A stretch of DNA of 64,000 nt from Abyssalbus ytuae (GCF_022807975.1 NZ_CP094358.1:4124171-4188170); one strand, 5' to 3'; positions 1 to 64,000 are shown, numbered from the stretch's first letter. Translations and numbers: made by a program. The notes: generated from the sequence alone by a model not told the origin.

Positions 1-222
1 ATACCTGCAAGGAAAGTTCTCCGTTACATACATTGTTTATATAGAAATGTCCGTTTGCATCTGTGGTTACTGTTATATTGTTTTCTATAACAATAAGAGT
101 TGCTTCGGAAAGGGGAGTTTGATCGTGAAAATCAACCACTTCCCCCGATAATATAAAATTACAATCCTGAGCTTGTATTTTAACAGCTGCCAATAACAAA
201 AAAGCAGTGACTATATGTTTCA
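1..222 (-). CDS. TonB-dependent receptor, N-terminal fragment. The signal peptide and CarboxypepD_reg-like plug-leader are present and the gene continues upstream of the window.
   Basis: Reverse-complement of 1-222 translates as MKHIVTAFLLLAAVKIQAQDCNFILSGEVVDFHDQTPLSEATLIVIENNITVTTDANGHFYINNVCNGELSLQV. This is the typical N-terminus of Bacteroidota SusC/TonB receptors. Confidence 0.5.
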
Positions 223-354
223 TAAATTGTTTGTTATTTAAACAAAAATAAATATGTTATATGATCCTTATGGTAACCATATGAAGGTATAGATCAAGAT
301 ACATATTCATAACAAGAGCAGAGTATGCCGTATAAGATGATCTGCATAAAAGTA

Positions 355-657
355 TTATGCTAAAACGGGCGGTGGCCTTGAAAAAAGGGATTCTGTAGAA
401 ATCTCTCCGGCAGAAATAAAATAATAAAGTAATTTAACTTCCGAAGTCAAAAAAAGAGGAGCTTCCGAAATGGGAGAGGATACTTCATTACCAATAACAG
501 GAGTATGATCATTTAAAAGGGTAAAATCACACAGTTCGCATGACTTGTTATTATCCTCATCGTCGTGTGTTAATACATGCAAGCCGGCTACTTTTACAAA
601 AAGAAAAATAACCAGAAAAAAATAGGAAAGTGTATTTCTTAACCGACTCACAATCAT
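355..657 (-). CDS. Hypothetical small membrane-anchored protein.
   Basis: ORF-track ORF with an N-terminal hydrophobic segment (FFLVIFLFVKVAGL). No recognisable domain. Confidence 0.25.
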   Translation of the reverse strand: MIVSRLRNTLSYFFLVIFLFVKVAGLHVLTHDDEDNNKSCELCDFTLLNDHTPVIGNEVSSPISEAPLFLTSEVKLLYYFISAGEISTESLFSRPPPVLA

Positions 658-789
658 ACAGCACAAACCTACCTAATAAAAATTAATCTAAATGTTAAGG
701 AATTGTGAATTTTATATATTGAAGGGGGATTTAAATTTATTTTCCATATTAAAAATATATTTAAGTATTTTTGCCGTTCATTTTTCAGA

Positions 790-1155
790 ATGAAACGTGT
801 ATTACCCATAATATTCACTTTCCTGTATTTGCTGGCTATGCTTAGGCCGGTAATGCCGGTATTTGAGTATATTATCAATAAAGATTATATAGCTGAATTT
901 TATTGTGTTAATAAAGATAAACCCATGCTTAACTGTGATGGGAAATGTTATCTTGCCAAGATGATACAGGCTCAGCAGGAAGATAAGAAGCAAAATCTTC
1001 CCGGTATAGACCTGAGGGAATATCCAATCGGTTTTGTAAATATAACTGAATGTAACCTGAGAAATCCGAAAGAATTTATAAATAAGAGCTTCTTTTACCA
1101 GGAACTCTATTCTTACCAAATACATCCTTCCATTTATCACCCGCCGGACTGTTGA
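790..1155 (+). CDS. Hypothetical secreted or membrane protein containing cysteines.
   Basis: The N-terminus MKRVLPIIFTFLYLLAML is a signal-like hydrophobic stretch. No known motif. Confidence 0.35.
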   Translation: MKRVLPIIFTFLYLLAMLRPVMPVFEYIINKDYIAEFYCVNKDKPMLNCDGKCYLAKMIQAQQEDKKQNLPGIDLREYPIGFVNITECNLRNPKEFINKSFFYQELYSYQIHPSIYHPPDC

Positions 1156-1371
1156 TTTCAAATATATTTTAAACTCATCTTAACTTTTTGTGTTTGACCG
1201 AAAACGAGATGGGTTCTATGAGTATGGAAGCTACTTCCATATCATCATTTAATCTTTTTAAATACAAAAAACCTATCAGGTCACTTTTGTAAAAAGGATT
1301 GTAATGCCTGTATATACATAAACAGCACAAAATCGAATTAAAATTAAATCTGAATAAATTAAAAAACACTT

Positions 1372-2175
1372 ATGAAATCAACATATTTGATCATTTCTTT
1401 AATGATCCTGTCAATTACCATTTTTTCATGTAGTAATAATGATGATGCAGACATGTCACTAACCGGAACGGGAGACGTAAAAATAGACTTTGATAACAGC
1501 TTTAACGGAAATGATTTGTTATTGGAAACTTCCGGATTTACAAACTCTATGGGAGAAAATCTTACCATAAACCGTCTTAATTATATAGTCAGTAATTTTG
1601 TGTTAACGGACGAGAACGGAAATAAATTTATCTATCCTAAAGATCAAAGCTATTTTAGTACAAGTGAAGAGTCCGGAAATACAGAAATCACCCTTAGTGA
1701 AATACCTGCAGGGCGGTATGTTTCTGTTTCTTTTGGGATAGGAGTAGACCAGGAAAAATACAAGCAGGGAGCAGAAGGCCAAGGAACTTTCCTTACTGAA
1801 GCCGAAGAAACTCAAATGATGTGGAGCTGGCAGGCCGGTTATAAATTCCTGAATTTTGAAGGCACATTTACTTCTGCAACAGTTACCGATGCTACTAATT
1901 TTAAAATTCATATGGGTAGTCACGGAACTGCACTGGATAATTATAAAGAAGTTACTCTGCCGTTAGGAACTGAAGCTTTAGTGAGTAATAGCATGAACCC
2001 TATAATTCATATTGTTGCTGATGCAAATGCTATTTTAGACGGACAAAATAAGATTTCTCTTTCAGAACAACCCGTTATTATGGTTGATGAAGTGAAGTCT
2101 CCTCAAATAGCAGTAAATACTTCGGGTATGTTTACCGTACATCATGTACATAACGGTGAAGGAGATTCGCATTAA
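1372..2175 (+). CDS. MbnP-like periplasmic lipoprotein, a putative copper-binding partner of the downstream di-heme peroxidase.
   Basis: Lipoprotein signal peptide MKSTYLIISLMILSITIFSCSNN. There is a conserved Trp-rich segment WSWQAGYKFLNFEG. The gene sits immediately upstream of an MbnH-type cytochrome c peroxidase, the usual MbnP/MbnH arrangement. Confidence 0.5.
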   Translation: MKSTYLIISLMILSITIFSCSNNDDADMSLTGTGDVKIDFDNSFNGNDLLLETSGFTNSMGENLTINRLNYIVSNFVLTDENGNKFIYPKDQSYFSTSEESGNTEITLSEIPAGRYVSVSFGIGVDQEKYKQGAEGQGTFLTEAEETQMMWSWQAGYKFLNFEGTFTSATVTDATNFKIHMGSHGTALDNYKEVTLPLGTEALVSNSMNPIIHIVADANAILDGQNKISLSEQPVIMVDEVKSPQIAVNTSGMFTVHHVHNGEGDSH

Positions 2176-2186
2176 TTCATATAACC

Positions 2187-2221
2187 GGGAGAGTGGTTTT
2201 TAACCTCTCCCGGTTTTTTCC
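2187..2221 (+). terminator. Rho-independent terminator or attenuator between the mbnP-like and mbnH-like genes.
   Basis: A perfect 9-10 bp inverted repeat, ccgggagag...ctctcccgg, with an 11-nt loop, followed by TTTTTT. Confidence 0.6.
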
Positions 2222-2234
2222 AAAAATTATAGCG

Positions 2235-3275
2235 ATGAAAAACATATACCTGATAATTTTGTTATTGGGAATTATTTCCTGTAGCAATTATGAAGATACC
2301 TATGTTGAAACCGACGAATTATTAAACTTTGTTGTGCCATCAAACTTTCCGGAGGTTAAGTATAATATAGAGTCCAATCCGCCTACAAAATTTGGGTTTG
2401 AGCTGGGTAAAAAACTGTTTTATGATGGTAAATTATCTTCCAGCGGATTTATTTCCTGTGGTTTTTGTCATGAACAACGGTATGCTTTTACCCATCATGG
2501 CCATCAATTCAGTCATGGGGTAAATGACCGGGAAGGTACGCGTAATGCCCCCATGATAGCAAATATGGCTTTTCTGGAGGAATTTGCCTGGGACGGAGCT
2601 ACTGCAAACCTGGATTTGTTTCCAATTATTCCCATAACCAATGAAGTGGAAATGGATGAAACCATGTCTGGCGTTTTGGATAAAATAAGCTCAGATGCCG
2701 AATACCGGGACATGTTTGCTAAAGCTTTTGAAGATGGCGCAGTAAACAATGAAAATTTTTTAAAAGCCTTATCCCAGTTTATGCTCATGATGGTGTCGTC
2801 CAATTCAAAATACGATCAATATGTAAGGGGGGAAAACGGGGTTCAGCTTTCAGAAAAAGAACTTACAGGTTTAGATATATTTAAACAAAAATGTGCAGGT
2901 TGTCATGCTACGGATTTATTTACAGACGGAAGTTTTCGCAATAACGGACTTCCTCCAAACCCTGCATTGGACGATCTGGGCAGGGCACTCGTTAGTGGCA
3001 GTACTAATGATGAGTATAAGTTTAAAGTGCCAAGTTTAAGAAATATAGCTTTAACGGCTCCTTACATGCACGATGGCCGTTTTGGAAGCCTGGAGGCAGT
3101 ATTAGACTTCTATGACCATGGGGTGGTGGATTCACCTACTATTGATCCGTTACTTCAATCGGATAATATGCTGGGAATTTCTATCAAGGCCGAAGAAAGA
3201 GACGCTCTTATTGCTTTTATGAATACCCTTACCGATACTACTTTTATTAATGATGAACGATTTTCAGAATATTAA
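2235..3275 (+). CDS. Di-heme cytochrome c peroxidase of the MbnH/CCP family.
   Basis: Two CxxCH heme motifs, CGFCHEQ and CAGCHAT. There is a lipoprotein signal, MKNIYLIILLLGIISCSN. The ORF-track start at 2193 lies inside the upstream terminator hairpin, so the ATG at 2235 is preferred. Confidence 0.8.
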   Translation: MKNIYLIILLLGIISCSNYEDTYVETDELLNFVVPSNFPEVKYNIESNPPTKFGFELGKKLFYDGKLSSSGFISCGFCHEQRYAFTHHGHQFSHGVNDREGTRNAPMIANMAFLEEFAWDGATANLDLFPIIPITNEVEMDETMSGVLDKISSDAEYRDMFAKAFEDGAVNNENFLKALSQFMLMMVSSNSKYDQYVRGENGVQLSEKELTGLDIFKQKCAGCHATDLFTDGSFRNNGLPPNPALDDLGRALVSGSTNDEYKFKVPSLRNIALTAPYMHDGRFGSLEAVLDFYDHGVVDSPTIDPLLQSDNMLGISIKAEERDALIAFMNTLTDTTFINDERFSEY

Positions 3276-3278
3276 AAA

Positions 3279-4256
3279 ATGAAACACATAATTATTATAT
3301 TAACTTTTTTTTGTACCATAATTCAAATTAAAGGAAACAATAATCCCGGGAAACCTTCGGAAAGGAAACCAAAACCAAACATTTTTTCTTTTTATGATTT
3401 TTGCGACGTATGCGGATGCAGTGCCAATGGCGGTAGTATGGGGTTCAGTACCGGATTGAACAATAATTTTGCCGGTATAAGGTACATAGGCCAGCAATAT
3501 CGCTCCAGGGATGGTATTTTTAACAACTCCCCCTGGATAGACGAGAATTTTAATACCTTTCAGCTATGGGGTAAAATTCCTTTGGGTAAAAAGTTTTTAA
3601 TAAACGCATTGGTTCCCTACCATAGTCATAATCGTAAGTTTAATGATGGCTCTACCCAAAAGATAAATGGTTTGGGCGACATTACCTTATTAGGATATTT
3701 TAAGATTATAAGTCCCCAGGCCGATAGTATCAACCTTAAAACAATACAACATTCCTTACACCTGGGAACCGGACTGAAAATACCTACGGGTGAATTTGAC
3801 AGGGAAAATATTGAAGGTAGTGTAAACCCGGGCTTCCAGGTAGGAACAGGTAGCTGGGATTATATTTTTGCAGTTAATTATTCTTTAACTTATGAAAGCT
3901 GGGGTATTACAACCTTGTTGAATTATACCATAAAAACAGAAAATGACAAACAGTACCATTTCGGAAATCAATGGAATTATGCCGCGAATGTTTATAAAGT
4001 TTACAACCTGTCAGATAAAATGGTTTTAACCCCCCAGGCAGGAGTGGCCGGTGAGTATTTTGATAAAAACCGGGAATTTAATCTTGCTGTCCCATATACG
4101 GGTGGAAACGTTTTTTTCGGAAGGTTGGGAATAGAAGCAGGGTATAAACGGTTTGCTTGGGGAGTATCAGCAATGCTTCCCGTTTCGCAGGATTTAAGCG
4201 ATAAAAAAGTTGAAATAAAAAGAAGGTTATCCTTTTATTTAAATATGAATATTTAA
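3279..4256 (+). CDS. Putative outer-membrane beta-barrel protein, apparently co-transcribed with the peroxidase pair.
   Basis: Signal peptide. The sequence is rich in alternating aromatic, Gly and Tyr residues. It has a C-terminal aromatic-rich end typical of OM barrels. A Cys cluster CDVCGCSANGG sits near the N-terminus. Confidence 0.45.
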   Translation: MKHIIIILTFFCTIIQIKGNNNPGKPSERKPKPNIFSFYDFCDVCGCSANGGSMGFSTGLNNNFAGIRYIGQQYRSRDGIFNNSPWIDENFNTFQLWGKIPLGKKFLINALVPYHSHNRKFNDGSTQKINGLGDITLLGYFKIISPQADSINLKTIQHSLHLGTGLKIPTGEFDRENIEGSVNPGFQVGTGSWDYIFAVNYSLTYESWGITTLLNYTIKTENDKQYHFGNQWNYAANVYKVYNLSDKMVLTPQAGVAGEYFDKNREFNLAVPYTGGNVFFGRLGIEAGYKRFAWGVSAMLPVSQDLSDKKVEIKRRLSFYLNMNI

Positions 4257-4269
4257 TTTTCTAAGTCGG

Positions 4270-4345
4270 TTCTATATTCCTTGGAGGTTTTTTATGGAAT
4301 CTGTTTATAAAATAAGGCAGGTTGGATTTGGTAAAGAAGACAGAA
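4270..4345. repeat. Direct repeat, copy 1 of about 75 bp, flanking the parD-like gene.
   Basis: cttggaggttttttatggaatctgtttataaaataaggcaggttggatttggtaaagaagacag. It is repeated, with a short insertion, at 4697-4780. Confidence 0.7.
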
Positions 4346-4412
4346 TGATAGATGGATTAAAAGAGGACATGTCTATATTTGTCAAAAACAGACATGTTGA
4401 TTATATTTGAAT

Positions 4413-4637
4413 ATGAATATAAGTTTTACAAAAAAACAGGAAGAATATATTGCCAGACAGGTGGAGTCCGGTGATTATCAGAACAACAGTGAAGTTATAC
4501 GCGATGCATTGAGGCTTCATAGTATATATCGCGAAAAAGTTATTAATGATTTAAGAACGGAAATAGAAAAAGGATGGGATGGGCCGGACAGTAAGAAAAC
4601 CTTAGAAGAAATTATTGCTTTAAAGAAAAACAAATGA
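4413..4637 (+). CDS. parD: ParD-like (RHH/CopG fold) type II antitoxin with no cognate toxin gene.
   Basis: Motif EEYIARQVESGDYQNNSEVIRDALRL, typical of ParD. A TTG at 4407 or the ATG at 4413 could be the start. No ParE/RelE-sized ORF follows. Confidence 0.55.
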   Translation: MNISFTKKQEEYIARQVESGDYQNNSEVIRDALRLHSIYREKVINDLRTEIEKGWDGPDSKKTLEEIIALKKNK

Positions 4638-4696
4638 TGCATGAATATTCTCCACTTTTTAGCTGGATTCATTTTCTAACTCCATTTAGATTTGGT

Positions 4697-4780
4697 TCAA
4701 TATTTCTTGGAGGTTTTTTATGGAATCTTTTTATAAAATAGGGCAGGTTGGATTTGGTAAATTGGTAAAGAAGACAGGGT
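4697..4780. repeat. Direct repeat, copy 2.
   Basis: Same sequence as 4270-4345. Both copies begin with GGAGG followed by an ATG start, opening short ORFs of 38 and 26 codons. Confidence 0.7.
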
Positions 4781-4794
4781 ATACCCAAACTATC

Positions 4795-6051
4795 TCATGA
4801 TTTTAAAGGAGTAGGGCGCTCCCATTTTTTATCAAATTCATTTTTAATAGTGGCGAGTTCCTGCTTTAAAGCTTTTTTCCTGCCAGCCGATATTTTAGTG
4901 CTTTTTACCAGGTAATTTATGGTTTCTATAAGGGCGGAGGAAACAGACTTGTCATTCTTACAATAATTATACACCGGCTGTATCATTTTTTCTACCAGTT
5001 GGGCGGAGGAAATATTGTGTAAAATCAGGTCAAACTCAAAGTCTTTCAGGGTTTTTTGGTGTGTATCATGAAGTTGCAGGGACCTATGCATTAGTTGTCC
5101 CATTTTTCTAACGGCTTCAATGGCAGTTCCCGGATCGTTAATGCCCGGCGACATCGCTTTAACAGCCACCTCCATAAGCATTACCATGCCTCCGTTTCCG
5201 CTGTTGGGATTTTGTCTGTCGTGTGAAATATCCATGGCAAATAAAAGAGATTCTATTTCCTCTTCAGTTAAACCCTCATCCACCCGGAGTACTACATCAC
5301 CTTCCCATATATGCTCATCAATATAAGGAATAACCTCTATAACTCCCTGTTTTTGTTTTAACGGCCCATGTAAAACAGATTCTTCAAAACCCCGGTAATA
5401 TCCGGTTTTTCCCGATGCAATTTCAACATATTTCCTGTCCTTCATAGATTTATCCGAAGGAGACTGTTCTTCTTTTGCCCTGTCAAGCACCAGGGAAGCT
5501 TTTCGGTATATCCTCAGGATAATATTTTGCACCTGCACCGCCTGTGAAATATTATGAATAAAAAAGATAAAAAGGCCTATACAAAGAAAACCCAGCAGGG
5601 CCGAAATCATAATAGAAATACCCAGGGAGTCCTGCCGCCCGTCGTGTGTGGCTCCCTGCGATATAAGCACGGTAATAATGTATAATAATGTACCTATGTA
5701 AAACCCGAGAATAAGCTGATGGGTTTTGTTGGAAATAAGATTAGGAAGTAGCCGTGGCGAAAAGTTAGCCGAGGTTTGGTTAAGTACCACCATTACCATG
5801 GTAAAACTAAATACTATTAAAGAGATAATACCGCCCACAAAGGTGTTAAGAACCGAACGGGCAGTTTCATAATCATCAATAAACAAATAAGGGAAATTTT
5901 CCCGGAGATTGCTTACCACCCCCAGTTTATCGGCCGACATGGAGGCCACCGCAAAGAAAAAGAAAAAGGTACTTATAATTACAGGATAAAAGGCAATACT
6001 TTGCATAATGCGGGTTTTAAGCCTTTTAATAAACTTGATATTTACTTTCAT
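4795..6051 (-). CDS. DUF2254-like integral membrane protein.
   Basis: An N-terminal block of several hydrophobic helices is followed by a large soluble C-terminal domain. Overall architecture and length (418 aa) fit DUF2254. Confidence 0.5.
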   Translation of the reverse strand: MKVNIKFIKRLKTRIMQSIAFYPVIISTFFFFFAVASMSADKLGVVSNLRENFPYLFIDDYETARSVLNTFVGGIISLIVFSFTMVMVVLNQTSANFSPRLLPNLISNKTHQLILGFYIGTLLYIITVLISQGATHDGRQDSLGISIMISALLGFLCIGLFIFFIHNISQAVQVQNIILRIYRKASLVLDRAKEEQSPSDKSMKDRKYVEIASGKTGYYRGFEESVLHGPLKQKQGVIEVIPYIDEHIWEGDVVLRVDEGLTEEEIESLLFAMDISHDRQNPNSGNGGMVMLMEVAVKAMSPGINDPGTAIEAVRKMGQLMHRSLQLHDTHQKTLKDFEFDLILHNISSAQLVEKMIQPVYNYCKNDKSVSSALIETINYLVKSTKISAGRKKALKQELATIKNEFDKKWERPTPLKS

Positions 6052-6431
6052 AAAATTGGTTGATTCTTAAAATAGTAAGTTCGTTATTATTTCCTTAAAG
6101 GGTTAACACTAAACAATTAAATTTTGTCGTGATTGAAAGGGCAAATACCCGGTGCCCGGTGGCGGATGTAATCCGTAGTGAGTATTCACTGTTCAGAATA
6201 GCCGGATAACCGAAGGCGTTCATAATTATGAATGCAGAATTTTTGAAAACCACTTATATCTTCAAAAGTTCCACTTATTACTTTTTAATACCATATATAC
6301 CAAACTAAACCTTATTATTGCGGCTCACAAGTAAAGAAAAATATTACTTGTCCCTAAAGTGGTTGTTTATTCACAACTCTATTTTTTTCTTTCTTTTTAA
6401 AGACAAGGAATCAACTATAAAATTATAAATC

Positions 6432-7094
6432 ATGAAAGGTAAAGAAGATAATCAAGCTAAAAATCCTTTAAAAGAATTCATGTATCATGGAGTATATGAA
6501 AAAACAAAAATGGATGAATTAGTAGATGAAGAGCAGCCCCGTCTTACTAAAAATCCCTTAGGAGAATTCATGTATCCTGAAGTATATGAAAACACAAAAA
6601 TGGATGAATTAATAGATACAGAACAACCCCGTCCTATTATATTGTATATACAAAATGGAAAACTTATAAAAGAAGAAGTGGATGAGGATCTTTCGCTGGA
6701 AGCATTCAATTTGAGTCTGGCGGAGAACAAAAAATCTGCTATAGAAAACGGGGTACAATATACCGATTTAGGAAACGGAGAGTATTTAATCACAGTTTTT
6801 GAGGACTCTAAATATTATAATGAACTTGAAAAGTTAATAGAGAAATTGGAAAGGGGAGAAGAAGTTGATTTGGACAAAGTAGAAATGACGGAAGGTTTAA
6901 AAGATATATTATCACTCTCTCTGGATAAAATAGAAGAAAAGATAGAGAAAAATCAAAAACGGGACCTGACTGAGCTTACGAAAACACAAAATCAAAGCAA
7001 AGTACCACAAAATGCTCAGAAAAATTCAGCTACACAGGGTGTAGATCAATCAGCAACAAAACGACATAGCCAACAACGAAGACCAAGGATATAA
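6432..7094 (+). CDS. Hypothetical acidic protein with an internal tandem repeat.
   Basis: The roughly 37-aa unit KNPLxEFMYxxVYExTKMDELxDxEQPR occurs twice. The tail is Glu/Lys-rich coiled-coil-like. Confidence 0.5.
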   Translation: MKGKEDNQAKNPLKEFMYHGVYEKTKMDELVDEEQPRLTKNPLGEFMYPEVYENTKMDELIDTEQPRPIILYIQNGKLIKEEVDEDLSLEAFNLSLAENKKSAIENGVQYTDLGNGEYLITVFEDSKYYNELEKLIEKLERGEEVDLDKVEMTEGLKDILSLSLDKIEEKIEKNQKRDLTELTKTQNQSKVPQNAQKNSATQGVDQSATKRHSQQRRPRI

Positions 7095-7454
7095 TTAAGC
7101 AAGGCCTCAAAAAAAAAATTATGTGTAACGATTTTTTGTCATATTGAGCGCAGTCGAAATATACTAAAGATTATTTCCCGACTACCCTAAATGGCAAAAA
7201 AAATAACTTTTGAGGCCTTAAGTTTTGCAAAGCAAATCGGGGGGTGTATAACTACTTACACAAAAATATCATTATTAATACTGTTGGCCATATTTTCCAA
7301 ACCTCACAGGTTTTCCGCCATAGGCGGATAAGTAAGAACCTGTGAGGTTTTCCATTACTTTTTAACACCTAACTATTGTTTTTATATAAGGGAGTTCGAA
7401 AATCTCATCATTCGGTTTCTTTTGTTTTAGAGCAAAAGAAATTATTTTTGAGAT

Positions 7455-7790
7455 ATGAAAGAATCTTGTTTTCCTGAAATAATAGACAGGCATCCCAGTG
7501 CAAAAATTCTGTTAGAAGGAGTTATTTCCCGGTTAGTGCAGGCGGGTAATCAACAGTTTATTTTTATGGAATTTGAAAAGGATGTTGAAGTACCCACACA
7601 TTCCCACAATGCCCAATGGGGCGTTGTTTTAGAGGGTGAAATGGAATTGACTGTTAATGGGGAACCCCGCATATTGAAAAAAGGTGATAGCTATTTTCTG
7701 GAAAAAGGGGTTTTACATTCTGCTAAAATTAAGGCCGGTTATAAAGATTTAACGTTATTTGATGAAGCCGACAGGTATAAGGCTCAATAA
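7455..7790 (+). CDS. Cupin-domain protein.
   Basis: Cupin motifs HSHNAQWGVVLEGEMEL and GDSYFLEKGVLHS. Confidence 0.7.
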   Translation: MKESCFPEIIDRHPSAKILLEGVISRLVQAGNQQFIFMEFEKDVEVPTHSHNAQWGVVLEGEMELTVNGEPRILKKGDSYFLEKGVLHSAKIKAGYKDLTLFDEADRYKAQ

Positions 7791-7896
7791 TTTTAATGTC
7801 TTTTGCCAATCATTTATTCTTCAATTTAAGGTAGCGATTTTGTTATATAACGGATCACTTTTTTACACTAAATACTAACACTTAAGTAGGAAGAAA

Positions 7897-8409
7897 TTAT
7901 TCTATGTTAAAGGTTTGTATAACTTTTCCTTTTAATTGATGTCCTTCATCTGTTTCCACATCAAGGATCATTTTATAGGTGTTTTCTTCTAAGAAAGTTA
8001 CCACAATGGTGCCGCTTGTTAAGCTTCCGCCAATGCTGCCACAGGTTTCTCCTTCAATATCGTTTGTTGTACAGGGAACTGTATATGAAAAAGAACTATC
8101 AGAGTTAAAGGTGTTTACTTCTAAGGAGTTGTTAGCTACAAAGGTTGTTTCCCGGGGCGGATTTTCCGGATCTACATACATTTCCAGCCGTAAAAAGAAA
8201 GGATTAGAGTTTCCGGCAAAAAAACCGGAGATACCGAATACATTATTGTTTTCCCGGTAAATAGCTGATTCTACTTCCACTTGTTTTAATTCTCCAAAAA
8301 TTTCAAATTCTGCTACAGGGGCATTTTCATTTACCGGGTCATCACTTGAGGAGCACCCTGTTATTGATATGGCTATAAACAACAGTATTAGATAAAAATG
8401 AGGTTTCAC
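7897..8409 (-). CDS. Hypothetical lipoprotein.
   Basis: Lipobox: MKPHFYLILLFIAISITGCSSSDD. Confidence 0.55.
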   Translation of the reverse strand: MKPHFYLILLFIAISITGCSSSDDPVNENAPVAEFEIFGELKQVEVESAIYRENNNVFGISGFFAGNSNPFFLRLEMYVDPENPPRETTFVANNSLEVNTFNSDSSFSYTVPCTTNDIEGETCGSIGGSLTSGTIVVTFLEENTYKMILDVETDEGHQLKGKVIQTFNIE

Positions 8410-8707
8410 AGGTTTAGATTTTAAGGTTACTTAATTATTAATTATCCGGAATAGCAATAGTCTTGTCTTTATTGGATGGGGAAAATAACTAATAGCAGGT
8501 GAAAAAAAGTCCCAAATTATAAATTGGAACATGTAATATTCTTTTATACCGCACATTAAAAAAATAAATTCCGAACTAATAAGTCAAATCCCCTCATAGT
8601 GAATTTTAGCTTCCTTTAGGAAAGTTGATATTTTTTTCTGCTTAACTAAATCCGGACTTTTCAACAAAGTTTAGTATGGAATTTATAAAGAATTTTGTTC
8701 TATAAAA

Positions 8708-9748
8708 GTGAAAACAATGAAATATAAAGAAACGGTTTTAGTAACAGGGGGTACAGGTTTTTTGGGTGCCCATACCATCATTCAGTTATTACAGCAAGGG
8801 TATAAAGTAAAAACCACGATCCGTTCATTAAAAAGAAAAGAGGATGTACTGGAGATGCTTAAAAACGGGGGCATAACTTCGTTTAATAATCTGGAATTTA
8901 CAGAAGCCGATTTAATAAAAGACACTCACTGGAATGATGCTGTAAAAGATTGCAAATATGTATTACACATAGCTTCACCTTTTCCCTCGGGTGAACCAAA
9001 GGATGAGAACGAACTTATTATTCCTGCTAAAGAAGGAACTTTGCGAGTGCTGAGGGCTGCTCAAAAAGCAGGGGTAAAGCGTGTTGTGATGACGTCTTCT
9101 TTTGCTTCGATAGGCTATAGTATTAACCCTGACAATCATGTTTTTACGGAACAAGACCGGACAGACCCCCATACAAAGATTGGCGCATACATTAAGTCAA
9201 AAACACTAGCTGAACAAGCTGCCTGGGATTTTATTAAAACTCAAGGAAATGCATTAGAGCTTACCGTTATTAATCCTGTGGGAATGTTTGGCCCTGTTTT
9301 AGGCAAAGATTTTGCGAGTTCAGTACAACTGGTACAACATCTTATGAGTGGTAAAACGCCTGCTGTACCCAAAGTTTATTTTGGTATTGTGGATGTTCGT
9401 GATGCAGCAGATCTCCATATCAGGGCTATGATAAGTGAAGAGGCTAAAAATCAGCGATTTTTGGCGTGTGCCGACGATGGTACTTCTTTACCGGAAATAG
9501 CTACAATTCTTCGTCTGCAGCATAATGAATTTACGAAAAAGGTGACTAAAAAAATACTTCCTAATTGGTTAGTGAAAATTCTATCCTATTTTAAGCCTGA
9601 ATTAAAATTGGTGGCTTCCCAGGTAGGTATTATAAAAACTATTTCTAACGAAAAAGCAAAAAAGGTTTTGGGTTGGAAACCTAGAAATAAAGAAGTGATT
9701 ATAACGGATACGGCAGATAGTTTAATTAAGTTTGGTATTATAAAATAA
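8708..9748 (+). CDS. NAD(P)-dependent epimerase/dehydratase-family reductase of the SDR class, resembling aldehyde or cinnamoyl-CoA reductases.
   Basis: Rossmann motif VLVTGGTGFLGAH and the YxxxK catalytic motif in YIKSK. Confidence 0.8.
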   Translation: MKTMKYKETVLVTGGTGFLGAHTIIQLLQQGYKVKTTIRSLKRKEDVLEMLKNGGITSFNNLEFTEADLIKDTHWNDAVKDCKYVLHIASPFPSGEPKDENELIIPAKEGTLRVLRAAQKAGVKRVVMTSSFASIGYSINPDNHVFTEQDRTDPHTKIGAYIKSKTLAEQAAWDFIKTQGNALELTVINPVGMFGPVLGKDFASSVQLVQHLMSGKTPAVPKVYFGIVDVRDAADLHIRAMISEEAKNQRFLACADDGTSLPEIATILRLQHNEFTKKVTKKILPNWLVKILSYFKPELKLVASQVGIIKTISNEKAKKVLGWKPRNKEVIITDTADSLIKFGIIK

Positions 9749-9752
9749 AGTA

Positions 9753-10526
9753 ATGGATATAAAATCGTGTTATATAGGCCCTGAAATTTCACCGGAACAG
9801 TTTATTCCGGAACATTTCTTTTTGTTTTTGGCAAAAGGAATTTTAAATGGTTATGACGGCAGTAAGGATGTTACATTGAGATCGGGCGATTATTGTATAG
9901 TACGTAAAAACTATTTAGCACGATATAACAAACAAACCGAAAACAACGAATTTGAAAAGGTAGTGGTGATTTTTGATGAAATATTTCTAAAACAATTTCA
10001 GGAAAAGTATCAACCAAAAACAGAACGATATAAACCTAAAGAGGCATTTATTCTTTTGGGTAAAAATGAGCATATACCCGCTTTTATCTGCTCATTGATG
10101 CCTTATTATAATGGTATGGGTAAAATTGAAGAAGGAATTCAAGATACCAAGCGAGAAGAACTTTTACTTATATTGTTAGAAATGTATCCGGATTTAACGG
10201 GTATACTTTTTGACTTTGGTAAACCGGAAAAAATAAACCTGGAAGAGTTTATGAACCAAAATTATAAATTTAATGTAGGTATTGAACGTTTTGCATATTT
10301 AACGGGTAGAAGTCTTTCGGCATTTAAAAGAGATTTTAAACAAATATTTAATAATACCCCGAGTCGCTGGTTAATTCACAAAAGGTTACAAGAGGCTCAT
10401 TTTCTTATTGATAAAAAGAAACAAAAACCATCTGAAATTTATGTTGATTTAGGTTTTGAAGATTTGTCTCATTTTTCACATGCTTTTAAAAAACAATTCG
10501 GAATAAGTCCAAAGAGCTTATTATAA
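9753..10526 (+). CDS. AraC-family transcriptional regulator.
   Basis: The C-terminal AraC double-HTH is present (SLSAFKRDFKQIFNNTPSRWLIHKRLQEAHFLI...FEDLSHFSHAFKKQFGISP). Confidence 0.8.
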   Translation: MDIKSCYIGPEISPEQFIPEHFFLFLAKGILNGYDGSKDVTLRSGDYCIVRKNYLARYNKQTENNEFEKVVVIFDEIFLKQFQEKYQPKTERYKPKEAFILLGKNEHIPAFICSLMPYYNGMGKIEEGIQDTKREELLLILLEMYPDLTGILFDFGKPEKINLEEFMNQNYKFNVGIERFAYLTGRSLSAFKRDFKQIFNNTPSRWLIHKRLQEAHFLIDKKKQKPSEIYVDLGFEDLSHFSHAFKKQFGISPKSLL

Positions 10527-10619
10527 TGAGTAGCTAATCTTATTTTTAACTGGCCTAAAAGAATAAGTTATCATAGCTGTTTATTTCACTGAATTCAAAA
10601 GAAATATTATTTCCTATGG

Positions 10620-10870
10620 TTAAAGGAAACTTTTGTGGTTACCCACAAAACGGCAGACACTTTTTTTGCTCCATGCTTTTCTGAGCGAAGGCGGGCTCCT
10701 TCGCTAAAACAGTACTTCCCTTCACCTATTCTGCCTAAAGGGAGGTTATAGAATAGAGGGTAGATGTGTTTATTTGTGTAATCGGTTATTTGTTGATTTT
10801 ACACTTTGTGCTTTTTTAGATTTCTCAGTCGCCTTGCAGGCTCTTGCCAAAATGACTGCATAACACAGGG
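10620..10870. repeat. Diverged solitary copy of the repeat family that forms the 13.1-19.2 kb arrays.
   Basis: It shares gttacccacaaaacggcagacacttttttt...ctattctgcctaaagggaggtt...gtaatcgg.tatttg.tgattt.acactttgtgcttttttagatttctcagtcgcctt with the array modules. Confidence 0.6.
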
Positions 10871-11043
10871 CCTTTTCGAACGTAGTGAGAAATCTCAACT
10901 TAGGCGTAGCCAAATCTTATGAAAGTTACGATTTAAAGCTTTTTCCTTTACTACTGCAACTGTTCTGTTCAAACAGGTATTTTTTTACAAATTAGGAAGA
11001 CTTATATCTTTTTAGCTTTTATATAAAATTATTTATCGTAATA

Positions 11044-11403
11044 TTGCAATTAAGTAAATCAGAATATAAAATGGGATTAGCCAAAACAGAAATATTTACT
11101 GATGAACAGAATCAAATTGCTATTTTTTCCAAGGCTTTTGGGCACCCTGCCCGGGTAGCCATTTTACAACAATTGTTTAAAATGGATTCCTGTTATTGTG
11201 GAGATTTGGTAGAAGATATCGGGTTGGCACAGCCTACCGTGTCACAACATCTTAAGGAACTTAAAAATTTAGGGCTTATTAAAGGAAATGTGGAGGGAAC
11301 CAGTGTTTGCTATTGTATAGATAGGGAAAACTGGTTAAAAATGAAGGAGGTTATGAATCTTTTTTTTGATCAGGATGTACCTGATCATCCCGAATGTTGT
11401 TAA
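11044..11403 (+). CDS. arsR: ArsR/SmtB-family metalloregulator.
   Basis: HTH segment ARVAILQQLFKMDSCYCGDLVEDIGLAQPTVSQHLKELKNLGLI. The start may be at 11071. It begins an ars-like operon. Confidence 0.7.
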   Translation: MQLSKSEYKMGLAKTEIFTDEQNQIAIFSKAFGHPARVAILQQLFKMDSCYCGDLVEDIGLAQPTVSQHLKELKNLGLIKGNVEGTSVCYCIDRENWLKMKEVMNLFFDQDVPDHPECC

Positions 11404-11456
11404 AAAAATTTGAAACCATTAATTGTTTTATTGCGATTAAATAATTTATTGAAATA

Positions 11457-12089
11457 ATGACCCCGGTAACAGACACTATTTTCCCCAAACTTCAGGAACA
11501 TATGGAAAATTTATCCATTAATGATATCCCTGACATCCGTAAAAAAACTCTTCAGCCTTTAATTGATTTTATACAAAACAAACTAAATACGGCGCAAGCT
11601 GTAAATATCAACTTTATTTGTACCCATAATTCACGCAGAAGCCATTTATCACAGGTATGGGCGCAGGCGAGTGCTGTTTATTATGGAATTCCCAATGTGC
11701 ATTGTTACTCCGGTGGTACGGAAGTGACTGCCTTGTTTCCCATGGTGGCCAGGGTTCTGGAATATACCGGGTTTAACATTCAAAAGCTCTCTGATTCCTC
11801 CAATCCGTTGTATGCCATCAAATACAGTCCTAATTTTCATCCTGTTATCGGGTTTTCAAAAAAGTATGATGATGATTTTAATCCGGTATCCGGTTTTGCG
11901 GCTATAATGACCTGTTCCCAGGCGGATGGTGGTTGTCCTTTTATTTCCGGAGCAGAGCAACGTATACCCATCACCTTTGAAGATCCTAAAGTTTTTGATG
12001 GTACACCGGAACAGGAAGCAAAGTATATGGAGCGTAGTAAGCAGATTGCCAGAGAAATGAAATATGTATTTTCAACTATTAAGAAGTAA
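11457..12089 (+). CDS. LMW-PTP-fold protein, a putative arsenate reductase or tyrosine phosphatase-like protein of ars operons.
   Basis: CTHNSRRS P-loop (CX5R). Placed between arsR and the ACR3 permease. Confidence 0.55.
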   Translation: MTPVTDTIFPKLQEHMENLSINDIPDIRKKTLQPLIDFIQNKLNTAQAVNINFICTHNSRRSHLSQVWAQASAVYYGIPNVHCYSGGTEVTALFPMVARVLEYTGFNIQKLSDSSNPLYAIKYSPNFHPVIGFSKKYDDDFNPVSGFAAIMTCSQADGGCPFISGAEQRIPITFEDPKVFDGTPEQEAKYMERSKQIAREMKYVFSTIKK

Positions 12090-12097
12090 GATAAGAA

Positions 12098-13138
12098 ATG
12101 AGTAAAAAGAAATTAAGTTTTTTAGACAGCTATCTCACTCTTTGGATCTTCCTTGCTATGGGGATAGGAGTGGGGGCAGGATATTTTTTCCCTGTTATTG
12201 CAAAGATGATAAATACCATGAGTAGCGGCTCTACCAACATTCCTATTGCTATCGGATTAATTGTAATGATGTACCCTCCTTTGGCCAAGGTAAATTACAG
12301 CTTGCTGCCAAAGGTTTTCCGGAATGTGAAACTGTTATCTGTTTCGCTCATATTGAACTGGATTATCGGCCCGGTATTGATGTTTGTTCTTGCTATTACT
12401 TTTTTAAAAGATTATCCGGAATATATGGCAGGTTTAATATTAATCGGTTTGGCCCGTTGTATTGCCATGGTACTGGTATGGAATGACCTGGCGGAAGGAA
12501 GCAGTGAATATGGTGCGGGACTGGTAGCTTTAAACAGTATATTCCAGGTATTTGTGTATAGTTTTTATGCGTGGATATTTATTACCGTGCTGCCTCCTTA
12601 TTTCGGGTTTGAGGGTGCTATTGTAGATATTTCTATCGGCACTATTGCCGAAAGTGTGATTATTTATTTGGGAATTCCGTTTGTATTGGGTTTTTTAAGC
12701 CGTTTACTTTTGGTAAAATGGAAGGGGGAAGCCTGGTATACTACCAAGTTTATTCCTGCCATATCACCACTTACTTTAATTGCCCTTTTGTTTACCATAG
12801 TGGTGATGTTCTCACTTAAAGGGGAGTTGATTGTGGAAATACCAATGGATGTATTAATCATCGCGATCCCATTACTTATTTATTTTGCCCTGATGTTTTT
12901 TATAGGTTTCTTTTTTAGTAAAGCGGTGGGAGCTGATTATGATAAAAATGCATCGGTTGCTTTTACTGCTGCGGGAAATAATTTTGAACTGGCTATTGCC
13001 GTTGCTATTGCTGTTTTTGGCCTTAATTCGGGTCAGGCCTTTGCCGGTGTTGTTGGTCCGTTGGTAGAAGTTCCTGCGTTGATTTTACTCGTCAGGGTTT
13101 CTTTTTGGTTAAAGAAGAAATATTACAGGCTTGGTTGA
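12098..13138 (+). CDS. arsB: ACR3-family arsenite efflux permease.
   Basis: Ten-TM protein of 346 aa. N-terminus is [13 protein letters not shown]...MMYPPLAKV. Typical length and context for ACR3. Confidence 0.85.
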
Positions 13139-13140
13139 TT

Positions 13141-14310
13141 GGAATTTTTGCGTTTTTTCCAGTGTCTTTTTTTGTTTATTAATAAGGTTCGGGGGAACCA
13201 ACCTGTGTGGATGTGCTATTCTATGATGTTTATTTTGTCTTGATACAAAATGAACCAACCCGCCCGAACGTGCCGTTCGGTACGGGCGGGAAAGGCTAGG
13301 CTGTCGGAAGTGTCTTTAAATTTTTTGTTTGCTTTTTTAGATTTCTCAGTCGCCTTACTGGCTCTTGTCGAAATGACCTCGCAAAAGGGAAGAATAACAA
13401 AACCGGGAGACTGTATAGCTGGAATTTTTGCGTTTTTTCCTGTATCTTTTTTTGTTTATTAATAAGGTTCGGGGGAACCAACCTGTGTGGATGTGCTATT
13501 CTATGATGTTCATTTTGTCTTGATACAAAATGAACCAAAAAATCAAGAACATTTTAAGGAAATTTTTGTGGTTGCCCACAAAACCACAGACACTTTTTTT
13601 CGCTCCATGCTTTATCCTACTTTGCAGGATGCACTTCCGCTCAAAGTGCTGTTATTTCTGGAAAATGTTCGGGGATGCTTCGCATTTTTTGTTGTCGCAA
13701 AACCGGCTTGCAAATTCCGCGTCGCTGTACTCCTGAATCCCGGAGTTTTGCTAAGCCTATTCTGCCTAAAGGGAGGTTTTGTAATAGGGGTGATGTGTTG
13801 AATCGTGTAATCGGGTATTTGCTGATTTGACACTTTGTGCTTTTTTAGATTTCTCAGTCGCCTTACTGGCTCTTGTCGAAATGACCGCGCAAAAGGGAAG
13901 AATACCAAAACCGGGAGACTGTATAGCTGGAATTTTTGCGTTTTTTCCTGTATCTTTTTTTGTTTATTAATAAGGTTCGGGGGAACCAACCTGTGTTGAT
14001 GTGCTATTCTATGATGTTCATTTTGTCTTGATACAAAATGAACCAACCCGCCCGAACGTGCCGTTCGGTACGGGCGGGAAAGGCTAGGCTGTCGGAAGTG
14101 TCTTTAAATTTTTTGTTTGCTTTTTTAGATTTCTCAGTCGCCTTACTGGCTCTTGTCGAAATGACCTCGCAAAAGGGAAGAATAACAAAACCGGGAGACT
14201 GTATAGCTGGAATTTTTGCTATTGCATAACCGGCTTGCAAATTTCGCGTCGCTGTACTCCTGAATCCCGGAGCTTTGCTAAGCCTATTCTGCCTAAAGGG
14301 AGATTTCGCC
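13141..14310. repeat. Tandem repeat array A. It is a mosaic of about 280 bp modules carrying a GC hairpin and a roughly 500 bp module, and begins 3 bp after the arsB stop.
   Basis: The string ggaatttttgcgttttttcc recurs at 13141, 13421 and 13921. The hairpin module cccgcccgaacgtgccgttcggtacgggcggg occurs at 13262 and 14046. Modules are near-identical. Confidence 0.9.
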
Positions 14311-14339
14311 ATATACATAATCAATTTTTTTAGCAAAGG

Positions 14340-14650
14340 GATACTATTCATTCCTTATTTAAAGCTTTTGTTTTGCTATTTTTTTCCGAAAAGGGAGAAA
14401 TGTCGAGGAAGGGAACAGAAAGGGAAGTGGTGAACTATGGTGAACTAAGGTGAACTATATATGAAGTATCTATGGAGTATCTATGAAGTATCTATGGAGT
14501 ATCTATGAAGTATCTATGGAGTATCTATGAAGTATCTATGAAGGAAAGGTGAAGTTGATATGGACTTGTTCTTCATATTTTAAGTATTTCGAAAGAGGAT
14601 ATTACCAGTACTTTTTCCTTTTTTAATACTTTTTTAACAGGAGGAAACTA
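14340..14650. repeat. Segment S, holding microsatellites (GGTGAACTAW x3 and TATGRAGTATC x7.5) and ending in AGGAGG followed by ATG.
   Basis: A perfect 11-bp tandem unit, tatgaagtatc/tatggagtatc, spans 14461-14545. A diverged second copy of the whole segment lies at 19230-19450. Confidence 0.85.
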
Positions 14651-14802
14651 AATGATTAAAAAATGAGGATTTTAGAGGTTTTTTTTACAGGTAAAATACT
14701 ATAAATAAATAGGTTTTATCCTCTTATAAAATAAAGTTTTTTAATTCAATTTTAGAGTCATTAATACTAGTAGTTTCAGGATTATTAATTAAAAAAAACA
14801 TT

Positions 14803-15624
14803 ATGGCAATAGAATTAGAAATTAGAGACGGTTCTCCTCATTGGTATCTAAGTCCAGATATATGGGTTGTGCAAGAACCGGAAGATGTGATGGAAACAGT
14901 GCCCGTTGCTGGCATGCCTTTTTTTGTAAAAGCTAAGGTGAAAAATAATGGAACTAGTACCGCAGTAAACGCAACCGTAAAATTTTATTGGGGTAATCCC
15001 TCTATTGGGGTTAATAGAAATACAGCTAACTTAATTGGTCAATCATTTGTGAGTTTAAATGCAGGAGCCGAAGAAGATGTACTTTGTTTAACACCTTGGA
15101 TTCCCGAATATCTTAACAAAGGTCATGAATGTCTCATAGTTGAAGCATTTCATAGTAGTGACCCCTTAACTGGAACGGTGGATTTTAATGTTCCTACTGA
15201 TAGACATGTGGCTCAAAAGAATCTTTCAGTACTCTTAGTATCAAACTCTATGTTTCATATGAATTTTGAAATGCATAACGGATCGCGGAAAGAGGCAGTG
15301 TTTAATGCTAAAGTTGAACAAGTTAAAATTAATAATCTTCAAAGTCTTGCTCCACATTTGAAAGAAATGTTAGAAGGAAAAAATGAAGGTACATTAAAGA
15401 ATGTTGAATTTACCAATAAGACTTGTATAGAAAGTGAAGAATTAAACAATTATCAAAATGAAAGTGAGAAATTTAGTATTCATGGATACGGGAAAAAGCC
15501 AGTGGCTGTTACGGGAGAGATTGAGGGAGATTATGTTTTTTTAATAATTACTCAATATCAAGATAAGATTGAAACCGGGGGGTTGGGAATAGTAATAATT
15601 AATGACAAAAATTTTAAATTATGA
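14803..15624 (+). CDS. Hypothetical protein, first gene of the repeat-flanked two-gene cassette. There is a possible Ig/CARDB-like beta-sandwich at the N-terminus.
   Basis: Long ORF with no signal peptide. Its stop overlaps the next start (ATGA). The segment FFVKAKVKNNGTSTAVNATVKFYW resembles CARDB-type strands. Confidence 0.5.
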   Translation: MAIELEIRDGSPHWYLSPDIWVVQEPEDVMETVPVAGMPFFVKAKVKNNGTSTAVNATVKFYWGNPSIGVNRNTANLIGQSFVSLNAGAEEDVLCLTPWIPEYLNKGHECLIVEAFHSSDPLTGTVDFNVPTDRHVAQKNLSVLLVSNSMFHMNFEMHNGSRKEAVFNAKVEQVKINNLQSLAPHLKEMLEGKNEGTLKNVEFTNKTCIESEELNNYQNESEKFSIHGYGKKPVAVTGEIEGDYVFLIITQYQDKIETGGLGIVIINDKNFKL

Positions 15625-17150
15625 TACCTATTGAAATAAACAACAGACCGTTTGCTTCCGATTTAATTACAGGACTTATGATGCCTGATGGAATTTTTGA
15701 GATAAGTTTAGGTAAAATGAGGTTAAATGCCCATTTTACCAATTCAGGTGCAAGTATTTTAAATACTTTAAATATATATGTAGAAAGTGCTTCTCATCCT
15801 GGAATTGTTTTTACTCCTGTAACTCACTTTATAACCTCTTTGGGAGTAGGGGCCTCTATTTTACAAAGTTGGGAAGTAGATATTTCAACCGCACCTTCAG
15901 GTACACATTATGTAAGTTTTATTGTTGAAAACCCTGAGGGAAGACAAAGAATTATAAAAAAGATTTTTGTAACAAAAATTAGCTTTAATTCGGCAAATCA
16001 TACTTTTCTTGCTGAAACGCCAGAAGGTAAAATTGCGGTGAGATATAGAGAAATTACAGAAGTAAATAAAAATAAATGTTGTAAAAAGGAAAGAATAAAG
16101 GATAATGATGATTTAACTTATACAAATTTTTTTGAAAATCTTAGTTATACTTTTTCACTTGGCAATAAAAAAGTGGAGTTATGTCCTATTTTTTTCTTAC
16201 CCTTAGATTTAGAAACAGGCTGGGTCCCTAATCCACCATACGAAGGCCAATATAGTGATTTACCCTTTAATGACCCCTGGTGGAAAGTGGTTATTGCCAT
16301 TATAGCTTTTTTATTGCTAGTTGCGGCAGCAATTGTTGAAGCTACTTCAGGTTCAGGATCTATTACGGCAACCGCCGGGTGTACTTCTACACCATCCGGA
16401 GTTTGTGGTTCGGGAAGTGGAAGTAGCCCAATAGCTGCGGCTCTTGTTGCTGGAGCTGCTGTTGTTGCTGGAATTGCAGTATATAGTGATAAAAGAGACC
16501 TGCATAGAATTGGACAAGATAAAACAATGCCCGATAAAGGTGAATTTACGATTAGGGAAAATATGTCATCCAAAATAAAATATATAGATAATATTGAATT
16601 TGGTAAACCTTTCACAGTTAGGGTTGACTGGAAATATGAACGTGTAACAAGAGATATTAATGGTATTGAAAAGTCATACTTTCATTCTGAAGTTACCCAA
16701 AATCAAAATGTTCATTTATTATCTAAATATGTTATTGATGCTCCTGATATTGTAAGGACATACAAGAAAGAGTCTTTTACTGTAAAAGCTTCTTTCTATG
16801 ATGAAAAGAATGAACTTTATTATGGTAAACAGCTATTTGTTAAATGCTTTTTGGTACATGCTGAAAGTGAGAAAACCATAGATTTTGTTTTGCAGGATAA
16901 TGGTAAAAATTCAGATAAAATAAAAAATGATGGAACTTATACCGGGAGTTACTTTTTTAAAAAAAATGAGGGGGGTAGATGGAAAATTTATGTTGTTGCC
17001 CAAGATGTGAATAACGCCGATGAAAATATGACACCTGAAGAGGCGGCTCAAATCATTGGTGGAATTGTTCTTACTAATCAATTATCCATTAGTTTTTCGG
17101 GAGGATCTTGTCCTCTGGTTCCAGATGGAGATGTTGAAGTTATAGTGTAA
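15621..17150 (+). CDS. Hypothetical single-pass membrane protein with a Gly/Ser/Ala-rich low-complexity linker, second gene of the cassette.
   Basis: TM helix WWKVVIAIIAFLLLVAAAIV is followed by GSGSITATAGCTSTPSGVCGSGSGSSPIAAALVAGAAVVAGIAV. Translationally coupled to the upstream gene. Confidence 0.5.
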   Translation: MIPIEINNRPFASDLITGLMMPDGIFEISLGKMRLNAHFTNSGASILNTLNIYVESASHPGIVFTPVTHFITSLGVGASILQSWEVDISTAPSGTHYVSFIVENPEGRQRIIKKIFVTKISFNSANHTFLAETPEGKIAVRYREITEVNKNKCCKKERIKDNDDLTYTNFFENLSYTFSLGNKKVELCPIFFLPLDLETGWVPNPPYEGQYSDLPFNDPWWKVVIAIIAFLLLVAAAIVEATSGSGSITATAGCTSTPSGVCGSGSGSSPIAAALVAGAAVVAGIAVYSDKRDLHRIGQDKTMPDKGEFTIRENMSSKIKYIDNIEFGKPFTVRVDWKYERVTRDINGIEKSYFHSEVTQNQNVHLLSKYVIDAPDIVRTYKKESFTVKASFYDEKNELYYGKQLFVKCFLVHAESEKTIDFVLQDNGKNSDKIKNDGTYTGSYFFKKNEGGRWKIYVVAQDVNNADENMTPEEAAQIIGGIVLTNQLSISFSGGSCPLVPDGDVEVIV

Positions 17151-17204
17151 ATAGATTCTTTCATAATATTTGGGTTGTTGTAATAATTGGCATTAAAAAG
17201 GGAG

Positions 17205-19230
17205 GAATTTTGGCTATTGCATAACCGGCTTGCAAATTTCGCGTCGCTGTACTCCTGAATCCCGGAGCTTTGCTAAGCTTATTCTATCTAAAGGGAGGTT
17301 TTGTAATAGGGGTGAATGTGTTGAATCGTGTAATCGGGTATTTGTTGATTTGACACTTTGTGCTTTTTTAGATTTCTCAGTCGCCTTACAGGCTCTTGTC
17401 GAAATGACCGCGCAAAAGGGAAGAATAACAAAACCGGGAGATTGTATAGCTGGAATTTTTGCTATTGCAAAATTAGTTTGCAAATTCCGCGTCGCTGTAC
17501 TCCTGAATCCCGGAGCTTTGCTAAGCTTATTCTATCTAAAGGGAGGTTTTGTAATAGGGTTGATGTGTTGAATCGTGTAATCGGGTATTTGCTGATTTGA
17601 CACTTTGTGCTTTTTTAGATTTCTCAGTCGCCTTACAGGCTCTTGTCGAAATGACCGCGCAAAAGGGAAGAATAACAAAACCGGGAGATTGTATAGCTGG
17701 AATTTTTGCTATTGCATAACCGGCTTGCAAATTTCGCGTCGCTGTACTCCTGAATCCCGGAGTTTTGCTAAGCCTATTCTGCCTAAAGGGAGGTTTTGTA
17801 ATAGGGGTGGATGTGTTGAATCGTGTAATCGGGTATTTGCTGATTTGACACTTTGTGTTTTTTTAGATTTCTCAGTCGCCTTACAGGCTCTTGTCGAAAT
17901 GACCGCGCAAAAGGGAAGAATAACAAAACCGGGAGATTGTATAGCTGGAATTTTTGCTATTGCAAAATTAGTTTGCAAATTCCGCGTCGCTGTACTCCTG
18001 AATCCCGGAGTTTTGCTAAGCCTATTCTGCCTAAAGGGAGGCTTTGTAATAGGGGTGAATGGGTTGAATCGTGTAATCGGGTATTTGTTGATTTAACACT
18101 TTGTGGTTTTTTAGATTTCTCAGTCGCCTTACTGGCTCTTGTCGAAATGACCGCACAAAAGGGAAGAATAACAAAACCGGGAGACTGTATAGCTGGAATT
18201 TTTGCGTTTTTTCCAGTGTCTTTTTTTGTTTATTAATAAGGTTCGGGGGAACCAACCTGTGTGGATGTGCTATTCTATGATGTTCATTTTGTCTTGATAC
18301 AAAATGAACCAAAAAATCAAGAACATTTTAAGGAAATTTTTGTGGTTGCCCACAAAACCACAGACACTTTTTTTCGCTCCATGCTTTATCCTACTTTGCA
18401 GGATGCACTTCCGCTCAAAGTGCTGTTATTTCTGGAAAATGTTCGGGGATGCTTCGCATTTTTTGTTGTCGCAAAACCGGCTTGCAAATTTCGCGTCGCT
18501 GTACTTCTGAATCCCGGAGCTTTGCCAAGCCTATTCTGCCTAAAGGGAGGTTTTGTAATAGGGGTGAATGGGTTGAATCGTGTAATCGGGTATTTGCTGA
18601 TTTGACACTTTGTGCTTTTTTAGATTTCTCAGTCGCCTTACAGGCTCTTGTCGAAATGACCGCGCAAAAGGGAAGAATAACAAAACCGGGAGATTGTATA
18701 GCTGGAATTTTTGCGTTTTTTCCTGTATCTTTTTTTGTTTATTAATAAGGTTCGGGGGAACCAACCTGTGTGGATGTGCTATTCTATGATGTTCATTTTG
18801 TCTTGATACAAAATGAACCAAAAAATCAAGAACATTTTAAGGAAATTTTTGTGGTTGCCCACAAAACCACAGACACTTTTTTTCGCTCCATGCTTTATCC
18901 TACTTTGCAGGATGCACTTCCGCTCAAAGTGCTGTTATTTCTGGAAAATGTTCGGGGATGCTTCGCATTTTTTGTTGTCGCAAAACCGGCTTGCAAATTC
19001 CGCGTCGCTGTACTCCTGAATCCCGGAGTTTTGCTAAGCCTATTCTGCCTAAAGGGAGGTTTTGTAATAGGGTTGATGTGTTGAATCGTGTAATCGGGTA
19101 TTTGTTGATTTAACACTTTGTGCTTTTTTAGATTTCTCAGTCGCCTTACAGGCTCTTGTCGAAATGACCGCGCAAAAGGGAAGAATAACAAAACCGGGAG
19201 ATTGTATAGCTGGAATTTTGGCTATTTTTT
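17205..19230. repeat. Tandem repeat array B, made of four modules of about 247 bp followed by two modules of about 510 bp.
   Basis: gctattgca recurs at 17211, 17458, 17704 and 17952 (period 246-248 bp). ggaatttttgcg-initiated long modules start at 18197 and 18707. This is the same family as array A. Confidence 0.9.
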
Positions 19231-19450
19231 TCCGAAAAGGGAGAAATATCTGGAAGGGAACAGAAAGGGAAATGGTGAACTATGGTGAACTATGGTGAAC
19301 TAAGGTGAACTATATATGAAGTATCTATGAAGTATCTATGAAGGAAAGGTGAAGTTGATATGGACTTGATCTTCATATTTTAAGTATTTCGAAAGAGGAT
19401 ATTACCAGTACTTTTTCCTCTTTTAATATTTTTTTAACAGGAGGAAACTA
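19230..19450. repeat. Segment S', a second copy of segment S with fewer microsatellite units.
   Basis: tttttttccgaaaagggagaaat...ggtgaactatggtgaactatggtgaactaaggtgaactatatatgaagtatctatgaagtatctatgaaggaaaggtgaagttgatatggactt...aacaggaggaaacta. Confidence 0.85.
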
Positions 19451-20006
19451 CATAATGGCAAGGGGTTTGTATGTGAGTAATTAGTTACACAGAAGTTTTC
19501 TTTTCCCAAAAACCCTTTTTAAGCAAAGTCGATAGATTCTTTGGCCAAAGTGTTATCGCAATTTTATTATTGTTAAACCAGCGGAACGTGTCTGCTGCAG
19601 CAGGCACCTTTTAAGCTTATCAATGGACCGTTGGTTTTATCTCGCCCAAAAGTTAAAAACTATCCCGGGAAACCGGGCTCTATTAAACTCCGTCCGAAAC
19701 TGTCACAGCAGCTTCGGGGGTTGGCTAAAAAGTGATTTTATTATTGTTTTAAGCACTTGTCTGCCTGCAGGGCAGCCGGCACTTCAATTTAAAATATTGT
19801 TTTTGAATGTGTTTTAGCGGTGCTTAACGTGACAAAATGGTAACGTATCTTCTTTTTAGCCAGCCTGGGGCGGATATCCTGATGCAAGGCATGAGGGGAA
19901 TCCGAAAAATGAGATAATTGTTTAACCGGTACCGGTGATTACGACCGGTACAGTCCGTTCCCGTTTCTGACATTTGAGAGCGGGCGGATAAAAAACTATT
20001 TACATT

Positions 20007-20807
20007 ATGGGACTTCAAAAGGGTTTTATTAAGTTAAAAGGTTCGTTGGGAGGACTTACCTTTTATGAAAAAAACGGAGAGAATATTGTGAGAACTACCG
20101 GCGGGATAGATAAAGAAAGGATTGCCAAGGATCCGTCTTTTAAGCGTACCCGTGAAAACATGGCTGAATTTGGCGGTGCTGCCAAAACCGGAAAAGCCCT
20201 GAGGATGGGATTTGCGAACATCATTAAAACCATGGCCGACAACAGGATTGTGGGCAGACTCACCGGAATAATGAAAAAGGTGAATACTCATGGTACAGGA
20301 TTAAGAGGACAACGTTCTTTTGAAATATTGAAAAATGCGAATATTATCCAGGGGTTTGAGTTTAATAAAACGTTTCCGCTGGGGGCTATTTTTTATGCTC
20401 CGACACAGGCACCGACCCTGGATGCCAACCGTAGTATTGTTACGTGGGTAGTACCGGATTTTGACACTGACAGTTTTATTACTGTTCCTGAAGGGGCCAC
20501 TCATTTTAAGCTGGTGTTAGCCACCACAGTATTGAGTGATTATACTTACGAGGTTTCGAGCAAGAGTTTTGTGCCGGTAAACCCGGCTGAAAACCAAAGG
20601 AACGGGGTTGCCTTTAGTGATGCTATTGCCATAGGCGGTATGGCAGGAAGTGATATTACGCTTACTGTTGATTTAGGTTTTGACTCTGCTTTACCGGCTA
20701 CGGCAGGGGTTATTAGTGCAACGGGTATAATTTTTTACCAGGAGATTAATTCTCAATTGTATGAATTGGCGGGTTCTAATGCTATGCGTATTGAAGCGAT
20801 AGAATAG
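20007..20807 (+). CDS. Hypothetical protein.
   Basis: 266-aa ORF with GC content above its neighbours. It is preceded by a structured GC-rich leader and followed by a terminator. Confidence 0.5.
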   Translation: MGLQKGFIKLKGSLGGLTFYEKNGENIVRTTGGIDKERIAKDPSFKRTRENMAEFGGAAKTGKALRMGFANIIKTMADNRIVGRLTGIMKKVNTHGTGLRGQRSFEILKNANIIQGFEFNKTFPLGAIFYAPTQAPTLDANRSIVTWVVPDFDTDSFITVPEGATHFKLVLATTVLSDYTYEVSSKSFVPVNPAENQRNGVAFSDAIAIGGMAGSDITLTVDLGFDSALPATAGVISATGIIFYQEINSQLYELAGSNAMRIEAIE

Positions 20808-20865
20808 TTGCCGCATTTAAAATCTTAGGAAAGGTTTTTGAAACAGAAAACCAGTGTAACGAAGC

Positions 20866-20910
20866 AATCCTGCTGATGACGATCAGCGGGGTTGTTTTTT
20901 TGTTTTGCTA
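20866..20910 (+). terminator. Rho-independent terminator.
   Basis: Hairpin cctgctgatgacgatcagcgggg followed by ttgtttttttgttttg. Confidence 0.55.
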
Positions 20911-20962
20911 TTTTTTCCGGGAGGGGAAGTACGCTTATTAAATCTGCCTTATAAATATAAAC

Positions 20963-21175
20963 TTAGGAATCCTTTTTAGTAGGTACCAATAATTCCCGGA
21001 TATCAACATCCAGTATTTTAGCAATGCGTTTAAGGTCTTTTAAATGCGGTTGGGATTTATTATTGCATATAGCAGTGACGGTATTAGGATTTTTACCCAA
21101 TTGAGCAGCCAGTTCTTTTTGGCTAATTCCTTTAATAACCAAAACTTCTTTTATTCTATTTATTCTTTCTTCCAT
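20963..21175 (-). CDS. XRE/Cro-CI family HTH regulator.
   Basis: 70-aa protein, ELAAQLGKNPNTVTAICNNKSQPHLKDLKRIAKIL. It is a close paralog of 42686-42892. Confidence 0.8.
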   Translation of the reverse strand: MEERINRIKEVLVIKGISQKELAAQLGKNPNTVTAICNNKSQPHLKDLKRIAKILDVDIRELLVPTKKDS

Positions 21176-21371
21176 ACACTACAAAAGTAGCTAAAACAGG
21201 GGTTTTATAAAATTTCATAAGTTCTAAAATATACGCATAACCAATATAAACATATGTTTAATTTGTATTTTTATTTGAATAACCTATGAAAATATTTTAT
21301 CAACTCATAGGTTATACTTATATTTGTGTGTGCTAAATCAATAAAAACATCAATAAAACCTATTATTTAAT

Positions 21372-21671
21372 ATGAAAAAAGAAGATTTAATTGTCAGTTT
21401 AATACAATGTAATATGCAGCACTGTCAACTGGTGTTAAATCTCGAAAATATAGGATTGGAAGACAGAGTAGGGGTGTTTGACATAAACTTGATGGAAATT
21501 GTAGCATGGCTTATGTGTGCTAAAAAAACAGAAATTGATGATGAGTGGATGGAAACCTATTTAAACTTTATGAATGAAGCTGCAAACTATAAAGTTACAA
21601 GAAACGGAACTTCTTTAAAATCATTGGCAGAAAAGTGTTATGAGGAATTAAAAGAAGTTTTACCAACATAA
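21372..21671 (+). CDS. Hypothetical protein.
   Basis: 99-aa ORF in AT-rich DNA with no recognisable motif. Confidence 0.35.
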   Translation: MKKEDLIVSLIQCNMQHCQLVLNLENIGLEDRVGVFDINLMEIVAWLMCAKKTEIDDEWMETYLNFMNEAANYKVTRNGTSLKSLAEKCYEELKEVLPT

Positions 21672-22284
21672 TAAATAAAATTCAATTCAATTACTGTTTG
21701 TAAATGTTAGAGTTTAATAATTTAGGTTGGCTATACACCAATTTGCTATGATGTTATTTGAATGATAATATTTATCATTATATTACTTTGCTTGGGTAAA
21801 AGTGAGAGTTACATTTGCTGATTTACTTTAAAAAGTTTTCTTCTGCAAAGCTACTTTTACAAAGTTTAATGGAACAATCCTTACACGAAACGACGGTAGG
21901 AGAGTAGTGTAATGCGTGTGGTATGGGAATATGTTACAAAATTAGATGCTTTTTGCTTCAGTGTAAGGCTCCCTAAAAACCGAACTGTTTAAAAATAGAA
22001 AATAGTTTTAGACTTAACCCAACTTCTTCATATAAGATTTTTCCTTATTTATAACAAAAGTTGCGTTTATGCACCCAATTTTGGGTGAGTAAACACAATT
22101 AATAAAGTTTATATATATTTAGCGGTCAGCAGATAAATCCACTATTCTGAACAAAACAGATAACGCTAAAATCCGAATATGCGTATTCGTCAATTGTCAT
22201 ATTTGCCAATTATAATTCTTTTCTTTATATTTGCACCATAACTTTAAAAGTGGCGACAACACTATAAATGCGGTACAAAATGTT

Positions 22285-22794
22285 ATGAATAAAGAACATA
22301 AAAAAAAATTCGCGAGTGAAAAAGAATTTTTAGCATTTGAATTTAAGTCAAAAGCAAGAATTATTGATGACAAAATGGTCGAGGTCATTGCGCCAGATGG
22401 AGAAGTTTTTTCAGTATTGGCTCCGATTGGGATTTACACCAATGAAGAAACTCGTCATTATCAACTACACGTAATAGAATATGTTTTTGACAAAAATTTC
22501 TCCGATGACAAGGAATTAATGACCCACAATATTTGGAAAGATTTATTTCTAAATCGCGTGTCATTTATGGGTATGAGTCCCGGAGACAAACAAGGAGAAA
22601 GAACTCGAATCGGAAAAAAAATTCGCCAAATTCGGGAAGAAAAGGGAATTGAAGGAAAAGACTTAGCAAGGTTAACAAATATAGACGCTGCAAATCTCAG
22701 TAGAATTGAACGAGGTAAATATTCCGTTGGACTTGATATTCTTTCAAAGCTAGCATCTGCCTTAGGATACCATATTGACATTGTACCAAATTAA
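22285..22794 (+). CDS. Protein with an N-terminal domain of unknown function and a C-terminal XRE-type HTH.
   Basis: C-terminus reads IRQIREEKGIEGKDLARLTNIDAANLSRIERGKYSVGLDILSKLASALGY. The ORF-track start lacks an ATG and overlaps a TATATTTG -7 promoter motif at about 22225, so the start is taken at M19 (22285). Confidence 0.55.
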   Translation: MNKEHKKKFASEKEFLAFEFKSKARIIDDKMVEVIAPDGEVFSVLAPIGIYTNEETRHYQLHVIEYVFDKNFSDDKELMTHNIWKDLFLNRVSFMGMSPGDKQGERTRIGKKIRQIREEKGIEGKDLARLTNIDAANLSRIERGKYSVGLDILSKLASALGYHIDIVPN

Positions 22795-22805
22795 ATGTAA
22801 TCAAT

Positions 22806-23804
22806 ATGGAAAATTTACTTGAAAATTATAATGGCATTCAAGAATGCTATTATAAAAACGAGCATTATTCTGTTCGAGATAATGGCGCTGTACTTCGGCA
22901 TACTCCTTATAATAATCGGACCAGACCAACAGATAACAAATGGACCTTTGGAAAATTAAACAACAGAACGGGTTATTTGGAAATCGCTTCTGTTCGTATT
23001 CACAGGATAGTTGCGACTGCCTTTCACGGAGAACCGCCAACAAAAGAACACGTTGTTGATCACATAGACACAAACAAACAAAATAATCGACCATACAATC
23101 TACGTTGGGTAACAAGATTAGAAAACATTTTACTTAACCCAATCACAGTGAAGCGAATTGAAATAGCTTGTGGATGTAGTGTTGAGGAATTTCTAACTGA
23201 CCCTTCAAAATTTCGTAATAAGTTTCAAGAACCAAACTATGAGTGGATGTGTGCAGTAAACATTCAAGAAGCACAAGCAAGTAAAGAAAGGTTATTGGCT
23301 TGGGCAAAAAGTGAAAAGCCATTACAAGGAGGTTCTTTAGGCGAATGGATTTATAATCGAAATATGTCAAATCAATTTACTGACTATATTGAAGAGAAAT
23401 TAGAGTTTATAAATTCTCTAACTCCAAATGCTGTTCAAAAAGCCAGAAATTGGAAAACACCAAGTGAATTTCCTTGTTGTCCTCAGGAAAATACTCATAA
23501 TCCAATGGCTGACTATATTGCAAACCTAAATATGGGGAATGTATTTTCTCGAAACCAATATACAAGTTCGATTATTGAATGTTTTGCAATTTCCAAAGAC
23601 GAAAACACATTGTGGATTATGTGCAAAAGTGGCGACGAAAACCCAATAAAACCTTATTCTTTGGCAGAGATAACCTATCAAAACGATGTTTTCGTTCATA
23701 ATAGTCTTGGAACTTTTTTCGAAAAAGGTGGAGCAGAAAAACAATTTACTCTTACACAAGGACTTGAATGGACAGGAGGTGAAACCATTGATGATTATTG
23801 TTGA
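22806..23804 (+). CDS. HNH endonuclease (HNH_3-type), a homing- or defense-associated nuclease.
   Basis: Motif EHVVDHIDTNKQNNRPYNLRWVTRLEN. Confidence 0.7.
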   Translation: MENLLENYNGIQECYYKNEHYSVRDNGAVLRHTPYNNRTRPTDNKWTFGKLNNRTGYLEIASVRIHRIVATAFHGEPPTKEHVVDHIDTNKQNNRPYNLRWVTRLENILLNPITVKRIEIACGCSVEEFLTDPSKFRNKFQEPNYEWMCAVNIQEAQASKERLLAWAKSEKPLQGGSLGEWIYNRNMSNQFTDYIEEKLEFINSLTPNAVQKARNWKTPSEFPCCPQENTHNPMADYIANLNMGNVFSRNQYTSSIIECFAISKDENTLWIMCKSGDENPIKPYSLAEITYQNDVFVHNSLGTFFEKGGAEKQFTLTQGLEWTGGETIDDYC

Positions 23805-23939
23805 AAATAAAAATTAAATATTAACAAAATGCCGAACCGCTAACACTGGCTCATGAGTAATTGCTGCTAATGGTTAAGCTTAAGATGTTTTCTTTCAAAT
23901 CTCTCACAGTTTCTATCTTTATTTCCTTAAATAGCGGTG

Positions 23940-24415
23940 GGGCGCGGCACTTTTACATAGCGACAAATTATGGAACAAATGAACTGAGAATTCCATATTG
24001 TTGACGATATAAAACACTGCGTGTTGTTATATCTACAATTATATCAAATACGCGGTATTCGCCGTTTTACTAAAAAACATTATTTTTGAATGATAATGTT
24101 CTGCGTTATGTAACTTGAGCTTTGGTAAAAGCAGGACAGAGCGTTAAGAAAAGGTCTGGTAGACCTTTTTAGCGAATGAGCCAGATGGCACTTAAACAAA
24201 CTACAGTTTCTTTAAAAAAATTTTGCTCCAAAAGTTTCTTCTACAATGTTAATGAAATCAAAAATAAGCCGAAGGCAAATATTTTTGATTCATGAACACC
24301 TCTAAAACAATATATATTTTGTGAATAAACACTTTTTATGCGACGAGTTTACACTGAGCAAAGTCGAAGTGTAGGAGGGAAGTGTAATGGGTGGGGAATG
24401 GGATTATTCCCCTTT
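23940..24415. repeat. Composite intergenic repeat (families R2 + R1), the longest copy.
   Basis: The part shared with 49220-49445 and 54945-55215 is ttgacgatataaaacactgcgtgttgttatatctacaattatatcaaatacgcggtattcgccgttttactaaaaaacattatttttgaatgataat. The R1 part, gacgagtttacactgagcaaagtcgaagtgtaggagggaagtgtaatgggtgggg, is shared with 21845, 38160, 49395 and 50310. Confidence 0.8.
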
Positions 24416-24491
24416 ATGTTGTTGAAAACATAGAATAACTTTCACAAATAAGATTCTTTTCTTTTGTTAAATTGCAATAAATATTAACAAT

Positions 24492-26855
24492 ATGCAGACA
24501 GGTTTTTTTGCTTACGGCTCACAAATTCCTTCAAGTGGTGAGTGTATAGAAGAAGCGATCAAAATTATTAATAATGATGATAACGATGTGAAAATTGAAT
24601 CTTGGAGAAATTTGAAAGTATCTGGGTCATTAATAATTTCTAATATATTAGCTTCAATAAATAAATCTGATTTCTTCTGTGCAGATCTGACAGGGCTTAA
24701 TGATAATGTCTTATTTGAAATAGGATATGCTTTAGCAAAAGGTAAACCTCTTTATTTAATTAATGATACTACACAAGAAGAATCTTCAAGGAGATTTAGA
24801 GAATTAGGTCTTTTGTCTACTGTTGGATATTACCCATACACTAACACACAAAATATTGTTGATGGTTTTTATAGAATGACACCTTATGATCCAGTTGATA
24901 AATATTGGGAGGAACTGACTAAAACTTTACCAAATGATATAGAAAGGAAGGCTCTTTTAGTTTTAAATAGTCAGGTAGAAACAAATTATAATCTTGAAAT
25001 AATTAATCAAGTAGAATTTTTTAATCTACCAAATATTGTAGATGATGCTAGTGAAAGTATAGTTCAACCTATTAGTTGGTATATTGAGCAATTATATTCT
25101 GTACCAGCTGTTTTAGTACAATTCTCTTCACAGGCTAGATCAGGGTATGAAATTCATAACTCTAAATGTGCTCTTGTATCTGGAATTGCATTGGGTCTAG
25201 GATTAAAGCTTCAAATGATTGCTGAAAAACCTTATGGAGTGCCAATGGATTATAAGGAACTCCTTAAAAAATTTAGTAATAGAAAAGAGTGTGCTTTAAT
25301 AGTAACAAATTACTTAGGTGAATTAAGAGATGAAATAGCCTCTTTACTTATAGATAGTGATAAAAAAACAATTGAGAGGAGAACTAGAAGCGAACTCCAA
25401 AATGTCAATTTTGGTGAGGCGATTGCTGAGCACGAAAGTAATAATCTTTATGAATATTATGTGGATACATATCACACTCAACAACTAATTAAAAATGAAT
25501 ATAATATCGTAATTGGAAGAAAAGGTTCAGGGAAAACAGCAACGCTTTATTATTTAAAAGAAGACTTAGCCAGAGATGTAAGGAATAATGTGATACTAAT
25601 AAAGCCAATAAATTTTGAGGTTGATGGATTAATTTTACTTATGGAGGAATCTAATAGTGAATTTGAAAAAGGTTTTTTAATAGAAACAATTTGGAAGTTT
25701 CTGATATATACAGAAATTGCTAAATATTTATATTCAAAAACAAAAGATAAACCTCTCTATGCATTGACTGATGTTGAAACAAAATTTATAGACTTCATCG
25801 AAAAAAATAAGGCTATATATCTTACTGATTTCTCAACGAGGTTAGAAGAACAAATAAAAATTCTAAAGGAAAATAATATAAAAGATATTGGTGCAGGAAA
25901 TAATAAAGAATTTAGGTTAAAAGTTTCAGAGTTGCTTCATCAAAGTTCTATTTATGAAATGAAAAAGTATTTTGGTGATTTAATCCCTAAGAAACATAGG
26001 CTGATAGTACTTATTGATAACTTAGATAAGTCCTGGCGCAAAGATTCCAAAATTAATATTCTTAGCAAATATATACTTGGATTATTAGGGGTTTCAGGTC
26101 GGATTTTTCAAGAGTTATCTTATATAAAATCAACGAATAAAAATATTGCATTTCATCTTACTATATTTCTTAGAAGTGATATTTTCAAGCGTGTAATTTC
26201 TTTTGCGAGGGAGCCTGATAAAATTGAAGTTTCTAGATTAAAATGGGATGATCCAGAGATTTTGTTTAGAATTGTAGAAGATCGTTTTACTCAACTAAGT
26301 AAAGGGAAATATACTGGAGATGATCTTTGGGAAAAGTTTTTCGTGAAAAAGGTAAAATCTATGGATACTAAAGAATATATAACTAATAGTATTTTTCCAA
26401 GACCTAGAGATATAATTTATTTTTTCAAAACCTGTAAGGATATTGCTATTTCTAGGGGGCATAATATTATAGAAGAGAATGATGTTATTTCTGCTCATAC
26501 AGATTATTCAAGTTGGGTTTTCAAGTCAGTTTTAGTAGAAAATGGAATTACTTATAAACAGATGGAAGATTTTATGTATGAATTGATGACTAGTAATGAA
26601 ATCATAAGCATAGAACAAATAAATGAAAAGATGACTAATGCTAAAATACTTAATCATGACTCGGATGATCTAGATAGGTTTATTGATCATTTGGTAAATT
26701 TAACAATTATTGGAAGAGAAACAGAGAAAGGCAAATTCAGTTTTGAGTATGATGTAGATAATGCAAAAAAAATCAAAATATTGTCTAAAAAATTAGATTC
26801 CAATAGATTTAAAATTCATCCGGCGCTAGTACCATATTTAGAATGTAAAACCTAA
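24492..26855 (+). CDS. Candidate anti-phage defense protein. It fuses an N-terminal nucleoside 2-deoxyribosyltransferase-like or TIR-like domain to a central P-loop NTPase, with a C-terminal helical region.
   Basis: The N-terminal segment FFAYGS...FFCADLTGLNDNVLFEIGYALAKGKPLYLI matches the deoxyribosyltransferase/TIR-like signature. Walker A is IGRKGSGKTA, at about residue 345. Walker B-like is LIVLIDNLDKSW. It is flanked by an HNH nuclease and by repeats. Confidence 0.55.
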   Translation: MQTGFFAYGSQIPSSGECIEEAIKIINNDDNDVKIESWRNLKVSGSLIISNILASINKSDFFCADLTGLNDNVLFEIGYALAKGKPLYLINDTTQEESSRRFRELGLLSTVGYYPYTNTQNIVDGFYRMTPYDPVDKYWEELTKTLPNDIERKALLVLNSQVETNYNLEIINQVEFFNLPNIVDDASESIVQPISWYIEQLYSVPAVLVQFSSQARSGYEIHNSKCALVSGIALGLGLKLQMIAEKPYGVPMDYKELLKKFSNRKECALIVTNYLGELRDEIASLLIDSDKKTIERRTRSELQNVNFGEAIAEHESNNLYEYYVDTYHTQQLIKNEYNIVIGRKGSGKTATLYYLKEDLARDVRNNVILIKPINFEVDGLILLMEESNSEFEKGFLIETIWKFLIYTEIAKYLYSKTKDKPLYALTDVETKFIDFIEKNKAIYLTDFSTRLEEQIKILKENNIKDIGAGNNKEFRLKVSELLHQSSIYEMKKYFGDLIPKKHRLIVLIDNLDKSWRKDSKINILSKYILGLLGVSGRIFQELSYIKSTNKNIAFHLTIFLRSDIFKRVISFAREPDKIEVSRLKWDDPEILFRIVEDRFTQLSKGKYTGDDLWEKFFVKKVKSMDTKEYITNSIFPRPRDIIYFFKTCKDIAISRGHNIIEENDVISAHTDYSSWVFKSVLVENGITYKQMEDFMYELMTSNEIISIEQINEKMTNAKILNHDSDDLDRFIDHLVNLTIIGRETEKGKFSFEYDVDNAKKIKILSKKLDSNRFKIHPALVPYLECKT

Positions 26856-26914
26856 AGAAAAGGTAAGTTGAACCTATATATTATGTAAAATAGAACTTCA
26901 ATTTTTGGTAATGG

Positions 26915-27050
26915 CCTCAGAAAACTTTATTCATTTCATTCTTAATTGTTTTTTAAAGGAATTCATGAATCTTGAATTCGCAAGCTCATTCTGCGATTTG
27001 GTTAAAACAATCCGCCTTCGTTTCACAACGTCGGACAAGTAGGTGAGTGG
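26915..27050. repeat. Intergenic repeat of family R3.
   Basis: cctcagaaaactttattcatttcattcttaattgttttttaaaggaattcatgaatcttgaattcgcaagctcattctgcgatttgg...caatccgccttcgtttcacaac.tcggacaagtaggtgagtg. Near-identical at 44195-44330. Confidence 0.85.
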
Positions 27051-27477
27051 AGCGGTCATATTTTAGGGCATGGTAAATGCAATTATCCAGTGGATGATAG
27101 TATTTAACAGTGAGCTAATGCGGCTGGTTAACTTCAATCACCAGCGCGACAAGCCCATCCATCACTAAAAATGTACACTGTACATTTTCTTAACGCTCTG
27201 GAGTCTAAAATATAGTGGAACGAATGTTTTTATTGTTTCCAAAATAGAGAGAGCAGGGTGGAGGGTATAGTTCTCTTTTGAAGATTGTTAATGGAGTTGC
27301 CATGTAAGAAACGCAGAAGAAATTAATAATGAAGAAAATAAAATTCTATATTTGCAGCCTAATTAATTATTAAAAACAAAAAAGTAATATCTATGAGCAT
27401 ACTTAAATTACATAAATCGGGCGCTAAAACGCGACTTTCCAGGTTGATGTTCTAGGTAAAAAACTTTTTAAAAGATA

Positions 27478-27520
27478 GTAAAAGCGTCCAAAAAATAAGT
27501 TTTGGACGCTTTTTTTATAT
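27478..27520 (+). terminator. Rho-independent terminator.
   Basis: Perfect 11-bp stem agcgtccaaaa/ttttggacgct followed by a T-run. Confidence 0.7.
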
Positions 27521-27852
27521 TTTTTTTTCAAAATTAACAGATGCCTTTACATCGTGTAAGTTTTAGCTACATAACCAATAATCAAAGAGTTATCTAAACT
27601 CTGAATATCTGCACAAAAGCGGACCAGGATTTTATTGTTTTAACTTATTGATAATCAATAAAATAAATTTGAATTTTATTTGTGTAATTAAAAAAAGCAT
27701 TCCATATTTGCACCGCAATAAAGCAACAAAATAATATAAAAAACGAAGTACAATGTTCAGTTATCAATTAAACAAAAACATACAGAGAGAACCAGGTTCT
27801 CTTACTTGTTTGCTTCGTGACTTCTTTTATCATTAAATAAAATATTTTAATT

Positions 27853-27890
27853 ATATGAAAAGTAGTCCGAAGTTTTAAAGTTTCGGACTT
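27853..27890 (+). terminator. Rho-independent terminator.
   Basis: agtccgaa...ttcggact followed by ttttttt. Confidence 0.65.
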
Positions 27891-27995
27891 TTTTTATGGT
27901 TATATCTTCCTGAAATTTTTCCGAAAGACGATTTTAAAAATTAAGGAGTCAATAAATATTGACCTCCCTGAAATCAAACATCTCAAAATTAAATA

Positions 27996-29387
27996 ATGGG
28001 AAATAAATTAAAGGGGAAAGATCTAATCAAATTAGGTTTTCCCAGAAACAACAGCATCAATATTGCTTTAGGACAGATTAACAGATACTGTAAAAAAGAA
28101 AAGAAAGAAAATATATTGGAAGAAGCCAAAGAAGTGTTATTGGCTCCGGAAAAATTTCGAGGAAATGCTATTTGGGGAAAGGTAGCCGAAGGATTGGTAA
28201 AACCGGTGGAAGTTAGAAGGCATCAACTAAGAAATACAAGAGCTCCGTTTTTAATTTATGGAGAAAATGAGATTGACGAGCAAGCCAAATATCAGTTATA
28301 TGATGCTTTAAAATTACCCATAGCAGTGCAGGGAGCTTTAATGCCAGATGCACATTCGGGTTATGGTTTGCCAATAGGAGGGGTGCTTGCTACCGAAAAT
28401 GCAGTGATTCCTTATGGTGTGGGTGTTGATATTGGTTGCAGAATGTGTTTAACAGTATATCCGATAAAAGCCTCTTATTTAAAAGGGAAACAGCAGCAAT
28501 TGGAAAATATACTGGCAGAGCATACCAAATTCGGAATGAAGGAAACGCATGTTATAAAACACGATCATGAAATTTTTGAACGTGCGGAGTTTCAAGACAT
28601 TCCATTGATAAAAAGGTTGAAAACCAAGGCTTATGAACAATTGGGTACCTCAGGGAGTGGTAATCATTTTGTAGAGTTCGGGATTGTAAATATTACCGAT
28701 GAAAACAATGAATTACAATTACCTACAGGTGATTATGTAGGGTTGTTAACTCATAGCGGAAGCCGGGGTTTGGGAGCCAATATAGCGAAACATTATACTT
28801 ATTTGGCAACTAAGCAATGTCCGTTACCTAAAAATGTACAGCATTTGGCATGGTTGGATTTAAGTACCCATGATGGGCAAGAGTATTGGTTGGCTATGAA
28901 TTTAGCCGGGGATTATGCTAAAGCATGTCATGATGATATTCATAAACGAATAGGGAAATTACTGGGAGCAAAAGCAGTAGCGAAGATTGAGAATCATCAC
29001 AACTTTGCCTGGAAAGAACAAGTAAACGGGGTGGAAAGGATTGTACATAGAAAAGGAGCCACCCCTGCCAATAAAGGTGAGTTAGGAATCATTCCGGGGT
29101 CTATGACAACACCAGGATATATTGTTCGCGGTCTGGGTAATGCCGAAAGCTTAAATTCTGCTTCTCATGGTGCGGGGCGTTTACATTCACGAAGAAAATG
29201 TAAAGAAAAATTTACGAAAAGTGATATTAAACACCAATTGAAATTAAATGATGTAAGCCTTATTGGCGGTGGAATAGATGAGGCGCCTATGGCCTATAAA
29301 GACATTGAAAAAGTAATGGCAAATCAACAAGAACTGGTAGAGGTGTCAGGGACATTTATACCAAAGATTGTAAGAATGGATAAGTAA
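27996..29387 (+). CDS. rtcB: RtcB-family RNA 3'-phosphate ligase, of the PrfH-associated RtcB2 type.
   Basis: Motifs LMPDAHSGYGLPIGGV, GVDIGCRMC and NHHNFAW. The stop is 3 bp from the prfH start. Confidence 0.85.
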   Translation: MGNKLKGKDLIKLGFPRNNSINIALGQINRYCKKEKKENILEEAKEVLLAPEKFRGNAIWGKVAEGLVKPVEVRRHQLRNTRAPFLIYGENEIDEQAKYQLYDALKLPIAVQGALMPDAHSGYGLPIGGVLATENAVIPYGVGVDIGCRMCLTVYPIKASYLKGKQQQLENILAEHTKFGMKETHVIKHDHEIFERAEFQDIPLIKRLKTKAYEQLGTSGSGNHFVEFGIVNITDENNELQLPTGDYVGLLTHSGSRGLGANIAKHYTYLATKQCPLPKNVQHLAWLDLSTHDGQEYWLAMNLAGDYAKACHDDIHKRIGKLLGAKAVAKIENHHNFAWKEQVNGVERIVHRKGATPANKGELGIIPGSMTTPGYIVRGLGNAESLNSASHGAGRLHSRRKCKEKFTKSDIKHQLKLNDVSLIGGGIDEAPMAYKDIEKVMANQQELVEVSGTFIPKIVRMDK

Positions 29388-29389
29388 AA

Positions 29390-30082
29390 ATGAAAACTAA
29401 AATAATACAATTAACATCAGCAAAGGGACCCGTAGAATGTGCCTGGGTTGTAGCTAAAATACTAAAACTCTTCTTAAAAGAATTGACAGGTAATAAAATA
29501 GCCTATGAAATTTTGCATAAAGAAGATGGTTTAGAAAACGGTACGGTACAATCAGTAACTATAAAACTAAAGGGAAAGGAACTTTCGGAATTTTTAGAAG
29601 GTTGGTTAGGTACTATTCAATGGATAGGAACCTCAACTTTCAGGAAATATCATAAACGTAAAAATTGGTTTATAGGTTGTTATGAGTTGCATCAATATCA
29701 ACAAAAAACAATTAGTGAAAGTGAAATTCAATTTCAAGCTATTCGGAGTTCCGGTGCCGGGGGGCAACATGTGAACAAAGTAAGTTCGGCTATCAGAGCG
29801 AAGCATATACCAACAGGGGTTCAGGTTTTGGTGATGGATAACCGTTCGCAGCACCAAAATAAGAAGATTGCTATTGAGCGATTAAAGGAAAAAATTGCTG
29901 ATTATAATACAGGCCAGTTAAAAGAGGCTATAAAAAGTGAATGGGAAAATCATTTGAATTTGGAAAGAGGGAATCCTGTTCGAATATTTACCGGCTCAGA
30001 TTTTAAACAAAACAAAAGGGATAAATCTTTTAAAACGAAACGTAATCAGTTGAAAACCGATTTGCGAAAACAATTAGAATAA
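29390..30082 (+). CDS. prfH: Peptide chain release factor H-like protein (PrfH).
   Basis: GGQ motif (SSGAGGQHVNKV). It is short (230 aa) and lacks the codon-recognition domain, as PrfH does. Confidence 0.8.
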   Translation: MKTKIIQLTSAKGPVECAWVVAKILKLFLKELTGNKIAYEILHKEDGLENGTVQSVTIKLKGKELSEFLEGWLGTIQWIGTSTFRKYHKRKNWFIGCYELHQYQQKTISESEIQFQAIRSSGAGGQHVNKVSSAIRAKHIPTGVQVLVMDNRSQHQNKKIAIERLKEKIADYNTGQLKEAIKSEWENHLNLERGNPVRIFTGSDFKQNKRDKSFKTKRNQLKTDLRKQLE

Positions 30083-30083
30083 A

Positions 30084-30602
30084 ATGGGAGATTATATTAA
30101 TAATTATGTTTTTAAAGCATTAGAAAATTACCCTTATGATTTAGAAGAAGTTATGGAGGCATTGAATTATGCGCTGTCATATGATGAAAAAAACACCATG
30201 GCTTTAACTTTAAAGGGTAGAGTATATGCCGAGAAACTTTATAAATATGAGGAGGCAATTTCATATTACAAACAAGTTTTGGCTGAAAATATCAGTGCTT
30301 TTGAAGTGTATTCACCTTATATAAACACACTTTTTTGGAATGAAGATTATAAAGAGGCAGAACAGTTTATAAATTTTGCCCTAACCGTTAAAGGATCGGA
30401 CAAAGCACTGTTGTATTTAAAAAAAGCCATTTTGAATGAACAATTGAGAAAGTATAAGAAGGCTTTGAAATTATTAAAAGTGGCAGAAGAACATACTTTT
30501 AACAATGAATTTATAAGTACTATAAATTCTGAACGAGCCAGGATAAAGGGGAAGATCCCCAAGAAGGAAAATTCAGAACAAAAAAAACGAAGAAAAAAGT
30601 AA
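30084..30602 (+). CDS. TPR-repeat protein, third gene of the rtcB-prfH operon.
   Basis: Helical repeats rich in Tyr, Ala and Leu (ALTLKGRVYAEKLYKYEEAISYYKQVL...). Its start is 2 bp after the prfH stop. Confidence 0.55.
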   Translation: MGDYINNYVFKALENYPYDLEEVMEALNYALSYDEKNTMALTLKGRVYAEKLYKYEEAISYYKQVLAENISAFEVYSPYINTLFWNEDYKEAEQFINFALTVKGSDKALLYLKKAILNEQLRKYKKALKLLKVAEEHTFNNEFISTINSERARIKGKIPKKENSEQKKRRKK

Positions 30603-30799
30603 CATAATTTCAACTATGTAAGTTGATTGTGTATCCGGCAGGAGATACAAAGTATACGTTCTTTAAAATATCAGGCTGGTCTTGTTGTGTGTTTCTGTAT
30701 AGCACTATTGTATGGGGTATTACAAAGTTTGTATAATCACCTCATATACAACCTGACCTGGAGGTTTGGCTATTTCCAAAAATAGTTGCTAATCTATGT

Positions 30800-30828
30800 G
30801 TTGAGGGTTCGAATCCCTCCCGGGTACC
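30800..30828 (+). pseudogene. tRNA 3' fragment, T-arm plus acceptor 3' strand.
   Basis: gagggttcgaatccctc + ccgggtacc. No matching 5' acceptor is found upstream. Confidence 0.4.
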
Positions 30829-30838
30829 TGGTTTTCAG

Positions 30839-30901
30839 AGGCCCTGTAGCTCAAAGGCAGAGCAATAGATCGTTTCATGTGGGTTCGAGTCCCACTCCCA
30901 T
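30839..30901 (+). pseudogene. Truncated tRNA-like sequence. Acceptor, D-arm and T-arm are present but there is no anticodon arm and no complementary 3' acceptor.
   Basis: ggccctgtagctcaaaggcagagca...gtgggttcgagtcccac, about 62 nt. Confidence 0.35.
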
Positions 30902-30905
30902 AATT

Positions 30906-31007
30906 ACGGGATGGCGGAACTGGCAAACGCACTAGACTGTAAATCTAGCGAAACCGGCATTTTATGCCTCTTTTACCTGCACAGGTTCGAATCCTGTCGA
31001 GGCCACC
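30906..31007 (+). pseudogene. Degenerate class-II tRNA-Tyr(GTA)-like gene with an oversized variable region and non-pairing acceptor strands.
   Basis: D-arm gcggaactggcaaacgc, of the class II type. Anticodon arm ctagaCTGTAAAtctag. T-arm acaggttcgaatcctgt followed by cgaggccACCA. The variable region is about 32 nt and the 5' end gggatgg does not pair with the 3' end. Confidence 0.4.
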
Positions 31008-31012
31008 ATTTC

Positions 31013-31067
31013 AGGTCTTGTAGCTCAGTCAGGCAGAGCACTACACTCATAATGTAGGATTAAAGCT
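31013..31067 (+). pseudogene. 5' half of tRNA-Met/Ile2 (anticodon CAT), truncated after the anticodon arm.
   Basis: ggtcttg ta gctcagtcaggcagagc a ctacaCTCATAAtgtag, with no T-arm afterwards. Confidence 0.45.
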
Positions 31068-31441
31068 GAATCATCTTATAAAACTGATTTCCAGCCAGTC
31101 AGGCTGTAAAATTGACAAAAAGTAATTGTAAATCGGTTGTTATAGTATTTGTTGTAGCAACAATCTCTAATGTACTTTGAAATATTGGTATTGTTATTAT
31201 TGGAAATAACTACTTTTTTGGATTCAGATTTTAGCATAGTAACATATAAAAACTTTAATCTCATTCCTTAAAACCGGTTGTAGAACTTGTAACAAACTGA
31301 TGTTTCCGTATATGAAAGATGATTTGCTTTCACTGTTTTTTTAGAAAATTGTTTTATTAAAATATACTTTGGTAAAAGATCTATACCCGGGATTATTGAT
31401 CAAAGTAGGCAAGGTCTCCGTTACAGAAATTGTCATTATGA

Positions 31442-32536
31442 ATGTTTAATTTAAAAAGTAAAAAAATGAAAAGAGTAAGAATTAATGCGGGCAAAGTAGG
31501 TTTGATTTTCAAAAAAGGTGATTACCAACGGGTGATTACCAAAGGAACTCATTGGTTAGGATTTAATGAAAGTATATTAAAATATGATCTGACCAGGCCT
31601 TTTACAGCACCGGTAGCATTGGAACTCTTACTACATGACAAGGAGTTGGAGGCCATGTTGGATGTAATTGAAGTAAAGGATCATGAACTTGTGCTGGTTT
31701 ATGAAAACGGTAATTTTAAAAACATCTTGTTTGCGGGCCGTTATGTTTACTGGAAAGGATTGATTGATCGTGAATTTGTATATGCAGATCTAAGCAAAAT
31801 TTATATTACCGAAAGGATTGACAAGTCACTATTTAATCATTCTGAATTGGGTAAGTATATCAGGACTTTTGAGGTGGCTGCTTATGAAAAAGCAGTTTTG
31901 ATGGTAGATGATGTGTATACAAAAACCCTGGAAAGCGGTACCTACCGTTTTTGGAGAAATGATACCTCCATTAAAATTGCCAAGGCAGATTTGAGGCAGT
32001 TGCAATTGGAAATTGCCGGTCAGGAATTACTGACCAGGGATAAGGCAGCAATTCGTATAAACTTTTATACCCAGTATAAGGTTGTTGATATTGAAAAAGC
32101 TTTGTTGGATAACAGAGATTATGAAAAGCAATTGTATGTGTCAATGCAACTGGCCTTAAGAACTTTTATAGGAAACTACACGTTGGATGAGCTTTTGGAA
32201 CGTAAAGAAAGTATTGCGAACGCAGTATTGGAAAGCGTAAAGAACCACACAGTGAAATTAGGGGTGCGTGTGTTGAATTGCGGTATTCGTGATATTATTT
32301 TACCTGGTGATATGAAAGAGATCATGAACCAGGTATTGGTGGCACAAAAAAAGGCCCAGGCTAATATTATTACCCGCCGTGAAGAGACCGCCTCTACACG
32401 TAGTTTGCTAAATACTGCCAAACTAAAGGAAATGGAATATGTAGAGAAAATTGCTGATAAAATTGGTGAGATCAGTGTCTCTGGTGACGGGGGTATGATC
32501 AAACAATTAAAGGATATATTCTCTGTGAATAAATAG
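31442..32536 (+). CDS. SPFH/band-7 (stomatin-like) domain protein.
   Basis: The central region IRINFYTQYKVVDIEKALLDNRDYEKQLYVSMQLALRTFIGNYTLDELLERKESIANAVLE...VLNCGIRDIILPGDMKEIMNQVLVAQKKAQA follows the SPFH pattern. Confidence 0.6.
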   Translation: MFNLKSKKMKRVRINAGKVGLIFKKGDYQRVITKGTHWLGFNESILKYDLTRPFTAPVALELLLHDKELEAMLDVIEVKDHELVLVYENGNFKNILFAGRYVYWKGLIDREFVYADLSKIYITERIDKSLFNHSELGKYIRTFEVAAYEKAVLMVDDVYTKTLESGTYRFWRNDTSIKIAKADLRQLQLEIAGQELLTRDKAAIRINFYTQYKVVDIEKALLDNRDYEKQLYVSMQLALRTFIGNYTLDELLERKESIANAVLESVKNHTVKLGVRVLNCGIRDIILPGDMKEIMNQVLVAQKKAQANIITRREETASTRSLLNTAKLKEMEYVEKIADKIGEISVSGDGGMIKQLKDIFSVNK

Positions 32537-32860
32537 GTGGGTGTGATAATGATGCACTGGTTTTACAGCCAGTGCATTTTTTATTAATAAAAAGAGGAGT
32601 TCATATTAACCAAAAATGGGTTTTTCATATAATGGCAAAGCCTGCCTACAATGAATTTGTTCAGTCGGGTTGTATACAATTTGCTATGATGTTTTTAGAA
32701 TGATAAAATACTGCGCTGTCAGGAGATCAGGGTGGAGGAGTATACCTTATTTTCTTTTATGTAAAATTTAGATTCAACAGCTTTTATTTTGTTAAACTTT
32801 TTTTAAAAAATATCAAAATAAAAGTAATACTATTAATTTTGAATGCAATTATTTTAAATA

Positions 32861-33535
32861 ATGAAAGATATACTCTCGAACTTAAAGATCAATATCAATG
32901 AAGGTTTATTCCTGAAAGATCCGGAATCTTCCAAACTGGGGAAAAAGATTATTGAGCATTCCATTCTTATGATTTATGAGCAGGGCTTTGATAATTTTAC
33001 TTTTAAAAAACTTGGAGAAAAAATAGGGTCCAACGAAAGTTCGGTTTACCGCTATTTTGAGAACAAGCATAAATTATTGCTTTATCTGACGTCCTGGTAT
33101 TGGGGATGGGTGGAGTATAAATTGGTTTTTACCACGAATAGTATCTCGAATATTGAAGAAAAACTAACGAAAGCTATAGAGATCGTAACGCAACCTGCAC
33201 AGGAAGACAGCTCATTTTCTCATATAAACGAAGTACTTTTGAGCAGCATTGTGATCTCAGAGCATTCCAAATCATACCTGACCAAAGAAGTTGACAAAGA
33301 TAATAAAGAGGGGTTCTTCCTGACTTACAAACGACTGGTCAACCGGTTATCGGACATGGTGTTGGAGATCAACCCAGGGTACCTGTACCCTAAAAGCCTT
33401 ATGTCGACAGTCATGGAGGGAGCATTGCACCAGCATTTTCTTAAGGATCATTTTAAATCCATCACGAATTGTGGTGAAGAACATTCACCAACTGATTTTT
33501 TTATTCACCTGATATTCACCGCAATTAAAAAATAG
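32861..33535 (+). CDS. TetR-family transcriptional regulator.
   Basis: N-terminal HTH FDNFTFKKLGEKIGSNESSVYRYFENKHKLL. Confidence 0.7.
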   Translation: MKDILSNLKININEGLFLKDPESSKLGKKIIEHSILMIYEQGFDNFTFKKLGEKIGSNESSVYRYFENKHKLLLYLTSWYWGWVEYKLVFTTNSISNIEEKLTKAIEIVTQPAQEDSSFSHINEVLLSSIVISEHSKSYLTKEVDKDNKEGFFLTYKRLVNRLSDMVLEINPGYLYPKSLMSTVMEGALHQHFLKDHFKSITNCGEEHSPTDFFIHLIFTAIKK

Positions 33536-33545
33536 ACTAAATTAC

Positions 33546-35222
33546 ATGGCAAAGGAAAAATACACCCCTTTAAAACGTTTTTGGGGATTACTTAAGCTAG
33601 ACAGGCGTGATATATACCAGATACTATCGTATGCGATTTTCGCCGGACTGGTAAATTTATCGCTTCCGCTGGGAATACAGGCAATCATCAATCTGATCCA
33701 GATGGGGCAGGTGAGTACTTCCTGGATCGTTCTGGTTATATTGGTTGTACTGGGAGTAGCTTTTGCAGGGACTCTTCAACTGATGCAATTTCGTATCACG
33801 GAAAACCTTCAACAGAAAATATTTGCGAAGTCTTCCTTTGAATTTGCCTACCGGTTCCCGAAGATTAAGTTCAATGAGTTTTATAATACTTATCCTCCTG
33901 AACTGGCCAATCGTTTTTTTGACACTATTATCATCCAAAAGGGAATTTCCAAGATACTGATTGACTTTTCGGCAGCGATCCTGCAGGTTTTTTTCGGAAT
34001 TTTGTTACTTTCTTTTTATCATCCGTTTTTTATCCTCTACGGACTGGCCCTGGTAGGGTTGATCTATATTATTTTTAAGTTTACTGCCCCTAAAGGGTTG
34101 GCTACCAGCCTTGATGAATCCAAATACAAGTATAAAGTGGCTCATTGGCTCCAGGAGATAGCCAGATCCGTTAACAGTTTCAAGCTTTCAGGGAATACAT
34201 CTCATGCCATGGAAAAGAATGATTCGCTGGTAATGAGTTATTTACATGCCCGGGAAAGTCACTTTAAAGTTCTTGTTTCACAATTCATCCAACTCATCGG
34301 ATTTAAAGTACTGGTTACTGCCGGGTTACTTATTATCGGAGGATTGCTGGTTCTTAACCAGCAAATGAATATAGGCCAGTTTGTTGCGGCCGAGATTATT
34401 ATACTTCTTATTGTTGCTTCTGTAGAGAAACTCATTTTGGGGCTGGAAACTGTTTACGATGTACTGACTTCTCTGGAAAAGATCGGACAGGTAGTAGATA
34501 TGGACCTGGAGAATGTGGAGGGGGAACGACCCTTTTCAAACGAGTCGGACTACAGTATTAAGCTGGAAAATGTGAATTACAGATATCCCGGAAGTGAGGA
34601 AGATGTTCTTCATAACATCAACCTGGAGATAAAACAGGGCGATAAAATATGTATACAGGGGCCCAACGGTTCGGGAAAATCAACTTTGGTTCGGATCTTA
34701 TCCGGATTATTAACACCTACCAAAGGTAATTTTTATGTGGGCGATCGAAATATGGCCCCGATCAACCTGAATAATTACAGGTCATATCTTGGGCAGGTAC
34801 TTACGGATGAAACGCCGTTTGAAGGTTCTATATACAGCAACATTACTTTTGGGAGTAAGGAATTAACATTGAAAGATGTGCAATGGGCCGTGGAAAAATC
34901 AGGACTTTCGGATTATATACGTTCTCTGCCGGAAGGGCTTCATTCGCAGGTATACCCTGAAGGAAAACAGCTTTCTTCCGCCATTACGAGAAAAATACTC
35001 CTGGCCAGGAGCATTGTTAAAAAACCAAAAATCCTTTTGTATAAAGATCCGCTGGATCCTATCGATCAGGAGGAAACCGAGAGGTTGATGGACTTCCTCA
35101 CCGAAAAATCGAATCCATGGACGCTCATCGTGGTGAGCCGTAACGAAAAATGGACAGGAAAGTGCAGTAAGATTATTCATTTGGATAAGGGTTCTGTTAT
35201 TTCAGTGACAAAAAGAAAATAA
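33546..35222 (+). CDS. ABC exporter with fused permease and ATPase domains, of the HlyB/peptide-export type and lacking a C39 peptidase domain.
   Basis: An N-terminal six-TM region. Walker A GPNGSGKST. ABC signature LSSAITRKILLARSI. Walker B ILLYKDPLD. Confidence 0.8.
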   Translation: MAKEKYTPLKRFWGLLKLDRRDIYQILSYAIFAGLVNLSLPLGIQAIINLIQMGQVSTSWIVLVILVVLGVAFAGTLQLMQFRITENLQQKIFAKSSFEFAYRFPKIKFNEFYNTYPPELANRFFDTIIIQKGISKILIDFSAAILQVFFGILLLSFYHPFFILYGLALVGLIYIIFKFTAPKGLATSLDESKYKYKVAHWLQEIARSVNSFKLSGNTSHAMEKNDSLVMSYLHARESHFKVLVSQFIQLIGFKVLVTAGLLIIGGLLVLNQQMNIGQFVAAEIIILLIVASVEKLILGLETVYDVLTSLEKIGQVVDMDLENVEGERPFSNESDYSIKLENVNYRYPGSEEDVLHNINLEIKQGDKICIQGPNGSGKSTLVRILSGLLTPTKGNFYVGDRNMAPINLNNYRSYLGQVLTDETPFEGSIYSNITFGSKELTLKDVQWAVEKSGLSDYIRSLPEGLHSQVYPEGKQLSSAITRKILLARSIVKKPKILLYKDPLDPIDQEETERLMDFLTEKSNPWTLIVVSRNEKWTGKCSKIIHLDKGSVISVTKRK

Positions 35223-35223
35223 T

Positions 35224-36579
35224 ATGCTCAATATCACTCAAAATAAACTCAACGAAAAAGTAGATATCAGCAACTACAAATCGGTTACCACCGTGAGCAA
35301 CAAAACTCATTTCAAGATGTTTAACCGGCTGCTGAAGGTATTCTTTATAATTTGCCTGTTCAGTATGTTCCTGCCATGGACACAGAACATTAAAGGCAGG
35401 GGATATGTAACTACGCTACTTCCGGGTCAACGGCCGCAAACTATTCATTCTGCTATTGCGGGCCGTATTGAAAAGTGGTATGTACGGGAAGGCGACCTGG
35501 TGCGGAAAGGAGATACTATCCTGTTTATTTCGGAGATAAAGGACGATTATTTTGATCCCATGCTGGTAGAGCGTACCGGGCAGCAGGTTAAAGCCAAGGA
35601 ATTATCGGTTGTTTCTTATACTGAAAAAGTAAAGGTGCTGGACAAACAGATCACTGCTATTCAAAATGAACAGGGGCTCAAGCTTCAGCAGGCACAGAAC
35701 AAACTCCGGCAATCGCAGCTTAAGGTAAAGAGTGACAGTATTGACCTGAAAGCCGCCGAAACACAGTTAAGCATTGCCACACGCCAGTATGACAGGGTTG
35801 TACAATTGCACTCCGAAGGGTTGAAAGCCATGACGGATGTTGAAGAAAAGCAACTGAAATTACAGGAATCACAGGCAAAGATCATTTCTGCAGAGAACAA
35901 ATTACTGGCCGCCAAAAATGAGGTGATCAATGCTGAAGTTGAACTGAACCGTATCCGGGCTGAATACACCGACAAGATCTCCAAGGCCGAAAGCGATAAA
36001 TTTACGGCCCTGAGCAATCAATATGATGCCGAAGCACAGGTGACGAAGCTTCAGAACCAGCAGACCAATTACGAGGTTCGTACGGGTTTACATTATATTA
36101 CCGCACCACAGTCGGGTTATATCAACAAAGCCCTGCAATCGGGTTTGGGAGAAACTTTCAAAGAAGGGGCAGCCATTGTGGGCATAATGCCGGATAAGTT
36201 TGATATGGCTGTGGAAACTTATGTTGAGCCCATTGATTTGCCTCTTATTCATGTTGGTGAAAAGATACGTATACAGTTTGATGGATGGCCTACTATCTTT
36301 TTTAGTGGATGGCCCAATGTGTCTTATGGCACTTATGGTGGGAAGATTGTAGCCATTGAAAATTTCATTAGTGAAAATGGCAAATACCGTATACTGGTGG
36401 CTCCCGATCCGGGAGAAAACCCCTGGCCGGACGTACGGGTGGGTTCGGGTGCTTTTACCATGGCCTTACTGAAAGATGTTCCGGTATGGTTTGAATTATG
36501 GCGGAAACTAAACGGCTTTCCACCTAACTATTACAAGCCGGTAACACCGGATAACACTGGTCAAAAAGATAAAAAATGA
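35224..36579 (+). CDS. HlyD-family membrane fusion protein.
   Basis: A single N-terminal TM, a long coiled coil (QQAQNKLRQSQLKVKSD...) and a C-terminal beta domain. Its start is 2 bp after the ABC stop. Confidence 0.75.
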   Translation: MLNITQNKLNEKVDISNYKSVTTVSNKTHFKMFNRLLKVFFIICLFSMFLPWTQNIKGRGYVTTLLPGQRPQTIHSAIAGRIEKWYVREGDLVRKGDTILFISEIKDDYFDPMLVERTGQQVKAKELSVVSYTEKVKVLDKQITAIQNEQGLKLQQAQNKLRQSQLKVKSDSIDLKAAETQLSIATRQYDRVVQLHSEGLKAMTDVEEKQLKLQESQAKIISAENKLLAAKNEVINAEVELNRIRAEYTDKISKAESDKFTALSNQYDAEAQVTKLQNQQTNYEVRTGLHYITAPQSGYINKALQSGLGETFKEGAAIVGIMPDKFDMAVETYVEPIDLPLIHVGEKIRIQFDGWPTIFFSGWPNVSYGTYGGKIVAIENFISENGKYRILVAPDPGENPWPDVRVGSGAFTMALLKDVPVWFELWRKLNGFPPNYYKPVTPDNTGQKDKK

Positions 36580-37982
36580 AAAGAGAGGTCATATTATTTA
36601 TTTTATTGATATACAGTAGTTTAAATTTTGCTTCAGATAGTTTGCGGGTGCGTGTACTAACCTTCAATGAGTACCTGGGTTACGTGAAGCAGTTTCATCC
36701 TATAGTCCGGCAAGCAGGCTTACAGGTTAATATGGCTCAGTATAAACTCATGAAATCGCGGGGTGCTTTCGATCCTAAAATCGAGGTGGATTACGAGAAA
36801 AAAAATTTCAAGTCTACCGAGTACTACGACATCCTGAACGGTACTTTTAAAATACCTACCTGGTTCGGGATCGAGCTGAAAGCCGGTTTTGAGCAGAACG
36901 AAGGAACTTATCTTAATCCGCAATATACTGTTCCGGAAAAGGGTTTGTACTCGGCCGGGATTAGTATTCCCCTGGGACAGGGATTGTTTATAAACGAACG
37001 TATGGCTTCTTTGAAGCAAGCCAGGCTGTTTTTATCGCTGACTGAATCTGAAAGAATGTTACTGGTAAACGAGGTGCTTTATGAAGCTGCGTTGGCTTAT
37101 TTTGACTGGTATGCTGCATTTAGTGAGCTCAATATGTTTCGTGAATACCTCAATAATACCTCCATTCGCTATGAGGGTATAAAACAACAGGTTTTGCAGG
37201 GTGACAAAGCGGCTATTGACAGTGTGGAGGCCGGTATTGCCATGAAGAACCGGAAACTAAGCCTTGAAAAAGCCCGTATCCGCTATGTAAAGAAAACCAT
37301 GGAGTTATCCAATTACCTGTGGATGGAAGGAAATATACCGGTAGAACTCCAGGATAATATTGTACCTGATGAGGATTTGTTGTTGAATATTGACAAAACA
37401 CTCAATATAAATAATGGGTTGGTTCCGGATTATACATTATCCGAACATCCGAAAATAAAAATGTTACAATATAAGGTTGAAACTTTAAAAGTGGATAGAC
37501 GCCTGAAAGCCGAAAAGTTGAAGCCCCGACTTGATGTTAATTATAATTTTATTACCGCAGGGCCTTTGAATGCCCAGGATTTTAATACCGATGATTACAA
37601 AGCGGGATTGAATTTCAGTATCCCTCTTTTGCTTAGAAAAGAACGGGGCGATGTAAAGCTTGCGAATACAAAAATAAAGGATGCGGAATTAGACTTTTCT
37701 CTGGAAATGTTAAGGCTGGACAATAAGATAGAATCGCTTTTTCTCGAGCAGGATTCCTACGAGAATCAATTGGATTTAATGCGAACGATTGTTTCAGATT
37801 ATGATACTATGTTGCAAGGAGAATACCGAAAGTTTAATTTGGGAGAAAGTTCGGTTTTTCTGGTTAACTCCCGGGAAAATAGCCTTATTGAAGCCCGGTT
37901 AAAAGAACTTGATGTAAGAGTAGGACTTTTATCGGTTAAAGCAAGTTTATTTAATGTGCTGGCGATACAACTTAATGAATGA
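36576..37982 (+). CDS. TolC-family outer-membrane efflux protein.
   Basis: Signal peptide and tandem coiled-coil repeats. It overlaps the HlyD stop and completes the tripartite exporter. Confidence 0.7.
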   Translation: MKREVILFILLIYSSLNFASDSLRVRVLTFNEYLGYVKQFHPIVRQAGLQVNMAQYKLMKSRGAFDPKIEVDYEKKNFKSTEYYDILNGTFKIPTWFGIELKAGFEQNEGTYLNPQYTVPEKGLYSAGISIPLGQGLFINERMASLKQARLFLSLTESERMLLVNEVLYEAALAYFDWYAAFSELNMFREYLNNTSIRYEGIKQQVLQGDKAAIDSVEAGIAMKNRKLSLEKARIRYVKKTMELSNYLWMEGNIPVELQDNIVPDEDLLLNIDKTLNINNGLVPDYTLSEHPKIKMLQYKVETLKVDRRLKAEKLKPRLDVNYNFITAGPLNAQDFNTDDYKAGLNFSIPLLLRKERGDVKLANTKIKDAELDFSLEMLRLDNKIESLFLEQDSYENQLDLMRTIVSDYDTMLQGEYRKFNLGESSVFLVNSRENSLIEARLKELDVRVGLLSVKASLFNVLAIQLNE

Positions 37983-38295
37983 TTTTTAGGAATTATGTAA
38001 ATTGCTTTTACCTAATATCATTGCCGATATAGGGCTAAAGCCTATATATTGTTGTCGCGTTATGTAACTTTGCTTTGGAAGAAAAAGCAATTATAAATAA
38101 CTACTTTCTTTTAGGACTTTTCTTTCCAAAAGTTTCTTTAAAAATATTGGAATACTTTTTATACGACGTAGGAGGGAAGAGGGAATGTGTGTGGAATGGT
38201 TTGTTCTCTCTAATTTCCAATTAATTACGGAATCCCATAATAAGTTAATTATTACAATTTTGTATATTTAAAAAGTATAAAAACACTTTTAAGAA

Positions 38296-38496
38296 ATGAA
38301 TAAATATGAACTAAAAATTGTCTCAATTATTGATGATGAACGTGTTGTTTTGTTACAAGCATTTTTATATGCTGAAAATGAAAATATTGCTAATACAATG
38401 GCTGACAACATTTTTACTACATACCAAGATAATAGTAATTATACCGAATATTATGAGGGTATTGTTGTACAAAGACCATTAACTTTAGTTGAGTAA
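38296..38496 (+). CDS. Hypothetical small protein.
   Basis: ORF within the very AT-rich block. Preceded by an R1-type repeat. Confidence 0.35.
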   Translation: MNKYELKIVSIIDDERVVLLQAFLYAENENIANTMADNIFTTYQDNSNYTEYYEGIVVQRPLTLVE

Positions 38497-38519
38497 ATTC
38501 CTAATCGATTATAAATTGA

Positions 38520-39137
38520 ATGCACTATAAATTAACACAGGAAATAATAAAACTGAGTGAATCAGATTATTGGCATAGTGCTAAAAATGAATGGAATTTT
38601 GAATATGCATATTATAGCGATGAATTACAAAGATGTCTTTGTGGGCATTATCCAATTAAAAATATCTGTGTCATTAAAAACACCATAAATAATAGACATA
38701 CTGAGGTTGGGAATTGTTGTGTGAATAAATTTTTAGGAATAGATGAAGGAAACAAAATTTTCACATCAATTAAACGATTAAAAGAAGACCCAACAAAAAG
38801 TATGAGTCCAGAAGTTTTGGAGTACTTATTTAATAAAAAGGTATTAACCGACTTTGAATATAAATTTTACTTAGATACAATTAGGAAACGTAAATTTTCT
38901 TATAAACAACTTGAAATACGTAAAAAAATAAATCAAAAGTTAATTGATTTCACGAGTTATGAATCTAACTCTAATTTTTCAAGAATCAATTTAGTATTAA
39001 AATGGGCAGAAGAGAATACTTGGTTTGACACAAGCTTTGTTCATTCTTTGAAGCAGAATTGTGAAAGAAGAGGAAAATTGACCGAAAACCAATCTAAAGC
39101 TCTTGAGAACATAATTAAAAAACTAAAAATTGAATAA
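38520..39137 (+). CDS. Hypothetical protein with a Cys/His cluster.
   Basis: 205-aa ORF. Motif CLCGHYPIKNICVIKNTINNRHTEVGNCCVNKF suggests a possible zinc-binding module. Confidence 0.4.
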   Translation: MHYKLTQEIIKLSESDYWHSAKNEWNFEYAYYSDELQRCLCGHYPIKNICVIKNTINNRHTEVGNCCVNKFLGIDEGNKIFTSIKRLKEDPTKSMSPEVLEYLFNKKVLTDFEYKFYLDTIRKRKFSYKQLEIRKKINQKLIDFTSYESNSNFSRINLVLKWAEENTWFDTSFVHSLKQNCERRGKLTENQSKALENIIKKLKIE

Positions 39138-39194
39138 TTCTTTTCGTATTTAAATTGGAAAAGACAAGAAGCCCTTTCCCAAGGAAAGAACTTC

Positions 39195-40124
39195 TTATGA
39201 TGCTTTACCGTAAAGCTGTATTAATTTTTCTATGTCTATAGATGGATAATGAGATTTTACATAATCCTGAAAATCAATTAAAAAACCACTATAACTTTTA
39301 ACATATTCAATTAATTTATGTTTTGGTTTTCTGTAATGGCTATTAATGTTTTTTATTATAGCTTTTTTAGTACCGTCTTTTAATTCGTTGATAAAACTAT
39401 CATTTCCATCTGTATTTATATTTCCTTCTAAAATATCTTTAGATAAATAGTTGCTAGAAATAAACCAATTATAGTGATTAGTATAAATTCTTTGGCCACT
39501 TGTCAAAAACTGAGGTACTAGAATAATGCATTTTCCTTTGTAATGAGGTAACATAACTTTTTTAGTAACCCATTTTTTTGAAGAATGTTCATAATATTCA
39601 ATTTTGGTTTCTTCGACATCTATACCATATTTTAAACATTGCTGAAATGTAAATTCAGCCAAAATATCTCTACAAACATTTGCTAAAGTGTCCGACATAT
39701 TATCTTGACCAATACCTTTTACTAAAAGTAGTACATTATGAGCTTCATTAGTTACTGTAATTCCTGCTTTAACTAATTTATTAGCTCTTAATGAATCAAA
39801 AATTATTTCAGCTTTTGTTGGTCCAATTCCTTTACCTTTATTATTATAAGAGTAACCTAAATGGTATTCATTAGCTTCTCCTAAATGAGATAAGAAATTC
39901 AATCCGTTATTTCTATCATTAGGAATAATAAATGTTCTATTCAAAATTTCTAAAAAAGATTTACTTCTTACATACATCTTTTTTGCAATCATATTATCTA
40001 AATTATTAGCAATATGATAAGGGTCAATAAATGCTTCTAAATCATTTTCCATTAAAATGTTTAGATGTTCCGTGGTATTACTTTTAATACCGAAATGTTC
40101 GTTAAATGTTTTTAAATGTATCAT
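39195..40124 (-). CDS. Hypothetical protein.
   Basis: 309-aa ORF on the minus strand, AT-rich, with no recognisable motif. Confidence 0.4.
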   Translation of the reverse strand: MIHLKTFNEHFGIKSNTTEHLNILMENDLEAFIDPYHIANNLDNMIAKKMYVRSKSFLEILNRTFIIPNDRNNGLNFLSHLGEANEYHLGYSYNNKGKGIGPTKAEIIFDSLRANKLVKAGITVTNEAHNVLLLVKGIGQDNMSDTLANVCRDILAEFTFQQCLKYGIDVEETKIEYYEHSSKKWVTKKVMLPHYKGKCIILVPQFLTSGQRIYTNHYNWFISSNYLSKDILEGNINTDGNDSFINELKDGTKKAIIKNINSHYRKPKHKLIEYVKSYSGFLIDFQDYVKSHYPSIDIEKLIQLYGKAS

Positions 40125-40219
40125 TTTTTTAATTTTTTAAAATTTATATTCTTATTTTAAATCTGTCCATAAAAATTAATCTATAGACAGATTTTAATTT
40201 TTAATATTTAAGGTTACTA

Positions 40220-40345
40220 TTATTTACCTTTACTATCACTTCTGTTACTTCTCACGTGTGGCTTAACTTTTATTGTTTTACCTCCAACTTTTTTAGTATA
40301 ACCAGGAATTCTGTTGTATTTTCTACCTTCTGAATCTTTTGCCAT
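40220..40345 (-). CDS. Small highly basic protein of 41 aa with a strong Shine-Dalgarno sequence.
   Basis: MAKDSEGRKYNRIPGYTKKVGGKTIKVKPHVRSNRSDSKGK. An AGGAGGTG lies 7 nt upstream of the ATG, which is atypical for Bacteroidota host genes and suggests phage or foreign origin. Confidence 0.4.
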   Translation of the reverse strand: MAKDSEGRKYNRIPGYTKKVGGKTIKVKPHVRSNRSDSKGK

Positions 40346-40477
40346 ATTTTACACCTCCTTTCTAATTTTTTTTAATTATTTATGTAAATTGTTAACCATT
40401 AACCTTCTACATAATACTATTAACTGTAGAAAATAAAAGTTCCCCAAAATGGGGTAAAAAAAATATTTGCGATTAAT

Positions 40478-41128
40478 ATGATTATAGAAGATATTGGCAA
40501 ATTCTTTGAATCCAACTCGAAAAAACTTGATAAAATCAGTAATGTTGAATGGAAGATTGCAATCAAAAAGTGTGAGAAACATTTGTTCTTCAAGCTAATG
40601 AATAAAACAAAGTATGGAGCACATACAGTTGAAAATTTGGGAATACCAGCTAAGGATTATTATTTAGAATATGCTTATTCTAGTATAATTGATGGTTTTT
40701 GGGAATGGAAAGACAGCTTTGACCTTACTGAACAGTTAATAAGAATTATAGATAGTAGAATCTCTACAGTAGTTAAATCGTATAAAAATGCTAAAGAAAA
40801 TGATGAAAAAAGAGAAGAAGAAGGTAAATATCCATTAAAGACAGTAATAAGAAGTCAGGATATCGAAAATACATTTTATAACTTGCGGTCTGAGGACGAA
40901 ATTGATGAAACCGAGCTACTTGCAATAGAAGATGACTATAATAAAATAGAGTTATTTGTAAATGAGAGTAAGGACGATGATATTAAAACGTTTTGGGAAT
41001 GCGCAAAAGAAGGGTATAAAAGAGCTGAAATAGCTGAAATTATGGAAGTAACACCAAAACAACTAGATAAGATTAAAGAGAAATTTTTAAGGCAAACAAG
41101 AAAACAAATCGAGAAAAATGGAAACTAA
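40478..41128 (+). CDS. Hypothetical protein with a C-terminal sigma-70 region-4-like HTH.
   Basis: The C-terminus GYKRAEIAEIMEVTPKQLDKIKEKFLRQTRKQI resembles a sigma/ECF region 4. Confidence 0.35.
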   Translation: MIIEDIGKFFESNSKKLDKISNVEWKIAIKKCEKHLFFKLMNKTKYGAHTVENLGIPAKDYYLEYAYSSIIDGFWEWKDSFDLTEQLIRIIDSRISTVVKSYKNAKENDEKREEEGKYPLKTVIRSQDIENTFYNLRSEDEIDETELLAIEDDYNKIELFVNESKDDDIKTFWECAKEGYKRAEIAEIMEVTPKQLDKIKEKFLRQTRKQIEKNGN

Positions 41129-41519
41129 TAAAGCATTAAAAGCGTTAGATAATCTTTATGGTTTACTATTAGAAATGAATTACCATAAAGAACCAATAGA
41201 TTTTTTAAGTGAAATAGAGGAAGATGATGTTTTTGTTTCTAAACATTTAAGAAATGTTATGCTAAGGCGTTCTAAAACTAAAGCACTCTTAGTACAAAAT
41301 AAGTACAAAAAATTAAGAGAAGAATTTTTACGTCTTAAAGAGTATGGTTTTGAAAAATTACAAGAGCTATTGACCCCAAAAGAAAAAATAGAATTACAAC
41401 CTCTATTTAATAAATTTAAAGAGTTAGAAAAAAAAGATGAAATAGATATCAATGAAGACCAAGATTTTTTAATCTTCATTTCTAAGATTAAAGATAAAAT
41501 TGACGATGATGAATCTTAA
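41118..41519 (+). CDS. Hypothetical acidic coiled-coil protein.
   Basis: 133-aa ORF overlapping its neighbours at both ends. Confidence 0.35.
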   Translation: METNKALKALDNLYGLLLEMNYHKEPIDFLSEIEEDDVFVSKHLRNVMLRRSKTKALLVQNKYKKLREEFLRLKEYGFEKLQELLTPKEKIELQPLFNKFKELEKKDEIDINEDQDFLIFISKIKDKIDDDES

Positions 41520-42282
41520 TAAGTCTCAAGAAGAAGCAAATAAATTATTAGATTCATTAGGATGGGCAAAACCAGGAGATTTAACATTAACAGAAATTGC
41601 TTATGCCTCTAATGCAGATGTGAAAGAGTCAGACTTAGGTGGTTCAAGAGGTCGGATTTTAATGAATGGAGACTCAGCTATAATAACAATAGATTCAAAA
41701 GTCAAATTAGAATCTAAACGAAATTTTATTCTTGCTCACGAAATTGGCCATTTGATTTTGCATAAAAAAATAACGCCTCTTTTTTCAGATACTAATAAAA
41801 CACTAAGCGAATGGTATGCAAAGGGAAAACACGAAATTGAAGCAAATCAATTTGCTTCTGAATTATTAATGCCTAGCCATTTATTTAAGCCAAAAGTTAA
41901 TGGCAAAACATTAACTTTAGATTTAATTAGAGAAACTGCAGATTTTTTTGGAACTTCTCAAACTGCTACTTTATTAAAATATAAGGATTTAGGTGATTTT
42001 TCAGTTTCTATAATCTATATGGAAGATGGTATTGTACAATGGAAAACTGAATCTAACGATTTTCCTTTAAAATTTTTGCAAAAAGGGAGTAATGCTCCAG
42101 AAGGTTCTGTTGCAGGAGACTTCTTTAAAGGTAGAGACTTAGAAGAAGAGCCAATATTAGTAGATGCGATTGAATGGTTCCCTGAAGATTTTGAAATAGA
42201 GAATCATTTAACAACTGAATTGTATGAACATAATTTTAGAATAGGTTCAAACGGATTATTATGCTGTTTATGGATGCAATAA
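41500..42282 (+). CDS. ImmA/IrrE-family (DUF955) metallopeptidase.
   Basis: HEXXH motif in ILAHEIGHLILH, with a conserved ELLMP downstream. Confidence 0.65.
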   Translation: MTMMNLNKSQEEANKLLDSLGWAKPGDLTLTEIAYASNADVKESDLGGSRGRILMNGDSAIITIDSKVKLESKRNFILAHEIGHLILHKKITPLFSDTNKTLSEWYAKGKHEIEANQFASELLMPSHLFKPKVNGKTLTLDLIRETADFFGTSQTATLLKYKDLGDFSVSIIYMEDGIVQWKTESNDFPLKFLQKGSNAPEGSVAGDFFKGRDLEEEPILVDAIEWFPEDFEIENHLTTELYEHNFRIGSNGLLCCLWMQ

Positions 42283-42293
42283 TTTTATTAAAA

Positions 42294-42491
42294 TTATTCA
42301 AGTTTCCCTGTTCCATAATTAACACGCTTCTTAAAGTCAATCACTTCATCTTTTAGTTTCTTATTGGCGTTTTCAATCAATTCATTTTGAAGTTTCATAA
42401 TGCGTAACAAGTCGTGAATAGCATTTAAATTATCTAATTGAGTATATACAATTCTCTCAAGGTCAGCTTTGGTATATTTAGGATATGGCAT
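42294..42491 (-). CDS. Hypothetical small protein.
   Basis: 65-aa ORF between immA and the XRE gene, on the opposite strand. Confidence 0.3.
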   Translation of the reverse strand: MPYPKYTKADLERIVYTQLDNLNAIHDLLRIMKLQNELIENANKKLKDEVIDFKKRVNYGTGKLE

Positions 42492-42685
42492 AAAATTTGA
42501 AATAAAGTTATTAACAATAAAAATTTAAGTTTTAATTGCTTTTATGTAATTTATACTTACATAAAGTTAATTAAAACTTATGATTAAAATTTTAAAAACA
42601 CAAGTTTAGATTACTAAAATTTAATTTAAACTTATATTTTAACAAGAATGTATTTATATATTTAAAATAGAATACATTAATAAAT

Positions 42686-42892
42686 ATGGCATTAGAAAGG
42701 ATAAATAGAATAAAAGAAGTTTTAGTGATTCAAGGCAAATCTCAAGTGTGGCTTGCCGAAGAATTGGGAAAAAGTACAACCTCTGTAACTGCATTTTGCA
42801 ATAATAAATCTCAACCACATTTAAAGGATTTAAAAAGAATTGCAGAAATACTTGATGTAGATATCAGAGAGTTATTAGTTTCTACAAAATGA
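42686..42892 (+). CDS. XRE/Cro-CI family HTH regulator, paralog of 20963-21175.
   Basis: RINRIKEVLVIQGKSQVWLAEELGKSTTSVTAFCNNKSQPHLKDLKRIAEILDVDIRELLV. Confidence 0.8.
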   Translation: MALERINRIKEVLVIQGKSQVWLAEELGKSTTSVTAFCNNKSQPHLKDLKRIAEILDVDIRELLVSTK

Positions 42893-43293
42893 TTGCCTTA
42901 GAGTTTATAAAATCAGAATTAAAAAACCATAACTTAGAATTAAAACCCAAAAACGATGGGAGGGAAGGGGTTGATTTTTTTATAGAAAACTACCAAATAT
43001 ACATACAAACGCTAGATTTAGATACTATAAAACAAAGTGTTAAAATCTCAAAACAAGATTTAGGAGAACTAAAAGACAACTTGTTTATAGCTTTAGTTTT
43101 AATAATTGATAGAGAACCTAGAGTTGTCTATTTAGTACCTTCAAAGCAATTATCACAAGTTGATTCTAATGTTTTTAGGGAGAACGAAGTAACTTTAATG
43201 CCCAGTTTATCTAATTGGGAAATTAGAGTGTCAAGCAATACAATTCCAAAGTTAGCAAAGTATTCACTAGAAAATATGATTAAGGAATTGTAA
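42889..43293 (+). CDS. Hypothetical protein.
   Basis: ORF overlapping the XRE stop by 4 bp. Confidence 0.4.
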   Translation: MIALEFIKSELKNHNLELKPKNDGREGVDFFIENYQIYIQTLDLDTIKQSVKISKQDLGELKDNLFIALVLIIDREPRVVYLVPSKQLSQVDSNVFRENEVTLMPSLSNWEIRVSSNTIPKLAKYSLENMIKEL

Positions 43294-43313
43294 TAATATG
43301 AACGAGTAGGAAA

Positions 43314-44141
43314 ATGATTCCTAATATGCTTATGGTAAGAGAAAAAGGAAATAAAAGTTTTATGAACCTTTCAAAAAAAGAATGTTTAAAGGTTGCAAAA
43401 GAAACTTTTCGGAACGCAGACAGTATGTACAATGATGGAGTACATTTAGCAAAAAATGATTCATTTGGGCGAGCAACATCGTTGTTAATTTTGTCTATGG
43501 AAGAGAATATGAAGGCTCTAATTCTCTATCTGGATGGTAATGGTTTTGAATTTCGAAGTAGAGTTAAAGGAATTAAGAGCTTATTCAATAATCATAAATT
43601 AAGATATCCACTTGCTTTAGTACTTTCTGGTTTTAACATTTTCGGTAAAGATATTAAAGAGATTATTACTAAAATAAAAACAAATCCAACTGAAATACAG
43701 GCTTATATGAGAAGTAAAAATAAATGGGAAAGTCTGGCTAAGGTTTACCTTTTAAAAAAAATTAAACAATTTATTAGCGAGATATTATGGTTTTCAAATG
43801 CGGAATACCTTAGACAAGAAGGAATGTACGTAGACTATGATATTGTTATGAAAACCCCACTTGATATTAACAAACAAGATTATCAAGACGTATACTATAG
43901 GATAAATGGAATGAGGGAATTTATTGTTGATTTTTTGCCTATTTTCGATGAAAGAAATGAAGAAGGTGATTTAGAATTAAAAGCTCATTTAATAAAGTTG
44001 CAAAAAGAACTTATTTCAGAAAAAGGTTATGAAAGAATAGGAGAATTACTATCAAAATTTAATAATAAAAAACTTAATCCACTGGAAGCTCTTTTAGAAA
44101 ATGTTCAAGAGTTAGAAACTGACTTAACGGAAGATTTTTGA
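43314..44141 (+). CDS. Hypothetical protein, possibly an AbiV-like abortive-infection protein.
   Basis: The N-terminal segment AKETFRNADSMYNDGVHLAKNDSFGRATSLLILSMEENMKALILYL is reminiscent of the AbiV helical domain. This is a weak call. Confidence 0.3.
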   Translation: MIPNMLMVREKGNKSFMNLSKKECLKVAKETFRNADSMYNDGVHLAKNDSFGRATSLLILSMEENMKALILYLDGNGFEFRSRVKGIKSLFNNHKLRYPLALVLSGFNIFGKDIKEIITKIKTNPTEIQAYMRSKNKWESLAKVYLLKKIKQFISEILWFSNAEYLRQEGMYVDYDIVMKTPLDINKQDYQDVYYRINGMREFIVDFLPIFDERNEEGDLELKAHLIKLQKELISEKGYERIGELLSKFNNKKLNPLEALLENVQELETDLTEDF

Positions 44142-44194
44142 AAATATGTAAAATAGAAGCAATGAGTTTTTACCCAGATGAAGCGTTGGCAAAA

Positions 44195-44330
44195 CGGCCT
44201 CAGAAAATTTTATTCATTTCATTCTTATTGTTTTTTAAAGGAATTCATGAATCTTGAATTCGCAAGCTCATTCTGCGATTTGGTAAAAACAATCCGCCTT
44301 CGTTTCACAACTTCGGACAAGTAGGTGAGT
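44195..44330. repeat. Intergenic repeat of family R3, second copy.
   Basis: Near-identical to 26915-27050. Confidence 0.85.
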
Positions 44331-44423
44331 GTAAAGCTGTTAATTCTTTCTCCAACCTTGATTTTTTATATCTTTTTTTCTTGATAAAAAAGATATAAAG
44401 TACTTTAGCTATAAACCAACCAT

Positions 44424-45062
44424 ATGAAGAGACTTTTATTTTTTGGATTCATAATTATTTCTTTTTGTTCTTATTCTCAAATATTTGTTGATGACGTTGA
44501 TAGAGTAGCGGTTGTAGTAATAGATTATTGTGTAAATAAAAATGGTAACCGTTATGATATAACTGTCAACCAAGAAAAAAGTACTTATAAGCATGACGGT
44601 TGGCAACAAGGTTGTTTAGAGCATTTTAAAAAAGGTAAATTAATTTATCCAATGAAAATGACAGATGAATGTTGGCAATCGGTTTACTACTTTGTGAATT
44701 CAAAATATAAAACATACGAATTGCCACAAGAAGATCGTATAAAGTGTAAAGCCTTTCATCGCGGGAAATTTAAATATGAGAATCCCGCATATAGTGAAAC
44801 TATAATGAAACGACGCAAAAAAAATCAAATAGAGAAAGGGGGTTTAGGCGGTACACAAAAGTATAAAATAAAGTGGAGGGATGACCACAAGTATCAATTG
44901 GAGGCAATAAAAATGTCTTTAAAAAAGGATAAACACAAAGAAGGAAATCTGATAGAAGTTGAGATTATTGAAATTTTAAATGATAAAACATATTTATACA
45001 AGGCTTATATAACAAACGACGATAACACAGATATTGTATTCGGTTTAATAACTAAAATCTAA
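44424..45062 (+). CDS. Hypothetical secreted protein.
   Basis: Signal peptide MKRLLFFGFIIISFCSYSQ. Confidence 0.45.
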   Translation: MKRLLFFGFIIISFCSYSQIFVDDVDRVAVVVIDYCVNKNGNRYDITVNQEKSTYKHDGWQQGCLEHFKKGKLIYPMKMTDECWQSVYYFVNSKYKTYELPQEDRIKCKAFHRGKFKYENPAYSETIMKRRKKNQIEKGGLGGTQKYKIKWRDDHKYQLEAIKMSLKKDKHKEGNLIEVEIIEILNDKTYLYKAYITNDDNTDIVFGLITKI

Positions 45063-45199
45063 TTCTATTTTACATAATATTAGAAGTTCTAATTCAAAGA
45101 ATATAGTGGTAGAATGGAGAATAAAGCAAGTGTACAGAAATTTTTAGCAAGAAGCTCATGAATGCTTCGCATTTGTGTGTAAAATAAATTGTGATAACA

Positions 45200-45966
45200 A
45201 ATGGAAAAAACGTTATGTTGGTTACAGTAAAATGCGCAAGAAAACCATCAAGAAAAGACGCTCCTTAACCCGGGCTTTACTGGGCTAGTTAGGTAAATTT
45301 CTTGAATTTGAGAAAGAACTTTCCAAAAACCATTCTTTTACCTTCCCCAAGCGTTATTATAAGGCCATTGCTACAATCAAAAAAGTATACACCCAACAGC
45401 ACTTGTTGTTACCACAGGTGAAAAACCTAAAGGGCGTATAGTCAGCTTGGGTAAAAGTTACCTTCGCCCCATTGTCAGGGGCAAAGAGGTCAAATTGGTT
45501 GAGTTTGGAGCCAAAGTGCATAAACTACAGATCGACGGTATTAGTTTTATCGAACATATCAGTTTTGATGCCTTCAATGAAGGGACACGCCTGAAAAGTA
45601 CCCTCTACAAAGCACAGTCCCTGACCCATAAAAAAGTAAAAGTTTTGGGGGCTGATGCTATTTATGCCACCAACAAAAACCGGGTACTGGTCACTTGCCT
45701 TGGTATCAAAAACAGACTTCAAACCTAAAGGGAAGCCTTCAAAGCACCACAAGGAACAAGAGAAACTCAAAAAAATAATTACCAAAGAAAGGGCCTTCCG
45801 CCTGGAAGGTAGTTTTGGTAAAGAAAAAGAGCATTACCACCTGAAAAAGATCAAAGCCAAAACCAAACAAACCGAAACCCTCTGGATTTTCTTCGGAATC
45901 CACACCGCCAATGCCCTAGAGATAGGAAGGCGAATGGCCAGGAAAAGCCAACAAAAAGCGGCCTGA
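45200..45966 (+). pseudogene. IS-element DDE transposase remnant, frameshifted and 5'-truncated.
   Basis: Two overlapping ORFs in different frames, at 45447-45728 and 45655-45966. The C-terminal transposase-like tail is GADAIYATNKNR...FRLEGSFGKEKEHYHLKKIKAKTKQTETLWIFFGIHTANALEI. No inverted repeats were identified. Confidence 0.5.
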
Positions 45967-46167
45967 TTTTTAAATTTCTAAAAACTCAAGGGATACATAT
46001 GTCCTGACTATAGCAAAATCACACTAAAAACCACTGCTTCCAGAAAAAAACGAAAAGTTCAGCTAATTTTTAACAAATCAACTGAACTTTTTATTCTTTC
46101 TATTTACAAAATCAGCTTACTTCTGAAAGTGCCTAAATTCAACAGAATTTCGACTGCGTTGCTTCCA

Positions 46168-46842
46168 TTATAAATTCATATTGACATTCCCGGGTAAATA
46201 TCCTAAATTAATAAGATCACTCTCATTTTTTATTTCTCTTAGATACCCATTGCTTAGGAAAATAATTTTATCCGACACATCAAGTATATTTTGATAGTCA
46301 TGATCAGTTATGATAAAACCTTTTGAGGGCTTTTTCTCTTTAATATATTCAACTATGTAATTCTTTAAAACCGGGCTAACACCATTAAAAGGTTCATCCA
46401 ATAACACAAATTTAGATTCAGAATTAATTATTAAGAATATCTCAACGATTCTTCTTTCACCGCCGGATAGCTCATGATTTTTCTTATTTAACAAAGGTTT
46501 TAAGAAATAATTTTGCTGAAGGCTATTACAGATAGCTTCAGGCAAAAACAATTTCATCAGGCTTTTGATTTTAATATGATTGGGTAAAAAATGATGTTGT
46601 GGAAGATAATTAATTCGGTTTCTCCTGTCAGACATAGTTTTCAGGATTTCATCATCTACTTTAATAAACTGTGAATTGGGTTTTTCGCTTCCAAAAATTA
46701 TTTTCAAAAGCGTGGATTTTCCAGAACCATTTCGACCGATGAGTCCCTTTATTTCTCCTGACCTGCAAGATAAATAGATGTCACTTAATATTTTTTTATT
46801 ATTATACGATTTCGTTATGCTATCTACATGTAAAATACTCAT
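46168..46842 (-). CDS. ABC transporter ATP-binding protein.
   Basis: Walker A GRNGSGKST. Signature LSGGERRIVEI. Walker B VLLDEP. The likely start is M20 of the ORF-track ORF. Confidence 0.75.
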   Translation of the reverse strand: MSILHVDSITKSYNNKKILSDIYLSCRSGEIKGLIGRNGSGKSTLLKIIFGSEKPNSQFIKVDDEILKTMSDRRNRINYLPQHHFLPNHIKIKSLMKLFLPEAICNSLQQNYFLKPLLNKKNHELSGGERRIVEIFLIINSESKFVLLDEPFNGVSPVLKNYIVEYIKEKKPSKGFIITDHDYQNILDVSDKIIFLSNGYLREIKNESDLINLGYLPGNVNMNL

Positions 46843-47117
46843 GCTAGTATTATTAATATAATTAGATTTAAAACACCTATCAGGAATGTAGAAAGCCATA
46901 AGGAGAATTGACTTAATCCCAGATTAAAATAATAATAATATTCATTTTTATTTTTAACCTCGTAGATAAAATAGTGAGCGAATGGTGAAATAATCAGGAA
47001 ACTAAATCCAACCATATTAATTTTACTTTCAACAAAGAGTTCTAATAAAAGAGAAATAAAATATGATATAAAAAATATTTTTTTTTGAAATAGTAATATA
47101 TTCTTAAATATTCTCAA
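46839..47117 (-). CDS. Small hydrophobic membrane protein coupled to the ABC ATPase by an ATGA overlap.
   Basis: Two or three TM segments (FFISYFISLLLELF..., LWLSTFLIGVLNLIILIILA). Confidence 0.4.
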   Translation of the reverse strand: MRIFKNILLFQKKIFFISYFISLLLELFVESKINMVGFSFLIISPFAHYFIYEVKNKNEYYYYFNLGLSQFSLWLSTFLIGVLNLIILIILA

Positions 47118-47578
47118 AATTTTTAATATTTATCATTTTAGCTTTGTGCTTTATAAAATTATCCAAAAATATCTTAAGAAGAAATTGAGACATTTATTTT
47201 AAGGGTACTAGGGTTTGGAATTTATTTTTAGCAAATTATAGCATATTCTTTTCAACATAACTATAAATATTCGAAGATTTAAATTGTTAAAGTAAATTTA
47301 AAAAAAGAATAAATATTTTTATTGATACCCAATTTAAATACTTTAATTTTCTCATATAATAGATAATGTAATTCCTAAAAAAATATATATGAAAAAAATA
47401 AACTTGCTATTAGTAATCTTTTCTTTTATATATGGATGTAGAAGGTATATTGATATGATAGAAAAATTTATTAACGCTTTTGATTTTTCAAACGAAATAA
47501 CAGAAAGTCAATCTTAAATGGTCTAATGAGGGTAAAGAGAAATTTGGGTGGACAGATTATTTTGTAGTTAGTGGATTT

Positions 47579-47854
47579 ATGATGATAGGAAATGCAGTTC
47601 AAACAGAAAAAGAATTTAAGAATTTGTACACATTAAAACCACAAATTAGTCAAGACCGAGAATCTGTTGAATTGAAACAAATTGTGGTTGCTAATATGGC
47701 GAATTCAGAAGCAGATTGTGATTGTAGATGGGAGGATTATGGAACATGCCCTTTGATAGGGGGTAATTGTGTAGATGATGGTTGCGATGAAACCACTTTG
47801 GGCTGTGGATGGCTTTTATTGCAAAGTTGCGATAGAAATTGCAGATCATATTAA
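47579..47854 (+). CDS. Cysteine-rich small peptide (8 Cys in the last 45 residues), a candidate bacteriocin or RiPP-like precursor.
   Basis: ...MANSEADCDCRWEDYGTCPLIGGNCVDDGCDETTLGCGWLLLQSCDRNCRSY. A membrane thioredoxin-fold gene follows. Confidence 0.4.
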   Translation: MMIGNAVQTEKEFKNLYTLKPQISQDRESVELKQIVVANMANSEADCDCRWEDYGTCPLIGGNCVDDGCDETTLGCGWLLLQSCDRNCRSY

Positions 47855-48106
47855 AGATGCTTCTATGAGTAGCTTTGTGACCATATAGTAGTGAGTATCA
47901 CTATTTATACACAGTAGTAACGAATATAAGATATTGGCTATTAAATGATCACTATCAATGAAAAATTGTATAAAATATTCCTCGGGGTTTTTTGCTTCGA
48001 GGAATGTTTACTCGATAAACTTAGGATAAATTCTAACTTTAGTAACTTCTTCTAAAAGATATAAAATACCTTTAAAAGGGGTAACTTTAAAAGGTATTGT
48101 TTTTTA

Positions 48107-48982
48107 ATGGAAAGTTCAATTAAAGCAAACATTTTTATGAATAAACTTTCTCGTAAATCATTGATTGCTATTTCAATACTATTTTTTTATTTGCTATTTG
48201 GAGTTGTTTTTAAGGGGAAGCATGAATGGATAATTTTATGTACTTTAATAAGTTCTTTCTCTATTGCTTTTTTTCTATTTGGTAGAAAAGAGAAGGTAGA
48301 TACTCTAAATTTGTATTTGGTTTTAATACTCCCAATTACCTTGTTGCTTACAATATCTTCTTTTTTTATTGGATTTAATTATTCCATAACTTATATTGTT
48401 TTTATTCCTATAAGTGCTTTTTTTGGGTTAAAGTTTGCTTTTAACAGAAATATTCTCATCCCTGTATTCTCATTTTTATTATTTGCATTTATTTCATTTC
48501 TTCTTTTCCCAAATCTATTTGTTTATATGAATAATCATGAGGCTAGAACTAACAAACCCTATAAAAAGATTACTCTTGTTAGCAAGAATAGAGATACGAT
48601 ACAATTAGATTCATCCAAAATAATTGCCCTTGATTTTTGGACAACTTCTTGTGGAGTATGTTTCAAAAAATTTCCAAGTCTGGAAAGAAATTATCTTAAT
48701 TTTAAAAACGAAAAGAATATTGAATTTTATTCTGTCAATGTTCCTTTGGAACGAGATAAGTTCGATAAAACAGTAGATCTAGTCAAAGAGTTAGGTTATA
48801 AATTCCCCACTTTATATGCAACGTCTAGTGAAGAAGTTGAAAATTTAGGAATTAATTCTTATCCTCATTTATTGATTATAAAAAATGGTAGAGTTAGGTA
48901 CGATGGAAGATTAGAGGTAAGCAAAAGCATTTTTATATATAATATAAAAAATGAATTGAATAGACTTTTGTATGAGCATTAA
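48107..48982 (+). CDS. Membrane-anchored thioredoxin-fold (TlpA/ResA-like) thiol-disulfide oxidoreductase.
   Basis: Four N-terminal TM helices followed by a C-terminal domain with the WTTSCGVCFKKFP CxxC motif. Confidence 0.6.
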   Translation: MESSIKANIFMNKLSRKSLIAISILFFYLLFGVVFKGKHEWIILCTLISSFSIAFFLFGRKEKVDTLNLYLVLILPITLLLTISSFFIGFNYSITYIVFIPISAFFGLKFAFNRNILIPVFSFLLFAFISFLLFPNLFVYMNNHEARTNKPYKKITLVSKNRDTIQLDSSKIIALDFWTTSCGVCFKKFPSLERNYLNFKNEKNIEFYSVNVPLERDKFDKTVDLVKELGYKFPTLYATSSEEVENLGINSYPHLLIIKNGRVRYDGRLEVSKSIFIYNIKNELNRLLYEH

Positions 48983-49219
48983 GAAACCTTTATGTGAATC
49001 CCTAAATTAACTACAATTTATTACACACATGAATATTTTTATCGCTTGTAATTACGACGAAATTTAATTAAAGCTTTGAGAAATCATCATGAAGATCATT
49101 AACATGAACCATAGAATTAATTAGGCATTTTCAAACTGATTGATTTGAAGCGATTTGAAATTTTAATCAAAATTTTTAGTCTACATTTTAAAATACGATT
49201 ATGGACATTTTAAATTACC

Positions 49220-49445
49220 AACTACAATTATATCAAATACGCGGTATTCGCCGTTTTACTAAAAAACATTATTTTTGAATGATAATGTTCTTGCGTTATG
49301 TAACTTGAGCTTTGGATAAAAGCGAAAGTCCTTTCTACTATTTTTTGAAAAAATTTAACGCCTAAAGCTTCTTTTCGATGTTAATGGAACACTCTTTACA
49401 CGAAACGACAGTAGGAGAGAAGTGTAATGTGTGTGGAATGGATAA
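49220..49445. repeat. Composite intergenic repeat (families R2 + R1).
   Basis: The R2 part is caattatatcaaatacgcggtattcgccgttttactaaaaaacattatttttgaatgataatgttcttgcgttatgtaacttgagctttgg. The R1 part is ttaatggaacactctttacacgaaacgacagtaggagagaagtgtaatgtgtgtggaatgg. Confidence 0.8.
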
Positions 49446-49577
49446 GAAAAGGAAAATTTAATGACATAGCGACACCTTCTTCTTATGTTATTTGAATTTC
49501 TGTCAGTGATTTTATTAAAAATTTAAAAAATCATCAGTTGGTCTAACATTTGACCTAAAGAATTTTAAAATAAATTT

Positions 49578-50234
49578 ATGAGTACTGTAATAGTTTTAGG
49601 AACTTTCCATACAGAAGTTGAAGCTTGTACATCTCAAGAGTTATTGCGTATTGTTAAACAAATATCTCCAGAGATTGTTTTTTGTGAAGCTCCTCCTGAA
49701 ATATTTCCTGATATGATAGCGGCAGAGAAGAATTTTAATACTCCAGAAATAAAAGTTATTAGAGAATTATTAAAAGAAAGCAATATTAAAATAATTCCTG
49801 TTGATGTTTATGGTATTGCCGTTGATGATAAACGTATGGATGAAATATTTGATTGGTTTGGTGAAAAAATGGAGAACTACGAGAATGCAGTTAATATTCA
49901 AATTCATGAAACATACGAAAAGGGTTATTATTTTTTAAATAGTAAAGCAAACGATAAAATTAATTTCGACAAAAAGCTAATGGAAAGAGAAATGGTTCTT
50001 AGAGAAAATAATAAAGAACTTTCTCTGGACTATATCAAATGGGTTAAATGGAATAACTATCGTGAAAATCAATGGATAGAATTAATTCATGAATATTTTT
50101 ATGAAAATAAATTCAATAGTGCTGTTTTAATGGTAGGTTCAGCTCATAGAGTTGGTTTACTGCATAAAATAATGGAATTAGAGTTTAAAGATAAATCACA
50201 TCTAACTTGGAATTTCAATTATTTGAGTAATTGA
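49578..50234 (+). CDS. Hypothetical protein.
   Basis: 218-aa ORF between an R1/R2 repeat and Gabija, with no recognisable motif. Confidence 0.4.
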   Translation: MSTVIVLGTFHTEVEACTSQELLRIVKQISPEIVFCEAPPEIFPDMIAAEKNFNTPEIKVIRELLKESNIKIIPVDVYGIAVDDKRMDEIFDWFGEKMENYENAVNIQIHETYEKGYYFLNSKANDKINFDKKLMEREMVLRENNKELSLDYIKWVKWNNYRENQWIELIHEYFYENKFNSAVLMVGSAHRVGLLHKIMELEFKDKSHLTWNFNYLSN

Positions 50235-50529
50235 TTTATTTAATAATTTCGTTTACTGGGAAAAATCTACAAAAGTTTACTCTTCTAAAGTTAATAGAAC
50301 ACTTTTTACCCAAAAAGATGGTAGGAGAGTAGGGAAATGTGTGAAATGGGATATTTCCCTACATTTTTGTTCAGAAGTGAGGGTTTCCCGTAAACAAATA
50401 CTGAATTTAATTTCTATATTTGAAAGACTCCATTGTAGTTTAAAATATAAATTACCCCTTTTAATTTATTAGTAATATAAGAACTTTAGAATGATAATCT
50501 AAAGTAAATAAAGAATACCCGTAGTTCAA

Positions 50530-52533
50530 ATGAAAAGTCCTTTTATATCTAGAGTAAAAATTAAGAATTTTCGAAATTTCTTAGATGTTGATGTCAAATT
50601 AAATCATAAACAAGTTATAATAGGAGAAAATAGTATTGGGAAAACAAATTTTTTAAGGGCAATTCAAATTATACTAGATAAAGGATTTACGGATTACAAT
50701 CGTCAACTTGATTCGAGTGATTTTCATGATAGTTTAGTTGATCCTATGGAGAATGGAGAGGAAATAACAATAACTATTGAAATAAGAAATTATGAACATA
50801 ATAGACAATTGGTAGCTCAATTTGAAGATGCCGTAGTTTCTACTGAACCACCAACTTTACAACTTAATTATAAATATTACCCAATTAAAGACGAAAATGA
50901 GTTGATTTTGAGATATCAATACGTTATTTATAAAGGTATCAATGAAGAAAAGCATTTTAAACATGATGATAGAAGCTTATTAAATATTAAAGTCATTGGA
51001 GCGTTAAGAGATGTCGAAAGAGAGTTAAATTCCAACAGAAACTCTCCTCTTTATAAACTGGTCAAGCAGTATGATATAGACCAAGATGAATTAATAGACA
51101 TTTCAGAAGAAATGAGATCGGCTGCCGATGAAATTTTGAATTTAGATGAGATAAGAGATATCAAAAAAATCATTGAGGAAAAATTTTCAACATTAGCAGG
51201 TTTACAAAGAGATAATACGGTTAATCTGCGTCCTTATGATATTGATATTGAGAGATTGCTTTATACCATTCAGGTATTCATGGGATTAAAGGAACGTCCC
51301 GTATCAGAACTCAGTTTGGGCTTAGCAAACATTCTTTATGTTTCATTAATGATGCTTTTATTGAAGGATAGAACTGTACCTCGTATAATAAAAAATGAGG
51401 ATTATCAAGGGCTAATTGATAAAGATGATGGTGAAATAATGACTGAGTGTTATGATATAAGTACTTCTGAAATAAATTATATTATAAAGGACGATATTAA
51501 CTTAGATACTCAAAAAAAACTATATGCTTTTTTTGATAAAAACAATTACCAACCACATACAATTACAATACTAGCTTTAGAAGAACCAGAAGCGCACCTA
51601 CATCCTGTTTTACAAAGATTAATATATAGAGAGGTATTGCATAAGAGTGAAAACTCTGTAATTTTTACTACCCATTCACCATATATAACAGCTATTTCTC
51701 CTTTAGAATCAATTGTTCATGGTAGATATGAAGATGAGCAAACAAAAATGTTTTCAACTTCAGATTTGAAATTGGAACAAAAAGAGAAGGAAGATATTGA
51801 AAGATATCTAGATGCTAAAAAAGGTGAAATATATTTTGGTAAGGGAGTTCTTTTGGTAGAAGGAATTACCGAGGAATATATAATACCAAAAGTTGCTGAA
51901 TTAATGGGAACGTCATTAGATGATTTAGGAATTATTGTTTGCAATATACATTCAACCAATTTTAAACCTTATGTGCAAATCCTGAATTCATTAAAAATTC
52001 CTTGGTGTTTAATTACTGATGGAGATTTTTATGAATTAGAAATCCAAGATGATAATGGAAAAGAAAAAAAGAAAAAACATTATCATCGTAATTGGGAAGA
52101 AGGTAAACCACAAAATTTTAGAGGTTTAGAGTTGATGAATAAAATGCTAGTTGACCTTGAAATAATAAAAGATGAAGATATTCCTAGTACAAATTTTTCA
52201 GAACAATTTGATTTATTGAGTGAAAATGGATGTTTTGTTGGTTTTTATACGTTTGAGGTGGATTCTATGCATGTTACAAATGAAGAAGGATTGGAAACTT
52301 TTAAAAAAGTTTATTCTGAAGTTAGGACTGGAGGAGAAAAAGAACAAGAAAACTTTAATACTGAATTAGATAACAAAAACTTTTGGAATGGTTTAAAAAA
52401 AATAGATAACAATATAAGCAAAGGTAGATTTGCACAACGTCTTTCAGCACATTTAACAATTGAAATGGTTCCTGATTATATTATAAATGCCATAAATGAA
52501 ATAATTAAGAAAGTTAAGAATATTCATGAATAA
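50530..52533 (+). CDS. gajA: Gabija GajA, an OLD-family ATPase fused to a TOPRIM nuclease.
   Basis: N-terminus ISRVKIKNFRNF...GENSIGKTNFLRAI, the ABC-like ATPase of OLD proteins. A Walker-B/D-loop region LEEPEAHLHP. A TOPRIM region LLVEGITEEYIIPKV...CLITDGD. Confidence 0.8.
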   Translation: MKSPFISRVKIKNFRNFLDVDVKLNHKQVIIGENSIGKTNFLRAIQIILDKGFTDYNRQLDSSDFHDSLVDPMENGEEITITIEIRNYEHNRQLVAQFEDAVVSTEPPTLQLNYKYYPIKDENELILRYQYVIYKGINEEKHFKHDDRSLLNIKVIGALRDVERELNSNRNSPLYKLVKQYDIDQDELIDISEEMRSAADEILNLDEIRDIKKIIEEKFSTLAGLQRDNTVNLRPYDIDIERLLYTIQVFMGLKERPVSELSLGLANILYVSLMMLLLKDRTVPRIIKNEDYQGLIDKDDGEIMTECYDISTSEINYIIKDDINLDTQKKLYAFFDKNNYQPHTITILALEEPEAHLHPVLQRLIYREVLHKSENSVIFTTHSPYITAISPLESIVHGRYEDEQTKMFSTSDLKLEQKEKEDIERYLDAKKGEIYFGKGVLLVEGITEEYIIPKVAELMGTSLDDLGIIVCNIHSTNFKPYVQILNSLKIPWCLITDGDFYELEIQDDNGKEKKKKHYHRNWEEGKPQNFRGLELMNKMLVDLEIIKDEDIPSTNFSEQFDLLSENGCFVGFYTFEVDSMHVTNEEGLETFKKVYSEVRTGGEKEQENFNTELDNKNFWNGLKKIDNNISKGRFAQRLSAHLTIEMVPDYIINAINEIIKKVKNIHE

Positions 52534-54379
52534 ATTATTTTATAGAGACCAAAATCTAATTGAAAATGACGAAAGTCAATGGGAAGCATATAATTCAAAT
52601 GGCAATACGGTAGTCATTGCTGGTCCCGGAAGTGGTAAAACAAGGGTTTTGACATTGAAGGCAATTAAATTAATTCAATCAGAAATACATTCTCCATCAG
52701 GTCTTGCTTGTATTAGTTATAGCAGAGAAACTGTTAGAGAATTAAAAAAACGTTTAAAAGAGTATGGTTATCGAAAAAACCAATATGATTTTATTGGAAC
52801 CATGCATGGGTTTTGTCTAATACATATACTTCAGCCTTTTGGACATCTATTTCCAGAATATAATATACCAGTACCATTAAAAATAGCTTCGAATGATTTA
52901 GTACGACAAATATATAATGGCGTATTAGCAGAATTAAATGTTGAGCAAATTGCTATATCAATTACCGATATTAATAAACAAAGATCCTTGTCATTTAATG
53001 GTAGTAGCGAAGTACAAATCCAAACTAATGCGTTTGAAGTACAAGCAGCTGAGCTTTTTGAAAGAAAATTATTTGAAACTGGGACAGTTGATTTTATCAG
53101 TATGGTAAATATTTCTACAAAAATGATTCGGGAGCAGGATTACATCAAAAAAACTTTAGAAGCAAGGTTTCCCTGGATTCTTATTGATGAGTATCAAGAT
53201 TTAGGAAAAGCATTGCACGAAATTGTATTAGAACTTAAGACTCAAACTGGAGCAAAAATTTTCGCAGTAGGGGATATGAATCAATCTATATATGGATTTA
53301 ATGGTGCTTATCCAGATTTTTTAAATGAATTAGACACAATGCCAGATTTTAAATCTATCCCTTTAACTTCGAACTATAGAAGTAATCAAGATATAATAGA
53401 GGGGTCAATTGACACATTAGCATTGAAACCACCTCGCTTGAAATATGCTGCAAAAAAACGTATAGATGAAAGAGCAGAATTAACATTTATTACTTGTGAA
53501 GCGGAACGACAAGAGCAATATGAGGTTGTGACAAAAAAAATAATACCTAAGTTGATTGAAAAGGGAATTTCATATAAAGACATTGGTATATTAGTGGGCT
53601 CAAATTCCTTTTTTTCTCCTGAAGTTACAGAAATGGCTACAGCATTGAAAGATGAAAATATTCCTTTTTTTATAGTAAAGTGGACTTTCTCAAACACTGA
53701 CATAGTATTTTGGTTACAAGATTGTGCTCAATGGTGTTTAGATAAAACAAAACAATCGTTCGATGAGCTTTTCAAGTTTTGGTATTTACAGCTTGAGCTG
53801 CATAATGATGATAAAATTTTATGGGAGGAAATTCGACTGAAATCTTTATTTCATGAAGTCTTAACAGAAAGTAAATTAACTTCGGATGTACTTTCTTGGT
53901 TAGAATTCATTTTTGATAAATTAAATCTTAGGGACATGTTAGCTGATTCAATTAGGTATCCTGATGAAAATCATAATTTGGATTTATTACTGGATGAGGC
54001 TAGAAACAAAAATTTAAAGGAATCTAAACTAGGTAGATTTGCGTATCTAGGAGAGCCAGAAGATGAAGTTACAGTAACTACAAGGCATAGCTCAAAAGGA
54101 TTAGAGTTTGAGGTTATAATTTTATTAGGAATGGAGGAAGGTAGGTTTCCTTATTATAATATAGAAGAAGGCTCTAGAGAAATGGAAGAAGCACATCGTT
54201 TGTGCTATGTATGTATTAGTAGAGCAAAAAGTGAATGTATATTATTACGTTCAAAAAAAATAACAATTAACACAAGAAATGGACCATGGTTAAAAGATTA
54301 TGAAGCATCACGTTTTTGGAATATTTTAATTGAAAGGTTTGGAACCGAAGAAAATACGTATGAATCTAAAGATTATTAA
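52526..54379 (+). CDS. gajB: Gabija GajB, a UvrD-like superfamily-1 helicase.
   Basis: Walker A VVIAGPGSGKTRVL. Motif II ILIDEYQDLG. C-terminal UvrD motifs TRHSSKGLEFEVIILLGM. It overlaps gajA by 8 bp. Confidence 0.8.
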   Translation: MNKLFYRDQNLIENDESQWEAYNSNGNTVVIAGPGSGKTRVLTLKAIKLIQSEIHSPSGLACISYSRETVRELKKRLKEYGYRKNQYDFIGTMHGFCLIHILQPFGHLFPEYNIPVPLKIASNDLVRQIYNGVLAELNVEQIAISITDINKQRSLSFNGSSEVQIQTNAFEVQAAELFERKLFETGTVDFISMVNISTKMIREQDYIKKTLEARFPWILIDEYQDLGKALHEIVLELKTQTGAKIFAVGDMNQSIYGFNGAYPDFLNELDTMPDFKSIPLTSNYRSNQDIIEGSIDTLALKPPRLKYAAKKRIDERAELTFITCEAERQEQYEVVTKKIIPKLIEKGISYKDIGILVGSNSFFSPEVTEMATALKDENIPFFIVKWTFSNTDIVFWLQDCAQWCLDKTKQSFDELFKFWYLQLELHNDDKILWEEIRLKSLFHEVLTESKLTSDVLSWLEFIFDKLNLRDMLADSIRYPDENHNLDLLLDEARNKNLKESKLGRFAYLGEPEDEVTVTTRHSSKGLEFEVIILLGMEEGRFPYYNIEEGSREMEEAHRLCYVCISRAKSECILLRSKKITINTRNGPWLKDYEASRFWNILIERFGTEENTYESKDY

Positions 54380-54944
54380 TTATTATGTAAAATAGAACCT
54401 ATAAGTTTAAAACGGCCTCAGAAAACTTTGGAGAAAACAATAGGCAAAGGAGTGTCATATTTTAGAGGGGTAGCAATACATTTTCTTTATTGTGATCAGG
54501 GTTAAAGTTAGTTCTGAACAATCTTAAGACGTTCTAATGTTTTCAAAAATATAGCGAGTGAGCCGTGATTGTTTCCAAACGTTTAATGAAGCCTTGATTT
54601 TTTTGTTTCTTTTTTTATCAAGAAAAAAAGATAATGCACCATTTTAAAAGTGTCGAATTGAAAACAAAATTATAGCAAGTGCTTAGAAATTTGTTCATAG
54701 ACAAATTTTAAGCTGTTGTGGGAATTTACGAGAATGCTCTGAAAAATTTTGGAACGTATATTTCCTTGAATACGCAATTTAAATAAGAAGCTAAAAGCTT
54801 TTGCTTTTTTTGGCGTTGGCAAGCGATGGATAATTATTCGCCAAATTTCTATTTTAAATTAAGGAGCTCATGAATGCTTCGCATTTGTGTGTAAAATAAA
54901 TTGATTTTATAAAACAATCGAGCGCTTGGTAGTGGCAAATTTAC

Positions 54945-55215
54945 ATAGCGACAAATTATGGAACAAATGAACTGAGAATTCCATATTTAAAATTTTAATG
55001 ACCCCAAGTACTGAATATTGTAATGAAATTAAACAGCTTCTGGGATATTTTACATAATAGAGAATTATAGCTAACGAATTAAAAATAAACAAGTCATAAA
55101 ACGGCTGTGACATAATTGTTGACGATATAAAACACTGCGTGTTGTTATATCTACAATTATATCAAATACGCGGTATTCGCCGTTTTACTAAAAAACATTA
55201 TTTTTGAATGATAAT
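54945..55215. repeat. Intergenic repeat of family R2, with an adjacent hairpin.
   Basis: cacttttacatagcgacaaattatggaacaaatgaactgagaattccatatt, also at 23945-24000. ttgacgatataaaacactgcgtgttgttatatctacaattatatcaaatacgcggtattcgccgttttactaaaaaacattatttttgaatgataat, also at 24005-24100. Confidence 0.8.
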
Positions 55216-55328
55216 TTACATTATGTAAAATAGAAAATATTTGAGTGTACTCTATTCTGTATTAAAAAACCGGGAATAAAATATTCTTTATTCCCGGTGT
55301 AATCAAATTAACTTAAAAATACTAATGT

Positions 55329-57167
55329 TTAAAAAGGCCAGATTACCGGTACTAATAACAAAGTAACTATAAAAAACAATAACAATAACGGTCCGCCAAC
55401 CTTAACATAGTCAATAAATTTATAATTTCCCGCACCCAACACCATGGCATTGGTTGTTGTGCCAATGGGTGTTAAAAATGCTGTTGAGGCACTTATGGCT
55501 ACAACTATCATAAAAGGTTTTGGTGAAATTCCCAAAGATGTTGCCGCCACAAATGCAATTGGTGCCATTAACACGGCTGTAGCCGAGTTATTTATGGTCT
55601 GGCTGAATCCTGTAGTCAGTAAAAAAATACCACCTAACAGTACTACGTGGCTTATTCCCCCCAGGGATTTTACAAGGCTGTCTGCAGCCATTTGTGCCAC
55701 GCCTGTTTTTTGTAATGCGACTCCCATAGGTATCATGGCCGCAATCATTACCACACTGGTCCAGCTAATATCTTTATAGGCTTTTGATATGGGTACACAG
55801 CCGGTTAATAAACATATACCTGCACATACCAGTGCTGCTATGGCTCCGGGCATTATTTTCAGCACTAATAACAGTATCATTAATACCAATGTTCCTAATG
55901 CGATATATGATTTTGGGGTAAGTTTATCAACATCTTTAGCCATTTTTTCGGGGCTACCGGAAATTACCACCTGTGTATGAACCTTTTGGAGGTTTTCTAT
56001 ATTTTCCCATGAACCCCTTATAATAAAGGCATCACCGGCTTTAATTTTAATGGTGGTATCATTTATAGGTTCATTATCGCGGGAGGCTCCAATGAGCTGT
56101 ATATCATAATTTTCAAGATACTGGCCTAAAGGAATATTTTGCCCCACCAAGGTAGAACTTGGTGTAATGATCATTTGTGACAGGCCAATTTCATGATTGA
56201 TAAATTCTGCTTTTAATTCATCCTGGTTAAATTCCTGAGGTATAAGCCCCAGTTTAAAGGACCTCATAAAGGCGTCTACATCTTTTGTACTTCCTGTTAC
56301 GGTAATTATATCGTGATACCTCATTTCGGTTTCCTTATTAGGAAGCTCTACAAAAGGCGGTACTCCTTTTAGCAGATTAGGATGCCTTCTACGCAATCTC
56401 ATAATACAAATACCGTGTTGATTTTCAAAATCCCAGTCCCCTATTTTTGTGTCAATAAACGGCGACATGGAACGTATACGCAGCCTGTATAATTTTTTTC
56501 CTATGCTATAATCTTTAATCCATTTATGCATTTCGGAGTCTATATTAACCGGTTTGTTATCGGTTTTTCTGCTGGGCAGCAAATGGCGTCCTATATAGCG
56601 AAAATATATAATAGCAATAATAAGCAGCGGTACCCCTATAAGGCTGAATTCAAAGAATGAAAAGCCTTCGTAACCTGCCTCTACCAAGGCATTACTGGCA
56701 ATAATGTTTGGAGGCGTACCTGTTAATGTTAAGAGTCCGCCGGTGTTTGAGCCGAATGCCACCGGCATTAATAATTTGGAAGGTAAAGTTCCTGCGTTCC
56801 ATGCGGCAGATACCGTTACGGGCAATAAAGCTGCCACGGTACCGGTGTTACTAACAAAGCCCGATAAAATACTGGAACCCAGAGTTACAATAACCAATAG
56901 TTTTGATACACTTTTTCCTGCCCACGATACAAATTTTTGTCCTGCTACTGCGGTCCAACCTGTTCTGGCAAGCCCCTCTCCTATAATAAAGAGGGCTGCG
57001 ATCATTATTACTGTGGGATTACTGAAACCGCTCAACGTTTCACTTAAATTTAAAATGCCTGTTAAAAAAAGTGCAATCATAGACATTAATGCTACCACAT
57101 CCGGGGGAAACTTTCCCCAAATAAAAAAAGCAATGGTAAGAAACAGAATAACTAATAATAAAGTCAT
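55329..57167 (-). CDS. SLC13/DASS-family anion:Na+ symporter with two central TrkA-C domains.
   Basis: 612-aa polytopic protein. The N- and C-terminal permease halves are separated by a soluble region of about 180 aa (residues about 210-390). Overall this is the typical SLC13 architecture. Confidence 0.7.
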   Translation of the reverse strand: MTLLLVILFLTIAFFIWGKFPPDVVALMSMIALFLTGILNLSETLSGFSNPTVIMIAALFIIGEGLARTGWTAVAGQKFVSWAGKSVSKLLVIVTLGSSILSGFVSNTGTVAALLPVTVSAAWNAGTLPSKLLMPVAFGSNTGGLLTLTGTPPNIIASNALVEAGYEGFSFFEFSLIGVPLLIIAIIYFRYIGRHLLPSRKTDNKPVNIDSEMHKWIKDYSIGKKLYRLRIRSMSPFIDTKIGDWDFENQHGICIMRLRRRHPNLLKGVPPFVELPNKETEMRYHDIITVTGSTKDVDAFMRSFKLGLIPQEFNQDELKAEFINHEIGLSQMIITPSSTLVGQNIPLGQYLENYDIQLIGASRDNEPINDTTIKIKAGDAFIIRGSWENIENLQKVHTQVVISGSPEKMAKDVDKLTPKSYIALGTLVLMILLLVLKIMPGAIAALVCAGICLLTGCVPISKAYKDISWTSVVMIAAMIPMGVALQKTGVAQMAADSLVKSLGGISHVVLLGGIFLLTTGFSQTINNSATAVLMAPIAFVAATSLGISPKPFMIVVAISASTAFLTPIGTTTNAMVLGAGNYKFIDYVKVGGPLLLLFFIVTLLLVPVIWPF

Positions 57168-57191
57168 ATTAATATAACAATTTGAATTTTT

Positions 57192-57232
57192 TATTTAAAA
57201 AAAAGTCCTTACTTAATCTATAGTAAGGACCG
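57192..57232 (-). terminator. Rho-independent terminator for the Usp gene, reading on the minus strand.
   Basis: Perfect 9-bp stem gtccttact/agtaaggac with an 8-nt loop. It is followed by a T-run on the minus strand. Confidence 0.6.
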
Positions 57233-57998
57233 GTACTTTTGAACGCATTACAAGGAGTTTTGTGAGTCGGCCTTCTGAAGGCGTACTCTTTTTGGCGTGA
57301 TTTTTAGGAAGAATTGCCAGCATATCTATATTTTTGTTTTCCACGTACTCAAAAATACCATCCAGTATATCTTCATTTTCAATAAAAGTGTGGTGAGAAT
57401 AAAATTTTTCCAGATAGTATTCTAAAATACTTTCATTTTTTTCATCGGTTTTAGTATAACCATAAGTGCCCGGTTTATTTTGTATGGTAAGTACATGCAC
57501 TTTAGCATCGAACCGGCGGGCTGCGTTTAATAAAATGCCCAAAACCAGGGAATCGTCAATTTCATCGTTCCCCAATACCAGGGCTATGTTTTTTACTTTC
57601 TCCATTTCATAGGATTCGGGGATTATGAGTACCGAAGCATCTACTTCCATAGTTACATCCGAAGCATTGGTAGTAGCGGTATCATCTTCAGAGCCCGAGG
57701 TGCCCATAATGATCAGTTCAATATTATTGTTTTTTTGAATCTCTACAATAGCTTCTTTTAAACTCCCCTTCCCTATTATCCATCTCATTTGTTGTTTTAT
57801 TTTATTTGAATAGCTTTCACGGAGTTTTTCAAATGATTCTTCCAGGCTTTGACTGGATTTTTCGTCACCGGATTTGGGTACATGTACCAAAATAATTTTT
57901 ATATCATCTTTTGCAATAAAATTTACCGCATAATCCAAGGCGTTTTTTGAAATAACCGAAAAATCAAAAGGAACTAAAATATTGGAAATTTTATCCAT
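57213..57998 (-). CDS. Tandem universal stress protein (UspA family).
   Basis: Two Usp domains. The G-rich ATP-binding motif LIIMGTSGSE is present. Confidence 0.7.
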   Translation of the reverse strand: MDKISNILVPFDFSVISKNALDYAVNFIAKDDIKIILVHVPKSGDEKSSQSLEESFEKLRESYSNKIKQQMRWIIGKGSLKEAIVEIQKNNNIELIIMGTSGSEDDTATTNASDVTMEVDASVLIIPESYEMEKVKNIALVLGNDEIDDSLVLGILLNAARRFDAKVHVLTIQNKPGTYGYTKTDEKNESILEYYLEKFYSHHTFIENEDILDGIFEYVENKNIDMLAILPKNHAKKSTPSEGRLTKLLVMRSKVPVLTID

Positions 57999-58242
57999 TG
58001 TACAAGTTGTTTTTTAGGTTTGTTATATTTTTATCAATGTTTGATTATGGTTGTTGTTTTACAAAATAAAATTACTATATTATTCTTTGTTTTCAGTATA
58101 ATTAAGAAGAGAATATTAAAACTTATTCACTTTGTGATTTAGAGGATAAAACTATAAAACAACTATGTTTTTAAAGATGACATAAATCATTTTAGCAAGA
58201 ACATATTTAACTAACTTATACCCAAAATCAAAAATTAAGAGC

Positions 58243-58674
58243 ATGTTAATCAGCAACCCCTACAGTGAAGATTTTAAAGTAAGGAACCACTCTCATTTTG
58301 CCTCTATAGTAAGAGTGTTTTTAGAAGATGGCGATTTACTTGAGGATGAAAACATTTTTCTTAAAGACTTATCTGAATTTCTGAATATCAATAATGAAGA
58401 GTATGAACACATTTTAAAACATTATCATACTTATCCTCCTTATCCCGTTTATACATTTAACAGCAGGTTTGAAAGGCTATACGATCTGGCCTCAATGGTT
58501 TATTCCGAACCCTATGAAGAGAAAAGGCAGGATTTTTTAATGAGGAGATTAGCCAAGGCTTTAGGGTTTAGGGACGAAAACCTTGTATACATTATAGGAA
58601 AAACCAAAAGTTTACTGGCTTTAGAGGTAAATGCAGAAGAGTTTATTGACGAAATGAATAATATGTACATATAA
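58243..58674 (+). CDS. Hypothetical protein.
   Basis: 143-aa ORF. Confidence 0.45.
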   Translation: MLISNPYSEDFKVRNHSHFASIVRVFLEDGDLLEDENIFLKDLSEFLNINNEEYEHILKHYHTYPPYPVYTFNSRFERLYDLASMVYSEPYEEKRQDFLMRRLAKALGFRDENLVYIIGKTKSLLALEVNAEEFIDEMNNMYI

Positions 58675-58832
58675 AAGTTACTACATAAAAAGTTCCATTT
58701 ATTACTTAAGAGGTAATAGTTTTTCTAATTTTTCTTATTTTCGGGGCTTAAACAGGCCCTGTTTTTATATTTGGCATAAAAAATGGTAATGTATTAAGTA
58801 GATTATATTAACCTGCATTTTATCTATGTGTT

Positions 58833-59369
58833 ATGAAATTGAAAAAGTATTCTTTAAGTATTTTAGCTTTATTATTAATTACTTTCGCAGTTACTGCCCA
58901 GGAAAACCTTATAAGGACAGATCCTAATACTTCGTATGTTAATTTTAGTATAGAAGGTGAAAATATAAGTGGAACCATTGCCGGGGTTGACACGTTTATA
59001 ATATTGGATAAGGATCATCTTGATAAGTCTTCAATTCAGGGTTCTGCCACGGTAAAAACCATTAATACCGGTAATTTTATACGCGATAAAAAATTATTGG
59101 GGAAAAAACACCTTAATGAGAAAGAGTTTCCTACCATTACTTTTGAAAGTACCAATATACAGGAGTTAGAGCCCAATGTATATATGGTTGAGGGAGATTT
59201 AACCATTAAAGATATTACGGAGAGAATTTATGTAGAAGCTGTTTTTGCCGAAGACCGGATTCAGGCATTATCCCATTTTAATACTTTTGATTTCGAACTT
59301 TCCTTTAAAGGAGATGAGCACCATAAGGTTGATCTTTACTTTGAATTATTTTACCCGGATACCGAATAA
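58833..59369 (+). CDS. YceI-family periplasmic protein.
   Basis: Signal peptide. YceI-like pattern VNFSIEG...ISGT...GNFIRDKKLLGKKHLNEKEFPTITFEST. Confidence 0.6.
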   Translation: MKLKKYSLSILALLLITFAVTAQENLIRTDPNTSYVNFSIEGENISGTIAGVDTFIILDKDHLDKSSIQGSATVKTINTGNFIRDKKLLGKKHLNEKEFPTITFESTNIQELEPNVYMVEGDLTIKDITERIYVEAVFAEDRIQALSHFNTFDFELSFKGDEHHKVDLYFELFYPDTE

Positions 59370-59557
59370 GGTTCATTTTTTATTTTATAAGAGTTATCAT
59401 ATTTTTCACATTTCGTAACTTAGGTTACATACTTCTGCCGGGGTGTTTTTTAAATTTGTCCACAACCTCAAAGGTTATATAACGGCATTTTTAAAAGCGT
59501 TTATAATATGCAGGAATGCCTGAAGTTTAAGGTAAATCTTTTAAAAAAAATATTAAA

Positions 59558-59857
59558 ATGAAAAGTAATTTTAGCCAGATAATAAATAGTGATAAACCGG
59601 TACTGATAGATTTTTTTGCCGATTGGTGCGGGCCCTGTAAAATGTTAGCTCCTATTTTAAGGGAAGTAAAAGAAGACCTGGGAGATGATGTGAGTATTAT
59701 TAAGATTGATGTGGACAGAAATCAAAATTTAGCGGCCCAATACCAAGTAATGGGGGTTCCTACAATGATGTTGTTTAAAGAAGGAAAAATGCTTTGGAGG
59801 CAATCCGGAGTAATACCAAAACATCAACTGGTGGACATTATAAAGTCGCATTCCTGA
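59558..59857 (+). CDS. trxA: Thioredoxin.
   Basis: WCGPC active site, 99 aa. Confidence 0.85.
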   Translation: MKSNFSQIINSDKPVLIDFFADWCGPCKMLAPILREVKEDLGDDVSIIKIDVDRNQNLAAQYQVMGVPTMMLFKEGKMLWRQSGVIPKHQLVDIIKSHS

Positions 59858-59858
59858 A

Positions 59859-60323
59859 TTATTTTACAAACAGTCTTTCGTCAAATTCAAAAAGTTCTGT
59901 TTCCAGAATTTTTACTTTGGAAAAATCCTTGTGATACGGATTGATAAGATAGTTATAATCTCCCTTCACAATTGCAGAAGGTACTTTTATTAACAGGTAT
60001 TTATTTTCCCTTATAAAGTTATCTCCTATTATTTGAGTAGAATTAGGGTGAGGCAAGGATTTCCAGTTTTCGGGGAGTTCACTTTTTTTTAATTGATAAA
60101 TAATTGATTTGTTATCAGGAATTTCAATTTTTAATATATGGTAGTCTAAGGGAATATTACCCAAAGGTGTATGAACTGCTATTTCTATAGTACATAATGC
60201 CCTTGAATTACAGGTATAAACTACAGCAGTCCCTTTACTATTCCACCTCCCTCCTGCTTTTTCCGCACCTTTTCCGCTAAGGTCAGTTTTATATTTTTCC
60301 TTACAAAGACGGTAAACGATCAT
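59859..60323 (-). CDS. RES-domain toxin, a putative NAD+-degrading toxin.
   Basis: RES signature in GGRWNSKGTAVVYTCNSRALCTIEIAVH, with Arg, Glu and Ser spaced as in the RES fold. Confidence 0.75.
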   Translation of the reverse strand: MIVYRLCKEKYKTDLSGKGAEKAGGRWNSKGTAVVYTCNSRALCTIEIAVHTPLGNIPLDYHILKIEIPDNKSIIYQLKKSELPENWKSLPHPNSTQIIGDNFIRENKYLLIKVPSAIVKGDYNYLINPYHKDFSKVKILETELFEFDERLFVK

Positions 60324-60751
60324 GCTAATACGCCGTATTCTATACGGGTTAATTCATCTTTTAAGAGGCTTATACCAAAGGTGTTGTCCAGAAGTTCTTT
60401 GGGTTTTATACCTCCTATGGCAAGATTAATGGTATCTAACCACTCATTAAACTTTTCTTTATTACCAAATACTTCTACTCCATGTTTATACAAAAGAGTT
60501 ACTTCAAGAATTTTTTCGGTATGGATGGGGTCGAAAGCTTTTTTTTCACGTTTATAACGCTGCATGGTTCTTTCTGAAATATGTAAAAACCCCGACCACT
60601 CATTAAGTGTAAACGGACTTTTTTCGGTAAGGGCAAGAAATTTATTAAATTCTATGCCTTTTCTTACGGCTTTTATTAAAAAAAGGATATCCCTGTCATC
60701 TATAGAACCATAAGAAAAACGGGGGTTGTTAAGATCTAATGCTTCTTCCAT
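60320..60751 (-). CDS. Xre/MbcA/ParS-type antitoxin (DUF2384) paired with the RES toxin.
   Basis: It sits immediately upstream of the RES gene with a 4-bp overlap. Its size and its helical C-terminal toxin-binding domain fit DUF2384. The ORF-track start at 60799 is probably too far upstream, and M17 (60751) is preferred. Confidence 0.6.
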   Translation of the reverse strand: MEEALDLNNPRFSYGSIDDRDILFLIKAVRKGIEFNKFLALTEKSPFTLNEWSGFLHISERTMQRYKREKKAFDPIHTEKILEVTLLYKHGVEVFGNKEKFNEWLDTINLAIGGIKPKELLDNTFGISLLKDELTRIEYGVLA

Positions 60752-60890
60752 GGTTAATTTTTTGTAAATATACGAAAATTGTCGTAAAAAAAACGACAAA
60801 TGGCATTTAATTTATCTGAGGCACAAAAAAGCTCAGAATGGCATTGTAATTGTGGCGTAGTTAATAATTAACATTAAAAAGCCACAACAT

Positions 60891-61436
60891 ATGAAAACTT
60901 CAGTAAACCCTGTAAACGCAGGTTCTATGGCAGATATTGCCTTTTTATTATTAATTTTCTTTTTAGTCAGTACTACCATACAAAATGATGTAGGAATTAA
61001 TCAAAAACTCCCAGCCCGATGTGAAGGGGATTGTACCGGAAATATTAAAGAAAATAATATTCTGGAAATTTCCCTTAATAAAATGAACCAGGTAATGGTA
61101 AAGGGTAAAATTATCCCTTTTCAGGAACTTAAAGAAGCCCTTATTACTTTTGTTGATAATAATAAGGATAAAAGCTGTACTTATTGTAATGGAAAAAGCA
61201 TAAAAACTTTATCAGACCATCCTACAAAAGCTGTTATTTCATTAAAAACGGACAGAGAAACCTCGTATAAAACTTTTGTGACGGTTCAGAATATACTTGC
61301 CGGGGGATATAACGAACTACGAAATACCTATGCATTAAAAATATATGATAAGGGATTGGAAGATTTAAATGAGAAGGAATTAAAAGAAGTACAAAAGGCC
61401 TACCCAAAAGTAATTTCGGAGGCTGAAGTTAATTAG
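60891..61436 (+). CDS. exbD: ExbD/TolR-family biopolymer transport protein with an extended C-terminus.
   Basis: N-terminal segment SMADIAFLLLIFFLVSTT, followed by the ExbD periplasmic domain. Confidence 0.6.
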   Translation: MKTSVNPVNAGSMADIAFLLLIFFLVSTTIQNDVGINQKLPARCEGDCTGNIKENNILEISLNKMNQVMVKGKIIPFQELKEALITFVDNNKDKSCTYCNGKSIKTLSDHPTKAVISLKTDRETSYKTFVTVQNILAGGYNELRNTYALKIYDKGLEDLNEKELKEVQKAYPKVISEAEVN

Positions 61437-62284
61437 CTTTTATATTCATGTAATACGAGGTAAGGTATCTTGATGTGAAAACTTATTTCTTCTACCCTGG
61501 GTTTACCAAATAGGCGCTCAAAAAAACTATGGTGTTTGGCTATTATACAAAGCATGTCTATATCCCTGCTTTGCGTAAAAACACGTGTTGCAGTTTCAAG
61601 TGATACACGTGTCAGGGTATGGAAACTATGATTAATATTACCCAGCATCTCATCAAGATACCTTTTTATTTGCTCCTGATCTTTGGTTAGTTGGTCTTTG
61701 GTATCAAGAGCATGTAAAATTTTTACAGACGCATTAAATTTTTCCGCTATTTCAGTCAGAGGTTTTAATTCCCCTTTTTCACAGTAGTAATCATAATCGG
61801 TGGCAAATGCTATTTCCTTTAAGGGTTTAAAAACAGCTTTTTCGGGTATGGCCAGCACCGGACATTTAACATGTCCTATTACTCCTGCCGCATTGCTTCC
61901 TATAATTACTTCTTTTATACCACTAGCTCCTTTTGTACCCATTACAATAATATCTATATTATAATCGGCTACTATTGTTTTTACAGCCCCAAGGAAAAAA
62001 TCGTATTCTGAGATGGTTTCAAACTGATGTTTTACATTGCTGAAATTGCCGGTAACTTTTTTTAAAACATTTTTAAGTCCGTCTTCCGAAGCTTTTTTGG
62101 CAATATCGAGTAATGCTTTTGTAGTAGTAGCAGATGTTATGGGGTTTGAAGGTTGAGTAAGCGGAGGTGAATAAGCATTGAGTAAATAAAATTTACACTC
62201 CTCATCTTTAAATATCTGAAGAGCGTATTCTATTGCGTTCCAGGCATTATCAGAAAAATCCGTAGGTAGCAATATATTTTTCAT
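61433..62284 (-). CDS. Tandem universal stress protein (UspA family).
   Basis: Two Usp domains (IDIIVMGTKGASG... and MLCIIAKHHS). Confidence 0.7.
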   Translation of the reverse strand: MKNILLPTDFSDNAWNAIEYALQIFKDEECKFYLLNAYSPPLTQPSNPITSATTTKALLDIAKKASEDGLKNVLKKVTGNFSNVKHQFETISEYDFFLGAVKTIVADYNIDIIVMGTKGASGIKEVIIGSNAAGVIGHVKCPVLAIPEKAVFKPLKEIAFATDYDYYCEKGELKPLTEIAEKFNASVKILHALDTKDQLTKDQEQIKRYLDEMLGNINHSFHTLTRVSLETATRVFTQSRDIDMLCIIAKHHSFFERLFGKPRVEEISFHIKIPYLVLHEYKS

Positions 62285-62394
62285 ATACTAAAAGCTTAAT
62301 TGTCATAAAGTTATCTTCAAAAATATTTTATTACTATGACAAATATCATCTTAATAAAAATTCAGTGAAATATTTGAGGTTAAGCTGGTGTTGT

Positions 62395-62428
62395 ATCAAC
62401 CTTTCAGGTTTTAAAACCTGAAAGGTTG
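62395..62428 (-). terminator. Bidirectional hairpin terminator.
   Basis: Perfect 15-bp inverted repeat tcaacctttcaggtttt/aaaacctgaaaggttga. Confidence 0.6.
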
Positions 62429-62454
62429 ATATTTATTATTAAAGAAACAGTTAT

Positions 62455-63270
62455 TTACTGGTTCCCTAATATAATCGGCAATCCGTTTTCACCACTACCG
62501 ATTACCACAATTTTACTATTTGCGGATTCTGCCAGTTTATTGGTAGCTTCAATACCTTTATCCTGCAAAATTTTATCGGTTAGCGAGGCACTTAATATGG
62601 TATTCGCATCGGCTTTACCTTTTGCTTCTATACGTTGCCTTTCGGCTTCTTTTTGTGCTGTTACCAGTCGGAATTCATACTCCAGGGACTCTTGTTCCTG
62701 TTTTAATTTACGTTCTATTGCATCTTTAATAGTTGACGGTAATTCTACATCCCTAACCAGGATTTCGTTTAGTTTAACATATTGATTGGCAAGTATATTA
62801 TCAGTTTCTATTTGGATCTCTTCCTGGATAGCGTCTCTTTTGGATGAGTACAGTTGCTCGGGAGTATATCTTCCCACCACACTCCTGGAAGCAGATCTTA
62901 TGGCCGGCTTTATTATTCTTTCCACATAATTTTCTCCCTTTTCCTGATGAAGTTTGCCCAGGCTTTCGTATTCCGGCTGATACCATGCTGTTGCATCGAG
63001 TTTTATACCAAGCCCGTTTGATGATAAAACCTGCATTGTTTCCGACAGTTCCTGTTGTCGTACCTCATAAACGTACACTTTATTCCAGGGGGCCACTAAA
63101 TGAAATCCTTCACTTAGAGGAGGTTGATCCGTTACTACCCCACCGCCAAATGTTTTGTATAAAACACCGGCTTCTCCTGACCCGATGGTGATAGCAGATT
63201 TAGAAATTAAAATAATTATTGCTATTAACAAGATTATAACCGGGATCCCGATTTTTGGTAATTTGTCCAT
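62455..63270 (-). CDS. SPFH/band-7 (prohibitin/HflC-like) protein.
   Basis: An N-terminal TM segment. SPFH core GEAGVLYKTFGGGV...VRQQELSETMQVLSSNGLGIKLDATAWY. Coiled-coil tail KQEQESLEYEFRLVTAQKEAERQRIEAKGKADA. Confidence 0.7.
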   Translation of the reverse strand: MDKLPKIGIPVIILLIAIIILISKSAITIGSGEAGVLYKTFGGGVVTDQPPLSEGFHLVAPWNKVYVYEVRQQELSETMQVLSSNGLGIKLDATAWYQPEYESLGKLHQEKGENYVERIIKPAIRSASRSVVGRYTPEQLYSSKRDAIQEEIQIETDNILANQYVKLNEILVRDVELPSTIKDAIERKLKQEQESLEYEFRLVTAQKEAERQRIEAKGKADANTILSASLTDKILQDKGIEATNKLAESANSKIVVIGSGENGLPIILGNQ

Positions 63271-63285
63271 TTTAAATATTTTTAT

Positions 63286-64000
63286 TTAGATTAATCCATT
63301 ATATTTTCGAAGAAACCATTCTGCAGACAAAGATAAGACTATTAAAGCCAACAACCATTTCCAGTCAATTAAAGGAACAATAGTTTCTTTACTTTTTTGT
63401 ACCGGTTTAAACCTTTCGTCATTCAGTAAGGAATTAAAAAGATTCCGGCTCTTTGCTGTAAAGAACATTTCTCCTTTAGTATTTGTAGCTAAACTTTGCA
63501 GTTTTGTTACATCAGCATTTAAAAATTGTTTTTCCACTTCAAAGTCGAGTATGGAAAAAGTTCCTGATTTTGAAATTTTTTCTGCTGAGGCTGCAATTGT
63601 AAATTCATATTCTGCTGCCGGCAATGAATTAAGCTCTACCTGGTAATAATTGTTTTTTAAAAGCATCGGAAAACCGTATACTTTCCCCGTGTTTTTATTG
63701 GTAAGGGTGATTTGCAATGATGCATGAGGATTAAAAGTATAATTTTTGTCGAAAAATCCGGCAGAAATTATCACATCACTTTTACCGTAATAAAAAGATT
63801 CATAATCAACCACAAGCCTTTCTCTTTTTTTTCTGGAGGCTAAAAACTGGATAAGTTTTCCGAAAAAATCATCAAAAGGTTCAAAGCTTTTATTATCCAA
63901 AAAACTTTGTGCCCTCCATCTCCATAATCCTTCACCTTCCAGTAAAGCCCCTCTTATTCCCTGCTCTTCAACAACAGACAACAGAGATTGGGAAGTTTCC
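63286..64000 (-). CDS. Hypothetical membrane-anchored protein. The N-terminus runs off the window end and the gene is co-directional with the SPFH gene.
   Basis: ORF open to the window edge with a C-terminal TM (WKWLLALIVLSLSAEWF). Confidence 0.4.
   Translation of the reverse strand, partial: ETSQSLLSVVEEQGIRGALLEGEGLWRWRAQSFLDNKSFEPFDDFFGKLIQFLASRKKRERLVVDYESFYYGKSDVIISAGFFDKNYTFNPHASLQITLTNKNTGKVYGFPMLLKNNYYQVELNSLPAAEYEFTIAASAEKISKSGTFSILDFEVEKQFLNADVTKLQSLATNTKGEMFFTAKSRNLFNSLLNDERFKPVQKSKETIVPLIDWKWLLALIVLSLSAEWFLRKYNGLI

Follow-up and report, generated by a model that had tools for sequence, protein, structure and literature searches.

A putative repair cassette for damaged translation machinery in Abyssalbus ytuae joins rtcB, prfH and a TPR gene to a predicted attenuator and a tRNA-mimicking RNA

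The stretch of DNA analysed here (the window) comprises 64 kb of one strand from Abyssalbus ytuae, with coordinates counted from its first letter. We compared it with 80 genome loci anchored on PrfH and with 59 metagenome loci anchored on SPFH. Along the window, an operator/promoter is followed by a 27-codon leader ORF with its terminator, by rtcB, prfH and tpr, by a structured RNA and an SPFH gene, and by a closing terminator, with no tRNA array:

27641-27718, + strand: operator/promoter module with palindrome, TTTG elements and −7 box, conserved ahead of the leader in 69 loci
27743-27896, + strand: leader with putative attenuator (region A, 27-codon ORF, hairpin, region B, terminator)
27996-29387, + strand: rtcB, RNA 3'-phosphate/5'-OH ligase, 463 aa (PF01139, 281.7 bits)
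29390-30082, + strand: prfH, release factor H of the PrfH-CT subfamily, 230 aa (TIGR03072 equivalog, 229.9 bits against a cut-off of 166.65)
30084-30602, + strand: small TPR protein, 172 aa (TPR_19, 28.8 bits against a cut-off of 25)
30671-30787, + strand: 5' domain of the structured RNA (nhmmer, alignment fold, covariation)
30794-30868, + strand: tRNA-mimic module 1, of YrlA-like topology (partial YrlA match, compensatory changes)
30879-30968, + strand: tRNA-mimic module 2 (Rfam tRNA match at 30912-30997, 35.8 bits, barely over threshold; coordinates read from the sequence)
30981-31089, + strand: tRNA-mimic module 3 and a conserved hairpin (alignment A3; Rfam tRNA match at 31014-31086, 32.4 bits, likewise barely over threshold)
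31090-31441, + strand: conserved non-coding stretch from the RNA mimics to the SPFH start, 70-76% identical across genera (blastn; alignment A1)
31442-32536, + strand: soluble SPFH/Band-7 (slipin-like) protein, 364 aa (PF01145, 100.2 bits)
32551-32578, + strand: intrinsic terminator ending the cassette (terminator scan: 12-bp stem, then T-run)

Three ORFs occupy the positions given for rtcB, prfH and tpr in a preliminary description of this DNA, all on the + strand, and the RtcB motifs named there are present in the 463-aa protein as ALMPDAHSGYG and VDIGCRM. Alignment to 1uc2 showed that all catalytic residues are kept (D95, C98, N202/H203, H234, H329 and H404 in P. horikoshii numbering); active-site substitutions were looked for and none was found, the metal-binding and guanylylation positions being conserved. 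The ligase carries an N-terminal extension of ~95 aa. The preliminary description had assigned the pair to the RtcB2-PrfH repair module; a repair operon of RtcB and PrfH is present, but the RtcB2 type of the ligase did not hold up. At 151.2 bits the protein stays below the cut-off of 271.8 for NCBIfam TIGR03073 (release_rtcB), and full-length comparison with the SPFH-linked RtcB of PrfH-less loci (L137), which scores similarly low on TIGR03073 (139.6 bits), gives 54% identity. The score and this identity to SPFH-linked RtcBs together rule out the RtcB2/release_rtcB type. Because the ligase is not the PrfH-associated RtcB2 type, repair of 16S rRNA by this cassette would be an extrapolation.

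The second protein contains an RF-1 peptidyl-hydrolase domain (PF00472, 88 bits) with the GGQ within SGAGGQHV and does not have N-terminal domain 1 of RF1/RF2, its alignment to RF2 beginning at about residue 118-137. Its best PDB match is 9mor_A, a PrfH of 231 aa that we take to be CgPrfH (E 3.5e-82, residues 1-226 aligned), and the alignment includes the basic C-terminal tail FKQNKRDKSFKTKRNQLK; the comparison with E. coli PrfH (7sa4) gave an E value of 3.5e-43. As judged from its sequence, the window PrfH is a PrfH-CT member by its score, its length within the 225-250 aa range and its homologous basic tail, length and tail being the definition given in PMC12829566. The PrfH-CT subfamily of Flavobacteriia has been characterised biochemically and structurally (Tian et al. 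2026, PMC12829566; PDB 9mor, 9mq4); Flavobacteriia supply >90% of its members, and its type is the PrfH of Capnocytophaga gingivalis (PMC12829566). The window protein resembles that type in its length of 230 aa, in aligning over residues 1-226 with the tail included, and in coming from Flavobacteriia. Peptide release by the window PrfH on damaged and non-stop ribosomes would follow by extrapolation from relatives.

The third gene encodes a small TPR protein with a basic C-terminal tail (KKENSEQKKRRKK), for which we found 278 homologues, among them an Abyssalbus ytuae protein with 100% identity. A co-occurrence check bore out its proposed standing as a conserved third gene: tpr follows prfH, in the same order of rtcB, prfH and tpr, in 77 of the 80 PrfH-anchored loci, far beyond chance. 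TPR is also present in SPFH loci without rtcB and prfH, at least 11 loci having the order operator-leader-TPR-array-ncRNA-SPFH with neither gene, and a single locus has it between SPFH and RtcB. Its tie to the unit of SPFH, tRNA-mimic RNA and tRNA array is at least as close as that to prfH. One TPR orthologue (72% identity) is solitary, with no other cassette part nearby, which counts against the cassette reading. The junctions between the three genes are tight and without overlap (TAA-AA-ATG for rtcB/prfH, TAA-A-ATG for prfH/tpr), and this packing makes translational coupling of the three plausible.

The cassette is common to Flavobacteriaceae and related Bacteroidota, and among the loci compared it runs from operator, leader ORF and terminator through rtcB-prfH-tpr and an optional tRNA array to the tRNA-mimic RNA and SPFH. 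A same-strand SPFH gene lies downstream of the trio in ~40 of the 80 PrfH-anchored loci. We infer co-transcription, as well as the ends and the processing of the RNA, solely from the absence of a predicted terminator.

Upstream of the genes, the operator palindrome TTATTGATAATCAATAA (27644-27660) precedes a Bacteroidota-type −7 box, CATATTTGCA (27703-27712), and we infer that the palindromic module acts as an operator. The window holds a single copy, and in 29 loci a second copy is found downstream of TPR, ahead of the tRNA array. The leader begins with region A (ACGAAG, 27743-27748), followed by the 27-codon ORF MFSYQLNKNIQREPGSLTCLLRDFFYH (27753-27836), which contains both a hairpin (27785-27803) and region B (GCTTCGTGACTT, 27812-27823); an intrinsic terminator at 27864-27889 with a subsequent T-run, also found by the terminator scan, closes the leader. 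All 60 loci examined for this element have an ORF of 26-28 codons, exactly 27 in 54 of them, and the distance from B to the terminator is likewise fixed at 44-52 nt. In the encoded peptide, L21, D23 and F24 are invariant across the 60 loci, and a K-E-P-G-S-F consensus recurs in its middle. The A:B helix is 95% paired; one of its pairs is CG in 44 loci and UA in the other 16, without an unpaired case. Pairing reaches 91.6% in the terminator and 94.5% in the alternative helix of B with the 5' arm of the terminator (B:C). Three mutually exclusive helices are conserved. Covariation support for the B:C antiterminator is weak because the helix is mostly invariant: two pairs vary, and the pair-count measure was equalled by 92 of 500 shuffles. 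The same leader precedes TPR where rtcB and prfH are absent and always stands directly upstream of the first cassette gene.

Leader-peptide attenuators, whether of the trp type or sensing antibiotics, consist of a short ORF, mutually exclusive helices and an intrinsic terminator before an operon. The window leader shares with them the short ORF, the three exclusive helices and the terminator upstream of the operon; it differs in having no stretch of repeated codons for one amino acid, and the signal we propose for it would be ribosome stalling in general.

The DNA downstream of tpr had been described as a graveyard of tRNA halves. Pieces resembling tRNA do begin 200 bp past the TPR stop codon, with the first T-arm at 30803, and ARAGORN predicts no tRNA gene in the 64-kb window. 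What lies there, however, is a structured RNA that is conserved, shows covariation and goes with the SPFH gene downstream. Its 5' domain, for which no Rfam family matched, consists of a long-range helix (30671-30685 with 30748-30761), a hairpin (30689-30705), a further helix (30710-30747) and a hairpin with the conserved loop CCAAAAA (30768-30787). In module 1, a closing stem (30794-30797 with 30865-30868) encloses a T-arm (30803-30819), a closed acceptor hairpin (30820-30846) and a D-arm (30849-30863); the YrlA match is partial (33.2 bits, model positions 23-88), and compensatory changes affect six of six acceptor pairs and three of five T-arm pairs. Module 2 has a T-arm (30879-30895), a short closed acceptor hairpin (30896-30911) that covaries across genera (alignment A1), a class-II-type D-arm (30914-30930), an anticodon-like arm with the loop CUGUAAA (30932-30948) and a variable-arm hairpin (30956-30968). 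Module 3 comprises a T-arm (30981-30997), a closed 7-bp acceptor with the loop ACCATTTCA (30998-31020), a D-arm (31023-31039), an anticodon-like arm with the loop CUCAUAA (31041-31057) and a hairpin with the conserved loop UCUUAUAAAAC (31069-31089); in alignment A3, compensatory changes affect 12 of 21 pairs, with strong covariation in the acceptor.

The whole RNA, ~430 nt or more, combines the 5' domain with three circularly permuted tRNA mimics whose acceptor stems are closed. In the alignments, 98.1% of the positions in its structure are paired, compared with 35-48% in slid controls, and 30 of 56 pairs show double (compensatory) changes; the observed values were reached by none of 500 shuffles, and the last module is covered by alignment A3. 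Since compensatory changes occur in every helix and across genera, pseudogene decay is incompatible with these data, and the covariation of the tRNA-like region refutes its reading as decayed tRNA genes or halves. About half of the acceptor loops of the last module open with ACC(A) and are followed by an A/U-rich spacer, which suggests RNase P/3' processing into separate pieces. In some Tenacibaculum loci the RNA has its own −7 box upstream. The scan of 31090-31441 gave no strong terminator; this stretch belongs either to the RNA, as its 3' part, or to SPFH, as its 5' UTR.

The SPFH protein contains no hydrophobic segment on visual inspection. At 41 genome loci the RNA's 5' domain is on the SPFH strand, 400-750 nt ahead of the gene, as it is in 45 of the 59 SPFH-anchored metagenome loci. 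The RNA stays upstream of SPFH in Marinilabiliaceae too, where SPFH is on the opposite strand, upstream of rtcB. The linkage of SPFH and RtcB occurs in three different gene orders, and Ro60 (TROVE + vWA) adjoins SPFH in two loci, L117 and L128.

In about a third of the related genomes, a second operator/promoter copy and a tRNA array are inserted between tpr and the RNA. At least three tRNA genes follow TPR in 24 of 77 loci, and at least eight in 15, with conserved gene order; the largest arrays count 16 genes among the genome loci and 22 among the metagenome loci. As the window carries no tRNA gene, it does not have an array of the L-array kind, which was either lost from this Abyssalbus ytuae locus or never present.

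Several known systems share parts of this arrangement. The biochemistry of RtcB2-PrfH and PrfH-CT has been described (PMC12829566, PMC9304027, PMC9223846), and the RtcB2-PrfH ribosome repair module is known from E. coli ATCC 25922 (PMC9223846, PMC9304027, PMC13166195). As in E. coli, a GGQ-bearing PrfH equivalog adjoins a ligase of the RtcB family in the window, presumably for peptide release followed by resealing. Unlike in E. coli, the ligase is of another lineage with its ~95-aa extension, PrfH has the basic tail, and the window adds the TPR gene, the predicted leader attenuator, the tRNA-mimic RNA and SPFH, to which relatives add tRNA arrays. The PrfH-CT paper mentions neither TPR nor tRNA genes nor gene neighbourhood (PMC12829566). 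TPR is listed elsewhere as an accessory of RFH-RtcB systems and was proposed to be a scaffold by analogy to Rqc1 (Burroughs and Aravind 2019, PMC6514570, section 2.4); the window TPR gene is accreted beside the two-gene core as in those RFH(prfH)-RtcB systems, but differs from the accessory described there in persisting without rtcB/prfH, together with the leader, tRNA array, RNA and SPFH.

For the RNA and SPFH, the closest precedent is a module of Band-7 and b7a-tRNA beside RtcB, occasionally with Rsr, outlined in the Discussion of 10.1101/312249. According to what is stated there, the "band-7-associated tRNA" is an unvalidated prediction of Burroughs and Aravind (2016), characterised as "strongly resembling an authentic tRNA". 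The window RNA probably matches b7a-tRNA, an equation made through this second-hand description and with the resemblance to tRNA confined to parts of the RNA. Both systems bring together a Band-7 protein, an adjacent tRNA-like RNA and RtcB, with Ro60 as an occasional neighbour at other loci. Unlike the single tRNA look-alike that 10.1101/312249 describes, the window RNA is multi-domain: a 5' domain that covaries is joined to 2-3 permuted modules with closed acceptor stems. A further parallel is the TrcR regulon of Anabaena, which comprises a tRNA array, rtcB and the slipin gene alr0740 and is induced by translational stress (PMC8421152, PMC10272220). As in this L-array/TrcR system, the tRNA arrays of relatives share promoter/operator sequences with rtcB, and an SPFH (slipin) gene takes part. 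Here, by contrast, a single cassette groups the parts, a palindrome stands in for the TrcR direct repeats as operator, a predicted leader-peptide attenuator and PrfH are added, and the window is without an array.

We propose that the trio supplies the enzymatic core of a self-contained repair cassette for damaged translation machinery, and we put the probability of this proposal as a whole, mechanism included, at about 0.7. A three-gene RNA/ribosome repair operon is of an already described kind; the undescribed parts would be the predicted stall-sensing attenuator and the link to tRNA arrays. As a first gate, a repressor at the shared operator would restrain expression. The second would be the leader-peptide attenuator: a ribosome reaching the leader stop codon would mask region B and let the terminator form, and with the ribosome stalled earlier in the ORF, B would remain accessible and pair with the terminator's 5' arm, giving read-through. 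PrfH-CT would then free the peptides of ribosomes that have halted on non-stop mRNA or because their 16S rRNA was cut, and RtcB would reseal 2',3'-cyclic-phosphate/5'-OH breaks in rRNA or tRNA, both as shown in relatives. The TPR protein would serve as a scaffold, and SPFH with the tRNA-mimic RNA would form a Band-7/b7a-tRNA cofactor module acting as scaffold or decoy in tRNA-directed damage and repair.

Far more tentatively, and with the odds against it, the cassette may be an autonomous first-aid system for translation that senses stalling. The leader ORF, fixed at 27 codons, would report stalled ribosomes by way of the attenuator, and the attenuator would switch on the ligase, the dual-function release factor, spare tRNAs and the multi-tRNA-mimic RNA; RNase P would cut the latter in its ACCA-containing acceptor loops, and the cut RNA would assemble with soluble SPFH, perhaps also TPR, into a ribonucleoprotein that is either a decoy for tRNA-cleaving toxins or a platform presenting broken tRNAs to RtcB. 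If this were true, the long-predicted Band-7/b7a-tRNA module would gain a defined RNA architecture, an input for its regulation and a function open to testing, as well as a mechanistic link to the cyanobacterial tRNA-array stress regulon.

Other readings account for parts of the locus. The conserved non-coding stretch could mainly be a cis-acting 5' leader of the SPFH mRNA, a tRNA-mimicking sensor controlling SPFH translation or stability instead of an independent RNA cofactor. Its constant same-strand position 400-750 nt upstream of SPFH, conservation up to the SPFH start codon and the lack of a strong predicted terminator in between fit such a leader; the ACC(A) start of about half of the last-module acceptor loops and the A/U-rich spacer, suggestive of separate processed pieces, and the −7 box of some Tenacibaculum loci do not, and as far as 10.1101/312249 describes it, the literature model is a trans-acting cofactor. 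We regard a cis-acting leader as possible but doubtful. For the 27-codon ORF, the invariant L-R/Q-D-F motif could owe its conservation to a functional micropeptide and not to RNA pairing. Taken further, the ORF would encode a regulator or toxin-like peptide, with the terminator merely ending a small gene and no attenuator present, as the K-E-P-G-S-F consensus and a second conserved micro-ORF with its own terminator just upstream (27393-27513) might suggest. Yet perfect covariation links region A in the 5' UTR to the variable base of the Arg/Gln codon (CG 44, UA 16), region B is 94.5% complementary to the terminator 5' arm, the length of the ORF and the 44-52 nt from B to the terminator are fixed, and the unit invariably lies directly upstream of the first cassette gene; we consider the micropeptide alternative unlikely.

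The preliminary description had instead seen an RtcB2-PrfH-TPR operon in a defence island, beside decayed tRNAs and countering nuclease effectors of phages or abortive infection. PrfH and RtcB are indeed present and intact, ARAGORN finds no intact tRNA, the upstream neighbour carries a weak TIR-like match fused to a Sll1717-family ATPase, genes of the HNH and HTH kinds (one each) are nearby, and the cassette flanks differ among genomes, as is typical of islands. PADLOC, however, returned no system-level match in the window, its hits being a TIR domain at 17.7 bits (the best), a homing endonuclease and generic HTH matches, and none of the 21 flanking ORFs recurs in the cassette neighbourhoods of the 80 loci compared, so that the island placement is not borne out. 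With the ligase under the release_rtcB cut-off, the tRNA-like region conserved between genera and each of its helices showing compensatory changes, and the RNA pattern absent from the viral contigs searched, a defence role of this kind is improbable. Least likely, in our view, is that the RNA is a true YrlA-type Y RNA whose Ro60/Rsr is encoded elsewhere, on the model of the Salmonella rsr-yrlBA-rtcBA operon. It has the YrlA order of variable region, T-arm, closed acceptor stem and D-arm, with an RtcB ligase nearby (compare PMC4201824, PMC7790460, RF02553), Ro60 adjoins SPFH in the two loci mentioned, and in M. smegmatis, YrlA, which has a 7-bp acceptor, is an RNase P substrate to which CCA is added (PMC4201824). 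But none of the RF02553 matches attains the gathering score of 69, with 33.2 and 30.2 bits for the window RNA and 28-41 bits for L117 and L137, and they extend over no more of the model than its tRNA-like part; the Ro-binding motif GNCGAAN0-1G is absent from 30603-31441, neither the window nor the 80 PrfH loci contain a Ro60 homologue, and the constant partner is SPFH, not Ro60. Tandem modules, an extra 5' domain and the missing Ro-binding helix further set the window RNA apart from YrlA.

Besides the parts discussed here, sister loci also contain RlaP, an Rnl2-type ligase and an RNase T-like exonuclease.

The operon consists of three tightly packed, non-overlapping genes, with the junctions TAA-AA-ATG (rtcB/prfH) and TAA-A-ATG (prfH/tpr). 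The three plus-strand ORFs placed here by the preliminary description, together with the motifs ALMPDAHSGYG, VDIGCRM and GGQ, were all found, which confirms its observation of a gene trio accompanied by tRNA-like pieces.

27996-29387 (+): RtcB, 463 aa; PF01139, 281.7 bits
29390-30082 (+): PrfH, 230 aa; PF00472; NCBIfam equivalog TIGR03072, 229.9 bits (cut-off 166.65)
30084-30602 (+): TPR protein, 172 aa; TPR_19, 28.8 bits (cut-off 25)

A PrfH-anchored genome scan yielded 80 related loci (L-numbers below denote these and further related loci) from Tenacibaculum, Polaribacter, Maribacter, Aquimarina, Zobellia, Kordia and Cellulophaga as well as Marinilabiliaceae and Reichenbachiella. RtcB, PrfH and TPR occurred in identical order in 77 of the 80 (tblastn), and the RtcB relatives were full length with 53-90% identity. 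The TPR gene, previously proposed as a coupled third member, is therefore conserved with the pair; the window TPR protein itself is 100% identical to one from Abyssalbus ytuae, the source genome. The association has already been described and is not new: accessory genes listed as accreted around RFH-RtcB include one for a TPR protein and one for a Pol-beta nucleotidyltransferase (Burroughs and Aravind 2019, PMC6514570). In some PrfH loci, an RNase T-type exonuclease gene or unknown ORFs lie inside the operon. Many loci also contain an extra ORF of 223-277 aa between leader and rtcB, frequently overlapping the rtcB start (L079:3694-4527; L010:2123-2809; L084:4963-5634); it has no Pfam match and is absent in the window. 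In one lineage, a lone TPR orthologue (L081-L083:10001-10552; 72% identity to the window TPR) is flanked by unrelated genes, with no rtcB, prfH, RNA, SPFH or leader close by. Polaribacter cellanae and Urechidicola croceus carry a second, distant RtcB paralogue (~28% identity) within a few kb of the cassette (L084:11236-13884, L085:1885-4438), beside a divergent gene for a WYL-domain regulator.

Loss of the ligase active site can be set aside, as alignment to P. horikoshii RtcB (1uc2) showed all catalytic positions to be kept: Asp95 and Cys98 (DIGC), Asn202/His203 (GSGNHF), His234 (THSGSRG), His329 (NHHN) and His404 (SHGAGR), in P. horikoshii numbering. The assignment of the ligase to the RtcB2 type did not hold, since the protein scored below the cut-off of TIGR03073, the model for PrfH-associated RtcB (151 bits vs 271.8). 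It has an N-terminal extension of ~95 aa and shares 54% full-length identity with the RtcB encoded 3' of the SPFH gene in PrfH-less metagenomic loci, which likewise falls under this cut-off. The closest solved relative of the window PrfH is the 231-aa PrfH chain 9mor_A (E 3.5e-82), presumably the Capnocytophaga gingivalis protein; residues 1-226 aligned, including the basic C-terminal tail. Because this match is better than that to E. coli PrfH (E 3.5e-43) and covers the tail, sequence comparison places the window protein in the PrfH-CT subfamily. PrfH-CT occurs mostly in Flavobacteriia and rescues toxin-damaged and non-stop ribosomes alike (PMC12829566).

The region downstream of the TPR gene had been described as a graveyard of tRNA halves; it holds instead a conserved structured RNA. 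ARAGORN detected zero tRNAs or tmRNAs across the entire 64-kb window, so that the region lacks both ordinary tRNA genes and a permuted tmRNA. Rfam tRNA matches were barely above threshold (30912-30997, 31014-31086), YrlA matches were sub-threshold (30795-30870, 30957-31072), and a conserved G3:U70 pair was missing from the acceptor stems. The spacer between TPR and SPFH (30603-31441) retains 70-80% DNA identity between genera. A profile built from the initial 200 nt of this spacer matched 41 genome loci, each 400-700 nt 5' of an SPFH/Band-7 gene on the same strand. In Marinilabiliaceae, the RNA and SPFH gene sit upstream of rtcB and on the other strand, with their mutual relation still kept. 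Since the tRNA-like arms were missed when 30655-31100 was folded as a single sequence by minimum free energy (z = -1.9), a comparative structure was used, with the following elements:

30671-30787: RNA 5' domain, four helices
30794-30868: module 1; 4-bp closing stem, T-arm, closed acceptor hairpin and D-arm, in the topology of the YrlA tRNA-like domain
30879-30968: module 2; T-arm, short closed acceptor, class-II D-arm, anticodon-like arm (loop CUGUAAA) and variable-arm hairpin
30981-31057: module 3; T-arm, 7-bp closed acceptor with loop ACCATTTCA, D-arm and anticodon-like arm (loop CUCAUAA)
31069-31089: conserved hairpin with conserved loop UCUUAUAAAAC
31442-32536: SPFH/Band-7 gene; PF01145, 100.2 bits

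RNAalifold on 34 sequences gave 56 pairs, 30 of which showed compensatory double changes. Paired cells amounted to 98.1%, compared with 35-48% in controls with partners slid by 1-3 columns, and none of 500 shuffles equalled the observed values. Module 3 taken separately had compensatory changes in 12 of 21 pairs (23 sequences). In this covariation-supported model, each module takes the shape of a tRNA that is permuted at its variable region, with the 3' acceptor strand predicted to pair with the next 5' acceptor strand. This arrangement explains why the pieces were read as halves and why tRNA finders miss the modules. In the last module, roughly half of the acceptor loops start with ACC(A) and continue into an A/U-rich spacer.

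Two other identities for the RNA were considered. That the tRNA pieces are attachment-site remnants of integrating elements was rejected because they fold into closed acceptor hairpins that covary and keep a fixed order 5' of SPFH. When viral contigs were scanned with a 23-nt pattern conserved in the RNA, no match was found. Membership in the YrlA family was also rejected: all Rfam scores were below the gathering value and covered only model positions ~21-89, and the Ro-binding motif is missing. Neither the window nor the 80 PrfH loci yielded a Ro60 gene. The kinship with YrlA is real despite the sub-threshold scores; in M. smegmatis, the YrlA RNA, with its 7-bp acceptor, is an RNase P substrate and has CCA added (PMC4201824). 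The conserved tRNA-mimic RNA and its SPFH gene fit the Band-7/b7a-tRNA pair (b7a, band-7-associated) predicted by Burroughs and Aravind (2016), as likened through the second-hand description in the Discussion of Wang et al. (10.1101/312249). Directly before the 5' domain, a stem-loop GTATC-CGGCAGGA-GATAC (30631-30648, +) aligns with an intact T-arm (GTACCAGTTCGAATCTGGTAAGAGGTAC) in Aquimarina loci and may be the sole truly decayed tRNA piece of the region.

To view the locus from its other end, an SPFH-anchored metagenome scan added 80 further loci, 59 of them with at least 900 nt upstream; 45 of these 59 contained the RNA 5' domain. Three gene orders recurred:

Order A: the window type
Order B (at least 11 loci): operator, leader, TPR, tRNA genes, RNA, SPFH; rtcB and prfH missing, the 27-codon leader also there
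Order C: tRNA genes, RNA, SPFH, with RtcB downstream; extras are TPR, RlaP nucleotidyltransferases, an Rnl2-type ligase, an RNaseH-like protein, an AAA ATPase or Ro60

From these orders, the tRNA-mimic RNA and SPFH are deduced to be the stable core, which RtcB has repeatedly joined and to which PrfH and TPR are optional additions. Sister loci (L117:3565-9969, L158:9811-11630, L162:4807-6412, L010:7525-8070) hold more RNA-repair genes around RNA and SPFH, namely an Rnl2-type RNA ligase, an RNaseH-like protein (PF04308), an AAA ATPase, two RlaP nucleotidyltransferases, Ro60 (TROVE plus vWA) and an RNase T-type exonuclease.

In part of the loci, the cassette is physically joined to a long tRNA array. 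Between TPR and RNA, at least three plus-strand tRNA genes were present in 24 of the 77 PrfH-TPR loci and at least eight in 15; the window genome locus has none. The largest array in this set comprises 16 genes in conserved order (Ser-Ser-Cys-Tyr-Trp-Asp-Pro-Glu-Lys-Leu-Leu-Arg-Gln-His-Phe-Arg), and metagenome arrays reach 22. Array content is strongly biased (L027-L079 and other array-bearing loci, e.g. L079:7896-9175): Cys, Asp, Gln, Pro, Leu, Arg, Tyr, Glu, Ser, His, Phe and Lys are frequent, Gly, Val, Ile and Met appeared once or twice, and Ala and Thr never across the 77 loci. This set appears similar to the tRNAs cut by known anticodon nucleases.

An 80-nt putative operator module precedes the cassette in 69 loci and recurs in 29 loci after TPR, immediately 5' of the tRNA array. 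The two placements argue for a shared repressor and co-regulation of cassette and array. Downstream of the operator lies a leader ORF with an ATG start, 26-28 codons long in all 60 distinct loci and exactly 27 in 54 of them. Leu21, Asp23 and Phe24 are invariant in the 60 loci, and the remaining two frames close early. Three mutually exclusive helices are conserved in the leader, formed by segments A and B and by the 5' (C) and 3' (D) arms of an intrinsic terminator.

27644-27660: operator palindrome TTATTGATAATCAATAA, with TTTG elements in the same module
27703-27712: operator -7 box CATATTTGCA
27753-27836: leader ORF
27743-27748 with 27813-27818: helix A:B, 95% paired; one pair is CG in 44 loci, UA in 16 and unpaired in 0
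27864-27889: helix C:D (terminator), 91.6% paired; three pairs changed on both sides, 6 of 11 never vary
B with the terminator 5' arm: helix B:C, 94.5% paired; a few compensatory changes
32551-32578: predicted terminator after SPFH

Covariation speaks only weakly for B:C because this helix is mostly invariant. The arrangement follows, as a model, leader-peptide attenuator logic: a ribosome at the stop codon would cover B and let the terminator form, and one stalled earlier would leave B available to sequester the terminator 5' arm. An enrichment of the leader peptide in array-served amino acids was considered and dropped, as it reached 23 of 27 residues in the window but only ~13 of 27 in Maribacter-type leaders. 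A terminator scan predicted no strong terminator between TPR and SPFH and one after SPFH, which is consistent with one long transcript in the window genome. An additional -7 box stands 5' of the RNA in some Tenacibaculum loci.

The closest functional parallel for the full assembly, by analogy, is the Anabaena regulon, in which a silent long tRNA array, rtcB and a slipin (SPFH) gene are under one repressor and induced by translational stress (PMC8421152, PMC10272220). The matching parts are physically joined in the Flavobacteriaceae cassette, which adds PrfH-CT, TPR, the tRNA-mimic RNA and the candidate attenuator; its linkage to the array thus mirrors the cyanobacterial regulon. The flagged genes themselves are ordinary members of published systems (PrfH-CT, RtcB, the TPR accessory, Band-7 with tRNA-like RNA). 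As far as limited literature searches show, the multi-module permuted RNA architecture appears undescribed, the original b7a-tRNA having been compared through a second-hand account, as do the shared operator, the fixed-length leader attenuator and the tRNA-array linkage. The predicted band-7-associated RNA thereby gains a covariation-supported secondary structure with exact coordinates, and the cassette a plausible sensing mechanism in the putative shared operator and attenuator. Through RNA architecture, operator, attenuator and array linkage, Band-7/tRNA-mimic function becomes experimentally approachable, and the role of SPFH, tRNA mimic and silent tRNA arrays in RNA repair testable in culturable marine Flavobacteriaceae.

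The preliminary description had correctly named a known operon type and misread its surroundings. It placed the operon among anti-phage genes; PADLOC on ten proteins found no defence system among the neighbours, and of the 21 ORFs on either side of the cassette in the window, none reappears among the 80 loci. These tests do not support that placement. With flanks this variable, the cassette behaves as a portable unit. The upstream neighbour (24492-26855, +; 787 aa) encodes a Sll1717-family P-loop ATPase (NF047389, 294.5 bits) with a weak nucleoside deoxyribosyltransferase-like or TIR-like match at its N-terminus; it could be a defence-type gene and is found in 0 of the 80 related loci. Further upstream (22231-23804, +), a Cro/C1-type HTH gene precedes one for an HNH_3 endonuclease. 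The HNH endonuclease all8564 is a member of the Anabaena tRNA-array regulon (PMC10272220); a link of the window genes to the cassette is unlikely, as no operator copy lies near them in the window. Between the ATPase gene and the operator, ~480 nt of non-coding DNA (26860-27340) are devoid of ORFs and of Rfam matches at E up to 10, and have a lone short blast match among the loci (L055). They are followed, just upstream of the operator, by a small unit (27349-27520, +) with a -7 box TATATTTGCA, a 20-codon ORF MSILKLHKSGAKTRLSRLMF (27393-27455) and a strong terminator (27480-27513), of which ORF and terminator are kept in five loci (L006, L007, L012, L038 and L059).
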